Of a stretch of DNA of 64,000 nt, positions 1 through 64,000 are shown piece after piece. Source of the stretch: Neoconidiobolus thromboides FSU 785 (lineage: Eukaryota > Fungi > Entomophthoromycota); assembly GCA_025603075.1 (NCBI GenBank), contig MU626317.1, forward strand, positions 1-64,000. The letters run 5' to 3'. Below the pieces are notes generated by a model, which worked only from the letters and a program-made list of their open reading frames with translations, had not been told where the DNA came from and did no database searches. The position numbers and the translations under genes were made by a program. Every line of letters begins with the position of its first letter. Position 1 is the stretch's first letter.

Positions 1-105
1 ATAGGGATGTATTTTTGTGTTTAAGAATTTTACTAAGAATTTTTCCGCTTAAATAGGGCTTAAAAAATGGAGAAAATAATGAAATCAAAAAAAACACTCC
101 CATAT
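1..105 (+). mobile_element. MITE family A copy 1 (+ = orientation reading ATATGGGGATGTATTTTTGTG...AAAAAAACATCCCCATAT)
   Basis: Matches consensus ATAT-GGGGATGTATTTTTGTGTTTAAGAATTTTACTAACAATTTTTCCRCTCAAATAGCGCTTAAAAGATGGAAAAAGTAATGAAGCCAAAAAAAACATCCCC-ATAT; starts at the window edge. Confidence 0.85.
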
Positions 106-298
106 TTTATTTATATTATGAGTAAATGAGCAAAACCTTTCAAGTGTCTAAATACTAAATATGTCAATATTTAATAATACTTGAGGTTTCAGTATAATGT
201 ATAGGATTTTAGTGATAATACTAAGATTTTAGGTTACTTATAAGCTTTGTTTAAATAAGAAATATTTAACTCGATATTTTTAAAATACTTAAGTTATA

Positions 299-404
299 AA
301 ATGAGAATGTTTTTTTTGACTTCATCACTTTTTCTATCTTTTAAGCGCTATTTAGGCGGAAAAATTATTAGGAAAATCCTTAAATACAAAACACATCACC
401 AAAT
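299..404 (-). mobile_element. MITE family A copy 2 (diverged)
   Basis: Reverse-complement match: ttcatcactttttctatcttttaagcgctatttaggcggaaaaattattaggaaaatccttaaatacaaaacacatc. Confidence 0.8.
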
Positions 405-1230
405 AATTAATAGCTATGTTTTATAAAAAATAAGCATTTAAAGCATAACTGTACATATACCAGCAGTTTTCAAAATGTTTAGTTTATATCTGGTTTAGAT
501 AATAGATATTTTATAAGGCAACTTAAAATCATTTAAAGTGCTATTATTAGATATAATATAAATATATTTTTTATTAATAATTATATTTATGTAACCATAA
601 TTAATAAGGTTTGCTTTGGATATTTAAATTTAAAACACTTAATAGTAATGTAATTATACTTAATTATATTTGGCATAGTTTTAACCCTCATAAATTTTGA
701 ATTTTTTTAAAATAGGTAGAGTGTTGATAAGCAATAGCAAATTATTGAAAACATTATTATTATTTAAACTTTTATCAATGTAATTAATACAATTTTTTTT
801 AATTCAGTTTAATTCTTTAGGTTATGTAAACAAAATTCTTGATTTTTGATTTTTGATTATTTAAATAACATTATAAATATTATTATGTGGATTTACAAAA
901 AAATTAAGTATAAATTAACGATAAATAGTTTTTATATTATGAAATCTAGTACTCAGTGGTTGGATTCAAAAGGTCTTGGTTCATGTAACTAAGATAGGGT
1001 TGAGTTATGAAGGATAGATAGTATGCAATAGGCTACGGAGTATGTAAGACGAATAGAATAGACAATACTACTGTAAAATCCATGTAAAATACTACCAGAA
1101 AGATTTAGTGACTTTGTTAAAGGTACAATATACAATATCAGGAAATAATTCAACTAAAAAGCCTGGAGTTATCATGTTGAAGAATCTCCTTTATACTTCA
1201 ATAAGTATGAGTATTAAAGTGGGGAGGTAG

Positions 1231-1359
1231 TGTCTTTCAGAATTGTATGACAAGAATTTTCATAGAAAGCCAAAATAAAAGCTCGGGATTGATTGTGCCT
1301 GAATTCGAGAACACAACAATTAAGTCCTTGTTATGTTATAATCAATTATAGAGCTGACA
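1231..1359 (+). mobile_element. Possible short LTR remnant preceded by a polypurine tract
   Basis: AAAGTGGGGAGGTAG (1216-1230) directly followed by TGTC...TGACA containing AATAAA. No pol ORF is recognisable upstream. Confidence 0.3.
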
Positions 1360-1461
1360 AAGTGATATTTCATATGCATAAAATATTAAAACATCAGTAT
1401 AATTTTTAGTGTTTTTTATAAAATTTTTATATTTGCTTTTATTATTTAACTTTAAAAAAAG

Positions 1462-1568
1462 TATAGGGGGACGTATTTTTGTGTTTAAGAATTTTACTAA
1501 GAATTTTTCCGCTCAAATGTGGTTAAAAGATAGAAAAAATAATGAAGCCAAAAAAAACATCCCCATAG
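1462..1568 (+). mobile_element. MITE family A copy 3
   Basis: Consensus match with termini GGGGGACGTATTTTT / AAAAAAACATCCCC. Confidence 0.85.
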
Positions 1569-2065
1569 CTTTCTTGGCCTTTACTTTAATTTCATAAAAC
1601 CAGTATGTAAAACGAACTTAATAATATTATTAGATTTATAAATAGTATATAAATAGTTTATAATATTTAATATGCTAAAATAAAGAGCTGAAATAGCAGT
1701 TCTTCCCTCTGGAGTTATAAATATAAAAATTTAATTAACTAGAATTTAGAACTATTTTAGATTTAAAAAAAATCAATTTTTTTAACAAATTAAGAGTATT
1801 AAAGAAACTTTTTCCTAATTAATAATGATAATAATTTGTTTTTTTAAATTACTAAAAAATCTACTTATTATAAGTAGTCAGGTTTTATTTTAATATACAT
1901 ATTTTATCCTTATTATCAAAAATAAGAATAAAAATAACCTGATATAAAGTAAATAATTGTTGAAGTTTTCATATATTTTATAACTGATGGGATTATTAAG
2001 CTTTTATTTGAATTTAATAAACTGATTAAAAATGATTTTTTAAAATAATAGTTATTAAAATAAAA

Positions 2066-2170
2066 ATATAAGGATATTTTTTTTGGGTTCATCACTTTTT
2101 CCATTTTTTAAGTACTATTTGAGTGGAAAAAATTAATCAAAATTTTAAACTTAAAGGTATATCCTTTTAT
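2066..2170 (-). mobile_element. MITE family A copy 4 (diverged)
   Basis: Reverse-complement match: ttcatcactttttccattttttaagtactatttgagtggaaaaaattaatcaaaattttaaac. Confidence 0.75.
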
Positions 2171-2327
2171 ATGGTAATTTATATTAAAATCAATCAAATT
2201 GTTATTACTACTGTTTTAGTATTGTTCAAAAGCAAAAACATTACTATCAAAAGCATATATAGGAGTAGCATTAAAATGTATATTTTTTATAATAAACTTT
2301 GGCATTTCAGCTTGATTTAAAGTTTTA

Positions 2328-2429
2328 ATATGGGGATGTATTTTTTTAAGAATTTTACTAACAATATTTTTGCTCAAATAGCGCTTAAAAAATAAAAGAA
2401 GTGATGAAACCAAAAAAATCACACTATAT
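2328..2429 (+). mobile_element. MITE family A copy 5
   Basis: atatggggatgtatttttttaagaattttactaacaatatttttgctcaaatagcgcttaaaa... Confidence 0.85.
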
Positions 2430-2634
2430 CTAATTTAATTAAATAACAAGGTTTTTATTATTATTATCACTTATATTATATTTAAAATTAGCCAGTTATT
2501 AATAAATAATGTTTAAGCAGGTGTCAAATGTTTTTAAGATAAAGAACAAAGATATTGTTTTTTACAAAAAATAAGTAATAGCGTTAAAATGTATTTTTAT
2601 TTCTAGTTATATTTTTCATTTTTTGTATATATTA

Positions 2635-2734
2635 ATATAAAGGTATTTTTTTAATTTCATACTTCTTCCATTTTTTAAACACTATTTAAATGGAAAGGTT
2701 ATCAGTAGAATTCTTAAAAAATACCTCCCTATAC
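2635..2734 (-). mobile_element. MITE family A copy 6 (diverged)
   Basis: Reverse-complement match: cttccattttttaaacactatttaaatggaaaggttatcagtagaattcttaaaaaatacctccctat. Confidence 0.75.
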
Positions 2735-3001
2735 AATAATAACAAAATAATACTAATTTTATATTTTATTATAATTTTTGATATTATTTATAAATAAATC
2801 CATATCATTTTAGAAAATAAACAATATTTTATTAAAGTTATCATAGTAGTAGTAGTCACGAATAAACAGGTCGTGTTCTTAATTTACTATTAAGTTTGAG
2901 TGGCTTAAACTGACAAATCAAAATAACTCCTAAATTATTAAAAATGCCCCATAAAATTAATAAGGTTTGCTTTTCTTCTAAAAAATAGCAGTAATAGTTA
3001 A

Positions 3002-6000
3002 ATGCCAGAAACTGAAAAAACGCCTTTGGTTTCCAAGGCAGCCATAAGAAAGTATCGAAGTATCCAATCATCTTCTCGAAATAAACAGAAGGGAAGCTTG
3101 ATGCGAAGTAGGACCACTACTGTCAACAAAATTCAATATCGCAAACCAAAGACTTTTAACTCTTTTGATGATGATTCTTCCAGTACAAAATCAGTACCAA
3201 TTAAAGAGAGTACCATCAGGGAGTTAGCGTATGAGAGCTGGAAAGAATCTGCTCATAAAGTTTTTGAAAACTGGGAAGATATGGGACAGAAACCTACTTT
3301 GCGTCAGCGACTTGCTTTTTATTTGGATACTTCTAATGTTGGAAGATACTGGGATCTCTTAGATTTTACTATTGGATTTCTATTTGCTTCTATTTATATT
3401 TGGGTAATTAAGTTCGTTTTTATTCCACTTTATTCTAACATCCTGTAGAATACTCAATATGCTAACCTAGATGGCAAAGATCAAAAAATTCTACCTTTGC
3501 CTCATTTTACTGGATTATTTCTTGGATTATTATTATTGCTTCAATGGTTACCCAGGCTTTATGTTTCTTCAGACATCCTTGAAGAACTTACGAAGCCTTT
3601 TTCTCTACTTACTCTGATTTCAACCATTCCACCAATTGCCATTTTAGCTTGTGATTATTTTATTACTAGCATTAACTTAACAAAGACCTATATGCTTAGT
3701 GGAGGTTTTGTAAGTATTTAATATTATATTATCATTCTTTTTATAGCTTGTTTTAGGCCTACCTATACCCATTTCGTTTCATGAGGCTTCATTATTCTCT
3801 CGTTAAACTCCTTATTCCAGTTAAAAATTCATTTTTTAACTTATCCATGCTGGCTAAAAAAACCATACAGCTTTGTAATCTAATTCTTATTAATTAATTA
3901 AAATTAACTTTTTTAGGCTCAACCATCTTGGCTACCATTTTATTCACTACGTCTATTATCCATATTACAACGATTAAAGAATTGAAGCCAGAAGATGTAA
4001 CTTCACCTTCAGATATACCAACTTTTTTTGACGTCTTCTTTTTCACAGCAGGTAAATAATTAACAAATAAGTATTGTATATTTATTTGACTATTGAAAAA
4101 GTTAGTAGTACTTCTGGTTTTAGCTCAAAAATAGCAGCAAAGAACGTGATAACTAGACTTGTTATTCTTTATATAATGGTAGCTGGAGCTTTATTCTTAC
4201 CTGGTAAGATCAGTGAGCTCTTATCCATTTTGAATAAGCGCTCAGTTTATGATAAGCCTTTTGAAGCTGAGTCAAATGAACAACATATCCTTGTTGTTGG
4301 TGATTTTGATTTTAACTCTTTATTTGAATTTTTGAGAGAATTTTTCTGTGAAGATCATGGTCTCCAAACTATGAATTCTACTATAGTTATTCTTAATCCT
4401 AAAGAGCCATCCGAAGAAATAATCGGAATTCTTAATGATCCAGCATATCACTCTCGTGTTCAATATGTAAAAGGAACACCAACTTCATTCCGTAGTTTAA
4501 CCAAAGCACAAGCCTCTAGAGCTAAAGCATGTTTTGTTCTTACTGATAAATTTTCCAAAAGCGATGATCATGACTCTGATGCAATTTCGGTAATGTTGGC
4601 TTTGGCAATTAAAAGGTTTAATAAGAATATCAAGCTTTATGCACAAGTTAGTCTTCCAGAAAATAAGCCTCATTTCAATCAATTAGCTCGTCAAGTAATT
4701 TGCGTCCAAGAGCTACGCTTTGGTATGACTGCACAGAATTTATTGAATCCTGGATTTTCTACTCTTTTATATTTACTTTCCACTTCATTAACTGAAACTA
4801 CTTGTACCGAGCTCTCCTTATCTTTGAAACTTAAGCCCGAGCTTAGTTGGTTAAAAGAGTATATTGATGGAGCTTCTCATGAAATTTATTCAATCAATTT
4901 TGCTGAATGTTTTGTTGGAATGAAGTTTATCGATGTTGCCGAAATGATTTATCGCTATTTTGGAATTACTCTATTTGCTATTGGCCTCTCTGGTCAAAAG
5001 TCTAGCAGTACTTACAAACGTAAAATTTATCTAAATCCTCATTCCTATAAAATTGTTGGTACTGAAACTGGGTTCATCATGTCATCATCTGCTTATGATG
5101 CCAATCGAATTTCTAAACTAGGTGAAAAGGGAGCCCCATTCGATGAACATTCTTGCCTCTACTCTGAAGACATCAATTATTATTTCGAGGATGGTAAGAG
5201 CACTACCAAATCTACTCCAAAATCTACTCCAAAATCTACTCCAAAATCTGCTGAAATTGCTCCTGAAGCTGTAAAATCTGATAGTCCTATACAAACTCCA
5301 ATCCCATTAGAAAGAACTGAAACTAAAGCGTCAGCTACCGAATCTATGGATAAAGTTAAAAAGAACTTAGTGCTTGACTCTGGTGATAATTCTGAGGACG
5401 AAACTAAAAAGGAAGCACCTAGCAATATTGCAGATCCTTTCTTTAATCTTGGCACTCCATTTGATAACGATATTAGCTCAGAAATTACAGAAGTGGGTAA
5501 TCTTTCAGTTCAGGAAAGAAACATTGCTCAAGTTGTTTCTGAAATGATGAAAGAAAACAGCTATTTTGATGACCTTGGTGCAATTAATCATCTTTCTGGC
5601 CATGTAGTAGTTTGTGATAACTCTGATGTTTTCCCTAAATCTATGGATTATTTTGTAGGCACCCTTCGTGGACCTCATTTAAGTCAACAAATACCAATTG
5701 TTATTCTATCTAAAGCCGCACCAAACCCTCGTCAACGTTATGTGTTAGAGCAATTTGGAGACGTATATTTTATTCAAGGCTCTGCTCTTTCTCGTAAGAT
5801 CCTTTTTTCAGCTGGGATATCCCGTGCCAAGAAAGCTGTTGTACTTTGTGATGATAAAGCCTCAGCTACCTCAAATCCTCGTACTGCCGATGCCTCTTCA
5901 TTGTTGATTGTTTTAAACATAGAATCCATGGCTTTAGATCCTGATTTTTTCGTAGTTGTTGAATTCATTCATAGAGAGAACATGAAATTTGTTGGTGCTG

Positions 6001-6518
6001 GAGAAACTATTCCAGCTTCTGAAACTTATGCACAGGCTTTATTAAGGCCTTCCTTTATGGCTGGTCATGTCAATTCACCTTGTATGATGGAACCGGTTAT
6101 CTGTCAAACTTACTATGACGACTTTATTATTGATGTCCTTGATCGTTTAATTTTTGATCCCTATCTTGATTCATGGCGTAAAGTACAAGATGATTCCGTA
6201 GCTACACCATCCGTAAATGGCAAAATGGAAGATATTCCTATTACCCATGTTTTCACTTTAGAGTTACCTGAAATCTTTATTGGTAAGTTTAGTAAATAAT
6301 TATTTTACTATTTTTAATTAATTCATTTAGGTCGCCCTTATTACCATTTAGTTTCTTGGTTAATGAAGTTTAAGAATTGCGTGCCATTAGGCTTATACCG
6401 TACACGTATCCATCGTAACCGTCAAATCTCTTATGCTATTCCTAATCCTTCATCTCAACTTATTCTTATGGAGAAAGATAAGATCTATATCATTGCAGAA
6501 CAAAAACCAACCATTTAA
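3002..6518 (+). CDS. Slo/BK-type (Ca2+-activated K+ channel family) protein with degenerate pore filter; multi-exon
   Basis: TM segments in small exons (introns 3404-3448, 3710-3756, ~3865-3916, 4052-4101, ~6283-6329). S4-like PFRFMRL; RCK1 (HILVVG...VILNP...YVKGTP...A.ACFVL), BK_channel_a-like segment (VICVQELRFGMTAQNLLNPGFSTLL) and RCK2 (GHVVVC...QGSAL). Stop TAA at 6516-6518. Confidence 0.85.
5208..5249 (+). repeat. 12-bp coding tandem repeat AAATCTACTCCA x3.5 (KSTP)n
   Basis: Directly visible; lies in the RCK1-RCK2 linker. Confidence 0.95.
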
Positions 6519-7004
6519 CGATAGTTCAAGGATTGTTTTTATTTTGAAATGCTAATTCCATTGAAACTATGTTATTATTTGGGTTTTATTCACCTAATTA
6601 AATGTTATCTCAGTATTAATTTCTTATTCAAATTTGTTTTTAATTTTGGTTATACTTTTCAGCTTAATACTAATATTATAGCTAAATGTAATTGTGATAG
6701 AAAATATTACAAATTTGACTAAATAGTTAAATTTTTAGCTACGTATAAAATAGATTACATTAAAAACAAGTTCCTTCCAGCTAAAATCATATTATAAAAA
6801 TTACTGTAGTACGCTTATTACAGTAGCTCATGTACAAGTTTGATTTTCACTGCTTTGAGTCCATCATAGTACTCATAAATAGCTTTTGATGTCATAAATA
6901 AAGAATCCTTTATATAAAAAATCAATATACGCTTCAATAATTTTTTACTTTTTATAATTAATTTAACTAAAAATAAAATGCTAGAAATTAATAGAACCAA
7001 AGAG

Positions 7005-7775
7005 TTAAAGGTGCCATTTCATAGCCATAGTGCTGATAACTGAGTTTAAAATCGCCGGGTCTTCATTTTCAATTTCACTTAACGAAGCTAAATTATAAAC
7101 CTAAAGCTATAAATAACTTGCTTATAATAGTAACTTATCCAATACCTTTCTTAAAACTTTATAATCCGTTAACTTTTTAATCTCTATATCTATGTCTTCG
7201 TTTTGAATAGGGGTACTTTGAAAAACTGGACTTAACATCTTTTCCATCTTTTGGTTGTTAATTAATTATTTGAAATAATTATTAAATTTACCTGTTTTAA
7301 ACTTAATTGATCCCTATCTTTGTTGTTAACTTTGATGACTATTATAGGGCGCGGGTTATCATTTAATCCAAAGAACTGAAAGCCTTCGTTTATCTATTTT
7401 ATTTGTTTATAAAACGCTAACAAAACTTAATTTAAAAGTACCTTTGTAGTAGGATTTAAACAATAAATAATTTCACTCTCAATGCTTCTAGTTTTCATTT
7501 TTTTAAAACTACAATTTCTTAACGCTCTACAGACAGCAGCTTTTAAATGAAATAAGTTGATTATCTTTCAACACTAGTTAGTATCACTTTTTATTGCTAT
7601 ATATTAACTCATTAGATAATCAAAAACATACCATATCCGCTCTCACTAAAACAAATGCAACCTCATTTTCCAATACCTTAGGTAATATCTCTTTTTTTCC
7701 TAAAGTTACATGGTCATAAAGTAGCACATTAACCACTTTATTTTCTCCATTGATATCGAAATTTAAACTTAACAT
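7005..7775 (-). CDS. CGI121: KEOPS complex subunit Cgi121/TPRKB; multi-exon
   Basis: Spliced translation MLSLNFDINGENKVVNVLLYD...HLKAAVCRAL...MKTRSIESEIIYCLNPT...FFGLND...STMAMK fits the Cgi121 motif KTRxLxSEIIxxLxP. Confidence 0.75.
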
Positions 7776-7986
7776 TTTAAAATAAGCTCTTTGTTTTAAA
7801 GGCAATGAAAAAAATAAAAATAGAAACTAGCTAATAAAATATTTCACTTTGACTTTATTAATTTCATCATTATCAAAAATCAAAAACCAAAAATCAAATT
7901 AAATCAAATTCCTATATTTTGCTTAAGCTTTATGCTATGATAAACTATAATTTTATTATGTTATCAGTAAGTTCTATTTTTTACTT

Positions 7987-9146
7987 CTATTTTTTAGTAA
8001 TAAGTTCACTATCAAACACTTCTCCTTCCATTGGGATCTCTTTTTTCAAAGTAGCAAGCTTAGAATCCTTATGAATATCCAACCACATAATTGACATATC
8101 ATTAAAAGCATTGGGCTCTTCTTTCAACTCACTAAAAAGGTCACAGCAAAGTAGATTCTCTTGATTAAGGTAATCTAAGTTAAGAGCAATAAGTCAAATA
8201 AATAAAATCACATTATCAAAAAAAGGATATAGTTAATATAGCAGGCGCTACTTTTTTAAGTTTGGTTTGAGGATGACTGTAATGATTAGAGCGTAGTTTA
8301 ATTTATTTATTTGAGCTTACTTCAGGTAATAATTTGTAAGGTCATTGCCAATAATATACACTTTTTTTAAAAGGTTTATTTCCCAGTTTGAGGATAATAC
8401 ATTCTCATATAATAACATAGGACAGTGTGGCATATAAAATAGAGTTCCTTCTTTTACCGCACGTTTTCCTTCCTTTATTTGTTAATTCAGTTTGCTCTAT
8501 TTAGGGACTAATTACCTCATTTTTTTCTAAAATTTGAAATCCATAATCATTTAGGATTGTTTCTTCATCTTCAGTAAGGGGCAAAGGGTCATAATATTGT
8601 ATACTGTTTACTACCTAAAAATTGAATTATTTTGTATTTAAGGTAGAGGTCTTAATACTTTAAACTCTTGTTTAATGCTCAATAAAAAAGCTAGCTGCCA
8701 ACGTGATAAGCTTGATTCTATTATTGAGCCAAGTCCATAGCAAATTATATCCAGTTTTAATAAATGTTCCTTTTTTATAACTTTAGATACTTTCTCTATT
8801 TTAAAACCATGAGTATTGTTGATTCTTTTGTTTAAATGTAATTATGTACCCTTACAATCTAACATAAAACTATTGTTTTCTCCTGTAATTAAATTTATCC
8901 TATTTAATATAATTAGTTATAACGCTTTGATTCTATTAAATCCAAATACTACCTTTTTTCTTCAATATCTTCTTTTAGCCAAACTACATCCCTAGGTTTA
9001 TTAATATCAGCTTTATTCTTTCTTATATTTACAATAAAACCTCCATTATCTTCTAGTGTATCTTCCTCTACTACTTGTTCCTTTTTCTTATTCTTTCGAT
9101 TCTTCTTATTTTCAATAAATTTATATCTAAATCCTTTAGTTTCCAT
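7987..9146 (-). CDS. SRR1: SRR1-domain protein (SRRD/Ber1-like); multi-exon
   Basis: Motifs ICYGLGS...SRWQLAFLL, YYDPL, TLFYMPHC..LYENVL..NW, IIGND and AFNDMSIMW read across exons. Confidence 0.8.
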
Positions 9147-9275
9147 GATTGTTGTAAATTATTGATAATAGTGAAACAACTTCTATTTAAAAAAACTAAT
9201 GGCTTTAAAAAGTCAATTTTTGTTCTTTAAATTTCAATAATTTAAAAACAGTTTATTTTTGAACAATTCTTTTTA

Positions 9276-10967
9276 ATGGCAAGCATATACACATTAGAAC
9301 CACCAACAAGGTAATCTTAGATATAACTGATAAAATAAAATGACTCAGCTTTTAAAGTGGTAAAGTAATCTTGATAACTTCTGTTGGGGATATTGAAGTA
9401 GAATTATGGTGTAAAGAGTGTCCATTGGCGTGTCGAAACTTTATACAATTATGTTTAGAAGGTTATTATGACAACACCATATTTCATAGAGTAGTACCAG
9501 GCTTTATTGTCCAAGGCGGAGACCCTTCAGGCTCTGGGAATGGTAGGCTCACTTTAATTATAACTAGTAAAGTAGAAATTAATATTTAGGTGGTATGTCA
9601 ATCTATGGAGAAGCATTTAAAGATGAGTTTCATTCAAGATTGAAGTTTAATCGAAGAGGTTTATTGGCAATGGCAAATACTGGAGAAAAAAATGATAACA
9701 ATTCCCAATTCTTTTTCACATTGGATAAAACACCAGAGTTACAATTAAAAAATACATTGTTTGGAAAGGTAAATTTAGATCAAATATTTTAGTCGAATTT
9801 GATTAATATATAATTAGATAGAAGGCACAACTCTTTATAACATGCTAAAAATAGGGGAAGGGGAAGTAGAGGGACCTGATAGTGATCAACCAGTTTATCC
9901 AGTTAAATTGATTTCAACCAAAGTTATTTTGAATCCATATGATGATTTAGTATTAAGGGATATATATAAAGAAGAGGCAAAAAGTGAGGCAAAAACAAAG
10001 AAGATAACAAAAAAAAAAAAGAGGTAAAACTAATTGATAATCTATTGAAAGTACTTACCTTTAATTATTATAGAAATATTAATCTTCTATCTTTTTCAGA
10101 AGATGTTGAGGAAATTCAAGGAGTAAGTGGCGGAATGAAATCTTCTCATGAGTTACTAACAAATGATCCAACATTATCAAAAGAAAAAGTCAAATCTGAA
10201 AAAGAAAGCCCGCGTATAACAAAGCAACCAAGAAGTGAAGCAGCTAAAGAAGGTAAAGATACATTAATTAACTAATAGTAATGATATTTATTTGTTAATC
10301 AAATAGCTGAAGTAAAGGAGAAGGAAACAGAAAATAAGGAAGTAAAGCGCAGAAGTAAAATCGAACAAAGGAAAGAGGAAACACAACTACAAATTGAAAA
10401 ATTAGAAAGGGATATCAAAGAGTTGAATAATTCAAAGAGGAAAGAAGATATTAAAGAGGATAAGAAAAAAGAAATAAGTGGAAAAGAAACACTTAAGCAA
10501 ACTATTGAAATGTATAAGAAAAAAAACCAAATCAAATTAAAAGATAAGAAAAAGAATTCTGAATTTGTAAGAATTAATAAGAACTTTATTTTATAACTAA
10601 ATTAATTAAATCACTTTAGGTATTTGATAAATTATTACAATTTCAAAGTAAGTTAAATGATATCCAACCAATAAAGGAAGATAAAGTTAAAGGAGAAGAA
10701 GAGGAACAATTGTGTAGATTACATTCATTAGTTAATTGTGAATCATGTGAGGCCTTTGATAAAACATTTGAAAAAGGAATGCAAAAAGAAAAGACGATGA
10801 ATGAATCTGGATGGTTAGCTCATAAATTAAGTTTTCCAATAGAGAAGAAAGTAGGCGGGGATAAATTTGACGATTATGAAGTCATTGATCCAAAGTTATT
10901 AGCTGCTGGGCCTATTGATAAGGAATTGGAACGCAAAAAAAACTATGATAAAAAAGCAAAATATTAA
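9276..10967 (+). CDS. CWC27: Spliceosomal cyclophilin Cwc27; multi-exon
   Basis: MASIYTLEPPT; ELWCKECPLACRNFIQLCLEGYYD; FHRVVPGFIVQGGDP; KDEFHSRLKFNRRGLLAMAN; charged C-terminus with WLAHKLSF and DDYEVIDP. Confidence 0.92.
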
Positions 10968-11192
10968 ATTAATACAAAATTGGTATATAATTACTTTTAA
11001 TTATTTATTTAAATTATGATAAAACACTATCTTTTTAAATGATGTTTTTTACTAAGACTAATAACGAGAGAATGTAATGTAATATAATATCAGGTTATGT
11101 TTTTTTATATTAAAAAAACATGTCAGTTTTAATCTTGATTATATTGTTAATATATTTAATTATTATAATCTTAGTTTATAGGTAAATTATAT

Positions 11193-11298
11193 GTATGGGG
11201 ATGTTTTTTTTAGTTTAATTACTTTTTCCATCTTTTAAGCACTATTTGAGTGAAAAGATTATCAGTAAAATTCTTAAACAAAAAATACATCCCCATAT
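11193..11298 (-). mobile_element. MITE family A copy 7
   Basis: tatggggatgttttttttag...aaaaaatacatccccatat; both TIRs intact. Confidence 0.9.
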
Positions 11299-11439
11299 CA
11301 AGTAGTAAAAAAATTTATTGTAACTTAAATTTGATCTTAATAGCGCTTCACTGCGTTTTTTTCATATTTAACATTGTTATAACTTAATTACACATTACAC
11401 ATTATACTAGTTTAATGTGTTTAGTTTTTTTATAAACTG

Positions 11440-11480
11440 TAAAAGTAAAACAAAATAAAGTAAAATAAAATAAAATAAAA
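11440..11480 (+). repeat. (TAAAA)n pentanucleotide microsatellite
   Basis: taaaagtaaaacaaaataaagtaaaataaaataaaataaaa. Confidence 0.7.
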
Positions 11481-12257
11481 CTTTAATATGACTTACTATG
11501 AGCATGAAACCTAAAGGGCTGTATTACCTGAAGCATTTTTTTAAATTTTAAATAAAATTTATCAAAATATTAAAAATTAAGGTAAATATTTTTGTAAAGT
11601 AAAAATAAAATTGAATATTAGAAATTGAATAAACTAAAACAAAACCAAATGGTATATAAAATTAATATTAAGTTTTATACTGTAATTAAAATGACAATAA
11701 AATATTAATTTCTACAATTTTTGTATTTTTATATTTTAAATTGACCACACGTTTGCCGTAAGCTTTTAAAACTATTTTACGACTTTTGATTTAGATAACA
11801 GATTATCTTATTTTTAGAACATCTTACAATTTTAATATTAAAAACCGGTATTTTTAAGTTAAATAGGTACTTGGTTTAATCTTCAAATAAATCAGAAAGT
11901 ATTTATATTACTATTATAACTATATTGTTAATTTCATAACATAATATAATATAACTAATTTAATATTAATTTAAAATATTATTTAAACTCAATTTATTTA
12001 AAATGTAAAAGAATAAAAAATAACATCATCAAAAAGAATAATTTATACTTAACAAATAGAAATCTTTGATTAGATTGAAATTTTAATTTGTTTTAGATCG
12101 TTTGATAGAATCAATCTCTCGATCTGGGTGGATTTAACTTAAAAAGTAATACAATCACAACTTGAATTTAATTTAGACGTAATCAAAAACATTACATTTA
12201 AAACTATTTACTTTTTAATCTTTTTATAACTTTTATCAGTTTGATATTATTTAAATC

Positions 12258-13595
12258 ATGTCCTATCTATTACGTAGCTTAAACAAAAGTTTGTATACTA
12301 CTAGTAAGCTTTTATTGTACTACTTTAACTTGATAAACATAAACTAACATCTCTTTTTACCTACTTCAGTCCCTCAAAGATATTTTTCTAGAGCTTTAGC
12401 TACTACTTTAAACACCAATGGTCCTTCTTCAAAAGGGTAAGTCAACCTCATTTATAACTTAACTCAAATATTGACATCTCCTTTTAGTCCTACTGGAGTG
12501 TTATTATTAAACTTAGGTGGCCCCTCCAATTTAGAAGAAGTGAATCCATTCCTTACCCGATTATTTTCAGATCCCGAATTGATTCCAATTCCCTTTCAAA
12601 AATATGCAGCACCATTAATAGCTAAAAGACGTACTCCACAGATCAAAGAACAATATGCTAAAATTGGCGGAGGTTCTCCCATTTTAAGTTGGACTGAAAA
12701 GCAAGGTAATGAAATGGTCAAGTTATTAGATCAATTATCACCAGAAACAGCTCCACATAAACCATATATTGCTTTCCGTTATGCACCCCCTTTGACAGAA
12801 GATACGTTGAAGCAGATTCAAAACGATGGTGTTAAAAGAGTCATCGCTTTCACACAGTACCCTCAATATTCTTGTTCTACCACAGGTTCTTCAATTACTG
12901 AATTATATCGAAGAATTCAAGAATTTAATTTACAGGATAAAATTGAATGGAGTGTTATTGATCGTTGGCCCACTCATTCTGGTTTAATTGAAGCATTTGC
13001 AGATAGAATTCAAAAAAAATTATTAGAATATTCGGAAGAAGATAGAAAGGAAGCCGTAATTTTGTTTTCAGCTCATTCTTTACCAATGAAAGTAGTTAAT
13101 CGTGGTGATACTTATCCTGCAGAAGTTGGAGCTACGGTGAATAGAGTTATGAAAAAATTAAATTTTTCTCATCCTTATCGTCTAGTTTGGCAAAGTCAAG
13201 TAGGTCCTTCTACTTGGCTAGGTCCTCAAACGAATGATGTTATTCAAGAAATGGGCAAAAAGGGGCATAAAAATTTGTTATTAGTACCTATTGCATTTAC
13301 TTCAGATCATATTGAAACATTATTTGAATTAGATTTAGAATATGGTGAAGAGGCAATTCATAATGGGGTTACTGGTTTTAAAAGAGCTGAATCTTTAAAT
13401 GATAGTCCCATTTTCATTAAAGCATTAGCTAATATTGTTAATGACCATATCAAAAATGGATTTCCATTTAGTAATCAATTGGCTTTACGTTGTCCTGGTT
13501 GTACTAATGAACAATGTCATTTATCAAAACAATTTTTTAAAAAAATTGCTCATCCTATTACTCCATCGAATCCTACTAAAGTTATTGAATTATAA
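12258..13595 (+). CDS. HEM15: Ferrochelatase (mitochondrial); two short 5' exons encode the presequence
   Basis: GVLLLNLGGP, IGGGSP, FRYAPPLTE, FTQYPQYSCSTTGSS, FSAHSLP, WQSQVGP, PIAFTSDHIETLFELD, and the C-terminal [2Fe-2S] cysteines RCPGCTNEQC. Confidence 0.96.
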
Positions 13596-13668
13596 TATAT
13601 ATAAATATTCATCAAATTATTATTAAAGATTATTTAAATAAACAAATAAGCATAATAAAATATAATAT

Positions 13669-13774
13669 ATATGGAGGTGTTTTTTTTGGTTTCCTCACTT
13701 TTCCGTTTTTAAAGCACTATTTAAGTGAAAAAGTTGCTAGTAAAATTCTTAAACAAAAAAATACATCCCCATAT
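13669..13774 (-). mobile_element. MITE family A copy 8, between convergent HEM15 and STU1
   Basis: atatggaggtgttttttttgg...aaaaaatacatccccatat. Confidence 0.9.
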
Positions 13775-13921
13775 ATTAAATTAAATAAACATGTTTTAAT
13801 TTAGTTTAATTAATAGGTAAATATATAACAATAACAATAAATAATAATAATAAAATCAAACGTTCACTTTTTTATAGTAATTAATATGTAAAAAATAAAA
13901 TTAAAAAATTGAAGAACTAAA

Positions 13922-16900
13922 TTAATAAGCCTCTTCATATAACTGTATTAAATTGAGTTGGGCAGGAGATAGTTTTGGAAAAAAAGATAAGATATCCATT
14001 TCAGGATCTAATTGCTCTTTAACTGCTAAAACTAAAGAAAGAGCATGATGTCTTACTTCAGTACTTAAATGCATGAATCCTGAGATAACTAAAGAATTTA
14101 AATCGGGTTGAATTAATTCCAAATCATTAGTAGTAGCCCTTATAACTGCTTTTGTTAATACCATAAAACCAGAAGTAATAGGTATAGCTAAATTATCAAA
14201 CTCAGGTAATCTACCTTTAGTAATTAATAAACCCGCCTGTAGCCATTTAATTGAAATTAAAAGACAACGATTTAAATCTAAATGTTTAGAGAAGGCCATT
14301 AAGGCATCTTCTGAAGCACTGTCGATTTCACGAGGTGAATTTTTACGACAATCAATTAAAATAGAAAATATTTCAGAAGCATAAGCGTTGGCTAGAGGAG
14401 CTTGATACGTTATTAAATTCTCTAATAATCTTACATAAGGCAATTTAAATTCCCAGGGCATGGAAGGGAATTGTAATGATCTTACTGTTATTTTAACTAA
14501 TTTATCAAAGTTATTTTCCGTTTTCCATAATTCGATCCATTGAGGATCTGAAGAGGATGGTGTCTCTTTTGAAAAATGATCTAATCTTAAAAAATCAGAT
14601 GAAGAAGATTTACTATCTGGTCGTAATTTATCAATTAATTTAACTAACAATTCCACTCTTTCATTAAAGCTTTTTTCTATAATAAACAAATAAATAAATA
14701 GATAAACAATGGTATTATTATAACTTACCTTTCTTCTCCCCATCATTTTCCTTTGAATATTCCGTTGATACTTCTGAATTATTATCCTGGTTTTTATCTC
14801 CATCGTTTAATTTCCTCTCAATTTCTTGATTTAACCCTAATTCAAATTTAACGTGCTTATCCTTAATTTCTTTAACTTCATTATTAATACTGCTATTACT
14901 ATTTTCCTAATAAAAAACAACAACATATATAAGTAAACATATTTTTATAATAATATATATAATTTACTTCTTCTATCATATTCAATTGTTTTTTATCTCC
15001 TTCCAATCTTGATTTATTTTTATTCCTATTTAATGGAAATTCTAAATTAGCGATACCACTAATATTTTCATACTCTGATGGCATTTCCATGGATGTACGA
15101 CATCTTATTGGTGGGATAGATCTCATATTAATACTACTATTATTTCCACTTCGATTATTTCCGTTACTATTATCATTGCTGTTATTGTTACTATTATTTA
15201 CACTCCCATTTTTAAATTTATCCAAATCCAATTTAGTATGATTATTTAACAAAAAGGTAGTTGGTCGCCCATTTCTTTTATTTTCATTTACTGTTAATTT
15301 TAATTTGTCTATATTATTATTCATTAAATTTTGACTTAATGTAGCACCCAAAGCAACAGATTTAGGCCTTGCTTTTATGGATGTATCGTTATTAGTATTA
15401 GTTATCCTACCTACTAAATTACTAGTGTTGTTCTTTAGTTTATTTGTTTCTGCCTTTACTGTATTCGAAGCGATTCCATTTGATTTCGTTAATCCCATTA
15501 TTGAACCATTTCTAGATATTGATGAGTTATTACTTTTGATACTTGAACTTGAAGGTGGCCGGCTAACTGTTTTTATGTTTCTAATGTTTTCATTAATACC
15601 ATACATAGTTCTTCTGTTATTAGATAAAATGGGGGATTTGGTATTATTAATTTCCTTTTTAATTGTATTGTTTTCATTTTTCACTGTTAAATTTGCATTT
15701 GTTTTTGAAGACATTAATGTAGTCAAGGGCCTTGGTTTACGTAATATAGTATCTTTATTAGCTGTTGTCATTGTATTAGTTAAATTATTTCTAGGGGTAA
15801 GTGAGATATTACTACTCGATGTAAATGTATTTAAATTGGGCTTTCTAATTAAATTGAATTTGGTTTCATTTAATTGACTATTGTTAGTATTTCCTCTTGT
15901 GGTATTAAATCGACTCATAGAAGTAGAAGGCCTTGAATTAATTTTTGAATTAATTGATTGAGATACTGATTCAGGTTTAAATATCATTGATTTTCTATTA
16001 GATATAGACTTTAAATTCCTATTGATATTATTGGATGAACTAGTATTAGTGCTAATACTAGATGTCCTTGATAAATCTAAACTATTACTATTTGAATCTT
16101 CTTTTAATAATTGTTTCCTAATACTAATATCATAGGAATTTAACATATCTTTAGCTTCCAAGGTCCAAATACTACTAAATGTTTTGAATATTTGTCTAGA
16201 TAAATCACGTACTTTAGTATTTGCATCACTTAATCCTTTTTTAATTGCTTTAATTACTAATTCTTTCCCTATTAACAAACCCTTCTTTTCAAATAGCTTT
16301 GTTTTGGTATGTCCATGTCTCTTTAGAAATATTAATAGGTAGTTAGCTGAATATCCTCTTAATTGTACACTTTTATCATCCATTGCAGTACAAATTAGAC
16401 TCAATATTTTTAAAGAATAGTTAGTATTGGCTAAAAATCGATTACTTGTTGAATAAGCTGCTTCTGCAATTAATTTCTTGCTTGAAGAGGAACTTTTTAG
16501 TAAAGTTTGAAATAAAGTATAGGCAAATGGATCTAGACTATTTTCAGGTAAAAAATGACACAAATCAAAGATTAAATTAAAACAAGAGATTTGCAATGTA
16601 GTTCTAACACTTAACATAGTTATCGGTAATATTTCCATAAATTCTTTTAAAAATAACATAATACTATTAAATTCTAATTCAATTGAATTACCCCTTATTA
16701 ATTTTCTTAATTTTAATAGATTTTTATCTCTTAATTCCCAATTGACTTCTGTTTCTTTACCTTCAAATGATTTTAATATGGAATCTAATTGATTATTTAA
16801 ATCTTGTTGATCATAAATATTAATACTCTGCAAATTTTCAATTGAATCCAAAATAATTAAATTGATTGATTGAGAAGAGGAAGAACCTAAATTATTAGTA

Positions 16901-17000
16901 GATACTTTACTAGTTGTAGATAATGTTGGTGATGTAAATGTTTCAGTTGTATTACGTGATAATTCATGTCCATCAAATAATCCTTTTAATCCTTCAGGTA

Positions 17001-17066
<66 letters not shown>

Positions 17067-18067
17067 TTTCATTATTTTCATTTATACTATTTTGTTTACT
17101 TGAATCAATTAATTTATTATTAATCTGATCCAAAAATCCTTTTTTTAAGGTACTTTTATTGACATTTCGATTTAATGAATTACGTGATTCTTTAGAATGA
17201 ATTCTATTTAAATATTAATTCTATTATTAATTAATTTATTATTATTATAAATTAAATCTTACGTAAATTGTTCTAATAATATTAATTTTGCTTTCTCTCT
17301 GACTGGTTCATTTGAATCCTCTACTAAATTAATAACTACCGAAGTTAATTTATATAATGGAAATTCGTTAGACTGTAAAGAACATTTTTGACCCCAAATT
17401 AATACCTGATTTAAATACTCATCATTAATTTCTATCAAATATAAAATAATTTAAAGAATATATGAATTTACCTGTTCTCTAACCCTCCAATTTTTATGAT
17501 AAAATCCACTATTAATAATAATCTTCAAAAACTCTTCTTTTGCTTTAATTAATCCAGTACCATAATTAACATTAACTTTATCCACATTATCATTTAATTC
17601 AAACCACATATTAGTTAAACATTTTACTCCACTTTCTCTTATTCTCTCTTTACTATCTGCTAATCGATCTAATATATTTAATAAAAATATTGATAAATAA
17701 GATTTCAACGGTTTTTGATGTTGAATTAAAAAATTTAGTAAGATCGAAACTAGTTCTATTGACTTAATACTGAGATTAATAATAGAGGCTTTAATACATA
17801 TTGGTAATTGTTTAATAACGGTGTCAATAGCTATTGTCTATTAAAGAAAGTTAATTAAAATGCTGTTTGTGAAATACTAATTAAAATTACTTGATATTCT
17901 ATCTCTTCTTTTAGTAGTTCAGTTAACTTATCGATAGCTTGTAATTTATTATCAGGATCTAAAATAAAAAATAAAACATATACATTAAGATTCTAATATT
18001 ACAATAAAGTATATTATTAGTTACCATTTTTCACCAATTCTTTAATAATATTATCTAGTTTTGACAT
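13922..18067 (-). CDS. STU1: CLASP/Stu1 family microtubule-associated TOG/HEAT protein; multi-exon
   Basis: TOG1-like LDRLADSKERIRE...HKNWRVREQ; CLASP_N ETEVNWELRDKNL..LR, SVRTTLQ, DKSVQLR, KGLSDANTKVRDLSR; Ser/Asn-rich middle; C-terminal HEAT-like exon. Confidence 0.85.
17002..17064 (-). repeat. (AAT)21 coding microsatellite (poly-Asn) in CLASP
   Basis: 63-nt perfect ATT run on the + strand, in frame as 21 Asn. Confidence 0.95.
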
Positions 18068-18462
18068 GCAAATATATATAGAGTTTAAATGAAGCAAGTT
18101 ATTAAGCCTTTGTTTTTACAATTCAATTTTGTATTCCAAATTCAAGTTTCCACTTTTAATTAAACCAGTTGATATTTTATTGGTCAATTGATTGTTAATG
18201 ACTTGAAATTTATAAGCCATTTTTTAAAAGTGAATTAAGAACTTGAAAATTTATGGTGCTTATATAATAATAACAAATTAATTGAAAAATCCAAATTGAA
18301 TTTTAGCAATAGAAACTATTCTAATACGTCTAAATCTCTGATTTTTTGACTTATTTTAATATTTAAAATCCGTATAAAATATATATGAAAATCACTAATA
18401 TTTAATATATTATTGAATATTATTTATTATATAAAAACTCAATGAAATCAACTTGTAATTAA

Positions 18463-20604
18463 TTAACAAAATAATAAAATGGTAGAAAACAAATACAGCG
18501 GCAGTATTAAATTATCATTTTGATAACTCCAAGCTTCTAATAAACCTAATAATAATATTAATTAATTAGACTATCTAAAAGACATTTATAATAATTCTTA
18601 CCATTTAAAACAGATATTAAAATAATAGCAAATAACTAAAAAAATATTAATAAATATTAACAAATATCAATAGGAATGAAAGATAAGGTATCTCGACTTA
18701 CCCTTTCTATTTGCCAACAAATCTGTGGCTCAATTAACAAAAAAGAAGCTAACAATGCTAGTATAAATCCCACTGTCCCTTTAATTGTTTTATTTGATCC
18801 CACCCATTTAGTTTTTCCAAATTTTTTACCAATAATTGAAGCCTAAAAAGTAAAATAAAAATATTCATTAATACTCTTTCTTCATTTTTCCTTATTAAAA
18901 TAAAAATTTACCGCTGCGTCAGCTAAACCTAGTACTAATATTCCTGATAAACTACAAGCAATGCTATCTTCTTTTAACCAAATTGGTAATGCACAACCCA
19001 ATAATAAATAAACATGAGCAAAAATTAAATTGCCCGTATCCTTATCATCCGTAAAATGAATTAAGTAATTATTTAATACTTTATCAAAGGGTAAGATTTT
19101 AAAATATCTTATATATTCTAATAATAGAAACAAACTTAAGGCAATGGAGAATGCTACATATAATAATTTTTTCTATTTAGAAATAAAAATTAATACGTGT
19201 AGTTATACAATATATGTGATTGACTTACATCAATAAAATAACCCGGTATAAATAATAAAGTTGCTAATCCATGAAAATATTTTCGTCGATTATTTAATGA
19301 GTTAGATTCTAATACAATTTGACTATAAATAACTCCAATTAAAATAGCAATTATCCAATAAATTATTAATAATTGGGCTGATGGATTTTTTAATATATAA
19401 TTAAAGATCCTAACAAATAATAAATAAATAATAAATAAATAATATAAATATTACCATAAAAAAGGATTTAATTTTAATCCCATATTTAAAAATGGAAATA
19501 TAATAAAACCAATACCTCCACTTAATATCATATAAAATAATAAACTATTGATTATTTTATTCTTATTTTTCATTAACATACAATTCATTGTAAATATTAC
19601 TCCAATAATTAACATACCAATAACAACTCCATTTAATATAATAATCTCTTCACTTAAATTTAATAATATTATATTATTACTTTTAATCAACTATTGAAAA
19701 TAAAATACAATTTAATTTCTAATTAATTTTGTATAATAAATAACTTAAAACTTACTATCATGTACCCTTGGATAGTTAAAAAAGATAAAGCTTGAGCTAA
19801 TATACTTAACTCAGCTAATGTAAATGAAGTTGGTATTAAATTTAATATTAAATATTGAACCATATGAAACAAGGTAATGGAACTTAATATTAGATAACTT
19901 TCTATAAAAAAATTTAAAATTATTTAAAAACCTTTTAAATTTGAATATAATTTTATACTTACTTTTAATAAATATTTGTTGTAGCATATCATTAAACCAA
20001 AGCTTACTAATTATTAATAAGATTATACTTAATGAATATGGAAGTTTCATTTGTTTTAAAATAACATGAGTCAATATAGTAAATCCGTTAATAATTGTCA
20101 ATAATAATAAATCCGTCCATATTGCTGATGCTAGAATTAATTAAAAGTTTTACATTTAAAAAACGGATAAAGTTTTTAATTTCAATACTTACTTGAGTTG
20201 ACTATTAATTTGGAACTAGCTATTAAAGTTGGTAATAAAGTAGCTAATAATAAACCGCTATCTACCTGAAATCTGAGTAATTGAAAAATAATGAGTACTT
20301 CTGAATTTAATTGAAACAGAGTTTGATACTTTACCTATATTGTTTTTTTTCACTAAAAAGTAATTGAACAAATGGTTGATTTCTTACGGTTAATAAAAAT
20401 GTCAATCCAGAAAGTATTATTAAGCTAAGATAAGCTAATAAAATTATCGTTATTATTACTATTCATTTGTTATGATACTGATTTCCAAGACTTACCATCA
20501 TTAATAAAATTGTTTATTGAACTATTTAATTTCCATAATTTTAAATAAGAATAACCACAAGTTAATAAGATTAATCCAGCTTCTAAAGGAATTGTTGAAT
20601 TCAT
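18463..20604 (-). CDS. SEC59: Dolichol kinase (CTP-dependent); many exons
   Basis: RRKYFHGLA, FTDDKDTGNLIFAHVYLLLGCALPIW, LGLADAAASIIGKKFG..KW...KTIKGT, and C-terminal DNLILPLY. Confidence 0.88.
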
Positions 20605-21028
20605 TATCAATTATCAATTATTATTATTATCTCTCAGATAATAATGTTTTTTGATTATTAAAATTAAAAAATTATTCTTATTTATATTATTATTTTATAA
20701 ACTAAACTTGCTCGGTTTCAATTTCCTTTGAAAATTTAAAATTAGAATTTGCTATCTAAATTTAATTATCAATTTTAAGCCTTGAATTGAAAGATAAGCC
20801 CAGTAACTCTCCACATTAACCGAAAATCAACTCATTTTAAAATTTCTAAAAATATATATTAAATCAAAGTTAAATAACTGTATTTAAAACTAATAAGTAG
20901 ATATAATAAAACATATCATAATTATTCTTATATCAACCTTTAAATAACTACTCAAAAAAACGAAACTAGTATTTTTCTATTTCTCTTTTTTTATTAAAAA
21001 AATCAAACTTCTTCTTTTCTTCTACTTC

Positions 21029-22381
21029 TTATGCCAAAATTTCATACCTTTTACCACGAATCCCCATAATAGAATGATTAGCATTTAAAGTCATTCGAAT
21101 ATCTTGTAAATTAAGGTCTGCTTTTAAGGATCTAAAAGGATTTAATTTAGGTTCTAACAACCAATCAATTTCATCCTTATATTCTTCTTTTAATACATTA
21201 ACATCATTATTAATATCATTAGAATCATAGCCTGTAATAAATATTGGACATTTAGTTTCCAATAATAATTCTAAACTTGGCTTCCAACCTTCTTTAGTTA
21301 AAGGATACCCAATACCTGGATGAAATAAAAAGAATACATCTCTATACGGATCAAAAGGAATGGCTTCTTTATAATACTCATGAAATTTGCCTGTGAAATA
21401 ATTAAATGATAAATGCGGATTAATGGGCACTTTATTAGGTACACCTGGAGGTGGTGCTGTTTCAGGTCCAATGAAATGTAAACTAAAGCTTAAATTGGGA
21501 AATAAATAGCATAATTGTAAATAAGCATAAGGTGGTAATTGACCTTCTGCTCTAGCTCCCAATATAAAAATACGCATTTGTTCCTTTTCTGCTTTCATAT
21601 TATTGATATGTTGTTCCATAGTATAATGAATAGCTGCCATAGACCTTTGTCCTTCATAGCTTAGACCTTGTTTTCCTGGACGATGAGGACCAAATGGATG
21701 AATACAAGAGGCAATAGTTAATGGATAAGTTAATATTTTACTTACATGTCTAGCTTGTCTTGCCTCATCTACCGCTTTAAAATTTCTAGTAACAAAAAAA
21801 GTATCCCAAGAAGTTAAATTAATGGTTGCTTCTGGTCCTAATACTGTTGGAAATTTAAATTCTGGAAAATTTCTACCCGATCTTAAATCATGTTCATCTT
21901 CATTGATCTCTTTTAATATTGAACAGTACTTTGAGTGTGATGATTTTCCAGAATTATAATGCTCTTCACTGCAGTGGGTTGGCATACCACAATCAGGACA
22001 AGTGTGATTTGGTCTTTTACTTTTTGAAATGCTTTCTTCTGTTACTAAAGTAGGTGTTGGACCCTCTTCATGTACGCAAGTTGGACATAATCCATGATCT
22101 TTAATTAAATTACCACGTACTTTAATTTCTGGAATGGGGGAATTTAAAAATGGATGAAATAAATTGTCTTTAGTTAAAATGGGTACTTTTACTTCTTCCT
22201 CTTTTGGTTTGCTTTTTTTACTGAATAAATTCCAAAATAAATTCGGTTTGTTGGTGGAAAATGACTTTTGTTTTTGAGTTTTTAATAGTTTAATGGAATG
22301 TGATTGAAATACTCGTAAACCCATACTTCCTCGATAGACTTGAGTACACGTTTTAAAATGAGTTGGTAACATTATTTTCAA
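21029..22381 (-). CDS. MSS51: Mss51, mitochondrial COX1 translational regulator (MYND-type finger plus Mss51 C domain)
   Basis: CPDCGMPTHCSEEH, NEDEHDLRSGR.FPEF, RIFILGARAEGQLP, LHFIGPE, FDPYRDVFFLFHPG, NPFRSLK. True start may be the Met at 22372. Confidence 0.9.
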   Translation of the reverse strand: MKIMLPTHFKTCTQVYRGSMGLRVFQSHSIKLLKTQKQKSFSTNKPNLFWNLFSKKSKPKEEEVKVPILTKDNLFHPFLNSPIPEIKVRGNLIKDHGLCPTCVHEEGPTPTLVTEESISKSKRPNHTCPDCGMPTHCSEEHYNSGKSSHSKYCSILKEINEDEHDLRSGRNFPEFKFPTVLGPEATINLTSWDTFFVTRNFKAVDEARQARHVSKILTYPLTIASCIHPFGPHRPGKQGLSYEGQRSMAAIHYTMEQHINNMKAEKEQMRIFILGARAEGQLPPYAYLQLCYLFPNLSFSLHFIGPETAPPPGVPNKVPINPHLSFNYFTGKFHEYYKEAIPFDPYRDVFFLFHPGIGYPLTKEGWKPSLELLLETKCPIFITGYDSNDINNDVNVLKEEYKDEIDWLLEPKLNPFRSLKADLNLQDIRMTLNANHSIMGIRGKRYEILA

Positions 22382-22677
22382 ACTAAAAAACTCATATTAT
22401 TATTTTAATGAAAGATAGCACTAATTCTAAATACCTTAATTTTGTAAAAATAAAATACCAAATTAACTATTATTATTTCTATTATTTCGTTAATTATAAT
22501 AAAAAAAGATTATTAATAATAGTTAAAATTATAAAAAAAATAATTTTTTAGAAACTTTGATTTTTGCATTTTATTTATTTTTCTCGATTTTAAAAAACAC
22601 TTACGATTCAATCAACCAATAATATACAAGGAAATAATATCAAAATCTAAAACCAATCCATTATAAATAATATAAAT

Positions 22678-24283
22678 TTATCTTTTATTACTAAATAATT
22701 GAATCATTTCTTCATATACCATATTAATATTTTGATTATTTTTTTCATGAGTTAATGAATTATTATTATTATATATAACAGTATAACAATTAAATGTTAA
22801 TACTTTTTGATTTTCGTCAAATACTTCACTATTATCTTTCAACGTTATAGCTATTAAAAAGGAATCCTAATAAGAATATTATAAACAAGAATAGTTGAAA
22901 TAATTAAATAAATAAACTTACTTTTTCTTGTAATAGGAACCAAGTTTTAAAACTGATAATACCATTTGTTGGTGAGATTTTAAAGAAGTTTCTTAATATT
23001 CTTGGGTTAAATTGATATTCATTATTATTAATTTCATAGTTCATAGTCTCTTTTTCATTAATAAAATCATCAATATTAATTTGATTTTCACTAATAAAGA
23101 CTTGTTTTTTTAACTAAAATATATTAATTAATTAATTATTACTATTATTAAAAATAAAAACTTACTTGATCAATTAAATAAACTGAAAATCCGTGTTGCT
23201 TAATTAAATAAGTACCATCATGTGGACTAATAAACTTGGCTGTTAAGATTACTTTAAGCTAATGAATAAAATATTAGATAATATAAATAAGTAATATAAA
23301 TAAATAATATAAATAAATAATATAAATAATATAAATAATATAAATAAATAATATAAACAAATAATATAAATAATATAAATAAGTAATATAAATAATATAG
23401 ATAAATAATAAACTTACCCTTAAAAAATAAGGAGATAAAATAGACCATGACTCAGAATAGATCCTATTGGGATGTAATACTAAAGGTGAAAATATAATAT
23501 CTTTATTTATTATTGTTAAATAATTCTCATTCATAGTTTCCAAATCATAGCAAGTACTTAGTCTATTTTTATTAATATTCTATCTTAAAAAATTATTATC
23601 AATTTACTTCTCTTTTACATTATTATTAATTTTTTGAATCTAGGTTAATATTAAATAACAATAATAGCAATAAACTAAAATAAATTACACTAATAGTCGT
23701 ATTTTCATTATTTACTTTTTCATAAGTTTCAAAAGATAAACTAAATAGAACATTAGGTATTGGAAGAGCACCAGTATTATTAAATTTTATAGTTAAAATT
23801 GGTATATCTTTATTATTATCTGTTTCTATCTTTGATTCTAAAAGGATTAAAAATAATGTAATTAAATGAAAATAAGATTTACCTATAGATAAACTTGATA
23901 ATAGAAAAGTTTCTAAAATTTTGGACATGGTAAAAGTAATTTCACTTGTTTTCTGTAAATTACTTGTCAAGGCCTAAGTGATTGTTTTTATTATTATATA
24001 TCTTAATTGCAAAATAACACTTACTTGATATCCTTTTGCAAAATTATTTTGAGTAGTTATTAATACATTTTTTAAATTATTAAATTCCGTTGTATCGATA
24101 TCTCTTTTTATAAATTTAATTTCTATTTTTGATTCAAATGAAATCGATTTTACCCATCCACTATCTTTTTAATTTCTTCATCAAGTTCATCTATAATTAA
24201 TATTTTATTTTATTTTATTATTCTATATTTTATATTCTATATCAATTACTTTTTATATTGCTTAATTCTTCTTTTTGATTCAT
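22678..24283 (-). CDS. Hypothetical protein, multi-exon, family not recognised
   Basis: Exon-like segments bounded by GT/AG join from MNQKEELSNIK to ...MIQLFSNKR*, including ILTIKFNNTGALPIPNVLFSLSF, LHPNRIYSESW and KFISPHDGTYLIK. Confidence 0.55.
23275..23410. repeat. Intronic A/T minisatellite of AATATAAAT / AATATAAATAAAT units
   Basis: Directly visible degenerate tandem array inside an intron of the orphan gene. Confidence 0.8.
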
Positions 24284-24439
24284 TTTGTTAAAAAATAATA
24301 ACTAAATTCCAACTTCTTTTACTAAAATAGCAGTAATAAACTTCAACCAATTAGAAATATACTGTAATTCGAATTGAATGCTATGTTCTATAGCACAACA
24401 CATCACTAATTTTTTGTATTAGCTTTTATTTTATTTAAA

Positions 24440-25056
24440 ATGGAAGATAATAACAACAATACTAGTATAACTACAATTGAGGATAATATAAATGATAATA
24501 AAATAAATAATGAAGATAATAATAGTATAAGTAATACTGAGAATAACAATGATAATAATACTCCCAACGAAACTAATGATATATCTGGTAAACTAGAATC
24601 ATATTCACATTTCATAATACTAACTACTTTTCCAAAAAGAATCAAAAAACAGAACAAAAAAGAACAAAGGACGAGTAGATCCTTCACGTCGAGCTCATTT
24701 AACACCCAATGTAGCGGGTAATTATCGGGGTAAAAAAGCAGCGGATGAGTTATTAACAGATTCTCAAAAAAAATTACATCATATAGCTTCTGAACAAAAA
24801 AGAAGAAGGAATATTAAATTAGGTTATGATAGGTTAACAGATTTGGTACCTAATTTAGAAATTAAAAAAAAAGTAGCTCAACCTTCAGAAACTTGTGTGT
24901 TACAAGAGTGTAAGTGATTCTTCATTTTGATTAGAAGATTATATATTAATGATCGTCTATTTAGCTGTCGATTATCTAAGGTATTTAATTGAGAAAAAAG
25001 AAGAGTTATTGGGTGAAATTGAAACACTTGATCAAAGATCAAATGAAAGTAATTGA
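24440..25056 (+). CDS. bHLH-Zip transcription factor (Ino4/MLX-like)
   Basis: LLTDSQKKLHHIASEQKRRRNIKLGYDRLTDLVP...ETCVLQE|SVDYLRYL followed by a short zipper; two introns. Confidence 0.82.
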
Positions 25057-25416
25057 GGAAGCATTTTAAACGAGGATGAGAATGTTTAATAAACTAAGTT
25101 ATTAATTGAAATTTGTTCATAATTTATGTATAACTTTAAATGTTTTGTTCGATTTTTTTAAGTTAACAAATATAAGTATATTTGCTTAAAAATGATGAAA
25201 ATTGATAGCACTATACCTTTTTTAATAGTTAAGTTATTGTAGTTAAATTAAAAAACTTAATTGAAATATACAATTTTTTTCATATTTGAATTCTTATGAT
25301 CTTACATAACTTTACGCAATTAATGCCAAAACTAAAAATAAAATCACTCATTTATGCCGTTTATCTTTAATTTAAATAAATCAAGATTATAATAAAAAGC
25401 GTAACAATTAGCTAAC

Positions 25417-25951
25417 TTAACCCAAATTAAGACGGAAAATATCGTTATGGACATAATAACCAGCAGCATCTTTAGCCAAAAAGAAAGTTTGTGAAAATCC
25501 AAGGGGATTACTTTCTTCATCAACCTTATGAAAATATAAATACTCGCTTCAAAAAAAATAAAATTTATAATAAACTTACAGCAAGTAAACCAGTAACCGA
25601 AATAATAATGCTTTCTCCAGCGACACTTGGTTGTGGGTCAAAAGTAGAGATTTTATGTTGGACTTTTTGGAATGGTAAGCTCTATTTTAAAACCATAAAC
25701 TCTATAGTCAAAAAAAAACACATTAAATAACTTACGGTTAGTTTCTCAGTGATACCAGCGATACTAGAAAATTGTTGACCTTCAAAAGTTAACATAGAGC
25801 TTTCCCTCTATGAAAAATTATATATAAATTATAATCAACTCGATATAAAAATAAAACTTACGTAAAGGGAAGCCAGTTTACTTCTATCAGTGTCAAAAGT
25901 ATTATAATAAAATTCAACAAATTGTTGAGCTACAGTAGCAAAATCACCCAT
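25417..25951 (-). CDS. NTF2: Nuclear transport factor 2; 4 exons
   Basis: [26 protein letters not shown]|[10 protein letters not shown]...|SLPFQKVQH...DPQP...|[13 protein letters not shown]...[10 protein letters not shown]. Confidence 0.93.
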
Positions 25952-26243
25952 TTTTATTTAATTTTAAAAAAAACAATTCCTTGATTACTAAAGTTTTTCA
26001 AATTTGTTAATTCATACGAATTTTTTAATGGGATCCTTTTTATTATTAAAATTAAAGCTATGATCTTAATTTTAATTGGACAATTAAAATGGATTTTAGT
26101 TTTAATTGATGTTCTATTTTACTTAGCTACACACGCTTATTAAACTAAAAAATAATTAAAACTCGCCAATAAAATTCAACTATTTTTAAGCTACAAAAAA
26201 TTTAAAAAAATTTAAAAATGTTTATAAACTAATAAACATAATA

Positions 26244-27650
26244 ATGATTCATAACAGTCAAGAAGACAATTACTATTTAATAGAAGCTATTCAAATATTA
26301 AACGAAAGAAAGAACCACATTTATCAATTAGTAGAGGAATGGGAACACCAAATAATTAGCAGCAGTATTAATAACAATCAAACTTATTTATTAGAAGACC
26401 CAACCATTTCGTTATTAACAGGTATTGAACGTTTAAAGCAGCATTTAAATAAAGAAGCACAACATTTGTCTTATTTGCTAGAAAACGAAGATTCAATATA
26501 TCCTTATCATTTAACATGTTCCAATTTACCTTATTTAGAAGCCGTTTATTTAGCAGCCAAAAATCAACAAGGTTTAGTTACTTTGTTTAAAACATTTAGT
26601 TATAATATAAAAATTGATGGAGAGATAATCAATGAAAAGATAACAATTGATATTATTGCTAATCATGGTTTAGATTGGATTAAAGTATCAGCAAGAAACA
26701 CTAAGTATTTGATATCTCAATCTAAGATTGTGAATGAAGAAGAGGAAATGGAAGAGATGGGAGACGATAATACAGAACTAAGTGAGATTGAAAACAAAGC
26801 ATATCAAATGAAGTGTGCAGCTATAGAAAACCAAATCCATTTTAAGATACCTAATATTAAATTTAGTTTTTTAAATATTAATTTCAATCAACCTTATTAT
26901 TTTCCGTTAATTAATAAATTATTACAACTTAATATTATACCAGAAAAAATTAATTCAAATCCTTCATCTACTCTCTCTTTAAGTGATAAAACCAATTTAT
27001 CTACTGAATATTTAAATTTAGATTGTACTACTTTAATTGCTCTTGCTTCTGAATTAACAAATAGTTATAATACTACTAATAATCAATTATCTAACTTAAA
27101 GGTGGAACATTATAATCAAATGAATGCATTAAAAATACAAATAGAAAGTGAATTAAAGAAGCCATTGATGCCTATTTTAATTCATTTATTGAAAGGTCAT
27201 CAGCTTACTACAACTCGAGAATGTTATGAACGTTTTTTTTCAATTGTAAGTACAATTGCTGGAGAAAAAGAGAAGTTACGTGCTAATATTTTGTTTCGTC
27301 ATTATCATCAAGATAATGAATTAATTCATCAAGATACTTTAATGCTACCAAATGATCCATTTTTAAATTTTAAATTAGTTACTAATCAATCTCATGCTTA
27401 TTCTATTGAAGTTTTAGATAACATTATTGACCCTAACTTTGAACATTTTTTATCTTTAAATTTTCATAAATTATATACTTCATTTCATATGTTAGTATTT
27501 GGTTCAGCTTATCAAAGGAAAATGTCCACAATTACGGCAAATACTTGGATTACTAGAGCTTTATTAGATAAAGCTCCTTATTTAAAAGATACTAATTTTA
27601 TTTTATTACATGAACCTCGTTCTTTTGTTGAAAATAAGCTAAAATTTTGA
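26244..27650 (+). CDS. DUF1308 / C7orf25 (UPF0415) family protein
   Basis: SNLPYLEAV, IDIIANHGLDWIKVSARN, LNLDCTTLIALASELT, TAIAGEKEK.RA-like segment, VFGSAYQRKMSTITAN, LHEPRSFVE. Confidence 0.75.
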   Translation: MIHNSQEDNYYLIEAIQILNERKNHIYQLVEEWEHQIISSSINNNQTYLLEDPTISLLTGIERLKQHLNKEAQHLSYLLENEDSIYPYHLTCSNLPYLEAVYLAAKNQQGLVTLFKTFSYNIKIDGEIINEKITIDIIANHGLDWIKVSARNTKYLISQSKIVNEEEEMEEMGDDNTELSEIENKAYQMKCAAIENQIHFKIPNIKFSFLNINFNQPYYFPLINKLLQLNIIPEKINSNPSSTLSLSDKTNLSTEYLNLDCTTLIALASELTNSYNTTNNQLSNLKVEHYNQMNALKIQIESELKKPLMPILIHLLKGHQLTTTRECYERFFSIVSTIAGEKEKLRANILFRHYHQDNELIHQDTLMLPNDPFLNFKLVTNQSHAYSIEVLDNIIDPNFEHFLSLNFHKLYTSFHMLVFGSAYQRKMSTITANTWITRALLDKAPYLKDTNFILLHEPRSFVENKLKF

Positions 27651-27793
27651 TCACTTTAATCAGTTAGATCATTTGGTAGTAATGGTAATAGTATACTTTT
27701 CTTTTTTTATTGTTTTTAATAAAAATATAACATATTAAATTCCAAAATTGTGTTTTAATTTTTAAAAAAAATGAAATAAATTTAATAAAAGAA

Positions 27794-30700
27794 CTATTGC
27801 TGATAATTCTGTCCAGGTGGTGGTGGATAAGGTGCATTAGGATCATGATAAGGTTGTTGATACCCTTGCATAGGATGCTGTACGTAATTACCATCTTGAT
27901 ATTGATGGGGTGCATAATTCGGATTCATATTTGGATAGTTTTGATTAGGATCATAATATCCTTGATTTGGAACCTGTCCATAAATCGGTTGTCCATGTTG
28001 TTGTTGATTTCCATATTGTTCATTGGAATAAACTTGGCCTTGCATTTGATCTATATAAGGTTGATTTGGCGGCGCATGTGTATAACTTGGGTTGCCTTGT
28101 TGATCAACGCTACTAAGAGGTGCTTGAGGTTGGTGATAATTGCTAGGATGACCATAACTGCCTTGAGAACTTCCATGCGACATTGGATAACTATGCATTT
28201 GAGGATGAGGATAACCTTGAGGTGGTAAATGGCTTTGTTGATAACCGCTTTGTGAAGGTTGATAGTTACTATAAGTTGGTTGTTGTGATGTACCAGATTG
28301 AGAGCCTTGATAATTACCATATTCTGATTGCTTCGTTGTAGCAGGTTGAGCTTGACTGTTTGATTGAGCTTTGGTTTGACTTTGTTTTTGCGAAGTGGTT
28401 TTGGATTTAGGTTGTGTTGGTGTTTTTGTTTGTGGGGATGAGGTTTGATATGAGGCAGACGAGTTTTGTGTCTTTGAGTTTGGTGATACTTCAGTAGTAT
28501 TGTGCTGTGTTGTAGGATGACTTTGATTAGTATTTAATTCTTCAACTTGGCCTGGGTTAGAACTATATTGTTGTGCACCTCCTATAACTGTTTCAATGAA
28601 TTGATCTGATATACCTGTTGGAAGGTTCATTAAATTCTCTGGGTTAAATATACCCATCGGAATATCTTGTCCAAAGTTTTGATAACCTGGTCCATCCATA
28701 GCTGAACGGTTATTCCCAAGGGCATTTGCCATTAGCATTGGATTGTTGAAATCAGCATTTGATCCTGCGAGGGCATGTAAAGCATTTCCTAAATTTAAGT
28801 TGTAAGTTCCATTTTGGCTCATAGCTGCAAGCTCATTGAGAGTTTGTGGATCAATGCCACCGGAATTCATACCAAACATGGCTTGTGTACTTGCCATTGC
28901 GGTGGAGAATAAAGAATCATTATTAGAATTAGATCCATTATTGGAAGTAGGAGGTTGTACGTTTTTCTTTTTGAACATTTCTGGAAGTTTAACTTTTTGG
29001 TGCTCAGCCATACCTGTAATAACAGTCATACAATAACGACCATTTTCACTGTATTTGGCAAATTTGTTCAAGGTTGTTAAACAAGATAAAAATAAAGAGT
29101 ACCATTGTTCAGAACCTTTAGAGCCGTCAGCTGATCCTTGTTGTCCTTGAGCTGAATTAGAGACTGAACTGACTTTGATCTTATGTAAAAAGACAAAAGC
29201 ACTTACATATAACGGGAAATATTTAAATGAGAGTCCGTGAACTGCATAAAAAGAATCAAAACGCGTCATAATACGAACGATTTCTGTAGCAGCATTAACT
29301 GTATCTCCCATCAAGTTAGTATCAGTAACTCTGAATAAACCGTCAGTGTGACATAAGACTTGCCCAACGATGATAGCAGTATGGTAAAAGGAGTGTAAGA
29401 ACGGGATAAGATACATCTCTGCATAGCAATTTTTAAGGTTAGAGATATCCTCAGGTGGTGATTCTGGAAGTTTCTTTAAGCTAGGTGGAAGTGATTTGAA
29501 CCAATTTTTGAGAGAAACCAAACAATCATGAGCTCTTGTAGCACGATCTTGAAGATTTGACTTAAGTTTTACAGAAGTAAGTAATCTGTTTAATTTTCCT
29601 ACAATTTGACCGAGTTTAGACATAGCAATAAAAACTAAGGTACAAGGGATCTCATCCGGATCATCTTCATCATCTGCAAGCGTAGGAAGTTTGACATCGC
29701 ATAATTCTTGTTGAATTGAAAGTGGACGGCCTAACATTGTAGAATATAAGGTATCTAAAACAAAACATCCCCACCATGTCTTTTTACGAATTTCTTGTTC
29801 AACAGGTTCAAAAGCACCATTTAAAAGATTCTCGCAATCCTTATGCAACCCCAACTCCATAGCCATACGTGTAGCCATACCAGAATAAAGCCATACATTG
29901 TTAGAAACAGTAGTACGATGGTGATAAAGAGTCATGAGGAGTAAAGCTTGAATGGTGAATATCTCTGCTTCAGAGAAACATTCATCAAGACATTTCTTTG
30001 CTTGTGCTTCAAACTCCTCGGCTACTTCCTCATGGGATTTGTCTTTAAGTTGAGGGAAGTAGTTATAACTTTTTTCATTGGTATAAAAAATAGCAATCGC
30101 AAAAATAACGTTTAAAAGGAGAGCGGGTAGTTTCCCTAAATCAAATTGAGACATAATAGTTGGCTTGTGAAGTACTGGGAAGAAAGGGTAATGATAGCGG
30201 AAATACAAGTCTAAAAGATGACGCTTTGCAGCAGTTGATAATACGATCTCATCTTTTGGGGGTGCTAAATCATCTTCAATATGCGTTTCTTGTAAAAGCA
30301 CAGCAAGCTTTTCACATATATCTTGAGTTTCCTTGTTAGTTGATCCAAGAAGAGATCCTGGGAAGCAGCCATAATAAAATACGTTATCTGGACAAGTACG
30401 ATCTCCAACCCAAATTCCATTCAAATCATCTTCCTCCTCATAAGGTGGTGAAGAGAAACGATTAGAATCAGACGGTTGTTGGGATGACTCATTTTCTACT
30501 GAACTTAAATTTGGGGAAGAGGAACTATTAATATTACCAAAATTGGGAGGAAGTGCACTAGCAAAATTTTGACCTAAAAAATTTAAATTGCCTGCTTCTG
30601 AAAATACAGCATTATTGAAATCTTGTTCCGATACACCTTCTAAAGAAGAGAAAAAGGGAAAGAAGTTAGAAGTAGGGTTATTTGGAGCAGGTCCTTGAGT

Positions 30701-31003
30701 TCTTGGTTGGGACGAGGTTGGTTGGCTTTGAAAGTTAGGTATGTTTAAAGAAGGGTTTTGCTGCGAGTAAGAAGCACTCGATGTATTTGTTTGAGGATAG
30801 CCTTGGGAGCCTGTAGGATTAGATGAACTTGATGTATTAGGTGCATTAGCTTGCGCTGCATGATTTTGAGCATAGTTAAATAAAGACTGCGCACTTATAC
30901 AATGCCCACAGAAATAGCTTTGATCCATAGAAGGGAACTGATGGCAAGATCTACATAGGGGACCATTACTACCTGATGAGTTATTTGAGTTGGATTGATT
31001 CAT
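27794..31003 (-). CDS. Fungal-specific transcription factor domain (Fungal_trans/MHR) protein with N-terminal C4 finger and Q/Y/P/G/S-rich C-terminus; no intron in CDS
   Basis: LLDLYFRYHYPFFPVLHKP, IQALLLM, WLYSGMATRMAMELGLH, EQEIRKKTWWGCFVLD...LGRP; 1069-aa uninterrupted ORF. Confidence 0.85.
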   Translation of the reverse strand: MNQSNSNNSSGSNGPLCRSCHQFPSMDQSYFCGHCISAQSLFNYAQNHAAQANAPNTSSSSNPTGSQGYPQTNTSSASYSQQNPSLNIPNFQSQPTSSQPRTQGPAPNNPTSNFFPFFSSLEGVSEQDFNNAVFSEAGNLNFLGQNFASALPPNFGNINSSSSPNLSSVENESSQQPSDSNRFSSPPYEEEDDLNGIWVGDRTCPDNVFYYGCFPGSLLGSTNKETQDICEKLAVLLQETHIEDDLAPPKDEIVLSTAAKRHLLDLYFRYHYPFFPVLHKPTIMSQFDLGKLPALLLNVIFAIAIFYTNEKSYNYFPQLKDKSHEEVAEEFEAQAKKCLDECFSEAEIFTIQALLLMTLYHHRTTVSNNVWLYSGMATRMAMELGLHKDCENLLNGAFEPVEQEIRKKTWWGCFVLDTLYSTMLGRPLSIQQELCDVKLPTLADDEDDPDEIPCTLVFIAMSKLGQIVGKLNRLLTSVKLKSNLQDRATRAHDCLVSLKNWFKSLPPSLKKLPESPPEDISNLKNCYAEMYLIPFLHSFYHTAIIVGQVLCHTDGLFRVTDTNLMGDTVNAATEIVRIMTRFDSFYAVHGLSFKYFPLYVSAFVFLHKIKVSSVSNSAQGQQGSADGSKGSEQWYSLFLSCLTTLNKFAKYSENGRYCMTVITGMAEHQKVKLPEMFKKKNVQPPTSNNGSNSNNDSLFSTAMASTQAMFGMNSGGIDPQTLNELAAMSQNGTYNLNLGNALHALAGSNADFNNPMLMANALGNNRSAMDGPGYQNFGQDIPMGIFNPENLMNLPTGISDQFIETVIGGAQQYSSNPGQVEELNTNQSHPTTQHNTTEVSPNSKTQNSSASYQTSSPQTKTPTQPKSKTTSQKQSQTKAQSNSQAQPATTKQSEYGNYQGSQSGTSQQPTYSNYQPSQSGYQQSHLPPQGYPHPQMHSYPMSHGSSQGSYGHPSNYHQPQAPLSSVDQQGNPSYTHAPPNQPYIDQMQGQVYSNEQYGNQQQHGQPIYGQVPNQGYYDPNQNYPNMNPNYAPHQYQDGNYVQHPMQGYQQPYHDPNAPYPPPPGQNYQQ

Positions 31004-32396
31004 CTTTATATGTTTAAATTAAAAGAGAAATTAATATATAAAATATTTGAAACTAACATTAAATTCATTTGCTTTTGCACAATCAAACCAATCATTTTAC
31101 GATCATTTTAGTTTAACTAAAAATGAGCTTAAAAATACAGTATTCAAAATGATAAAGTAAGTCGAATGTAAGCAAAATAAGTATCAAATATACTAATATA
31201 TGATGATTTATGCTATATTACTGCTATTACTTCATAAATAGTAGTTTAATATGTATTTACTTGTTGATAGTTTATGTTTGTTAGTAAAAAAAATTATTTA
31301 GTTTGCTTATTTTTTTTATGAATTCAATATACCTTTGATTGGCTCCATTAGCATTTATTTATGCAAGGAATATGCTTATGATGACAAATAGAACAGCTTA
31401 CAGCTGGTCCAGATCAGTTTCGAAAAAAAAGGTTTATTTTAAGTAAAAGCTTGGTCTAAAATACTGTAAAAATCAAGTCAAACTTGAAGTTAGTTTTTGT
31501 TATATTTTAAGAAAATATTGTTTGTAAGTTAAATTAGCTTTTCCTTATGCTTATTGTGATGCTTTTAACCGATAACTGTTTTTATCCTCTTAAATTTAAA
31601 ATGTGAAAAAGTCTCAGATGTTCCAGCTTTCTTTTATTTTAAACTCTACAGCTAATATTTTATATTTTAATATATTTTTAACAAATAGAGATTTGGTATT
31701 GATTATATAAGAGCAAGATATTATAATAGTAGTAAAAACAATAATGAGAATATATCAGATTATATTTGTATAAATAATCTTCAAGTTTAGATTACAAACC
31801 TCAATGTAAATCAAGCCTTTTTAAGCGACAAGCTTTAAAAAAACTAGTCAATTAAATGACTTTTTAAAATTATCACTTTTTTTAAAATTAAGCTGGACAG
31901 CTGTAACTAAAAAAGCTTGGGTTTTTGGGTTAGAAATGTCACTTCAAATGAGGCTCTGTTAAGCTTTGGTATAAAATTATTAGCTTAATTACGCCATCAA
32001 GATTGTTTGTGTTTATGATATAAAATTACTAATATTTTATTGTTATACTATCTGAAAAGAAAAACATTAGTAATCGGAAGGTTTATGTTTATTAACAAAC
32101 CTTTTTTATAATACTTCAATACTACCAAAGTATCGAATTTTATCGATTTACACTTTGTTTCATTTCTAAAACTTTTTTAATTTAAACTGTACTTAAAAAG
32201 CTACCATTTTATTTAATATATCTGGATAGAATATTGCTGCCATGATTACATTAAAATAATAAATCATAGTCAATAATACTCTAATAAAGTAGATACAATT
32301 TAAAAAGCTTAATAAAAATATAAATTATTAGAATACCAATAATTTTATTAATAAATATAAAATTACAATCAAAAATTTCAACTAGATCAAAAAAAT

Positions 32397-32498
32397 ACTA
32401 GGGGTGTGTTTTATATTTGAGAATTTTACTAACAATTTTTCTACTCAAATAGCGCTTAAAAGATAGAAAAAATAATGAAGCCAAAAAAAAACACCCAT
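32397..32498 (+). mobile_element. MITE family A copy 9, abutting the DIS3L2 stop codon
   Basis: ggggtgtgttttatatttgagaattttactaacaatttttctactcaaatagcgcttaaaagatagaaaaaataatgaagccaaaaaaaaacacccat. Confidence 0.85.
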
Positions 32499-35400
32499 TA
32501 TTGAATTTTGTCTTTATGATCTATTGAAATCGGTCTTATTGGAGCAATATCAATAGTAGGAAGCAACTTGTTTAAATCCACTTTAATTTTAACATCAATG
32601 GTATCTAAAAGGGCCAAGTTTTGCACAATGCTCTTTAGTTGACCATTATCTTTATTACTATCTACTATAGTTTCCTCTTCTTTGGTATCAGAATCCTTTT
32701 TATTGTTATCTGACTTATTTCTTGTGTTTCTGTTCTTTTCTACATTATCTTTCCATTTTAATAAAAGGCTTTTCTCTTGAACTTTAAATCCATCCAATGG
32801 TAAATCTTTGAAGTAAATTCGGGAGTCTATAGCATACTTTGATACTACTACAAACATATATTCTTCATTAAAGTCAATGATTTTCGCTTTTTCCATTACT
32901 TCAACCAACTTGGATTCTTTATTTTCCCTATTCTTATTCATCGTACTAAGAAAGTGAGCTAAATAAAGTACAATACTTTGATCTTGAACTTTACGGGACC
33001 TATCTTTTTGCAAATTACAACGATTAGCAATCATTGATAATTCAATCTCATCCAACTCATATTTTTTATTTCCAAGTAAAGAGCTAAGCTGTCTATGAAC
33101 TACTAAATCAGGATATCTTCGAATTGGTGATGTAAAATGAGTATACAATGGCATGTTGAGTGCATAATGATGTGGATTGATGTCCTTATTAAAACCAAGA
33201 CATAAGTATTTTGCTCGTTGCATTGGTCTAATTACCAATAGCCTAAATGCCTCTAAAACTTCTGGGTTGCTGTTTTGACTAAGGGACTTTTGGAAAGCTT
33301 GAGACGAAGATATATCAAGATCAATATCATATTTACTAGCTGTCTTGATTAATTCTTCCATCCCCTTTTCATTAGGTGGAGGATGATGTCTTAGAAAAGC
33401 TAATTCTGGGAGTTCTTTGACCAATATTTCTGCAACAGAGCGATTTGCTAATAGCATGAATTCTTCAATAAGTCGAGTAGCATCACTAGATTTATAAATT
33501 TCGCAAGAGCTTGGCATTCCAGCATCATCAAGTTTAAAGGATAATTTTAATGAACTCATTTCTAATGAACCCTCATCAAATCTCTCTGTACGAAGCTTTT
33601 TAGATAAATTATACAGCAGCAGTATGTTTTCTTCCATTCGAGAGCAATTAATCCCTGGCTGAGGTACAACTAAATCTTGATTTAAATGCCCACCATCGAT
33701 AACTTTTTGCACTTGATCATAACTTAATTTAGCACATGAACGTATCAATGATTTAAAATAGCTAGTTTCTAATACTTTTCCATTGGCATCTATTTTCCAT
33801 GTAAATGAAAATGCTAACCTATCTTTATGGGGCACAAGAGAACATAGTTCATCACAAAGTTGGCGTGGAAGCATTGGTATATTCCTTTCTACCATATAAA
33901 TTGTGGTTGCTCTATTCTTGGCTTCTAGATCAAGCATACTTCCTTGAGGTACAAAAGGGCTTACATCAGCTATATGAACTCCTACATGAAATAGGCCATC
34001 TTCTAAACTTTCGATTGAAACAGCATCATCTAAATCCCTAGCTGTAGGAGGATCAATAGTAAAAATACACTTTTCTCTAAGGTCTTTTCTGTTTTCAAAA
34101 TACTCACCGCCAACTGCATATATATCTGATGGTAGACTAGAAATTATCTTTTCATCGAAATCAGATGCATCTACGCCATTTTCAGTCAGGATAGAATTGG
34201 AACCACAGTCTATCTTACTTATTTCGCCCATAATACCGTTTAATTCGCCTAAAGGATTCTTCTGTAGGCTAGACCAATGGCTAATTTTAACAGAAAAGCA
34301 TGTTTTGTAAAGCAAATTAGGATCTTCAAGGTACTTTTTAGGTAAACTTAAAGTGTGAACAATGATAAGGGGTGCCCTAGAATCAAATGGTTTAAATTCC
34401 AACATTTTTGGTAATTTTCCTTGCTGGCTTTTATCTTTATTCTTCGAACTATTGTTCCCCATTTTAGCATCAGAAGTAGATGGCTCTTCATTGCTACTCT
34501 CATTATCTAGTTTTAAGTCTTGATTATTTTTGGTTTTCTCTTTTGTGTTTTGTTTTGGTTCTTTGAAGACGCCTACAAAAATCCTGCTATGAACTTGCTT
34601 TGCTATTGAAACCACTTCCCCAGCATCCAAATCCCTTTCAATTATGCTTTTAGGTACGTCATTATTGCCTTTAAAGAGTTTTTCCTTTTCCTCTTGAGTT
34701 AACAATTTAATAATAACATCATCGCCTTCAAGTGCTCTATTATAATGCTTTACTCCCATAATAAAAATATCGTCTTTTCTTCCATCTATAACGACGTACC
34801 CATGCTTTCGATTGAACGAACTAATTCTTAATTTACCAGAAAAGTAAAGACCCTTTTCAATATCACTTTTTAATGACTCAGGATCCAAATGTTTAGAATA
34901 ATAGCTTGAATCAGTAGATTTTCTAGAGTCGTTAATCTTTTTTCCCTTTTTGGTAGCTTTGGTTATTAATTGGATTTCAGTTTTAGCATCGAGTATAACT
35001 TCGTTTAATGAATATTTTAATACTTCATGATCTGTCTCAGTTTTAATCAAGTTCGCACTTTTCTGATCAAACTCTACCGATTTTGTTTTTGTTTCACTAA
35101 CATCTTTGTCCTTAACCTTTGAGATTTTGTCTTTATCTGTAATGTAAATTAGTATATAAATTTAAAAGTTATAATTTATCTTACTTTGGTGTTTTTTAAT
35201 ATTTAAGGCTGACTTTTCATTAAAGTTTGTATCTTTTCTGTCATTATTTTCATTTACTGATTTATTGTTCAAATCTTTATTACTAACTGTGGAGCTGGAA
35301 TTAGATTTTAAGCTGTGTGCAGTATCCACCGGTATTTTACTTTCAGCCTTCTTTCTTTCTACTATTTCAACTAAATATTTATTATATATATAAATGTAAA

Positions 35401-35921
35401 AAACATAATGTATTACTTTTATTAATTACAGCTTGAAGTTTTCCATCTCTAACTTCAAATTGTTTTTTACTGCTTCTTTTTGCTTTATTTAATTCTCCAT
35501 AATCAAACTTTACTTTAGAGTAATCTTGAAGGCCATTCCCCCTCTTACCTATTTATCATGTTAGTTTTTATATCTGAATATTCACTTTTTATTAAAATTC
35601 AATGGCAACTTAATTTCAATTTAATGATATTTAGTTTAATTAATTACCTTTATTATACTTCACATTATCACGCGTATTCGGTAATCTAGTTTGTTGTGGT
35701 TTGATCGAGAGCGTTTCTAATCTTTTCTCTAAATCAGTGTTTTCATTATTGGAAGTGCTCATAGGCGTAGATTGTAGCAATTCAAACGAACCTGCTTCAT
35801 ACTTCAGTCCTTGGTCGATATTCTGTAATGATTCAAAAGAGAATGCTTCAACCTTTTTTTCTTTATCACTTTCTCGTAACAAATCAAAAGCTGGAATAAA
35901 TGTATCTGTCATTCGACTCAT
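32498..35921 (-). CDS. DIS3L2: DIS3-like exonuclease 2 (RNase II/RNB family); the 35640-35921 ORF is its probable first exon
   Basis: CSD (GKLRIS.FNRKHGYV...NRALEGDDV), intact RNB motif FTIDPPTARDLDDA, HYALNMPLYTHFTSPIRRYPDLVVHRQL, S1-like end; no PIN domain; upstream exons join by GT/AG. Confidence 0.88.
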
Positions 35922-36255
35922 TAAATAAGAATAATAAATAATTTTATAAAAAACAAAGAATAAACTGTTAAATTTTGATTTTATGAACCTTTTATCATTG
36001 ATTACAAAGTTATTGCTGAGTCACTAAGCAATTATAGTGCTTTTTGCAGCTACCAACTACGCCTGTTGCAAGTTTTCTAAAACTAAATAAACTGCATATT
36101 TAAACCAAATTCATGTCAAAATTCGTTTAAACAAATAGGGTTTGAAATTTATTATAAAAATTACCGCTAAGCAAGTCTCAAAAGAATTTAATAGTTGTAT
36201 ATTGTTAATGCCATTAAATCGGATTTATTAATGAGATCTTTGTTTTTTGTACTTA

Positions 36256-36362
36256 ATATGGGGATGTATTTTTGTGTTTAAGAATTTTACTAATAATTTT
36301 TCCACTCAAATGATGCTTAAAAGATGGAAAAAGTAATGAAGCCAAAAAAAACACTCCCATAT
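36256..36362 (+). mobile_element. MITE family A copy 10
   Basis: atatggggatgtatttttgtg...gccaaaaaaaacactcccatat. Confidence 0.92.
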
Positions 36363-37304
36363 ATTTAAATTAAATCAATATAATTACTAAATCTATGTCA
36401 ACAAAACCACACCTTTTTTTAAAATGATCGAGTAAAAAATAATAGTGAAAGTTAAAATAAAAAAATATTTATCCAACCGTTTTTTCTATTAGATATGATC
36501 ACTTAAGGTTATAATTGTTTAACTTAATAACTTAGACCCTATATTTCGTTTTTGCTTAAATTATTTTTTAAATAATTACGAGTAGTTAATATGATTGCTT
36601 ATTTCTATAATTTAACTGAAGATTTTTGATATTCTATAAACAGTGAACAAAATATAAATAAAAACATTACATAATTTTATTATTTTTGGGCTAAGCGAAA
36701 GCTATTTTAACTTGTTAAATAACAATTGTGGGCCTTTTTCTTAGTAAATTTTACATTTAATTAAATAAATGAAATGTATTTATACAATAACTGTAATAAA
36801 ATAATTAATAGAACCTTAGTTTTATCTTTAAAAAATCTATTGATTACAAATCAAACTTTTTAATATTTTCGCAGTCACTAGTAATTTTAGGAAATATTTC
36901 ATAAAGGAAAATTACGTGAATTTGGTTCTTTTTAGTTTCATGGTAAAATAGGCTGAATTTTGTATTAAAGTTTTTCATATTTAGCTGCTGGTCTCTATTC
37001 ATAAATAATTGGGAAAAAAACTAATTTTAATAGCATTTTAATAGAATGCTATTATTTCTTATAGGCAGTAATCTTTTTTGATAAATTTAGTCTAAACTTA
37101 CAATTTAAGATAAAATACTTATAATAAATATACTTTTGTTTGCAACATTTAATAATATTTAAATGTAAACTTGAAGTTTGAAATTTGAAGTTTATTTGGC
37201 ATAGGGATCTAGGCCCTTAAAAAATAATAACGAGAAAGGATGTGCTCTATAAAGCTATTAGTGAATGCAAAAAAGGACAGGTAGCTGGTTGAACTGAAAG
37301 CTAT

Positions 37305-38291
37305 TTAAGAGCTAATCTCTTTGCTTTTTAACATGGTGGCTTCACTGGTTCCAAGGCTAGTAGAAAGGATAACACACTTCTTTCTTGCTGAATGTCTCCT
37401 CTGTGCATCTTTACGTGAAAAGCGACGTTTACAGCTTGGACAAGCAAATGGTTTGATTTGAGTGTGGACTAATAAATGACGATTTAAATCCTGCTTACGA
37501 CGGAAAGCATTACCACACTGGTCACAGCTAAAGGCTCTAGTTTCGGAGTGGGTGGTGGCATGTGATTTTAAATTAAATACGGAATAAAATACTTTGCCGC
37601 AGTTATCTTCAAGGCATGTAAATGTACGATTTTCAGGATCTCTAGAAAAATGTAGAACTCTGCCGCTACCATCGCTCAATGGTAAAGGTGATATATTACC
37701 AGATTTATCAATACGATCTTGTTGGTAAGTTTGAGCCATGGTACTAGAATTACGCCCTGTGTGGCTTGGTGTAGTTGAGCTATCATAACTTATTTTACTA
37801 TTCAAAGATCCAGCTTCATATTTTGATTTACATAACTCGAGTTTGTTAACTAAACATTGGTAAAATAAATCTACATTTGAATGTTGATTTTGCGTTGGTG
37901 TAACAGAATCAAACTCAAAAGAATCAGGAGGTGAGCATGGAGAGTAGCTTTTAAATGAAGAACAGTAGGCTAAAATATCTAGCTTAGTATGATTGTTATT
38001 GGATAACGGTTCGTCCATAAATTGATTAGCTAATGATATTTCGTTAAGAGTATGATATTGACTTGGACTATGAGGGGTATGAATCAAGCTCGGCGTCATT
38101 GTATCATTTTGTAATGGTGACGAGTTGACGTTCGACTTATTGGTATAATATAAGTTACTATTTAAAGGTGGAAGAGAATCGTCCAATGGGGGGCATTGAA
38201 AAGAATCAATAGAAGGAATAATAGTATAGTAAGGCTCAGGGGAGTTAAAAGGAACCATTAATATCTTTGAGTTTGGTTTGTTTGTAAGCAT
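37305..38291 (-). CDS. C2H2 zinc-finger transcription factor (Crz1-like finger array)
   Basis: Three C-terminal fingers: CLEDNCGKVF..NLKSHATTH; CDQCGNAFRRKQDLNRHLLVH; CPSCKRRFSRKDAQRRH; Ser-Pro-rich N-terminus. Confidence 0.88.
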   Translation of the reverse strand: MLTNKPNSKILMVPFNSPEPYYTIIPSIDSFQCPPLDDSLPPLNSNLYYTNKSNVNSSPLQNDTMTPSLIHTPHSPSQYHTLNEISLANQFMDEPLSNNNHTKLDILAYCSSFKSYSPCSPPDSFEFDSVTPTQNQHSNVDLFYQCLVNKLELCKSKYEAGSLNSKISYDSSTTPSHTGRNSSTMAQTYQQDRIDKSGNISPLPLSDGSGRVLHFSRDPENRTFTCLEDNCGKVFYSVFNLKSHATTHSETRAFSCDQCGNAFRRKQDLNRHLLVHTQIKPFACPSCKRRFSRKDAQRRHSARKKCVILSTSLGTSEATMLKSKEISS

Positions 38292-39489
38292 GGTTGTTTT
38301 AAAAAGATAAACTAATCAAAAAATAAAATTGTGGCTTAAATAAGGTCGCTTTTATAAAAAAACTGGAATTATAATTTGAGATAATGAGGCTATACAACTA
38401 AAATTGGGATAGTTAAGTTGAGTGATAATATTTAAGGGAGTCTATGAAATCTATACTACAAAAAAAGGGATGGTTTATATTATCAAGCGATAAATTTATA
38501 TTATTTCTAATAATGGGTTGTAAGTATAAATAATGTAAATATGGGGGATCTATAAATAAGATAACAATATGTAACAAAAACGGATCTATAAAGTAAAGAA
38601 ATGATATTGAAAATGGCTGCTTAAATCATATTGGGATCTTGAAAGAATAAATATTGTACCAATCATTTATCAATATTTTATTCAACTTTAATAGCAATTG
38701 GGGTACTGCAAGCTCAAGTCTAAGCCATAATTTAGAAGCTATTATTTGAATTGTGGCTTAAATTCAAGAGTTAATTTGAATCTGAGGCTCTCCCTTGGAT
38801 TATTAATGGGATTTAACTGTACATCAATTATTTCCTCCAATTAAACAGCATAAAAATGAAATTTAGTTTTAATTACTTTAAAATTACACAATTGCTTAGA
38901 GAATATTCCAAATATCGTAACTTGATTGGATATTCATTCAGTCAGGGTAACCTGGCTTATTTAATTTAAATGAAAACTATTATTGGCTAATTTCGCCATC
39001 TTCATTAATATAACCCAATCAAAATTTAGATATTGTTATGCCTGATTATAACATCATTTATCAAAATAAAGCTAATTTACTTTATTTGGGATTATTTAAG
39101 TCCGCTGAATGATTAAATAGATCATAGCTTTTATTTAAAGATCATGTTTAAAGCACTGGTCAATCTATTTTCAATAAATAAAAAGGGAGAAGTAAACCTT
39201 AGATAACAGAAGTTATAATTAGACACCATTTTATAAATATTACTCAAAAGCCTTTCTTTATATAAAACTTAAATCAGAATTGTCAATTAATTTATATGCA
39301 CCCACTTCGGATAACAATTCCATTGTTGAGTGGCACTAATTTAAGTTGAAATCATTTTTTGTTATTCTAAATTTTAATTAGAATAAATATTGGTTTTAAA
39401 AGTTATAGAATATTCCAATGGGTATTATAATGATTTATTCATCTTTGAAATCAAAATTTGACACTGCGATATTTTTTATAAAGCTACTC

Positions 39490-39632
39490 TACTACTGGTT
39501 CGATTTAAACATAACTTGGGCATTTTCGTTTTTGTACTTAGTGAATATAAAAATAGACAAAAATTATTATAATTAAACTCAGAAAATATAATTCACAATT
39601 GCCCATGTTATGTTTAAATCAAATCAGAAGTA
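39490..39632. mobile_element. Inverted-repeat element family B copy 1 (~33-bp TIR)
   Basis: Left tactactggttcgatttaaacataacttgggca vs reverse complement of right end tacttctgatttgatttaaacataacatgggca (4 mismatches). Confidence 0.7.
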
Positions 39633-41211
39633 CGTTTTGTAGAGAATTTATAACCTTTATTCGAGTACCTATTATTGATTGTATACTTGTTATTACCAAA
39701 AATCAATGACAATATACTTTAAGTATATATTATGATATTAGCAAAGTGTTTCTTGATTATCATTATTTTGTTTTTTTATTTTAACTAAAGCTTAAGAAAT
39801 ATTTTGATCTTAATATCGATCTGAGATGTTTTTCAGCATTTTGTCAACTTTTTATGTGGCATAAAGTGTTAAAAATATCAGATAGACCATAAAACGCTGT
39901 CGATTTATAGTTTTGCAAAAATTGACTTTAAATATGAATCTAAAAGATCAGTTTATAATATAAATATAAGTGAAACAAGATCAACTTTCTATAAAAAAAA
40001 ACATCGAATAAACTCTGCTTTTAATTTTTAATATAGAATATAAGCTTTAACACGCATCTTGATAAAATTATAGGTCCTAATTTTTAGACTATATAATGAA
40101 TTCAGAATAAAAGTTACTTTTTCCATCCATTTGTTACAGATCAAGTATCTTTTGACTATAGTGTATATCAGAGGATTTTAGAAAAAGATTTTTTTGTGAA
40201 GTTTTTTATTTAACTATATGATTGATAATGTATATGTATATCCATATACTATACTATAACTATTTATTTTTATATATAACACCAATATTCATAATAGAAT
40301 AGCTATCCAGAAGATATAAGAAAAAAAGTTAAATTCATAAGTTTACTAGTATTAGTTTATTATAATATTAATGATTTCAAAATTATTTGGAATTGTGTTA
40401 GAATACGGTGCTTAAAGATTTATTGATAAATGTGGCGGAAACATTGTTTTTATATTTTTATTGTAAATTTTGTGTTAGAACTTAGTTTCAAATATACACA
40501 AAATCAAAATGTGTTTTAGTTATAATTGCTAAGCCAATACAGTTTACTTTTTAAATATAGTTAAAATAGCTCTAATATAACTTAAAAGCCCACTTTGATT
40601 TATAATAATTGTACTGTTTATTAAAAGAAAAAAACGAGCAACTAAAGTAGATATTTAAATAATATTATATATCGATACTGGGTAAGAGCAGGACAATCGA
40701 TGTACACTATAAGACTTTATTTTTGAAAAGAGAAATTTTTTCCAACACAAAAGAATAAAATAAAAAATTTATTTAACTTAATTCAAATATTTTATAACAA
40801 CATTTAGTTGATTTCAAATAATTCACACTTAAAAGAACAAATGAAAGGGTGAATCCACAAAATTAAGGAGAGTTTCGGATAAACTTATAATGGAATTAGA
40901 TAAGAAATTAAGTGACAAGGGAGTATATAATATTTATAATAATGTGCTATGGAACAACACATTGGGATGGAAAATTACAATTCCTTAGTAATATAAAGGA
41001 ACTCTTAATTACATGATTCCTTTAATTAGTAAAGGTTTAAACCGATACACAAATGGTATATATCAGAATTATGCTTAGGATATTAATTTAGCATGGGCAA
41101 TTAATGATCATTAACTAGAATTTATAATGTTTCACTGATTTACTTTAATTGGTAGGCACAGTTGTATAAAATTATAAATACGAAGCCTTAAATTATTTTT
41201 TTATATTAAAA

Positions 41212-42650
41212 ATGTTAAAAAATAATAATAGCAATAATAATAATAGCAATAATAATAATAGCAATAACAATAATAGCATAGTCGAAGAGAAGCAGTTTAA
41301 AATATTAGAAGAAGAATATGAAAGCAATTTATTAAAGGCGTTTAACAAAGAAGGGAAATGCTACTTGGATGATAAAAATTACTTAAGTTATCGAATCTAT
41401 GGCAATGGTAAAAATAAGCTTTTATTTATAATGGGTTTAAACGCTACTGGCTCTCATTGGGGTTATCAAGCCAAATATTTTGGCAATTTAGAAGACTATC
41501 AAGTATGTACTTTTGATAATAGGGGTATTGGTACAAGTTCATGTCCACCTGGTCCATATACGTAATAATACTTGTTTACTTTTTATTTATTTATTTATTT
41601 ATTTCTTTTAGTACTTCTCTTTTAGCCAATGATGCATTAGCATTGTTAAACCATCTGGAATGGAATGACAATGTTAATTTAATAGGAGTATCTATGGGAG
41701 GTATGATTGCACAGCTTATGGCATTAAAACAAACTCAACGTTTTAATTCAGTAACATTCACAAGCACTTATAACTCAGCAGCCTTAGTAGTACCAACCAC
41801 TGAAGATATTCAAATATTTTTTAAAATGTTAAGTAGAACTCGCACAAAAATGATGCGTCCACTAATTAAAGTATGTTTTCCTAAGCCATGGTTAAAAGAA
41901 GAGATATTACCTGGTTTAAGTAATTTTCAATTTTTATTATCAACATTAAAAAAATTCGATTTTGATAATTCAGAACGCTATTCAATGGGAGAATATTGGC
42001 AAGCTATCGCAGCATTATTGCATAATATACCACCTTACCGTTTAAAGCAAATTAAAAAAAGTGGGATAAAGACATTAGTATTACATGGTACTAAAGATAA
42101 AATAATAAGGCCAACTTATGGCACCTTACTATCATCAATATTATCATGCCCGTTAATCCAGTTTAAAAATTCAGGTCATATGTTGATGATTGAAAGAGGA
42201 ATAGAGTATAATTTAATCCTAAGAGCACACATTGAAGGAAAAGAATTAAATCATTACCTTCAACTTGAGAATAGGGAGATTGATAATAAGAACTTAATAT
42301 TAGTAAATGGAGTCGAAAATAAAAAGCTAGAAGAAGAAAGTAACAAATTATGCAACGAGCATAAACCTGAAAAATCATGGTTAAACAAATTATTTCATTT
42401 CAAAAAGAATAACGATTCAATCGAGTTATTAAATAACAACGATCACAGTGATTTCCATGAGGATACTGATAACGATAATGTACTTGACGATAATAATAAA
42501 TCTCCAAACTTAAAAATCGAAAAGAGTTTATCATCACCGATTCCTGAAAATGGCCCTTTCACAATATTAAATAGAAGATCAAAATCCTTTTTTTCGGCTA
42601 ATAATTTCAATGAGTTTTTGCAAAATTATTTAAGTACAAAGCAACATTAA
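41212..42650 (+). CDS. Alpha/beta hydrolase fold protein (one intron near 41563-41610)
   Basis: LLFIMGL, FDNRGIGTSSCP, nucleophile elbow GVSMGG, HGTKDKII, SGHMLMIE. Confidence 0.88.
41221..41277 (+). repeat. (AAT)nAGC coding repeat, (NNNNS)n
   Basis: aataataatagc aataataataatagc aataataataatagc aataacaataatagc. Confidence 0.9.
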
Positions 42651-42689
42651 CCAATATAAATAAATTAAAATATATCTTTTTATTATATT

Positions 42690-44426
42690 TTAAATTAAAA
42701 ATGGTGAATCAATTACTGAATGTCCTACGGCTACTCCACCTTCATTACTAGAGTCCAATTTAGTACGTAACAAATGGCCACCAGATTTATTAATTAAACT
42801 TTGGTCATCATTGGATGGCAAATAAATTCCATAAATCCCTAATTCACTCACAAAGTTCCCCTTTAAGGCTGGTATTCCAAATCTTAAACCTAAATTGTTA
42901 TTATGAAATTTAGGCGGTAAAATTTTATCCATCAATATATAAGCTTTCTTTTCTTCTTCATTTAATTTGTTTAATTGTATTAAAATATCTTCACCATAAT
43001 AATTATTGCCTCCGCCTTCTCTTGATGGCTTCATTACATAATTTTTGACTTTTTTAGCTATTGAATTTAAGCTACTTTCATCTACTGGATATAACCCTGT
43101 AAAACATTGTTGAATGTTGTTAAAATCATTTTCATTTTTAATAAACCTAGAATAAGATAAAGGTAAATATTTATAGCATGATATTAATAATAAATTACTT
43201 TTTTAATATATCTTTATCAGCTAATACCTGTTGTATTTTCTTAGAGCCAACCAGTTGGTATGCTAAGTTTGGACATTTATAAGCATAACTTGACTCTAAT
43301 AACTTTCTTGCTAACCATTCATTGTTACTTGGGTAGTCATTTGGACTATATCCTGAGCGAAAATAAATTACACTAATCTCGTTACCATCAATTATTAATT
43401 TATTGTTATCAGCTTCATTAATTTTAGCTTGTTTATAAACATCACTTAATGTTTTTCTTATAACTTTAATTGAATATCTATAAAACAATAAATAAATAAA
43501 AAGTATAAAAGTTAAGAATGATATTACTTTTCAAATAACTCCAACTCAATATGTCTTTGGTCAAAAATATTACGCTCGTTAGGTTGAACAACAAATAAAA
43601 TGACTGAACTAAGATTAAATTAATAAATATGACTATATAAATATTAAACTAATATTACTCCTTATTGTTGTATAATTCGTGTGTTTTTGCTAATCCATCA
43701 ACAATCGAAGTTAATGCTGAGTTATCTGGTATTTCGCCTTGTTCTTTAGGGAACAAGTTGAAATAATTATCTGTTCTTTCTGAGAGGAACCTACATAAAG
43801 AATATAAATAAAGAACACAAATAAACAAAATAGACTTACTTATGTAGTTTTGTAGTTTTTGAGCTTAAAGCAGCAAATGAGGAGGCAATAGTGTTTAATT
43901 CTACTTGATACAACTTAAATTTGTCTTTTTCAGTTTTAAAAAATTGAATAACATCTTGAGTGTTATTGATTTCCTTATTTAAAGTATCTTCATAATGTAA
44001 CAAATAATCGGAACGATGAATACCCAATCTTCTGTTGATATTTTGATTATTATATAATTCCTTATAAATGAATATTAAATTTTTTAAAAAGTCATCGACT
44101 TCTACTAATGGTTCCAAAGTATTTAATAAAAATTCTTGATCTAAAGATATTTTATCTACCATCTCATTAAATATAGTTTGTATTTTAATAGAATGCTCAA
44201 ATAACTCTTTTGGAAATGGTGTTGGATAAAGGGTTGTCGGAGCTGGAGTTGACAATGAAACTAACCCGATTTCTTTTTGAACAACGTTGGATACAATGTT
44301 AGTAATATCTTCATTGTTTTGATTGTTTTCAGTTAATGGGTAAGGAGGTAATATAGTCAATCCGTTACTAAAGCAATAGAGCTGATTTAATTCGATCAAT
44401 TGGTTTTCTTGTTGCTGACTTAACAT
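42690..44426 (-). CDS. GSH2: Glutathione synthetase; multi-exon
   Basis: PTTLYPTPFPK, LGIHRSDYLLH, QVELNTIASSF, VVQPNERNIFDQ, IYFRSGYSPNDY, KCP...YQLVGSKKIQQ, KPSREGGGNNYYG, SELGIYG, GHLLRTK...EGGVAVGHSVIDSP. Confidence 0.95.
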
Positions 44427-44896
44427 ATTTATAGTTTGTAATAGCAAAAAATAAATTTAAAGGTGTATAATTTATACTTATTGCTATTATGCTATTAGTA
44501 AAACAAATTTCGAAAATCAATAACCCTAATTTTCAGCCAATTAAATTTAGCAATATACATTAGTATTATTAATCCACTATAATTAAGATTCTATAGCATT
44601 CCCCCAAACAATTATACCTGCTTTATAAAGAACTATTTTAAAAACATTTTATAGTTAAAATTTCATATTAATAATGTGAAGCTTAATTTTCGAACTTTCA
44701 TAGCCATTTATCTGTATTGTTTATTCCTCCCAATTAATTATCCCCTACTAATATCGCCGAACATCTTGATCCTCAATATAAATTTGCTTAAATCACCTAA
44801 TATTTTGAATCTTTGTTTAACATATCACCTTTATTAACTTGGTTTTTTTCTAAATTAGCTAGAAGCTTAAATGATAACACACTTAAATACTAAAAG

Positions 44897-45001
44897 ATAT
44901 GAGGATGTTTTTTGGCTTTGTTATTTTTTCCATCTTTTAAATCCTATTTGAACAGAAAAATTGTTAGTAAAATTCTTAGACACAAAAATACATCCTCATA
45001 T
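44897..45001 (-). mobile_element. MITE family A copy 11
   Basis: atatgaggatgttttttggc...cacaaaaatacatcctcatat. Confidence 0.9.
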
Positions 45002-45030
45002 ATTATTCTTATAAAAAATAGAATTTGTTT

Positions 45031-45138
45031 ATACTGGAGTGTTTTTTTTGGTTTCATCACTTTCTCTGTTTTTAGATGTTATTTGAATGGAAAAATTGTT
45101 AGTAAGATTCTTGAACAAAAAAACGCATCCTTCTATAT
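45031..45138 (-). mobile_element. MITE family A copy 12
   Basis: ggagtgttttttttggtttcatcac...gaatggaaaaattgttagtaagattcttgaacaaaaaaacgcatcc. Confidence 0.82.
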
Positions 45139-45331
45139 AATTACTCCCAGTGAATCTAATAAATAAGGAAGCTAATGTGTACTTACTTTTTATTTCATGG
45201 TTTTGAATGATATATTCTATCAGTTTTACAATCTTTTCAAGCTTTACTTCTTTATCTTTATATAAATAATGACTTAATAAATAATGGCATTTAAATAACA
45301 AGTTAACAAACAATAATTGATTATTTCTATT

Positions 45332-45438
45332 ATACGGGAGTGTTTTTTTTAACTTCGTTGTTTTTTCCATTTTTTAAGCGCTATTTAAGCGGAAAATTTG
45401 TTAGTAAAATTCTTAAATATAAAAACACATCCCCATAC
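45332..45438 (-). mobile_element. MITE family A copy 13
   Basis: gggagtgttttttttaac...taagcgctatttaagcggaaaatttgttagtaaaattcttaaatataaaaacacatccccata. Confidence 0.88.
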
Positions 45439-45659
45439 TTTAGTACACGTCTAAAGTTATCAAATTCTCAGCACTAGCTTCTCAATTTACAATAGCAACA
45501 AAAAGCCAATTCACTCTATAAAGTAGACATATACTAACCTTAAATAAAAACTATATGATTTAGTTTTAAGTTTCCATTTTTGATAAGTTATTTAAAATTA
45601 TTTACTAACTTACATATTATTTAAAAAAAACAATATTTTGAAAAATGACTATAAAATAT

Positions 45660-45766
45660 ATATGGGGATGTATTTTTGTGTTTAAGAGCTTTACTAATAA
45701 TTTTTCCACTCAAATAGCGCTTAAAGGATGGAAAAAGTAATGAAGCCAAAAAATACATCCCCATAT
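45660..45766 (+). mobile_element. MITE family A copy 14 (near consensus)
   Basis: atatggggatgtatttttg...gccaaaaaatacatccccatat; near-perfect TIR. Confidence 0.95.
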
Positions 45767-45806
45767 ATTAGTTTATAAAAACTTAAGTGATAGTATCAAA
45801 CTTAAG

Positions 45807-45913
45807 ATATGGGGATGTATTTTTGTGTTTAAGAATTTTACTAACAAATTTTCCGCTTGAATAGCGCTTAAAAGGTGAAAAAAGTAATGAAATCAAAAAA
45901 ATTATCCCCATAT
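45807..45913 (+). mobile_element. MITE family A copy 15
   Basis: atatggggatgtatttttgtgtttaagaattttactaac...aaaaaaattatccccatat. Confidence 0.93.
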
Positions 45914-46110
45914 AAATAAGTAGATAGTTTTAAATTTTACAATAAAATTATAGCAGATAATAGTGATTATTACAAAAAGTAGTCAAAAATTAACTATTAT
46001 TTTAAATAACTTTATAATAATATCATTGTTAAATAAATGGAAAATAGTTTTTTTTAGTTAAAATATCATCTATTATAAATTTAATCTCAATTCAATTATA
46101 AATAAAAAGT

Positions 46111-46217
46111 ATATGGGGGTGTTTTTTTCAACTCCATTACTTTTTCTATTTTTTAAGCACTATTTGAGCAGAAAATTTGTTAGTAAAGTTCTTGAACACA
46201 AAAATACATCCCCATAT
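46111..46217 (-). mobile_element. MITE family A copy 16
   Basis: atatgggggtgtttttttc...cacaaaaatacatccccatat. Confidence 0.92.
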
Positions 46218-46869
46218 GTTTAAAACTATACTATTACATCATCATTTTACTTTTAATATTTTGTTTTATTTAGTTATTTTTAAATATAAAAAGGATGGGG
46301 TTACTTACTACTTTATGTAAAATATAGGATGCTGTATAGGTATTAGGAGTTTAAGAGTAGTGTTAGATCATTATTTTTACTAAAGGGCTTAGTCATTAGC
46401 TTTCATATATTGTAAATAAATTAATTGATAATTATTAATAAAAATAACAAAGATAATAAAAGTAAGATAAGAATTACTATTATTTATACAAAATTGAACT
46501 ACTATATTTGAGATTAATTTCAAATGTATCTACTAAATATAGTCAACTTAATTAATTAATTCATTAAACTAATAGTTTAGTCCAAGTTAACTAAAACACT
46601 TGACACTATCCAGTTTATAAATGTGACATAGCACATGCTATCATCTCACCTTAACTTTATTTATGTTGAAATTAAACTCAGAATTATAATTGATATTCAA
46701 ACCAAGTAATAAAAGAAAACTCGACTCCAGTTATCAAATCAGTTTAGTTTCTAAAGGACTAGTTAATCCAAATAGTTATCAAACTATAAATTCAGTTTTA
46801 ATTTCAATCAAAATAATTCAATAGCATCTAGTTTATAAGTGTATTATAACATCATATTACTTTAAATCT

Positions 46870-46972
46870 ATTTGGAGATATTTTTTTGGCTTCATTACTT
46901 TTTCCATTTAAGTATTATTTGAGCGGAAAAATTGTTAATAAAATTGTTAAATACAAAAATACATCCTCATTT
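46870..46972 (-). mobile_element. MITE family A copy 17
   Basis: ggagatatttttttggcttcattactttttcc...gagcggaaaaattgttaataaaattgttaaatacaaaaatacatcctcat. Confidence 0.85.
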
Positions 46973-47475
46973 ATTTTGATAAATAATATTTTTATTTTAA
47001 TGTATTCAAATTCCCAAAAGGAAGATAAATCCCAATTGATAATCAAGGGAGGGTTGACTTCAATTTAAAAGTATGAGCATGAGTTTGAATAAAAGCTCAG
47101 GTGTGATAAAAAAGTAAGTAAAAAAACAAGTCCAAGACAAGTGGGATTTTGGGAAAAATTTTAAGTATCAATTCCATCAATGTACTTATTGCATTATCAT
47201 CTTGTATCAATCTATTTCATTTAATATTAAAATCCCTTTTTTTAGATTGATTTTAAATCAAATTCAATATTCAATTTTAAACTAAGGGATAAAATTTAAT
47301 ATCTTAAATTTAGCTTAAAATAAGGCTTAGCTAGTAAAAAAACAAGAATTTTCAAAACTTCACGTATCAAGCTCATCAACGTTATTATGATATTATCATT
47401 TCAGTGTTGATGTAAAAAAATTCAAGTAAAATTTTTATCAAATGTAGTAATTGTAGTTTTCTCTCAAATTTCAAT

Positions 47476-47582
47476 ATTTGGGGATGTATTTTTACGTTTA
47501 ATAGTTTTACTAATAATTTTTCTACTCAAATAGCGCTTAAAAAATAGAAAAAGTAATAACGCCAAAAAAAAGATCTCCATTT
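47476..47582 (+). mobile_element. MITE family A copy 18
   Basis: gggatgtatttttacgtttaatagttttactaataatttttctactcaaatagcgcttaaaaaatagaaaaagtaataacgccaaaaaaaagatctccat. Confidence 0.85.
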
Positions 47583-47735
47583 TCTATCAAAATTGAAAAT
47601 AGCCTATATAGTACTATCCTAACCACGAAAATCATGACAGATAATCCACCTTTTTTAGAATGTATTAGTTTAAGCTCGATATCTTGGTAAATTAAATTCA
47701 ATCCATTCCAAAATTTCGCTTTATTTCTATTACTG

Positions 47736-47867
47736 TTGATTCAGTTTTAACATTATATGGGCATTTTACTTTTGTATTTTTAGACTTGGCTCATGGTGGT
47801 TTTTCCTATTTCTTCATTTAATAAATAGAAAGTTCAAAATGCCCATATGATGTTAAAATTGAGTCAA
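47736..47867. mobile_element. Inverted-repeat element family B copy 2 (32-bp TIR)
   Basis: Left ttgattcagttttaacattatatgggcatttt vs reverse complement of right end ttgactcaattttaacatcatatgggcatttt (3 transitions). Confidence 0.75.
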
Positions 47868-48122
47868 TAATGTTCATTTTCCAAAATCATTTATAAATTT
47901 TTCCATGGCCTAAAAGTGATCAAATAAAGGAATCACTTTATAGCTTAATTAAGGGAAATTCTAGAACTTGGAGAATAAAATAAGTCATTAATAAAATTCA
48001 AATCTTCTTGAAATAAATGAAAGAAAAGGGTTTATAAGGAGATTAAATTCCACTTTCTATTGATTCGAATCTTAATTTAACTTACTCGAACTGTCACTAC
48101 AAAATCAAGCTCCTGTTAAACA

Positions 48123-49521
48123 ATGAAATTCGGTAAAAAAATTCAAGAAGAAGTAGAAACCATGGGTCCGAAATGGCAGGCCCATGCTATCCCGTATAAA
48201 AAGTTAAAAAAAGCAATTAAACATGATAGTCCATCCAGCACCAATTATGCTCAACTTTCACCTTTATTTACAAATCTTTGGATAGATCATTTAGATCAAG
48301 CAAATACAATTACGGAAGAATTTATAAAAGAGGAGGGAGAAGGAAGGATGGATGATAAAGATTTCTATCATTTATTATTAAAATCCTTAAATCAATTAAA
48401 ACTATTTCTTAATGAAGCATTTGAAGATACAAAATTAAGGATACTTCATTTAAAAGAGGAGCTATTTGAGGCTACTAACCCATTTCAAAAAGATGTCGTT
48501 GTTTGGTAAATTTTTTAGTTCAGTTTTAAAGTAATGAGGTTTTAACAATTTAACTTTTTTTAAAAATTATTTAGGAGAGAAATCTTTGAATTATATAAAC
48601 AATCCCCAATATGGCAAATTAACTCAATACAAGATTTACATGGTATACGGTATTTAGATATGAAATGTCAATATGATTTATTTTTAAAACAATTATTAAA
48701 GTTAGAAAAAGTAAGTATTTATTCTTTAATTATATTATATTATTTTTATTTCCATTTTTATTAGACAAAAAAATTTGATAATAATCATTCCAAAGAAGCA
48801 TTATTAAAGTTTTTAGAGGTAAATTCCATATTGTATTATCAAGTGTTAAATGTTGACTAAATCTAACCAGACTAATCAACAAATCTTATCATTAATAAAA
48901 TTTTGTGAATTAAATCAAACAGCTGCTATTAAAATATTAAAAAAATTTAATAAAGCCACCACATTAAAGTAAGTTAATTCTTGTTCCCATCTCTTTAGCC
49001 AATCAAAAAATTTAATCTTTTTTATTTTTTAGTTTAACGAACACATTAATAAAAAAAGATAGCTCATTATTATTATATTGTCCGAAAGAATTAACTATTC
49101 AATGGTATGAGTTAATTGAAACTATACTACCTAATATTGAGGATTTTTCATGCCCAATTTGTTTAGGTAAGTTAACTCATTCTAATCCTATATTATCATA
49201 ATATAATATACCTTTTAATTTTAATTAGAAATCATATGGAAACCAACCAGGTTATCTTGTGGACACACTTTTTGTCATTGGTGTTGTATTCAATCTCAAG
49301 TACAACGAAAAAGAGATTGTCCCTTATGTCGATGTAGTGGTGCAATGTTAAAAGTAGATGAAAGAGGGACGGATAAAGCATTAGAAAATTATTTAAAATT
49401 GTATTTTCCAAGGGAGGTTAAAGTGAAAAGAAAACAACAGGAAAAAGAAATGATGTTATGTGAAGTTAGTAATATCCGTGGGGGTGAATTTATGATTAAT
49501 AATGGATGTTGTTTGATGTAA
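48123..49521 (+). CDS. SPX-RING E3 ubiquitin ligase (Pqr1/NLA-like); multi-exon
   Basis: MKFGK...W..HAIPYKKLKKAIK (SPX); N.TAAIKILKKFNK.T; C3HC4 RING CPICL...P..L.CGHTFC.WC...CPLCR; ends GCCLM*. Confidence 0.88.
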
Positions 49522-49927
49522 GAGGAGAGATCAAAAAGGATCATACATTTTTTATTGCATTTTTAAAAGTCATGTTATATTAATTAGATAATTAAAAACA
49601 ATCAATTATAAATGAAATGATTAAAGTTTAAAAATAAAATTTTGTTATATATTTATATATTTATATATTTATTTATTTATTTAGCATTATTGAATATTAT
49701 TTTTAATATTTATTAAATTTAAGCCACCTCCATTTTTAATAATCTTTTCGAAATTAAACAATCTCTATTAACCAATCAAATCTATTTTATACTTCTAAAT
49801 TTACCAATAAAATAAGATTACATCTCGAATTGTAAGAATTTTAAATCTTAAAAAATAGAAGTCAGCTTGACTAATTTGAATTCATTAAAATATAAAAATC
49901 GCTTTATTTTAACTAAAAACAATAGTG

Positions 49928-51748
49928 ATGGCAATACGAGCACGTAACAAAAAAAAGAGTAATTTAGGAGACAGTGTCCATGACAGTACCAATGATTCTA
50001 TTGAAGTTAGTGAGCTTGATATAAGCAAAAAAGTGATTGTAGGTTGTCCAGGAGATGCTTTTTCCTTTATTGAATTATTATGTTTCACAATGATTTTACC
50101 TTTATTCACTACTTACATTGGTTCTTCGATTTATCTTTATTCACCAAAATTAATTGAACCATACCATGGCAATTTCTTTCCTTACTATTTTTATAACTTA
50201 AGTGTTGGTATAATAATATTATTAGGTATATTATTAGGTATAATTTATGAAGCTAAATTCTTATTTCATTTACCTGCTAATATTGGAAGAATTGGTTTAG
50301 CATTAGTTTTATCACCCATTTATACGGACTTAATAGCTAGACAATCTATGATTTTAGGGCCTTATTTAAGTGTTCAATTATCTTACTTATTACCAGTATA
50401 TATACCTTTATTATGTTGTTCATGGATTAATAGTAGTTTATTTTTAAAAAATTGTACTTTTTTTAAAAATGCAGATACTTTAAATCATTCTATTACTTTA
50501 TTTGTAATTCATATGGCTACTTTAATTATGGGATTAAGTTTATTAACTACATTTCCATTGATCTATTCATTTACTAATTTAACATGTTATGGTTTGTTAA
50601 TTAATGGTCTTATTTCAGCTTTGATTTTATATCTTCTCAATCTCACTTTACTTCAGAACTTAAGACCTACAACTTATGATAAAGTATTAGTACCAACAGT
50701 TATTATTTGTATTTTATTAGCTACAATATCAAGACATGCTCAATGTTCCAGTGGATTATCGGAAAAACATTTAGATATAAATAAACCAATGGTAAATGGA
50801 TTTATACCTTTAGCACGTACTGAGTCAATTACTGGATGGATTACAGTAGATGAAGAAAAAGCAAGAGAAATACGCGTATTACGTAGTGGTCATTCAATTA
50901 TTGGTGGTATTTATCCTAATTATCAAGAAAGTATATTTGGCACTTTTTATTATATGGAAACAATTAAATTTTTATTACCTTATAAATCTACAGAAGAAAG
51001 AGGTAATGTATTACAAATCGGATTAGGTATTGGTGTATCAGCAAAGGATTTAATTGAGGATGATTATAAAGTAGACATAATTGAAATTGATCCCATAGTT
51101 TATAATTACTCAAGAACTTATTTTGAATTACCAGAACCTAATAAAGTATATTTAGAAGATGGTAGAACAGTATTAGAAAATAAAATTAAAGGTTCCAGCT
51201 ATGATTTTATATTACATGATGTATTTACAGGTGGTACAGTACCCTCTACCTTATTTTCAATTGAAGCATTACAGTTATGTAAATACGCTATGAAACCAGA
51301 TGGTGTATTAGTACTCAATTTTGTTGGCGGTATTCTCGGTCCTTATAATATGGCTTTTGAAATGGTAGCTACTACATTAAGAGCTGTATTTCCTTATATG
51401 AGATTATTTACGGAAGATTTTAAAGATAATGAAGAAGAAGTAGTTTCTAATTTGATTAATTTAGTCTTCTTTGTTTCTGATAAACCAATTGAATTTGATT
51501 TACCACCTATTAGTCCAACCTATAGATCTATTAAAGAACATGCTATTACTCATATGGAAAAATATGAAGTTAAGTTGGAAAAATACTTACCTCAATTAAC
51601 TAAAGATTTGGAGTTAATTGATAAATATCATAGTATGGTAGTTACTGATAAAGATAACAAATTAAATCAAGTTCAACATCATTCAGCTTATGAACATTGG
51701 TATAAAATGAAAGAGTTATTTCCATTAGAATATTGGGTGAAATATTAA
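49928..51748 (+). CDS. Multi-pass membrane protein fused to a spermidine-synthase-like SAM-binding domain
   Basis: Hydrophobic N-terminal half; LRSGHSIIGG, VLQIGLGIG, IIEIDPIVY, EDGR, DFILHDVFTGG, GVLVLNFVG. Confidence 0.8.
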   Translation: MAIRARNKKKSNLGDSVHDSTNDSIEVSELDISKKVIVGCPGDAFSFIELLCFTMILPLFTTYIGSSIYLYSPKLIEPYHGNFFPYYFYNLSVGIIILLGILLGIIYEAKFLFHLPANIGRIGLALVLSPIYTDLIARQSMILGPYLSVQLSYLLPVYIPLLCCSWINSSLFLKNCTFFKNADTLNHSITLFVIHMATLIMGLSLLTTFPLIYSFTNLTCYGLLINGLISALILYLLNLTLLQNLRPTTYDKVLVPTVIICILLATISRHAQCSSGLSEKHLDINKPMVNGFIPLARTESITGWITVDEEKAREIRVLRSGHSIIGGIYPNYQESIFGTFYYMETIKFLLPYKSTEERGNVLQIGLGIGVSAKDLIEDDYKVDIIEIDPIVYNYSRTYFELPEPNKVYLEDGRTVLENKIKGSSYDFILHDVFTGGTVPSTLFSIEALQLCKYAMKPDGVLVLNFVGGILGPYNMAFEMVATTLRAVFPYMRLFTEDFKDNEEEVVSNLINLVFFVSDKPIEFDLPPISPTYRSIKEHAITHMEKYEVKLEKYLPQLTKDLELIDKYHSMVVTDKDNKLNQVQHHSAYEHWYKMKELFPLEYWVKY

Positions 51749-51929
51749 ATCAATTTCAAATATATGAAAATATTCAAATCATATAATAGCAGAAAGTTTT
51801 AAGAAAGTTTCAAAAATCAATTGCTCATTTTCTTGTTACTTTTTAATAAAAATAAACTTTATTTTTTAATTACTTTTTAGCTGATTCTTTTGATTTTATT
51901 TGACTTTTCTATTTTTTATAAGTTTAAAA

Positions 51930-53572
51930 ATGAACTATCAAGATAGTAGTACTTCCTCTGATGATGATAACAATTTCAAGATCAAACAATTAGAAAAAAG
52001 GGAATTGAAATTAATAAGTAGGATTAATGAAATAGAGGGTCGAATATTAAAAATTGAAACACAGAATGAAAAAAAGAGTGAAACTAAGGATATAGAATTA
52101 GATACTGAGGTGTCTTTGAATTATGGTAATTATTTTATATTAAAATTGAACTTAAATAAAAGAAAAAAGAAAAGAAGAAATAAAAGAAAATGTAGCAAAT
52201 AAACTATAACAATTAATTTTTATAGATGATATTGATTGGAAACAATATGAAGCACCTCAATGGTGTGTCCCAATTAAAGCTAATGTATTAGAATTCGAAT
52301 GGAAAGTAAGCAAACATTTCACTAGAAACTTTCAATTCATTTTATTAATTTGTTTTTATCAATTATTTTCATTTATTGAATTCTTAATTAGTTACTTTCT
52401 AATTACTGTAAATTTGATGTTATATTAATGGATCCACCTTGGCAATTAGCTACTCATGCACCTACTCGAGGGGTAAGAGTTTAACTAATTATTTTCATTA
52501 TAAAAAAGAAGACAAAAAAAATATAGTCGATTCTTTTAATTAACTAATTTACAAATATCTTAATTATTCTTCATTTAATTTGATTTCAAATTAAAAATAT
52601 CAAATTTACTTTTTTTAAAGGTAGCTATAGGATATCAACAATTACCAGATACATTAATAGAGTCTTTACCAATTAACGATTTACAAGATAATGGGTTTAT
52701 ATTTATTTGGGTTATTAATAATAAGTATGTTAAAGCATTTGAATTAATGAAACAATGGGGTTATGAGTAAGTTTTTAGTAATATAGAAATAATATATTAT
52801 AATAATATAAATAACAACATATTAATAATAAGCGACTAATAGTTTATTATTATGATTTTGTTTCAATCCAAATTATTCAATTCTTTCTATTATTTTGTTT
52901 GAATTTTAATATGAATTTTATTAGATATGTTGATGATATTACTTGGGTAAAACAAACAGTAAATCGTAGGATGGCCAAAGGTCATGGCTTTTATTTACAA
53001 CATGCAAAAGAAACTTGTTTAGTTGGAAAAAAGGTAAATAGAATAAAAATTATGAATATAGAATATGATTCTAATATCAAATTAATATATAACAACAATT
53101 TAATAACAAGTTATATAGAATCTATTCTATATGATAATGTGATGACGATATCGGATAATGATAATAATATTGATTCTATTTTAGGGAAAAGATCCACCAC
53201 AATGTAAACGGTTAATCGGTAGTGATGTGATTTATTCCGAAAGAAGGGGTCAAAGTCAAAAACCTATTCAACTATATGAAATGATTGAAGAATTAGTACC
53301 TAATGGTAAGTAATAATAACAAATAATAATAATACATTATTAATATAGGTTGATATATGGGGCTGTTTTTTTTGGTTTCATTATTTTTCCATTTTTTAAG
53401 CACTATTTGAGTGGAAAATTTGTTAGTAAAATTCTGAAATATATAAATACATCCCCATATATTGTTTTTATGATAATGTTAGATTAATTTGATTTTAGGT
53501 AAATATTTAGAAATCTTTGGAAGAAAAAATAATTTAAGAGATTATTGGGTTACTATTGGTAATGAACTTTAA
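51930..53572 (+). CDS. MTA1: MT-A70 family N6-adenine methyltransferase, MTA1/AMT1 (DNA 6mA) clade; multi-exon
   Basis: Spliced: WCVPIKANV..FEW|FDVILMDPPWQLATHAPTRG|VAIGYQQL...LQDNGFIFIWVINNKY...WGY|YVDDITWVK.TVNRRMAKGHGFYLQHAKETCLVGKK|...ERRGQSQKP..LYEMIEELVPN|GKYLEIFGRKNNLR..W.TIGNEL*. RGVAI.Y and AKGHGFYLQHAKE are hallmarks of ciliate MTA1 as I recall it. Confidence 0.88.
53355..53460 (-). mobile_element. MITE family A copy 19, inside the last MTA1 intron (53306-53498)
   Basis: atatggggctgttttttttgg...atataaatacatccccatat. Confidence 0.92.
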
Positions 53573-53678
53573 TAACAATAATAAAATAAAATATATACAT
53601 ATATATAACACAAATAAACAATAAACATTTTAAAATATATAAATAAAATTAACACTTATTCATTTATTTCATTTCAAT

Positions 53679-55811
53679 TTATAATTTAGCTTTAGTATTT
53701 TGAATACTAAATTCCCCTTTAAAATCTTTTTCATTATAAATTTCCCAATCTTGTGCAATTGGTGAAAGAATTAATCCATCAGGAATACCAAAACCTTCAA
53801 TATAAGTTAACGCTTGTTTAGATACAAGTTCCACTTGTTGATTTAAGAGACTAGATAATTGTCTAGCTTGATTTGGATGAATAAATTCATGACTCATTAA
53901 ATAAGTTAAATCCGATTCTAAAGTAGATAATATGTAGACTTTACATAACTCTTTTAAGGCAAGTCTGAATAAATTAAATTAGTATCTATAGCAACATAAC
54001 AAAATATTCCGATTTTACCTAGTTTCTTTAGATACACTTTGATCTTCAATAGTACGAATAAATTCTAATAAACTAAAGTATTCTCCATAAGCTTTAGATA
54101 AATTTTGAATTAAATCTGATTCTTCTTTCATCCAAATTTGGAAGATATCTTTACCCTCTTTTCTCTTTTGTACAGTGATTTCGCCAAGCTAATTTAAAAA
54201 AAATCAGTATTACTTCCATAACTCTTTTCTTATATTCAAAGAACTTACTTGTTTAGCTCTATTAGCAAATCTCAAATTCATAAAATCGACCAAATCTTCC
54301 AATTTATCTACTTTCCAATTTTGTGGATTGGATTTATTATTAAACGGAGTAAATTGGAATTTCTTTTGTTTAATATCTTCAATCAATTCTTTAGCTGTCT
54401 TTTGCATTAAAACTGCATTATCACCTTCCGCAGTGATACCAGCATGAGAAAATCCAATAATGGATGCAAATGTAGAATGTTGTAAATAACCTTGACCACC
54501 ACATCTTTCTCTACAAATAGAACCACAGCGTTCTGCATTCCAAGTCACTAAAGGTTTAATAGCACAACATAAGCGTATGATCTCGGAATAAGGACGTCCT
54601 TCTGGCTTAACCCATACTTTTTTAGCATGATTTAAACCAAATTGTAATGCATATGTACGGGCTAATAATGGAATTAAAGCTTTTTGTTGAAGTTGAAATT
54701 CAAGGATTGGGGTATCTGATTTTCCTGAACGACCAGCAGCCAAACGGGTAGCAGCATAACGTAATGCAATAGTTAAAGCCAATTTAGCACCCGAAGAATT
54801 CATAGAAGCAATACATAGACGACCAGTTAAAAGTTGATCAGCTACTTTAATAAATCGATTTCTACGACCTGCAATTTCCGAAGTATAAATACCATCAGCA
54901 GAAACATCGGAATATTTATTTAATAAATTAATTCTTGGTATACGAACATGATCAAATTTTAATAAAGCATTATCTACTCCATCTAAATCTAATTTATTAC
55001 CCATTTCACGAATAGTTACTCCAGGACAAACTTCATTATTGGGACCATCTCTAATTTTGACAATAAAGCAATGAATCCCTTCTTGTTTTCCTTTAACTTC
55101 AAGTTGAGCAAATACAATGGCATATTTAGCATGTTTAGCCCCATTAGTAATCCAAAATTTTTGACTTTTAGTGGAGGGACTATGAATTATAAATTCTTGT
55201 GTTTTTTCATCGTAAACTGAGGTAGTTTCCATTTCAATAGCATTATTACCATACCCTAATTCAGTTAATGCAAAACATCCAGTCGCATCCATATTGTTCA
55301 CTTCTTTTAATATATCAGCATGACGTTCAGTACCTAATTTTACTAAGGTGCCACCAAACTAAAAAAAGTTTAAATATTATAAAAGATAAAATAAAGTATA
55401 TAAAGCTTACAAGATTATAATGAACGGTAAGTTTAGTAGTTGAAGAACCGTTAACTAAACCAGCGGTTTCATGAACTAAAATCAAAGATTGATTAATCAA
55501 ATTAATCATTTATCACAATTAGTTAACTTACTAGCTAATACATTCAATGGATTTTCGATAAAATCAGTCACTTTAATAAATTTATTTTTACCAATTGCTT
55601 TTAATTGTTCAAAAGCTTGTTCCTGTTTTTCATGTTGTAAGCAATTGAATTTAGGAGCAAACAAATGAATATTTTCTTGCATAAAAGCTTTTAATCGTAG
55701 TCGATTTTCACGGTTATCAAAATCTAAAATTTCATTGATTTCTTGGGCATTGAAGCCAGCAGCATCAAATCGTGGTCGATTGTTGATAAAAGCAGATGAG
55801 GACGGATACAT
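53679..55811 (-). CDS. Peroxisomal acyl-CoA oxidase / ACAD-family protein; multi-exon
   Basis: TVHYNL|[40 protein letters not shown]-like [24 protein letters not shown]; ends with PTS1 tripeptide AKL*. Confidence 0.85.
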
Positions 55812-56755
55812 TTTTTGTAAATTTAAAATTTTAGATGTTTGGCTTTTAAAACCCCTTTTATACTTTTAAATAGCTCTTTTTTTCACACCAACTTTTAAAA
55901 CGTGACTGGAATTTATAGGTGGTTTTATTTGCCATAATATTTAGTTGACGTATTTTAAAGGGTCAATTAATTTGATATTTTGAATTTTGAATTAGAATGT
56001 ATGAATGTTTATTACTATATATTGTAATAAAATTGATAATAACAAATAATATTATATTATTTATTATCAATAATTGATAGTATATTTTAACTTCAATTAC
56101 CTCATTGGTTTAAATTTTGTTTTTTTTGTATAAATAAAACTTCTTTTTAACCCCAATTTTTTGCCCAAAATTTAGTTCAATTATACTTTTGGAATTAAAA
56201 TTCACATGGATTTTCATTCTTTTTTAAAAGAATCGAAATTCAAATAAACTTTAATTCTTGAATACGTCAAGTAAAGACAATGACTTCTGACAGTAATACT
56301 TATACCGTTTTAATAGTTATGGTGCTATCTAAAGCCCGTTAGATCTTGAAAATTCATTCAAAAGATTAATTAATGGCTTAAGTTCTTATTATGAATTTTC
56401 AAATATTTTTTAGTTGAGCTTTTTTGACAGATTAATTATTTTTTTGAAATTCAAACTTAACCGCTTATTTTTAAAGAATTCATTTCATGTTAATTGCAGT
56501 CACACACTAAATCAATTGAATTTAATACCGAATAAATCAATAATATTTAACATGCTAGAACTGGTTTTTACTAGTAAAATAATTTACATCAAATAATATT
56601 AAATTCAACAATCTTTTTTACATAAATAAGTTATTCCACTATATTGCTTAATACTTGAATTGATTTCTTTGTTCTTTTAATATAGTAAATCTCATTCAAT
56701 TTTTATTGTCTAAGTACTACAATGAATAGCCAGATTTCTCTATTACTTAATTACA

Positions 56756-56861
56756 ATATGAGGATGTTTTTTTGGCTTCATTACTTTTTCCATCTTTTAA
56801 GCACTACTTGAGTGGAAAATTTGTTAGTGGAATTCTTGAATACAAAAATACATCCTCATAT
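56756..56861 (-). mobile_element. MITE family A copy 20
   Basis: atatgaggatgtttttttggcttcattactttttccatcttttaagcac...tacaaaaatacatcctcatat. Confidence 0.92.
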
Positions 56862-57448
56862 AGATTCTTAAAAAATTGTTTTACAGCATTGTTTTTTTGT
56901 AAACACCATCTTTAACATTGAAAAGAGAATTATTGGCTACTTTTGAGTCAATAGAAATAAGTGTGGAAGACATTTCAATTCTATATTGTAAACAGTAGTT
57001 GCTGAAACTTATTTAAAAACATAGCTATGCAATTATTTTAGTGATGTTATTTAAACTATTAAAAAAAAGTAATTTTTCATAAAGTATTATTTAAAGTTGA
57101 TTTTATTCTATCAATGAGTTTGACTCAATTTATTCCTATAAAAGTAGTTTAAACTATGGTTGAAAGTCCTCTTCATTTTTCTTTAGACAACTCTTGTTAG
57201 TTTTTTCTTTATTCATTTTAATAGAAAATAGACATCCTCAACATTGAATTGTTAAAAGTAATAATGAAATCTTAATTAAATTGAACCTATTTTTAATCTA
57301 ACTGAAAAATAAATGAAATCTTTATTTTAAAATTTGAAAACACTAAATGAAATAAAATAGAATAATATTGTAAAATTTACGATATTCAAAAAATTAAATT
57401 CTTTTTTAATAAATTCTCAATTGTATTAAGTATTAGATTTATTTTACT

Positions 57449-57551
57449 ATATGGGGATGTTTTTTTTGGTTTCATTGCTTTTTCCTCTTAAGCGCTATTT
57501 GAGCAGAAAGATTATAGCAAAATTCTTAAACAAAAAAATACATCCCCATAT
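57449..57551 (-). mobile_element. MITE family A copy 21
   Basis: atatggggatgttttttttgg...caaaaaaatacatccccatat. Confidence 0.92.
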
Positions 57552-57993
57552 ATTAAAAATAATTATGAAATGAATTTTTGTATTCAAACATAAAAAGCTA
57601 TTTGAGTTTGACTAGTGTTTATTTTGTTTAAAAATAATGATATTAAAACAATGATATAATAAACTACTATTGATTGTGATATAATTCAGATCTTAAAATT
57701 AATTACGAAAAAGTAAGTAAAGTAATTGAGACTAAAAAACTTTATGATTTATCTAATAAAAAAACTTCCCTCTAAAAACAGTAACGATAAATTAAAATAT
57801 CAAAATTTTACGTTGCAGTTTAAAATGGCGCTTTTACTAAAAAAAAATTCAAAAAAGTAGTCAATTTCGATCTACGTCTAACTGTTAAATTTCCGAAATT
57901 TTAAAAAAACTCAAAGTAAACCAATTCATAGACCTATCCTTTATCTTTCTTGTAAATAATCTTTATCTTTTATTTATTCATACTTTAATTAAT

Positions 57994-59270
57994 ATGTTAA
58001 AATACTATTTCTTAATTCCGATATTCATATTAGCCACTTCCGCTCATATGGAAATGCGCTTACCCCCACCTAGAAGATCAAAATACAACAGTGATTATCA
58101 AGCATTGGGAGATATCGATAATGATATGCCTGCACCTTTGGGTGATGATGTAAGTTTAATTGTTATTTATATCTACAAACTTAATAACCTTTCATTTAGT
58201 TCCCATTCCCATGTCGAGCCACAAAGCCCGGCCCAGTATATAAAAAATACAAAGCAGGTGAAATGATGGACATCACTTTAGGAGGTAATGCCCCTCACAA
58301 TGGCGGGCATTGTCAATTTGCTCTAAGTTATGATGGAGGAGAAAAATGGATAGTTATACATACTATAGTAAGGAATTGTATGCCCTCAAAAACAGGGCCA
58401 ATAGAATTTAAATATCAAGTCCAGTTACCACCTGAAGCACCACCTAGTGATAGCGTAGTATTTTCTTGGAATTGGATCAATGCTAGTGGTGAAAGAGAAT
58501 TTTATCAAAATTGTATTGATATAGCGATTGAAGGGGATCCCACTAGTAAAGGAGTAAAAGGCAAAGAATTATTAGTGGTTAATTTACCTGGTTTTCCTAC
58601 CATTGAAGAATTTGGTCGTCCTGGTTCTTATGATGGTCATAAATTATTGGATTCTAGAAAAAATATTACAATGGCTAAAGATGGTAGTATTACTCCTACT
58701 ACAGAAGATAGTAAGCCCCCTCCACCCCCGCCAGCTGCTGCTTCCACTACTCAAGCCCCACCACCTCCTCCTACAACTGCTGCTTCTTCAAAACCTCCTG
58801 CTGTATCCGTTTCAATTATTACAGTTACTACTACTATTGTTGTTACTGTTAATGCTAAAACCACACCAACAGCAGGTTATGGAATAGATATGTCTAATCA
58901 GCAAGACGAAAGTCTAAGTAAGCCGGTGCAGGAAATTATTAGAAATGAAGTGAGTGGAGAATCAATCCCAAGTTTTAGTCAAAAACAAGAGGAAGCTAAT
59001 AATATGGGGATTACGAACCATAACAATAATGTGAATGATGGTATGAATATGAACAATAGTATGAATGAAAATAATAGCAATAACATGAATAGTAATAGTG
59101 ATAGCAATAATAATGGGATATTAATAATGAGCCCAGAAATTGAAGTGAAAAAACAAGTAGAAAAAGAACTAAGCAAAAATGAAGGAAGTGGATTAGTTCG
59201 ATTAAATAATAGTGTACTAAAAGGTAGTATCAAGAATTCGACTTGGTATAATAATTTTACACAAATTTAA
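57994..59270 (+). CDS. Secreted AA11-type lytic polysaccharide monooxygenase-like protein with Pro/Thr linker and Asn-rich tail (intron ~58150-58199)
   Basis: Signal peptide ending ...TSA, then N-terminal His (HMEM..PPPRRS); FPC; GGNAPHNGGHCQFALSYDGG; VFSWNWINASGEREFYQNC.DI. Confidence 0.8.
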
Positions 59271-59392
59271 ATAACTTTCATTAATAGCAACTTTTATTCA
59301 TCAAATTAAATCTTAACTTTTTTTTATAAAAATTAATTTTTTAAATTTAAATTTTTAACTTTTTTAAATTTTATTACTTTTTAATATAAGCA

Positions 59393-60252
59393 ATGTTTCT
59401 CCTCTCCCGTCTAAAAGATACCATACAAATAGAACCTGTCAATCTAAATATTGATTTTAGTTTAGCTTTGATCAATGAAATTAATAAAAAATATTGCAAC
59501 CGAGTAAATTTAATTTATAGTCACATAATCTCAACCAATTAAACTTCAAATTCAAGGTCATCCACAACGTCGGCCTTTGTATCACACTTTTTGATGTTAT
59601 AGAACAACAGGATGCTTATTTATATCATAGTGATGGCTGTTCTTATGTTAAAGGTAAGTAAATAGATTCTACTTTTTAATATAATAATTAACTAAACAAA
59701 AGAAAATTAAAAGTTGAGTTTCGAATGATAGTATTCCGTCCTTTTATTGGGGAAGTAATCACTGGTAAAGTGAAGTCTATGTCAGATAAGGGTATAAAAA
59801 GTAACGAATTTATCATTTTTATTTTATATTTAGTTTAATTCAATTTTAATAGTAAGCCTTGGTTTCTTTGATGATATAGAAATTTTACCAAACTTATTAC
59901 ATGAAGGAACAAAATTGTAAGATTTTTAAATAGACTAAGTTTTAAATCGGTTAGTCTAACTTTACCATTTTATAGCCATACAGATACCCAAGTATATATA
60001 TGGTGTAATGAACATGGAAATTATGAGTGGGAGAAAGGTGAAGAGGTGAAGGTTAAAGTGGAAAAAGAAATATTTTTTGATGCTAAAAGTACGCCCAATC
60101 AACAGGAAAGTTTAGATGAATTTGTTAAATCTTCACCGTATCAATTAGTGGTAAGTTATTTATTTTCTCAAAGATGTTCTGGGTTTAAATTGAATCCTTT
60201 TTTTTAGTGCTCCGCTTTTGAAAGTGGCTATGGGCTCACTAGTTGGTGGTAA
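59393..60252 (+). CDS. RPC25: RNA polymerase III subunit Rpc25/RPC8; many exons
   Basis: MFLLSRLKDTIQIEP...EINKKYCNR|VIHNVGLCI.LFD...|VEFRMIVFRPFIGEVITGK...|SLGFFDDI...|...GYGLTSWW*. Confidence 0.9.
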
Positions 60253-60963
60253 ATTGATATTCAATATAGAATGTTATTATTATTATAGAAGCTTATTTTT
60301 TTGACGCTGTAAAGACTTTTAATGAGCATTTTTTGGCTTTTCCAAGATTGAATTTTATTCAAATAAAAATGTATTATTCTGCTATAAAGTCACTATTTTC
60401 AAACTACGTTTATTGAATAAAGGTAAATATGCAAATCCTTTTTCCTTTTATGTTTTAATCCTTTTTAAGTATAAATTTGAAAAATTAGGTGAAATTTTGA
60501 GCAAAAAAATACTAGTTTAAATCTTATATAAATCTTTAGATTTATTTTAATGAAATTGTAATTTTTTTGAACTGTTTATATCAAATTATTCAGACCCTAA
60601 TCTAATATAATTAATCAGCTTTTATAATTTTACAATTTTGTAATAATTTCCAACTTGTTCACAAATAAACATTTTTCATTAGATAAATATGAAGTTATAA
60701 ATTTTTTACAATTTTTACTAAAGCTGAAATTATTTTTCTTTAAGCTAACTTTTTGGTATTTTAAGCTCAAAATCAAGGAATTTTCTAATTGTAGCAACAG
60801 ATGTTAATAAATTGATACTCCCAGAAGTTAAAATAAACATAGTTAAGAAATAAATTTGACGCTTACCTGATAATAAAGAAAGATTGAAAAGACTTAGTTA
60901 AATAAAACATGCCTTGTGATAAAGTTAATTTTATTTCAAATAAGCTTAATTTTGTACATTAAC

Positions 60964-61065
60964 ATATGGGGGATGTATTTTGGTGTTTAAGAATTTTACT
61001 AACAAATTTTCTGTTCAAATAGCGCCTAAAAGAAAAATAATGAAGCCAAAAAAACACCCTCATTT
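60964..61065 (+). mobile_element. MITE family A copy 22
   Basis: atatgggggatgtattttggtgtttaagaattttactaacaaattttctgttcaaatagcgcc...gccaaaaaaacaccctcat. Confidence 0.88.
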
Positions 61066-61305
61066 AATGAAGATGTACAAGTACTCATTCTCATTATTTG
61101 GTAGTAAGATTTTGAAAAAGTCATAACAAATCATTGTAATTAGTTAATTGTTTTATATTATATTGTTTTATAATTTTAATGAATCCAAAAAGTTTATATT
61201 TATTAGAATTTAATATTATATTCCTAGTATTAATTAAAAAAAATTAAAAATTGCTGTTTAATATGAAAAATATTTAAAAAAGCTCTAGTTTATTAATTTA
61301 GCAAC

Positions 61306-64000
61306 CTAACTAAGCATATCTTCTCTATCAACCACATTATTATTCATATTACTTCCATCTTCCAATTGTGAAAAGTTCAAGTAATGAGCAGGTCTATGAC
61401 GTTCGTCATAAAATGGTAAAGGTACTTCTAAGCTAAGATGATATTCCTTATCAGGCTGATGAGAAGCACCCTGGAAATTATAATTCCAAATTGAATCAAC
61501 AGGTGAAAGGAAAAATCCGAAAAACTTGTCTGAAAGTAACATTTGAATACGCTCATAATGGGTTGGTAAGTATCCTGCTGGGTTAGTACCGCTTAGATCT
61601 TTGTTGGATGCTCCCCACTCATTACCTGATGGCGTTACTTTGTAACAAGTGAGTGAACAAGAACCTGGCGTAAATGCACAGGTAATAATTACTGAAGTAT
61701 CGATATCCCAACCTGGATAAGAGCCAAGTAATTTAGCATGTGTAGTAACGTCTTGTGGTGAAAGATGGGGTAGCTCATTTGGTAGAGTATGGATCCAGCC
61801 TAAAGGTTCAAGGTCATTCAGCTGCTCATGTTCTGGTGGATTATTTGGAAGATGCACCATTTGGTGAGTACCCCATTGAGGCACCATAACTATGGAACGG
61901 ATCTCTTTAACTTGTGGATTATCTTTTGGCGAAACACCATACAAAAATCCTGAAATTTGAGTTCGAAGATCAGAAATTATAATAAAACGCTTAAGTAAGT
62001 TTTTAGGCAACACATAAGTATACCCTGAATCCTTTAGATCATCACTAGCAACAAAGATGTGTTGGGTTCTCAATTGGAGATTGGTAGATGAAATAGCTCT
62101 TACTCTCCAATCTGTTTTAGAAGAAAAGGTTTGAGTTTCATACCCAGTTGTGGTAGTAGTAATAATTTCGTCTCCATGAATATTATGAGTTTTAGTGGTC
62201 ACTGCCGTCAGTTGGCTTTGTTCTTTAGCTTGCTTTTCGATTTCAGCAATTTGTTGACGTTGAAGCGAAGGAGCTGAAATTTCCATACCAAGGATAATAT
62301 CACGGATTTCAGGTTGAGTCAAAGAAGCAACGTTAACATTATTCTTTTTACCATAGTCTGCAAGGATAAGATCTTTTAAGGCAACCTCCACCTTAATCCA
62401 TTCATCATCTGGTAAAGTGGGCCAGATATGATGTGCTTCAGTGATTGTATTCTTATCAGGACGAAGAATCATTTTAGTCTTATCATTATTCACATGAAGT
62501 GCTCTTAAAATCAAAATCAAACGGAAGAAAGCAGTATATGAGGAAATCGTCGTTAGGAAATTATCATAAAGATTAAACAGACACATCATTGGCTCATTCG
62601 CTTTAAGGATAAGATCTCCAAACTTCTCTACTTTAAGACAAGCTTGGAAAGGTAATTGTAACTCAGAACCTTTGATCACAATATTGGGGAAATCTAAAAG
62701 ATGAACCTCAAGTGGATCCAACATACCCTTACGAGTAACAATGATTTGTCTTGGTTGTTCTTCCACTGGAAGTGAACGAATAAGAGCAGCTACTTCTTCA
62801 GCAGTCTTCCACTTGGCTAATTGGCCAAGACGTTTTTGTCCAGCCCATACCGAAGTATGAATAATCTTAAGGAAGAGATCACCATTACGTGGGTTGAAAA
62901 TAAAGATAGCACCATTGATAGGTTTTGTGGTTAAATTACCTTCAAATGTCTTATGGATGGTAACGCGATAAACATTAGTATCATCCACAAACCAAATAAT
63001 TTGATTTGAGAATAATTCACCGTAATTTGTTGAGTTAAGGTATGGTTCGGTTGGTTCAGATGAATACAATTGCACACCTTTACGAATACGTTCACGGAGT
63101 ACATAGAGAGCAGGATTAGCTTTAATAATCTTACCCATGGCTTGCTGTGTAAGTGGCTTAAGCCCAGGGAACCAATTACCATAAGCAGAATAGAGATTGT
63201 AAGCAAGATCAACACCAATCATCATACCAGTAGGTGAAGGATAGATACTCATATTATCTGTAGTATAATCTAAGAACTTGGCACGAGTGTAACGTTCAAC
63301 ATCATGAGAGTCAAAGTCACCCCAGCGTAATTGGATATCAATCCAGAATTTTTGAATAGTACCATTATCCATTGAATCTTTATTATCATTCAAAAGGGAA
63401 GGTCTGGATACACCCCATTTATAACTAGCAAACAAGAGAATATCCGCACATGAACTGTTCATTTTATAACTTTTACGTGGATGGATCGTTTCTTTTTGTA
63501 CTGACTCAATTTGCAAGGCTTCGGATTCTTGGTCAAACACTTGCACCATATCCATCACCAATGCTTCGTGGATTTTTTGCCACAAATGTGCACGGAAAAT
63601 TTGAATCAAGGAAATTTTAAGTGTTGGGATTTTACCATGCATAAAAATACCTGTTAAATCAAGTTGTACTTGGAAACCAACATACACATTTGAATTGTGG
63701 ACAACGGCATTATTACCAAGTAAAAAGAGCTTGTCGGAATCCTCGTCTAAAGTTATACCACAATATTGGCCTAGAGTTCCAGCTGTTTTAACAACATTAA
63801 ATCTATATTCAACTGGTAAATATTGAACAGCGATTGGGGCCTCCCTGCGTTTGCGATCAATTGATGAGAGACTGAGTACTTTAGTTAAAGCACTGCAAGG
63901 CACAAACGTTACGCAGGACTTAAAGCCATTATTAGTTTCATGATTTGAAACAGAATATTTGATACCAAGGGAGCGAGCTAAAGCTAAGGCACCAGTAACA
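61306..64000 (-). CDS. PRP8: Pre-mRNA splicing factor Prp8, 3' part (5' truncated by the window; includes the intein C-terminus)
   Basis: [42 protein letters not shown]; RNase H-like domain [18 protein letters not shown]; Jab1/MPN domain PLGWIHT; frame stays open to 64000. Confidence 0.98.
63694..64000 (-). mobile_element. Intein (C-terminal part) in PRP8, with LAGLIDADG homing-endonuclease block H
   Basis: In frame: [17 protein letters not shown]...[26 protein letters not shown]|S. Blocks F/G, penultimate His, terminal Asn, and +1 Ser (TCA at 63693-63691). Confidence 0.95.

What the first reader, a model, noticed from the sequence alone, without database searches (positions are those of the whole stretch)
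63650..64000. PRP8 intein at a non-canonical insertion site, with Ser replacing the usual Ala as the +1 nucleophile
Seen: the PRP8 frame reads ...[12 protein letters not shown]|[15 protein letters not shown], so an intein ends immediately before SNVYVG. Known: conserved Prp8 reads ...WWSPTINR-ANVYVGF, and the common fungal PRP8-a intein sits at EKA|SGF, roughly 38 residues upstream by my recollection of the yeast sequence. Inference: this is a separate invasion of the Prp8 catalytic-core linker in a zygomycete lineage, and the host Ala had to become Ser for splicing to work. A few other PRP8 sites (e.g. in chytrids) are published; I cannot tell whether this is one of them.
Basis: partly seen in the sequence, partly recalled or inferred. 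Interest (0 to 1): 0.8.

Follow-up and report, generated by a model that had tools for sequence, protein, structure and literature searches.

The report
PRP8 intein at an uncatalogued site
The window holds the tail of a real, PI-SceI-like self-splicing intein in the spliceosome protein Prp8 of the fungus Neoconidiobolus thromboides, at a site (TINR|S) missing from published lists but shared with many related early-diverging fungi.

Summary
On the minus strand, 63694-63999 encodes the last 102 residues of an intein ending ...[12 protein letters not shown], followed by SNVYVGFQ... of Prp8.

The window matches the public Neoconidiobolus thromboides FSU 785 record exactly. There PRP8 is one uninterrupted 3867-codon ORF with four inteins. 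This one is 458 aa and sits at WWSPTINR|C...VVHN|SNVYVGF, exactly 38 residues after an occupied site a. It matches PI-SceI (the VMA1 intein) over its full length in sequence (E 1.8e-42) and predicted fold (TM 0.78). All splicing residues are present.

The site is none of the published PRP8 sites I could map, but it is not private to this lineage. At least 24 protein clusters carry inteins at the same site: Coemansia, Kickxella, Sorochytrium and one unnamed assembly. All have Ser at +1, and they form one clade. Of 210 unoccupied sites, 206 have Ala.

The annotated gene model hides all four inteins as in-frame "introns". RNA-derived contigs keep the sequence.

The endonuclease is probably weakened, because its first LAGLIDADG motif is off-register.

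Other first-reader notes of this scan flagged the same gene in an overlapping window of this genome.

Verdict: a new member of a known kind, of moderate interest.

The parts
63694..63999 (-). Last 102 codons of the 458-aa intein: the C-terminal part of the LAGLIDADG endonuclease domain plus splicing blocks F and G. The intein's first 356 codons lie beyond the window end (window-equivalent 64000-65067).
   Evidence: Translation. Match to PI-SceI 349-454, E 3e-5. Exact match to L001 10269-10575. Full intein is L001 9202-10575.
63694..63768 (-). Blocks F/G: [25 protein letters not shown], with the penultimate His and terminal Asn.
   Evidence: Conserved in all allelic inteins (H457 and N458 are nearly invariant in alignment A1).
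63691..63693 (-). The +1 extein codon TCA (Ser), the nucleophile for transesterification. The position is Ala in almost all intein-free Prp8 (human A1545, yeast A1617).
61306..63690 (-). Remainder of the Prp8 C-extein (NVYVGF... to the stop codon): end of the linker, then the endonuclease-like, RNase H-like and Jab1/MPN domains.
   Evidence: Pfam U6-snRNA_bdg, PRP8_domainIV, JAB and PROCT. 808/810 identity to the N. thromboides PRP8 model P0078.

Best explanation
This is the 3' end of a canonical class-1 intein of the PI-SceI/VDE type: a Hint splicing domain with an inserted LAGLIDADG endonuclease domain, 458 aa long. It sits in the PRP8 gene of Neoconidiobolus thromboides between Arg and the residue that is normally Ala in the invariant WWSPTINR|ANVYVGF motif. 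That is human R1544|A1545 and yeast R1616|A1617. By my recollection of the published domain boundaries, not tested here, this lies in the linker next to the catalytic core.

The gene is transcribed and translated as one 3867-aa precursor with four inteins.

Inferred mechanism, following the standard pathway:
1. Cys1 makes the N-S acyl shift at Arg-1.
2. The +1 Ser attacks the thioester.
3. The terminal Asn cyclises, helped by the penultimate His.
4. The exteins are joined as ...TINR-SNVYVGF..., giving a 2355-aa Prp8.

The intein belongs to a site-specific family shared by several early-diverging fungal lineages. In all of them the Ala codon has become Ser; in this gene the Ser codon is TCA, which a single GCA-to-TCA base change would give. 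In this host the element now looks mainly vertically inherited. Its base composition equals the host's, and its endonuclease is only partly canonical.
For: Shown:
- The junction reading is in the window.
- The window equals the public N. thromboides record, where PRP8 is a single ORF with junctions TINR|CFAPSTPVYMADG and NNAVVHN|SNVYVGF, 38 aa after site a.
- Pfam Hom_end_hint scores 4.8e-48 and Hom_end 2.3e-14, both above their cut-offs.
- There is a full-length match to PI-SceI at E 1.8e-42, with Cys1, the block B His (NSRH against NATH), the Lys301 equivalent, LAGLIDSDG, and the terminal His-Asn aligned.
- The AlphaFold model has pLDDT 87.6. Its best PDB matches are PI-SceI chains, TM 0.73-0.82, E down to 2.6e-31.
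- 24 alleles at the same site, this one included, all have Cys1 and +1 Ser.
- They form one clade, with SH-like support 99 and SH-aLRT 100.
- Unoccupied sites are Ala in 206 of 210.
- An 11,652-nt contig from a run guessed to be RNA, from the same organism, spans the junction with no joint or mismatch. Its ends coincide with the gene's ends.
- A declared RNA-Seq library holds 57% of the sampled words of the intein segment.
- Intein G+C/GC3 is 0.360/0.271 against 0.368/0.265 for the extein.

Inferred: the splicing chemistry itself, and the mainly vertical inheritance.
Against: - No protein-level evidence of splicing is available.
- Run X2 is only guessed to be RNA.
- Block B has Ser where nearly all allelic inteins have Cys (C73 is nearly invariant). 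This residue is not known to be catalytic.
- The first LAGLIDADG motif reads GLWIAGD instead of GLWIGDG, so endonuclease activity is doubtful.
- Between close relatives the intein segment shows 10 nonsynonymous and 6 synonymous changes, against 3 and 20 in the extein (from a partial list). Constraint is therefore relaxed on at least the endonuclease part.
Confidence: 0.9

Rival explanations
1. The segment is an in-frame spliceosomal intron, as the deposited gene model implies. Model P0078 (2331 aa) keeps only CFAPSTP and [12 protein letters not shown] and removes the 439 codons between them, using a GT...AG pair.
For: The annotated model does this at all four inteins. GTA after ...ACT CCT and AAG before CTC give formal GT/AG boundaries.
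Against: - A 458-codon open frame in an A+T-rich gene.
- Homology to PI-SceI at E 1.8e-42, and the same fold.
- The model leaves intein remnants inside an invariant Prp8 motif.
- RNA-derived contigs are colinear with the genome and show no joints.
Confidence: 0.02
2. It is a real intein, but the site is already catalogued somewhere I could not search (InBase, Poulter et al. 2007, other subscription papers). In that case the finding adds only a new host species.
For: Allelic inteins have been in GenBank proteins since about 2022. Site lettering is inconsistent between papers. My literature access covers open-access papers and bioRxiv only.
Against: - Green 2018's table of 104 Prp8 inteins has no C-extein beginning S/T/C-NVYVG.
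- Sites a, b, c and d, plus one Capsaspora site, map elsewhere. Capsaspora's TINRANVYVGF is intact.
- Green 2019 reports site g at the N-terminal end of Prp8.
- The Anaeramoeba paper's novel site is AKWK|TAEE.
- No paper in the library pairs 'intein' with Conidiobolus, Neoconidiobolus, Coemansia, Kickxella, Dimargaris, Sorochytrium or Smittium, and none pairs both 'intein' and 'Prp8' with Kickxellomycotina or Entomophthoromycotina. The only paper holding intein, Prp8 and Zoopagomycota is a fungal-nomenclature review with one mention of each.
Confidence: 0.3
3. The intein still splices, but its homing endonuclease is dead. It is then a vertically inherited fossil rather than a mobile element.
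For: - Motif 1 is GLWIAGD, with the Asp one position off register.
- Most allelic inteins have lost one or both catalytic Asp residues (GLWIGGG, LAGLIGFG and the like).
- There is an excess of nonsynonymous changes in the endonuclease part between relatives.
- The composition matches the host's.
Against: Motif 2 (LLAGLIDSDG) and the Lys301 equivalent are intact, and the whole 458-aa architecture folds confidently like PI-SceI. An Asp is still present next to the canonical position.
Confidence: 0.55
4. It is a splicing-dead insertion that stays in mature Prp8.
For: No protein data are available. Block B carries Ser where the family has Cys.
Against: - All residues known to be needed are present: Cys1, the block B His, His-Asn, and +1 Ser.
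- The insertion splits an invariant motif of an essential protein's core.
- Splicing blocks are conserved across the family while endonuclease motifs decay. That is the pattern expected if splicing is under selection.
Confidence: 0.03

Closest known systems
PI-SceI / VDE, the Saccharomyces cerevisiae VMA1 intein (PDB 1VDE, 1LWS, 1LWT)
   Same: Same length class (458 against 454 aa) and the same domain order. Full-length sequence match at E 1.8e-42 and predicted-fold match at TM ~0.78. Cys1, an N-x-x-H block B, the Lys301 equivalent, LAGLIDSDG, and a ...FLL.N..VVHN end.
   Different: The host protein is Prp8, not the V-ATPase. The +1 residue is Ser, not Cys. The first LAGLIDADG motif is GLWIAGD, not GLWIGDG. 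Identity is about 27%.
Prp8-a inteins (Cryptococcus neoformans Prp8 intein, PDB 6MX6; Aspergillus, Rhizopus, Phycomyces and others)
   Same: Same host protein and the same linker region. Same +1 Ser and the same class-1 chemistry. One is present in this very gene, 38 residues upstream.
   Different: The insertion point is EKA|SGF, not TINR|SNV. They form a separate branch of the intein tree. The solved site-a structures match only the Hint part of the model (ranks 15-16).
Unannotated allelic inteins in PRP8 of Coemansia spp., Kickxella alabastrina and Sorochytrium milnesiophthora (for example KAJ2777092.1, KAJ1898183.1)
   Same: Identical junctions, TINR|C...HN|S(N/D)VY(V/I)GF. They form one clade with this intein and are 32-44% identical to it.
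   Different: Most are 460-600 aa, with an extra segment before block F. Most have more degenerate endonuclease motifs. The hosts belong to other subphyla or phyla.
Prp8-d intein of wild Bathycoccus (VMDL|CQVF)
   Same: Another non-a site in the same linker, downstream of site a.
   Different: It lies 87 residues after site a, not 38, and uses Cys at +1. N. thromboides has VMDM-VQVF there and no intein.

Membership tests
Class-1 intein (Hint-fold protein-splicing element) | Cys or Ser as the first intein residue | tested here: met
   TINR|CFAPSTPVYMADG in L001, and also in the deposited model P0078. This residue lies outside the window.
Class-1 intein (Hint-fold protein-splicing element) | Block B His (TxxH-type motif) | tested here: met
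   YTSNSRHLLHL aligns with PI-SceI FTCNATHELV. H77 is invariant in the allelic family.
Class-1 intein (Hint-fold protein-splicing element) | Penultimate His and terminal Asn, followed by Ser, Thr or Cys at +1 | tested here: met
   ...AVVHN|S in the window.
Class-1 intein (Hint-fold protein-splicing element) | In-frame insertion whose removal restores a conserved host sequence | tested here: met
   Removing residues 2628-3085 gives WWSPTINR-SNVYVGF. Intein-free Prp8 reads WWSPTINR-ANVYVGF in 206 of 210 cases.
Class-1 intein (Hint-fold protein-splicing element) | Autocatalytic protein splicing shown | not testable with these tools
   Needs a reporter assay or proteomics.
PI-SceI-like LAGLIDADG homing-endonuclease intein | Hom_end_hint and Hom_end domains, with full-length PI-SceI similarity in sequence and fold | tested here: met
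PI-SceI-like LAGLIDADG homing-endonuclease intein | Two LAGLIDADG motifs, each with the catalytic Asp in register | tested here: inconclusive
   Motif 2 (LLAGLIDSDG) is intact. Motif 1 (VAWLVGLWIAGD) has its Asp shifted by one position.
PI-SceI-like LAGLIDADG homing-endonuclease intein | Site-specific cleavage of the empty allele (homing) | not testable with these tools
No empty allele was seen in the four runs laid.
Prp8-a intein | Insertion at FWEKA|SGFE | tested here: not met
   This intein lies 38 residues downstream. Site a holds a different, 241-aa intein.
Other published PRP8 sites (b SEAWR|CWKAN, c LEVH|CLDF, d VMDL|CQVF, the Capsaspora e/f sites, g at the N-terminus, Anaeramoeba AKWK|TAEE) | Same insertion point | tested here: not met
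   Mapping. Only one of the two Capsaspora e/f sites was located (FY|TPKELGG). The other is not at TINR, because Capsaspora reads TINRANVYVGF uninterrupted. Site g was taken from the paper's text only: it is at the N-terminal end of Prp8.

The most novel reading that the evidence does not exclude
TINR|S is a genuinely undescribed PRP8 insertion site. It is one of a dozen or more uncatalogued sites: about 20 well-supported sites in all appear in public Prp8 proteins, against 7-8 published.

Under this reading, Prp8 of zoopagomycete fungi is the most intein-dense eukaryotic gene known. Dimargaris has 9 inteins in a ~6000-aa precursor, and this species has 4.

The inteins have stayed unnoticed partly because gene predictors remove them as in-frame introns, as happened here. 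At several of these sites the +1 nucleophile is a derived substitution of an otherwise conserved extein residue, for example Ala to Ser, Thr to Cys, and Gln or Asp to Ser. This implies that the flank is co-converted with the intein, or that invasion went through rare pre-adapted alleles.
Probability: 0.55. Interest if true: 0.6.

Novelty: new member of a known kind. Interest (0 to 1): 0.42.

Why it matters
- **Prp8 as a hotspot.** Prp8 is the best-known eukaryotic intein hotspot and a proposed antifungal target. An extra, phylogenetically coherent intein family 38 residues from site a, inside an invariant motif of the catalytic-core linker, enlarges the map used to discuss why inteins settle there.
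- **A natural test of the +1 nucleophile.** Every occupied allele has Ser where almost all other eukaryotes have Ala. This is a natural experiment on how an intein acquires a +1 nucleophile at a site that lacks one.
- **Annotation.** The deposited gene model of this species deletes four inteins as false introns. Protein-database surveys therefore under-count inteins in early-diverging fungi.

Tried and rejected
- **Search for this organism's full-length precursor.** A word-indexed search with P0078 residues 1440-1620 was swamped by intein-free Prp8 and did not return it. I obtained the sequence from the public genome record instead.
- **Top two hits of the exhaustive search.** These were a Branchiostoma protein and a fish ankyrin-2. 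They are sums of 10-14 weak repeated matches to residues 36-94 of the query. A pairwise check gave 15/39 identities. I rejected them as unrelated.
- **First reference for mapping.** P0091, my first choice of 'intein-free' reference, itself carries a site-a mini-intein. I replaced it with the N. thromboides extein after excising its four inteins.
- **Singleton sites.** Three singleton 'sites' in my catalogue (reference positions 575, 1426 and 1503, whose first residue is Ala or Ser) may be alignment or gene-model artefacts. I do not count them.
- **P0004.** This 121-aa protein ends HN|CNVYV, with Cys at +1. It comes from a 542-nt contig of an unnamed, fragmented assembly, so its host could not be identified.
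- **Horizontal or vertical history.** N. thromboides nests among Kickxellales inteins only on weakly supported branches. I draw no conclusion.

Full report
**The observation.** The PRP8 frame lies on the minus strand. The open frame runs off the window end and continues down to a stop at 61306. Downstream of the junction, Pfam finds the end of U6-snRNA_bdg, then PRP8_domainIV, JAB and PROCT. The last 40 residues before the junction give a weak Hom_end_hint match. The 102 intein residues in the window align end to end with residues 349-454 of PI-SceI, the yeast VMA1 intein (E 3e-5).

**Organism and the rest of the gene.**
- A search of Prp8 proteins returned P0078, the deposited PRP8 model of Neoconidiobolus thromboides FSU 785 (Entomophthoromycotina). 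It is 808/810 identical to the window's ORF, from [12 protein letters not shown] to the stop.
- The model reads [34 protein letters not shown]. The predictor has removed most of the intein as an in-frame GT...AG 'intron'.
- Fetching the genomic locus of P0078 gave L001. Window 61306-64000 matches it exactly.
- In L001, PRP8 is one uninterrupted ORF of 3867 codons from the first Met. It has four inteins:
  1. SEAWR|CFARG...VAHN|CWKAN, 395 aa.
  2. VVFY|CYGKG...IGHN|CPKELGG, 418 aa.
  3. FWEKA|CFSGA...VVHN|SGFEES, 241 aa (site a).
  4. TINR|CFAPSTPVYMADG...NNAVVHN|SNVYVGF, 458 aa.
- The fourth intein occupies window-equivalent 63694-65067, so only its last 22% lies in the window.
- Exactly 38 extein residues separate site a from it.
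- Excising all four inteins leaves a 2355-aa Prp8.

**What the element is.**
- The 458-aa sequence scores Hom_end_hint 4.8e-48 and Hom_end 2.3e-14, both above Pfam's cut-offs.
- It matches PI-SceI over its whole length at E 1.8e-42.
- An AlphaFold model built on 22 allelic sequences has mean pLDDT 87.6 and pTM 0.87.
- The model's best PDB matches are PI-SceI chains, with E down to 2.6e-31 and TM 0.73-0.82. The solved site-a Prp8 inteins match only the Hint part.
- All splicing residues are present: Cys1, the block B His (NSRH; PI-SceI has NATH), the penultimate His, the terminal Asn, and +1 Ser.
- In the endonuclease domain, the second LAGLIDADG motif (LLAGLIDSDG) and the Lys301 equivalent are intact. 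The first motif reads VAWLVGLWIAGD where PI-SceI has LLGLWIGDG, so the acidic residue is one position out of register. I regard endonuclease activity as doubtful but not excluded.

**Is it an intron, as the gene model says?** No.
- It has an open frame, clear homology and conserved catalytic residues.
- A single 11,652-nt contig from a run guessed to be RNA, from the same organism, covers 62800-64000 with no mismatch and no joint.
- By its coordinates that contig runs from 17 nt inside the 3' end of the CDS to about 65 nt upstream of the start codon. It has the extent of the transcript, not of a genomic contig.
- A library declared as RNA-Seq (a fish gut metagenome) holds 57% of the sampled words of the intein segment.
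- This is good evidence but not read-level evidence.

**Comparison with published sites.**
- Green et al. 2019 (PMC6805012) list seven sites, a to g.
- Monier et al. 2013 (PMC3749507) place b upstream of a and d 87 residues downstream of a, and report e and f in Capsaspora.
- The Green 2018 supplement (PMC5784728) gives the C-exteins SGFEES... for site a, CLDFPN... for the Spizellomyces site, and CWKAN... for Auxenochlorella.
- That supplement contains 74 C-exteins with ...TINRANVYVG... inside, and none that begins S/T/C-NVYVG.
- Capsaspora Prp8 (P0059) has inteins at SEAWR|C and FY|TPKELGG. It reads TINRANVYVGF uninterrupted.
- Site g is reported at the N-terminal end of Prp8 in Acytostelium.
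- The Anaeramoeba paper (PMC10710043) adds AKWK|TAEE.
- TINR|S is therefore none of these.
- No paper in the library pairs 'intein' with Conidiobolus, Neoconidiobolus, Coemansia, Kickxella, Dimargaris, Sorochytrium or Smittium. None pairs both 'intein' and 'Prp8' with Kickxellomycotina or Entomophthoromycotina. The one paper holding intein, Prp8 and Zoopagomycota is a nomenclature review with a single mention of each.
- I could not consult InBase or subscription journals.

**The site is not private to this lineage.**
- An exhaustive HMMER search with the 102-aa fragment found Prp8 proteins of Kickxella alabastrina and Coemansia species. They read WWSPTINR|CL(R/L)P... and ...VVHN|S(N/D)VY(V/I)GF.
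- A follow-up search and junction mapping gave 24 clusters at 90% identity with an intein at this exact position: many Coemansia, Kickxella, Sorochytrium milnesiophthora (Blastocladiomycota) and one unnamed Logan assembly. The inteins are 387-600 aa. All have Cys1 and Ser at +1.
- A metagenomic fungus (L002) carries the closest relative, at 48-49% identity.
- In trees of HE-bearing Prp8 inteins from 13 sites, the 22 TINR-site inteins form one clade. FastTree SH-like support is 99, and IQ-TREE LG+C20 SH-aLRT is 100.
- In the reduced IQ-TREE set, site labels needed only the minimum number of changes. N. thromboides intein 2 also grouped with its own site-mates. Intein 1 sits on a long, unresolved branch.
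- So this is an 'allelic' intein family. It is distinct from site-a inteins and shared across at least two fungal phyla.

**The Ser at +1.**
- Among Prp8 sequences with an unoccupied site, the residue after TINR is Ala in 206, Ser in 3 and Gly in 1.
- The Ala group includes Conidiobolus coronatus, Basidiobolus ranarum and Entomophthora muscae.
- Every occupied allele has Ser.
- Two fragments have Cys: P0004 and the Radiomyces relic.
- The codon here is TCA, one transversion from GCA.
- Splicing needs a nucleophile at +1. That is established intein chemistry, so the correlation is as expected.
- The order of events cannot be resolved here. A rare Ser allele may have been invaded, or Ser may have been brought in by co-conversion of the flank.
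- The three Ser-bearing empty sites are in multi-intein Prp8 proteins from unnamed JGI assemblies. They could be footprints of precise loss.

**State of the element.**
- Its G+C and GC3 match the exteins: 0.360/0.271 against 0.368/0.265.
- In contigs of close relatives (runs X4 and X8) a second variant exists.
- Against the window, the listed differences are 20 synonymous and 3 nonsynonymous in the extein, but 6 and 10 in the intein segment. The list was truncated by the tool.
- Across the family, splicing blocks are conserved while the LAGLIDADG motifs are mostly degenerate.
- This is the usual picture of an old, mainly vertically inherited intein. Splicing is under selection and the endonuclease is decaying.

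**Verdict.** The element is an ordinary class-1, PI-SceI-type intein. The new points are:
- The insertion site is absent from the published catalogues I could read.
- It is an allelic family across early-diverging fungi.
- The Ala-to-Ser change is consistent across all occupied alleles.
- The deposited annotation hides it.

Other first-reader notes of this scan had flagged the same four-intein gene in an overlapping window of the same genome. I re-derived those points independently from the public record.

Noticed in passing
L001 1360-12960 (window-equivalent 61306-72909): PRP8 of N. thromboides is a single 3867-codon ORF with four inteins (395, 418, 241 and 458 aa). The deposited 2331-aa gene model removes all four as in-frame 'introns', leaving remnants such as FWEKA-LHN-SGFEES and SEAWR-CFAP-NIPW.
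   Followed up: yes
Proteins P0029-P0066 and others: Public Prp8 proteins show about 20 distinct, well-supported intein insertion sites, against 7-8 in the papers I read. Examples are AFHL|CREIL, RL|C, FN|TGP, HE|C, EA|S, LF|S, NSS|CADIL and NLT|TKPING. Dimargaris xerosporica and D. verticillata Prp8 (~6000 aa) each carry 9 inteins. Many Coemansia carry 5-6.
   Followed up: partly
L003 about 2650-4830 (Radiomyces spectabilis, 0.7-3 kb downstream of the PRP8 stop): A frameshifted relic of a TINR-family intein, about 40% identical to this one. It ends ...LFLLANHAVVHN|CNVDDGSQAQQKFDGIF, a decayed copy of the C-extein [16 protein letters not shown]. It looks like a pseudogenised partial duplicate of an intein-bearing PRP8 segment. 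Part of it is annotated as a 322-aa 'uncharacterized protein' (P0005).
   Followed up: partly
L001 6544-7797, junction VVFY|C...HN|CPKELGG: At intein 2 the +1 residue is Cys where Prp8 normally has Thr (FYTPKELGG). Capsaspora uses Thr at this site. Across 37 alleles, +1 is Cys in 31, Ser in 3 and Thr in 3. This is a second case of a substituted nucleophile in the same gene.
   Followed up: partly
window about 63541-63564 (extein [13 protein letters not shown]): At published site d (VMDL|CQVF) this species has VMDM-VQVF, with no Cys and no intein. This might make the site refractory to site-d inteins.
   Followed up: no
window 62800-64000 in runs X4 and X8: Close relatives (coded organisms C and D) each hold two variants of this stretch. 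One is near-identical and the other is about 3% (extein) to 8% (intein) diverged. This suggests two haplotypes, or mixed strains.
   Followed up: partly
run X18: A fish-gut metatranscriptome holds 57% of the sampled words of the intein segment. This fungus, or a very close relative, is therefore present and transcribing PRP8 in that sample.
   Followed up: no
L002 (ENA metagenome contig): An uncultured fungus has Prp8 inteins at site a, TINR and site d on one contig. The contig has several frame breaks, which may be assembly errors or introns. Its TINR intein is the closest relative of the one studied here.
   Followed up: partly
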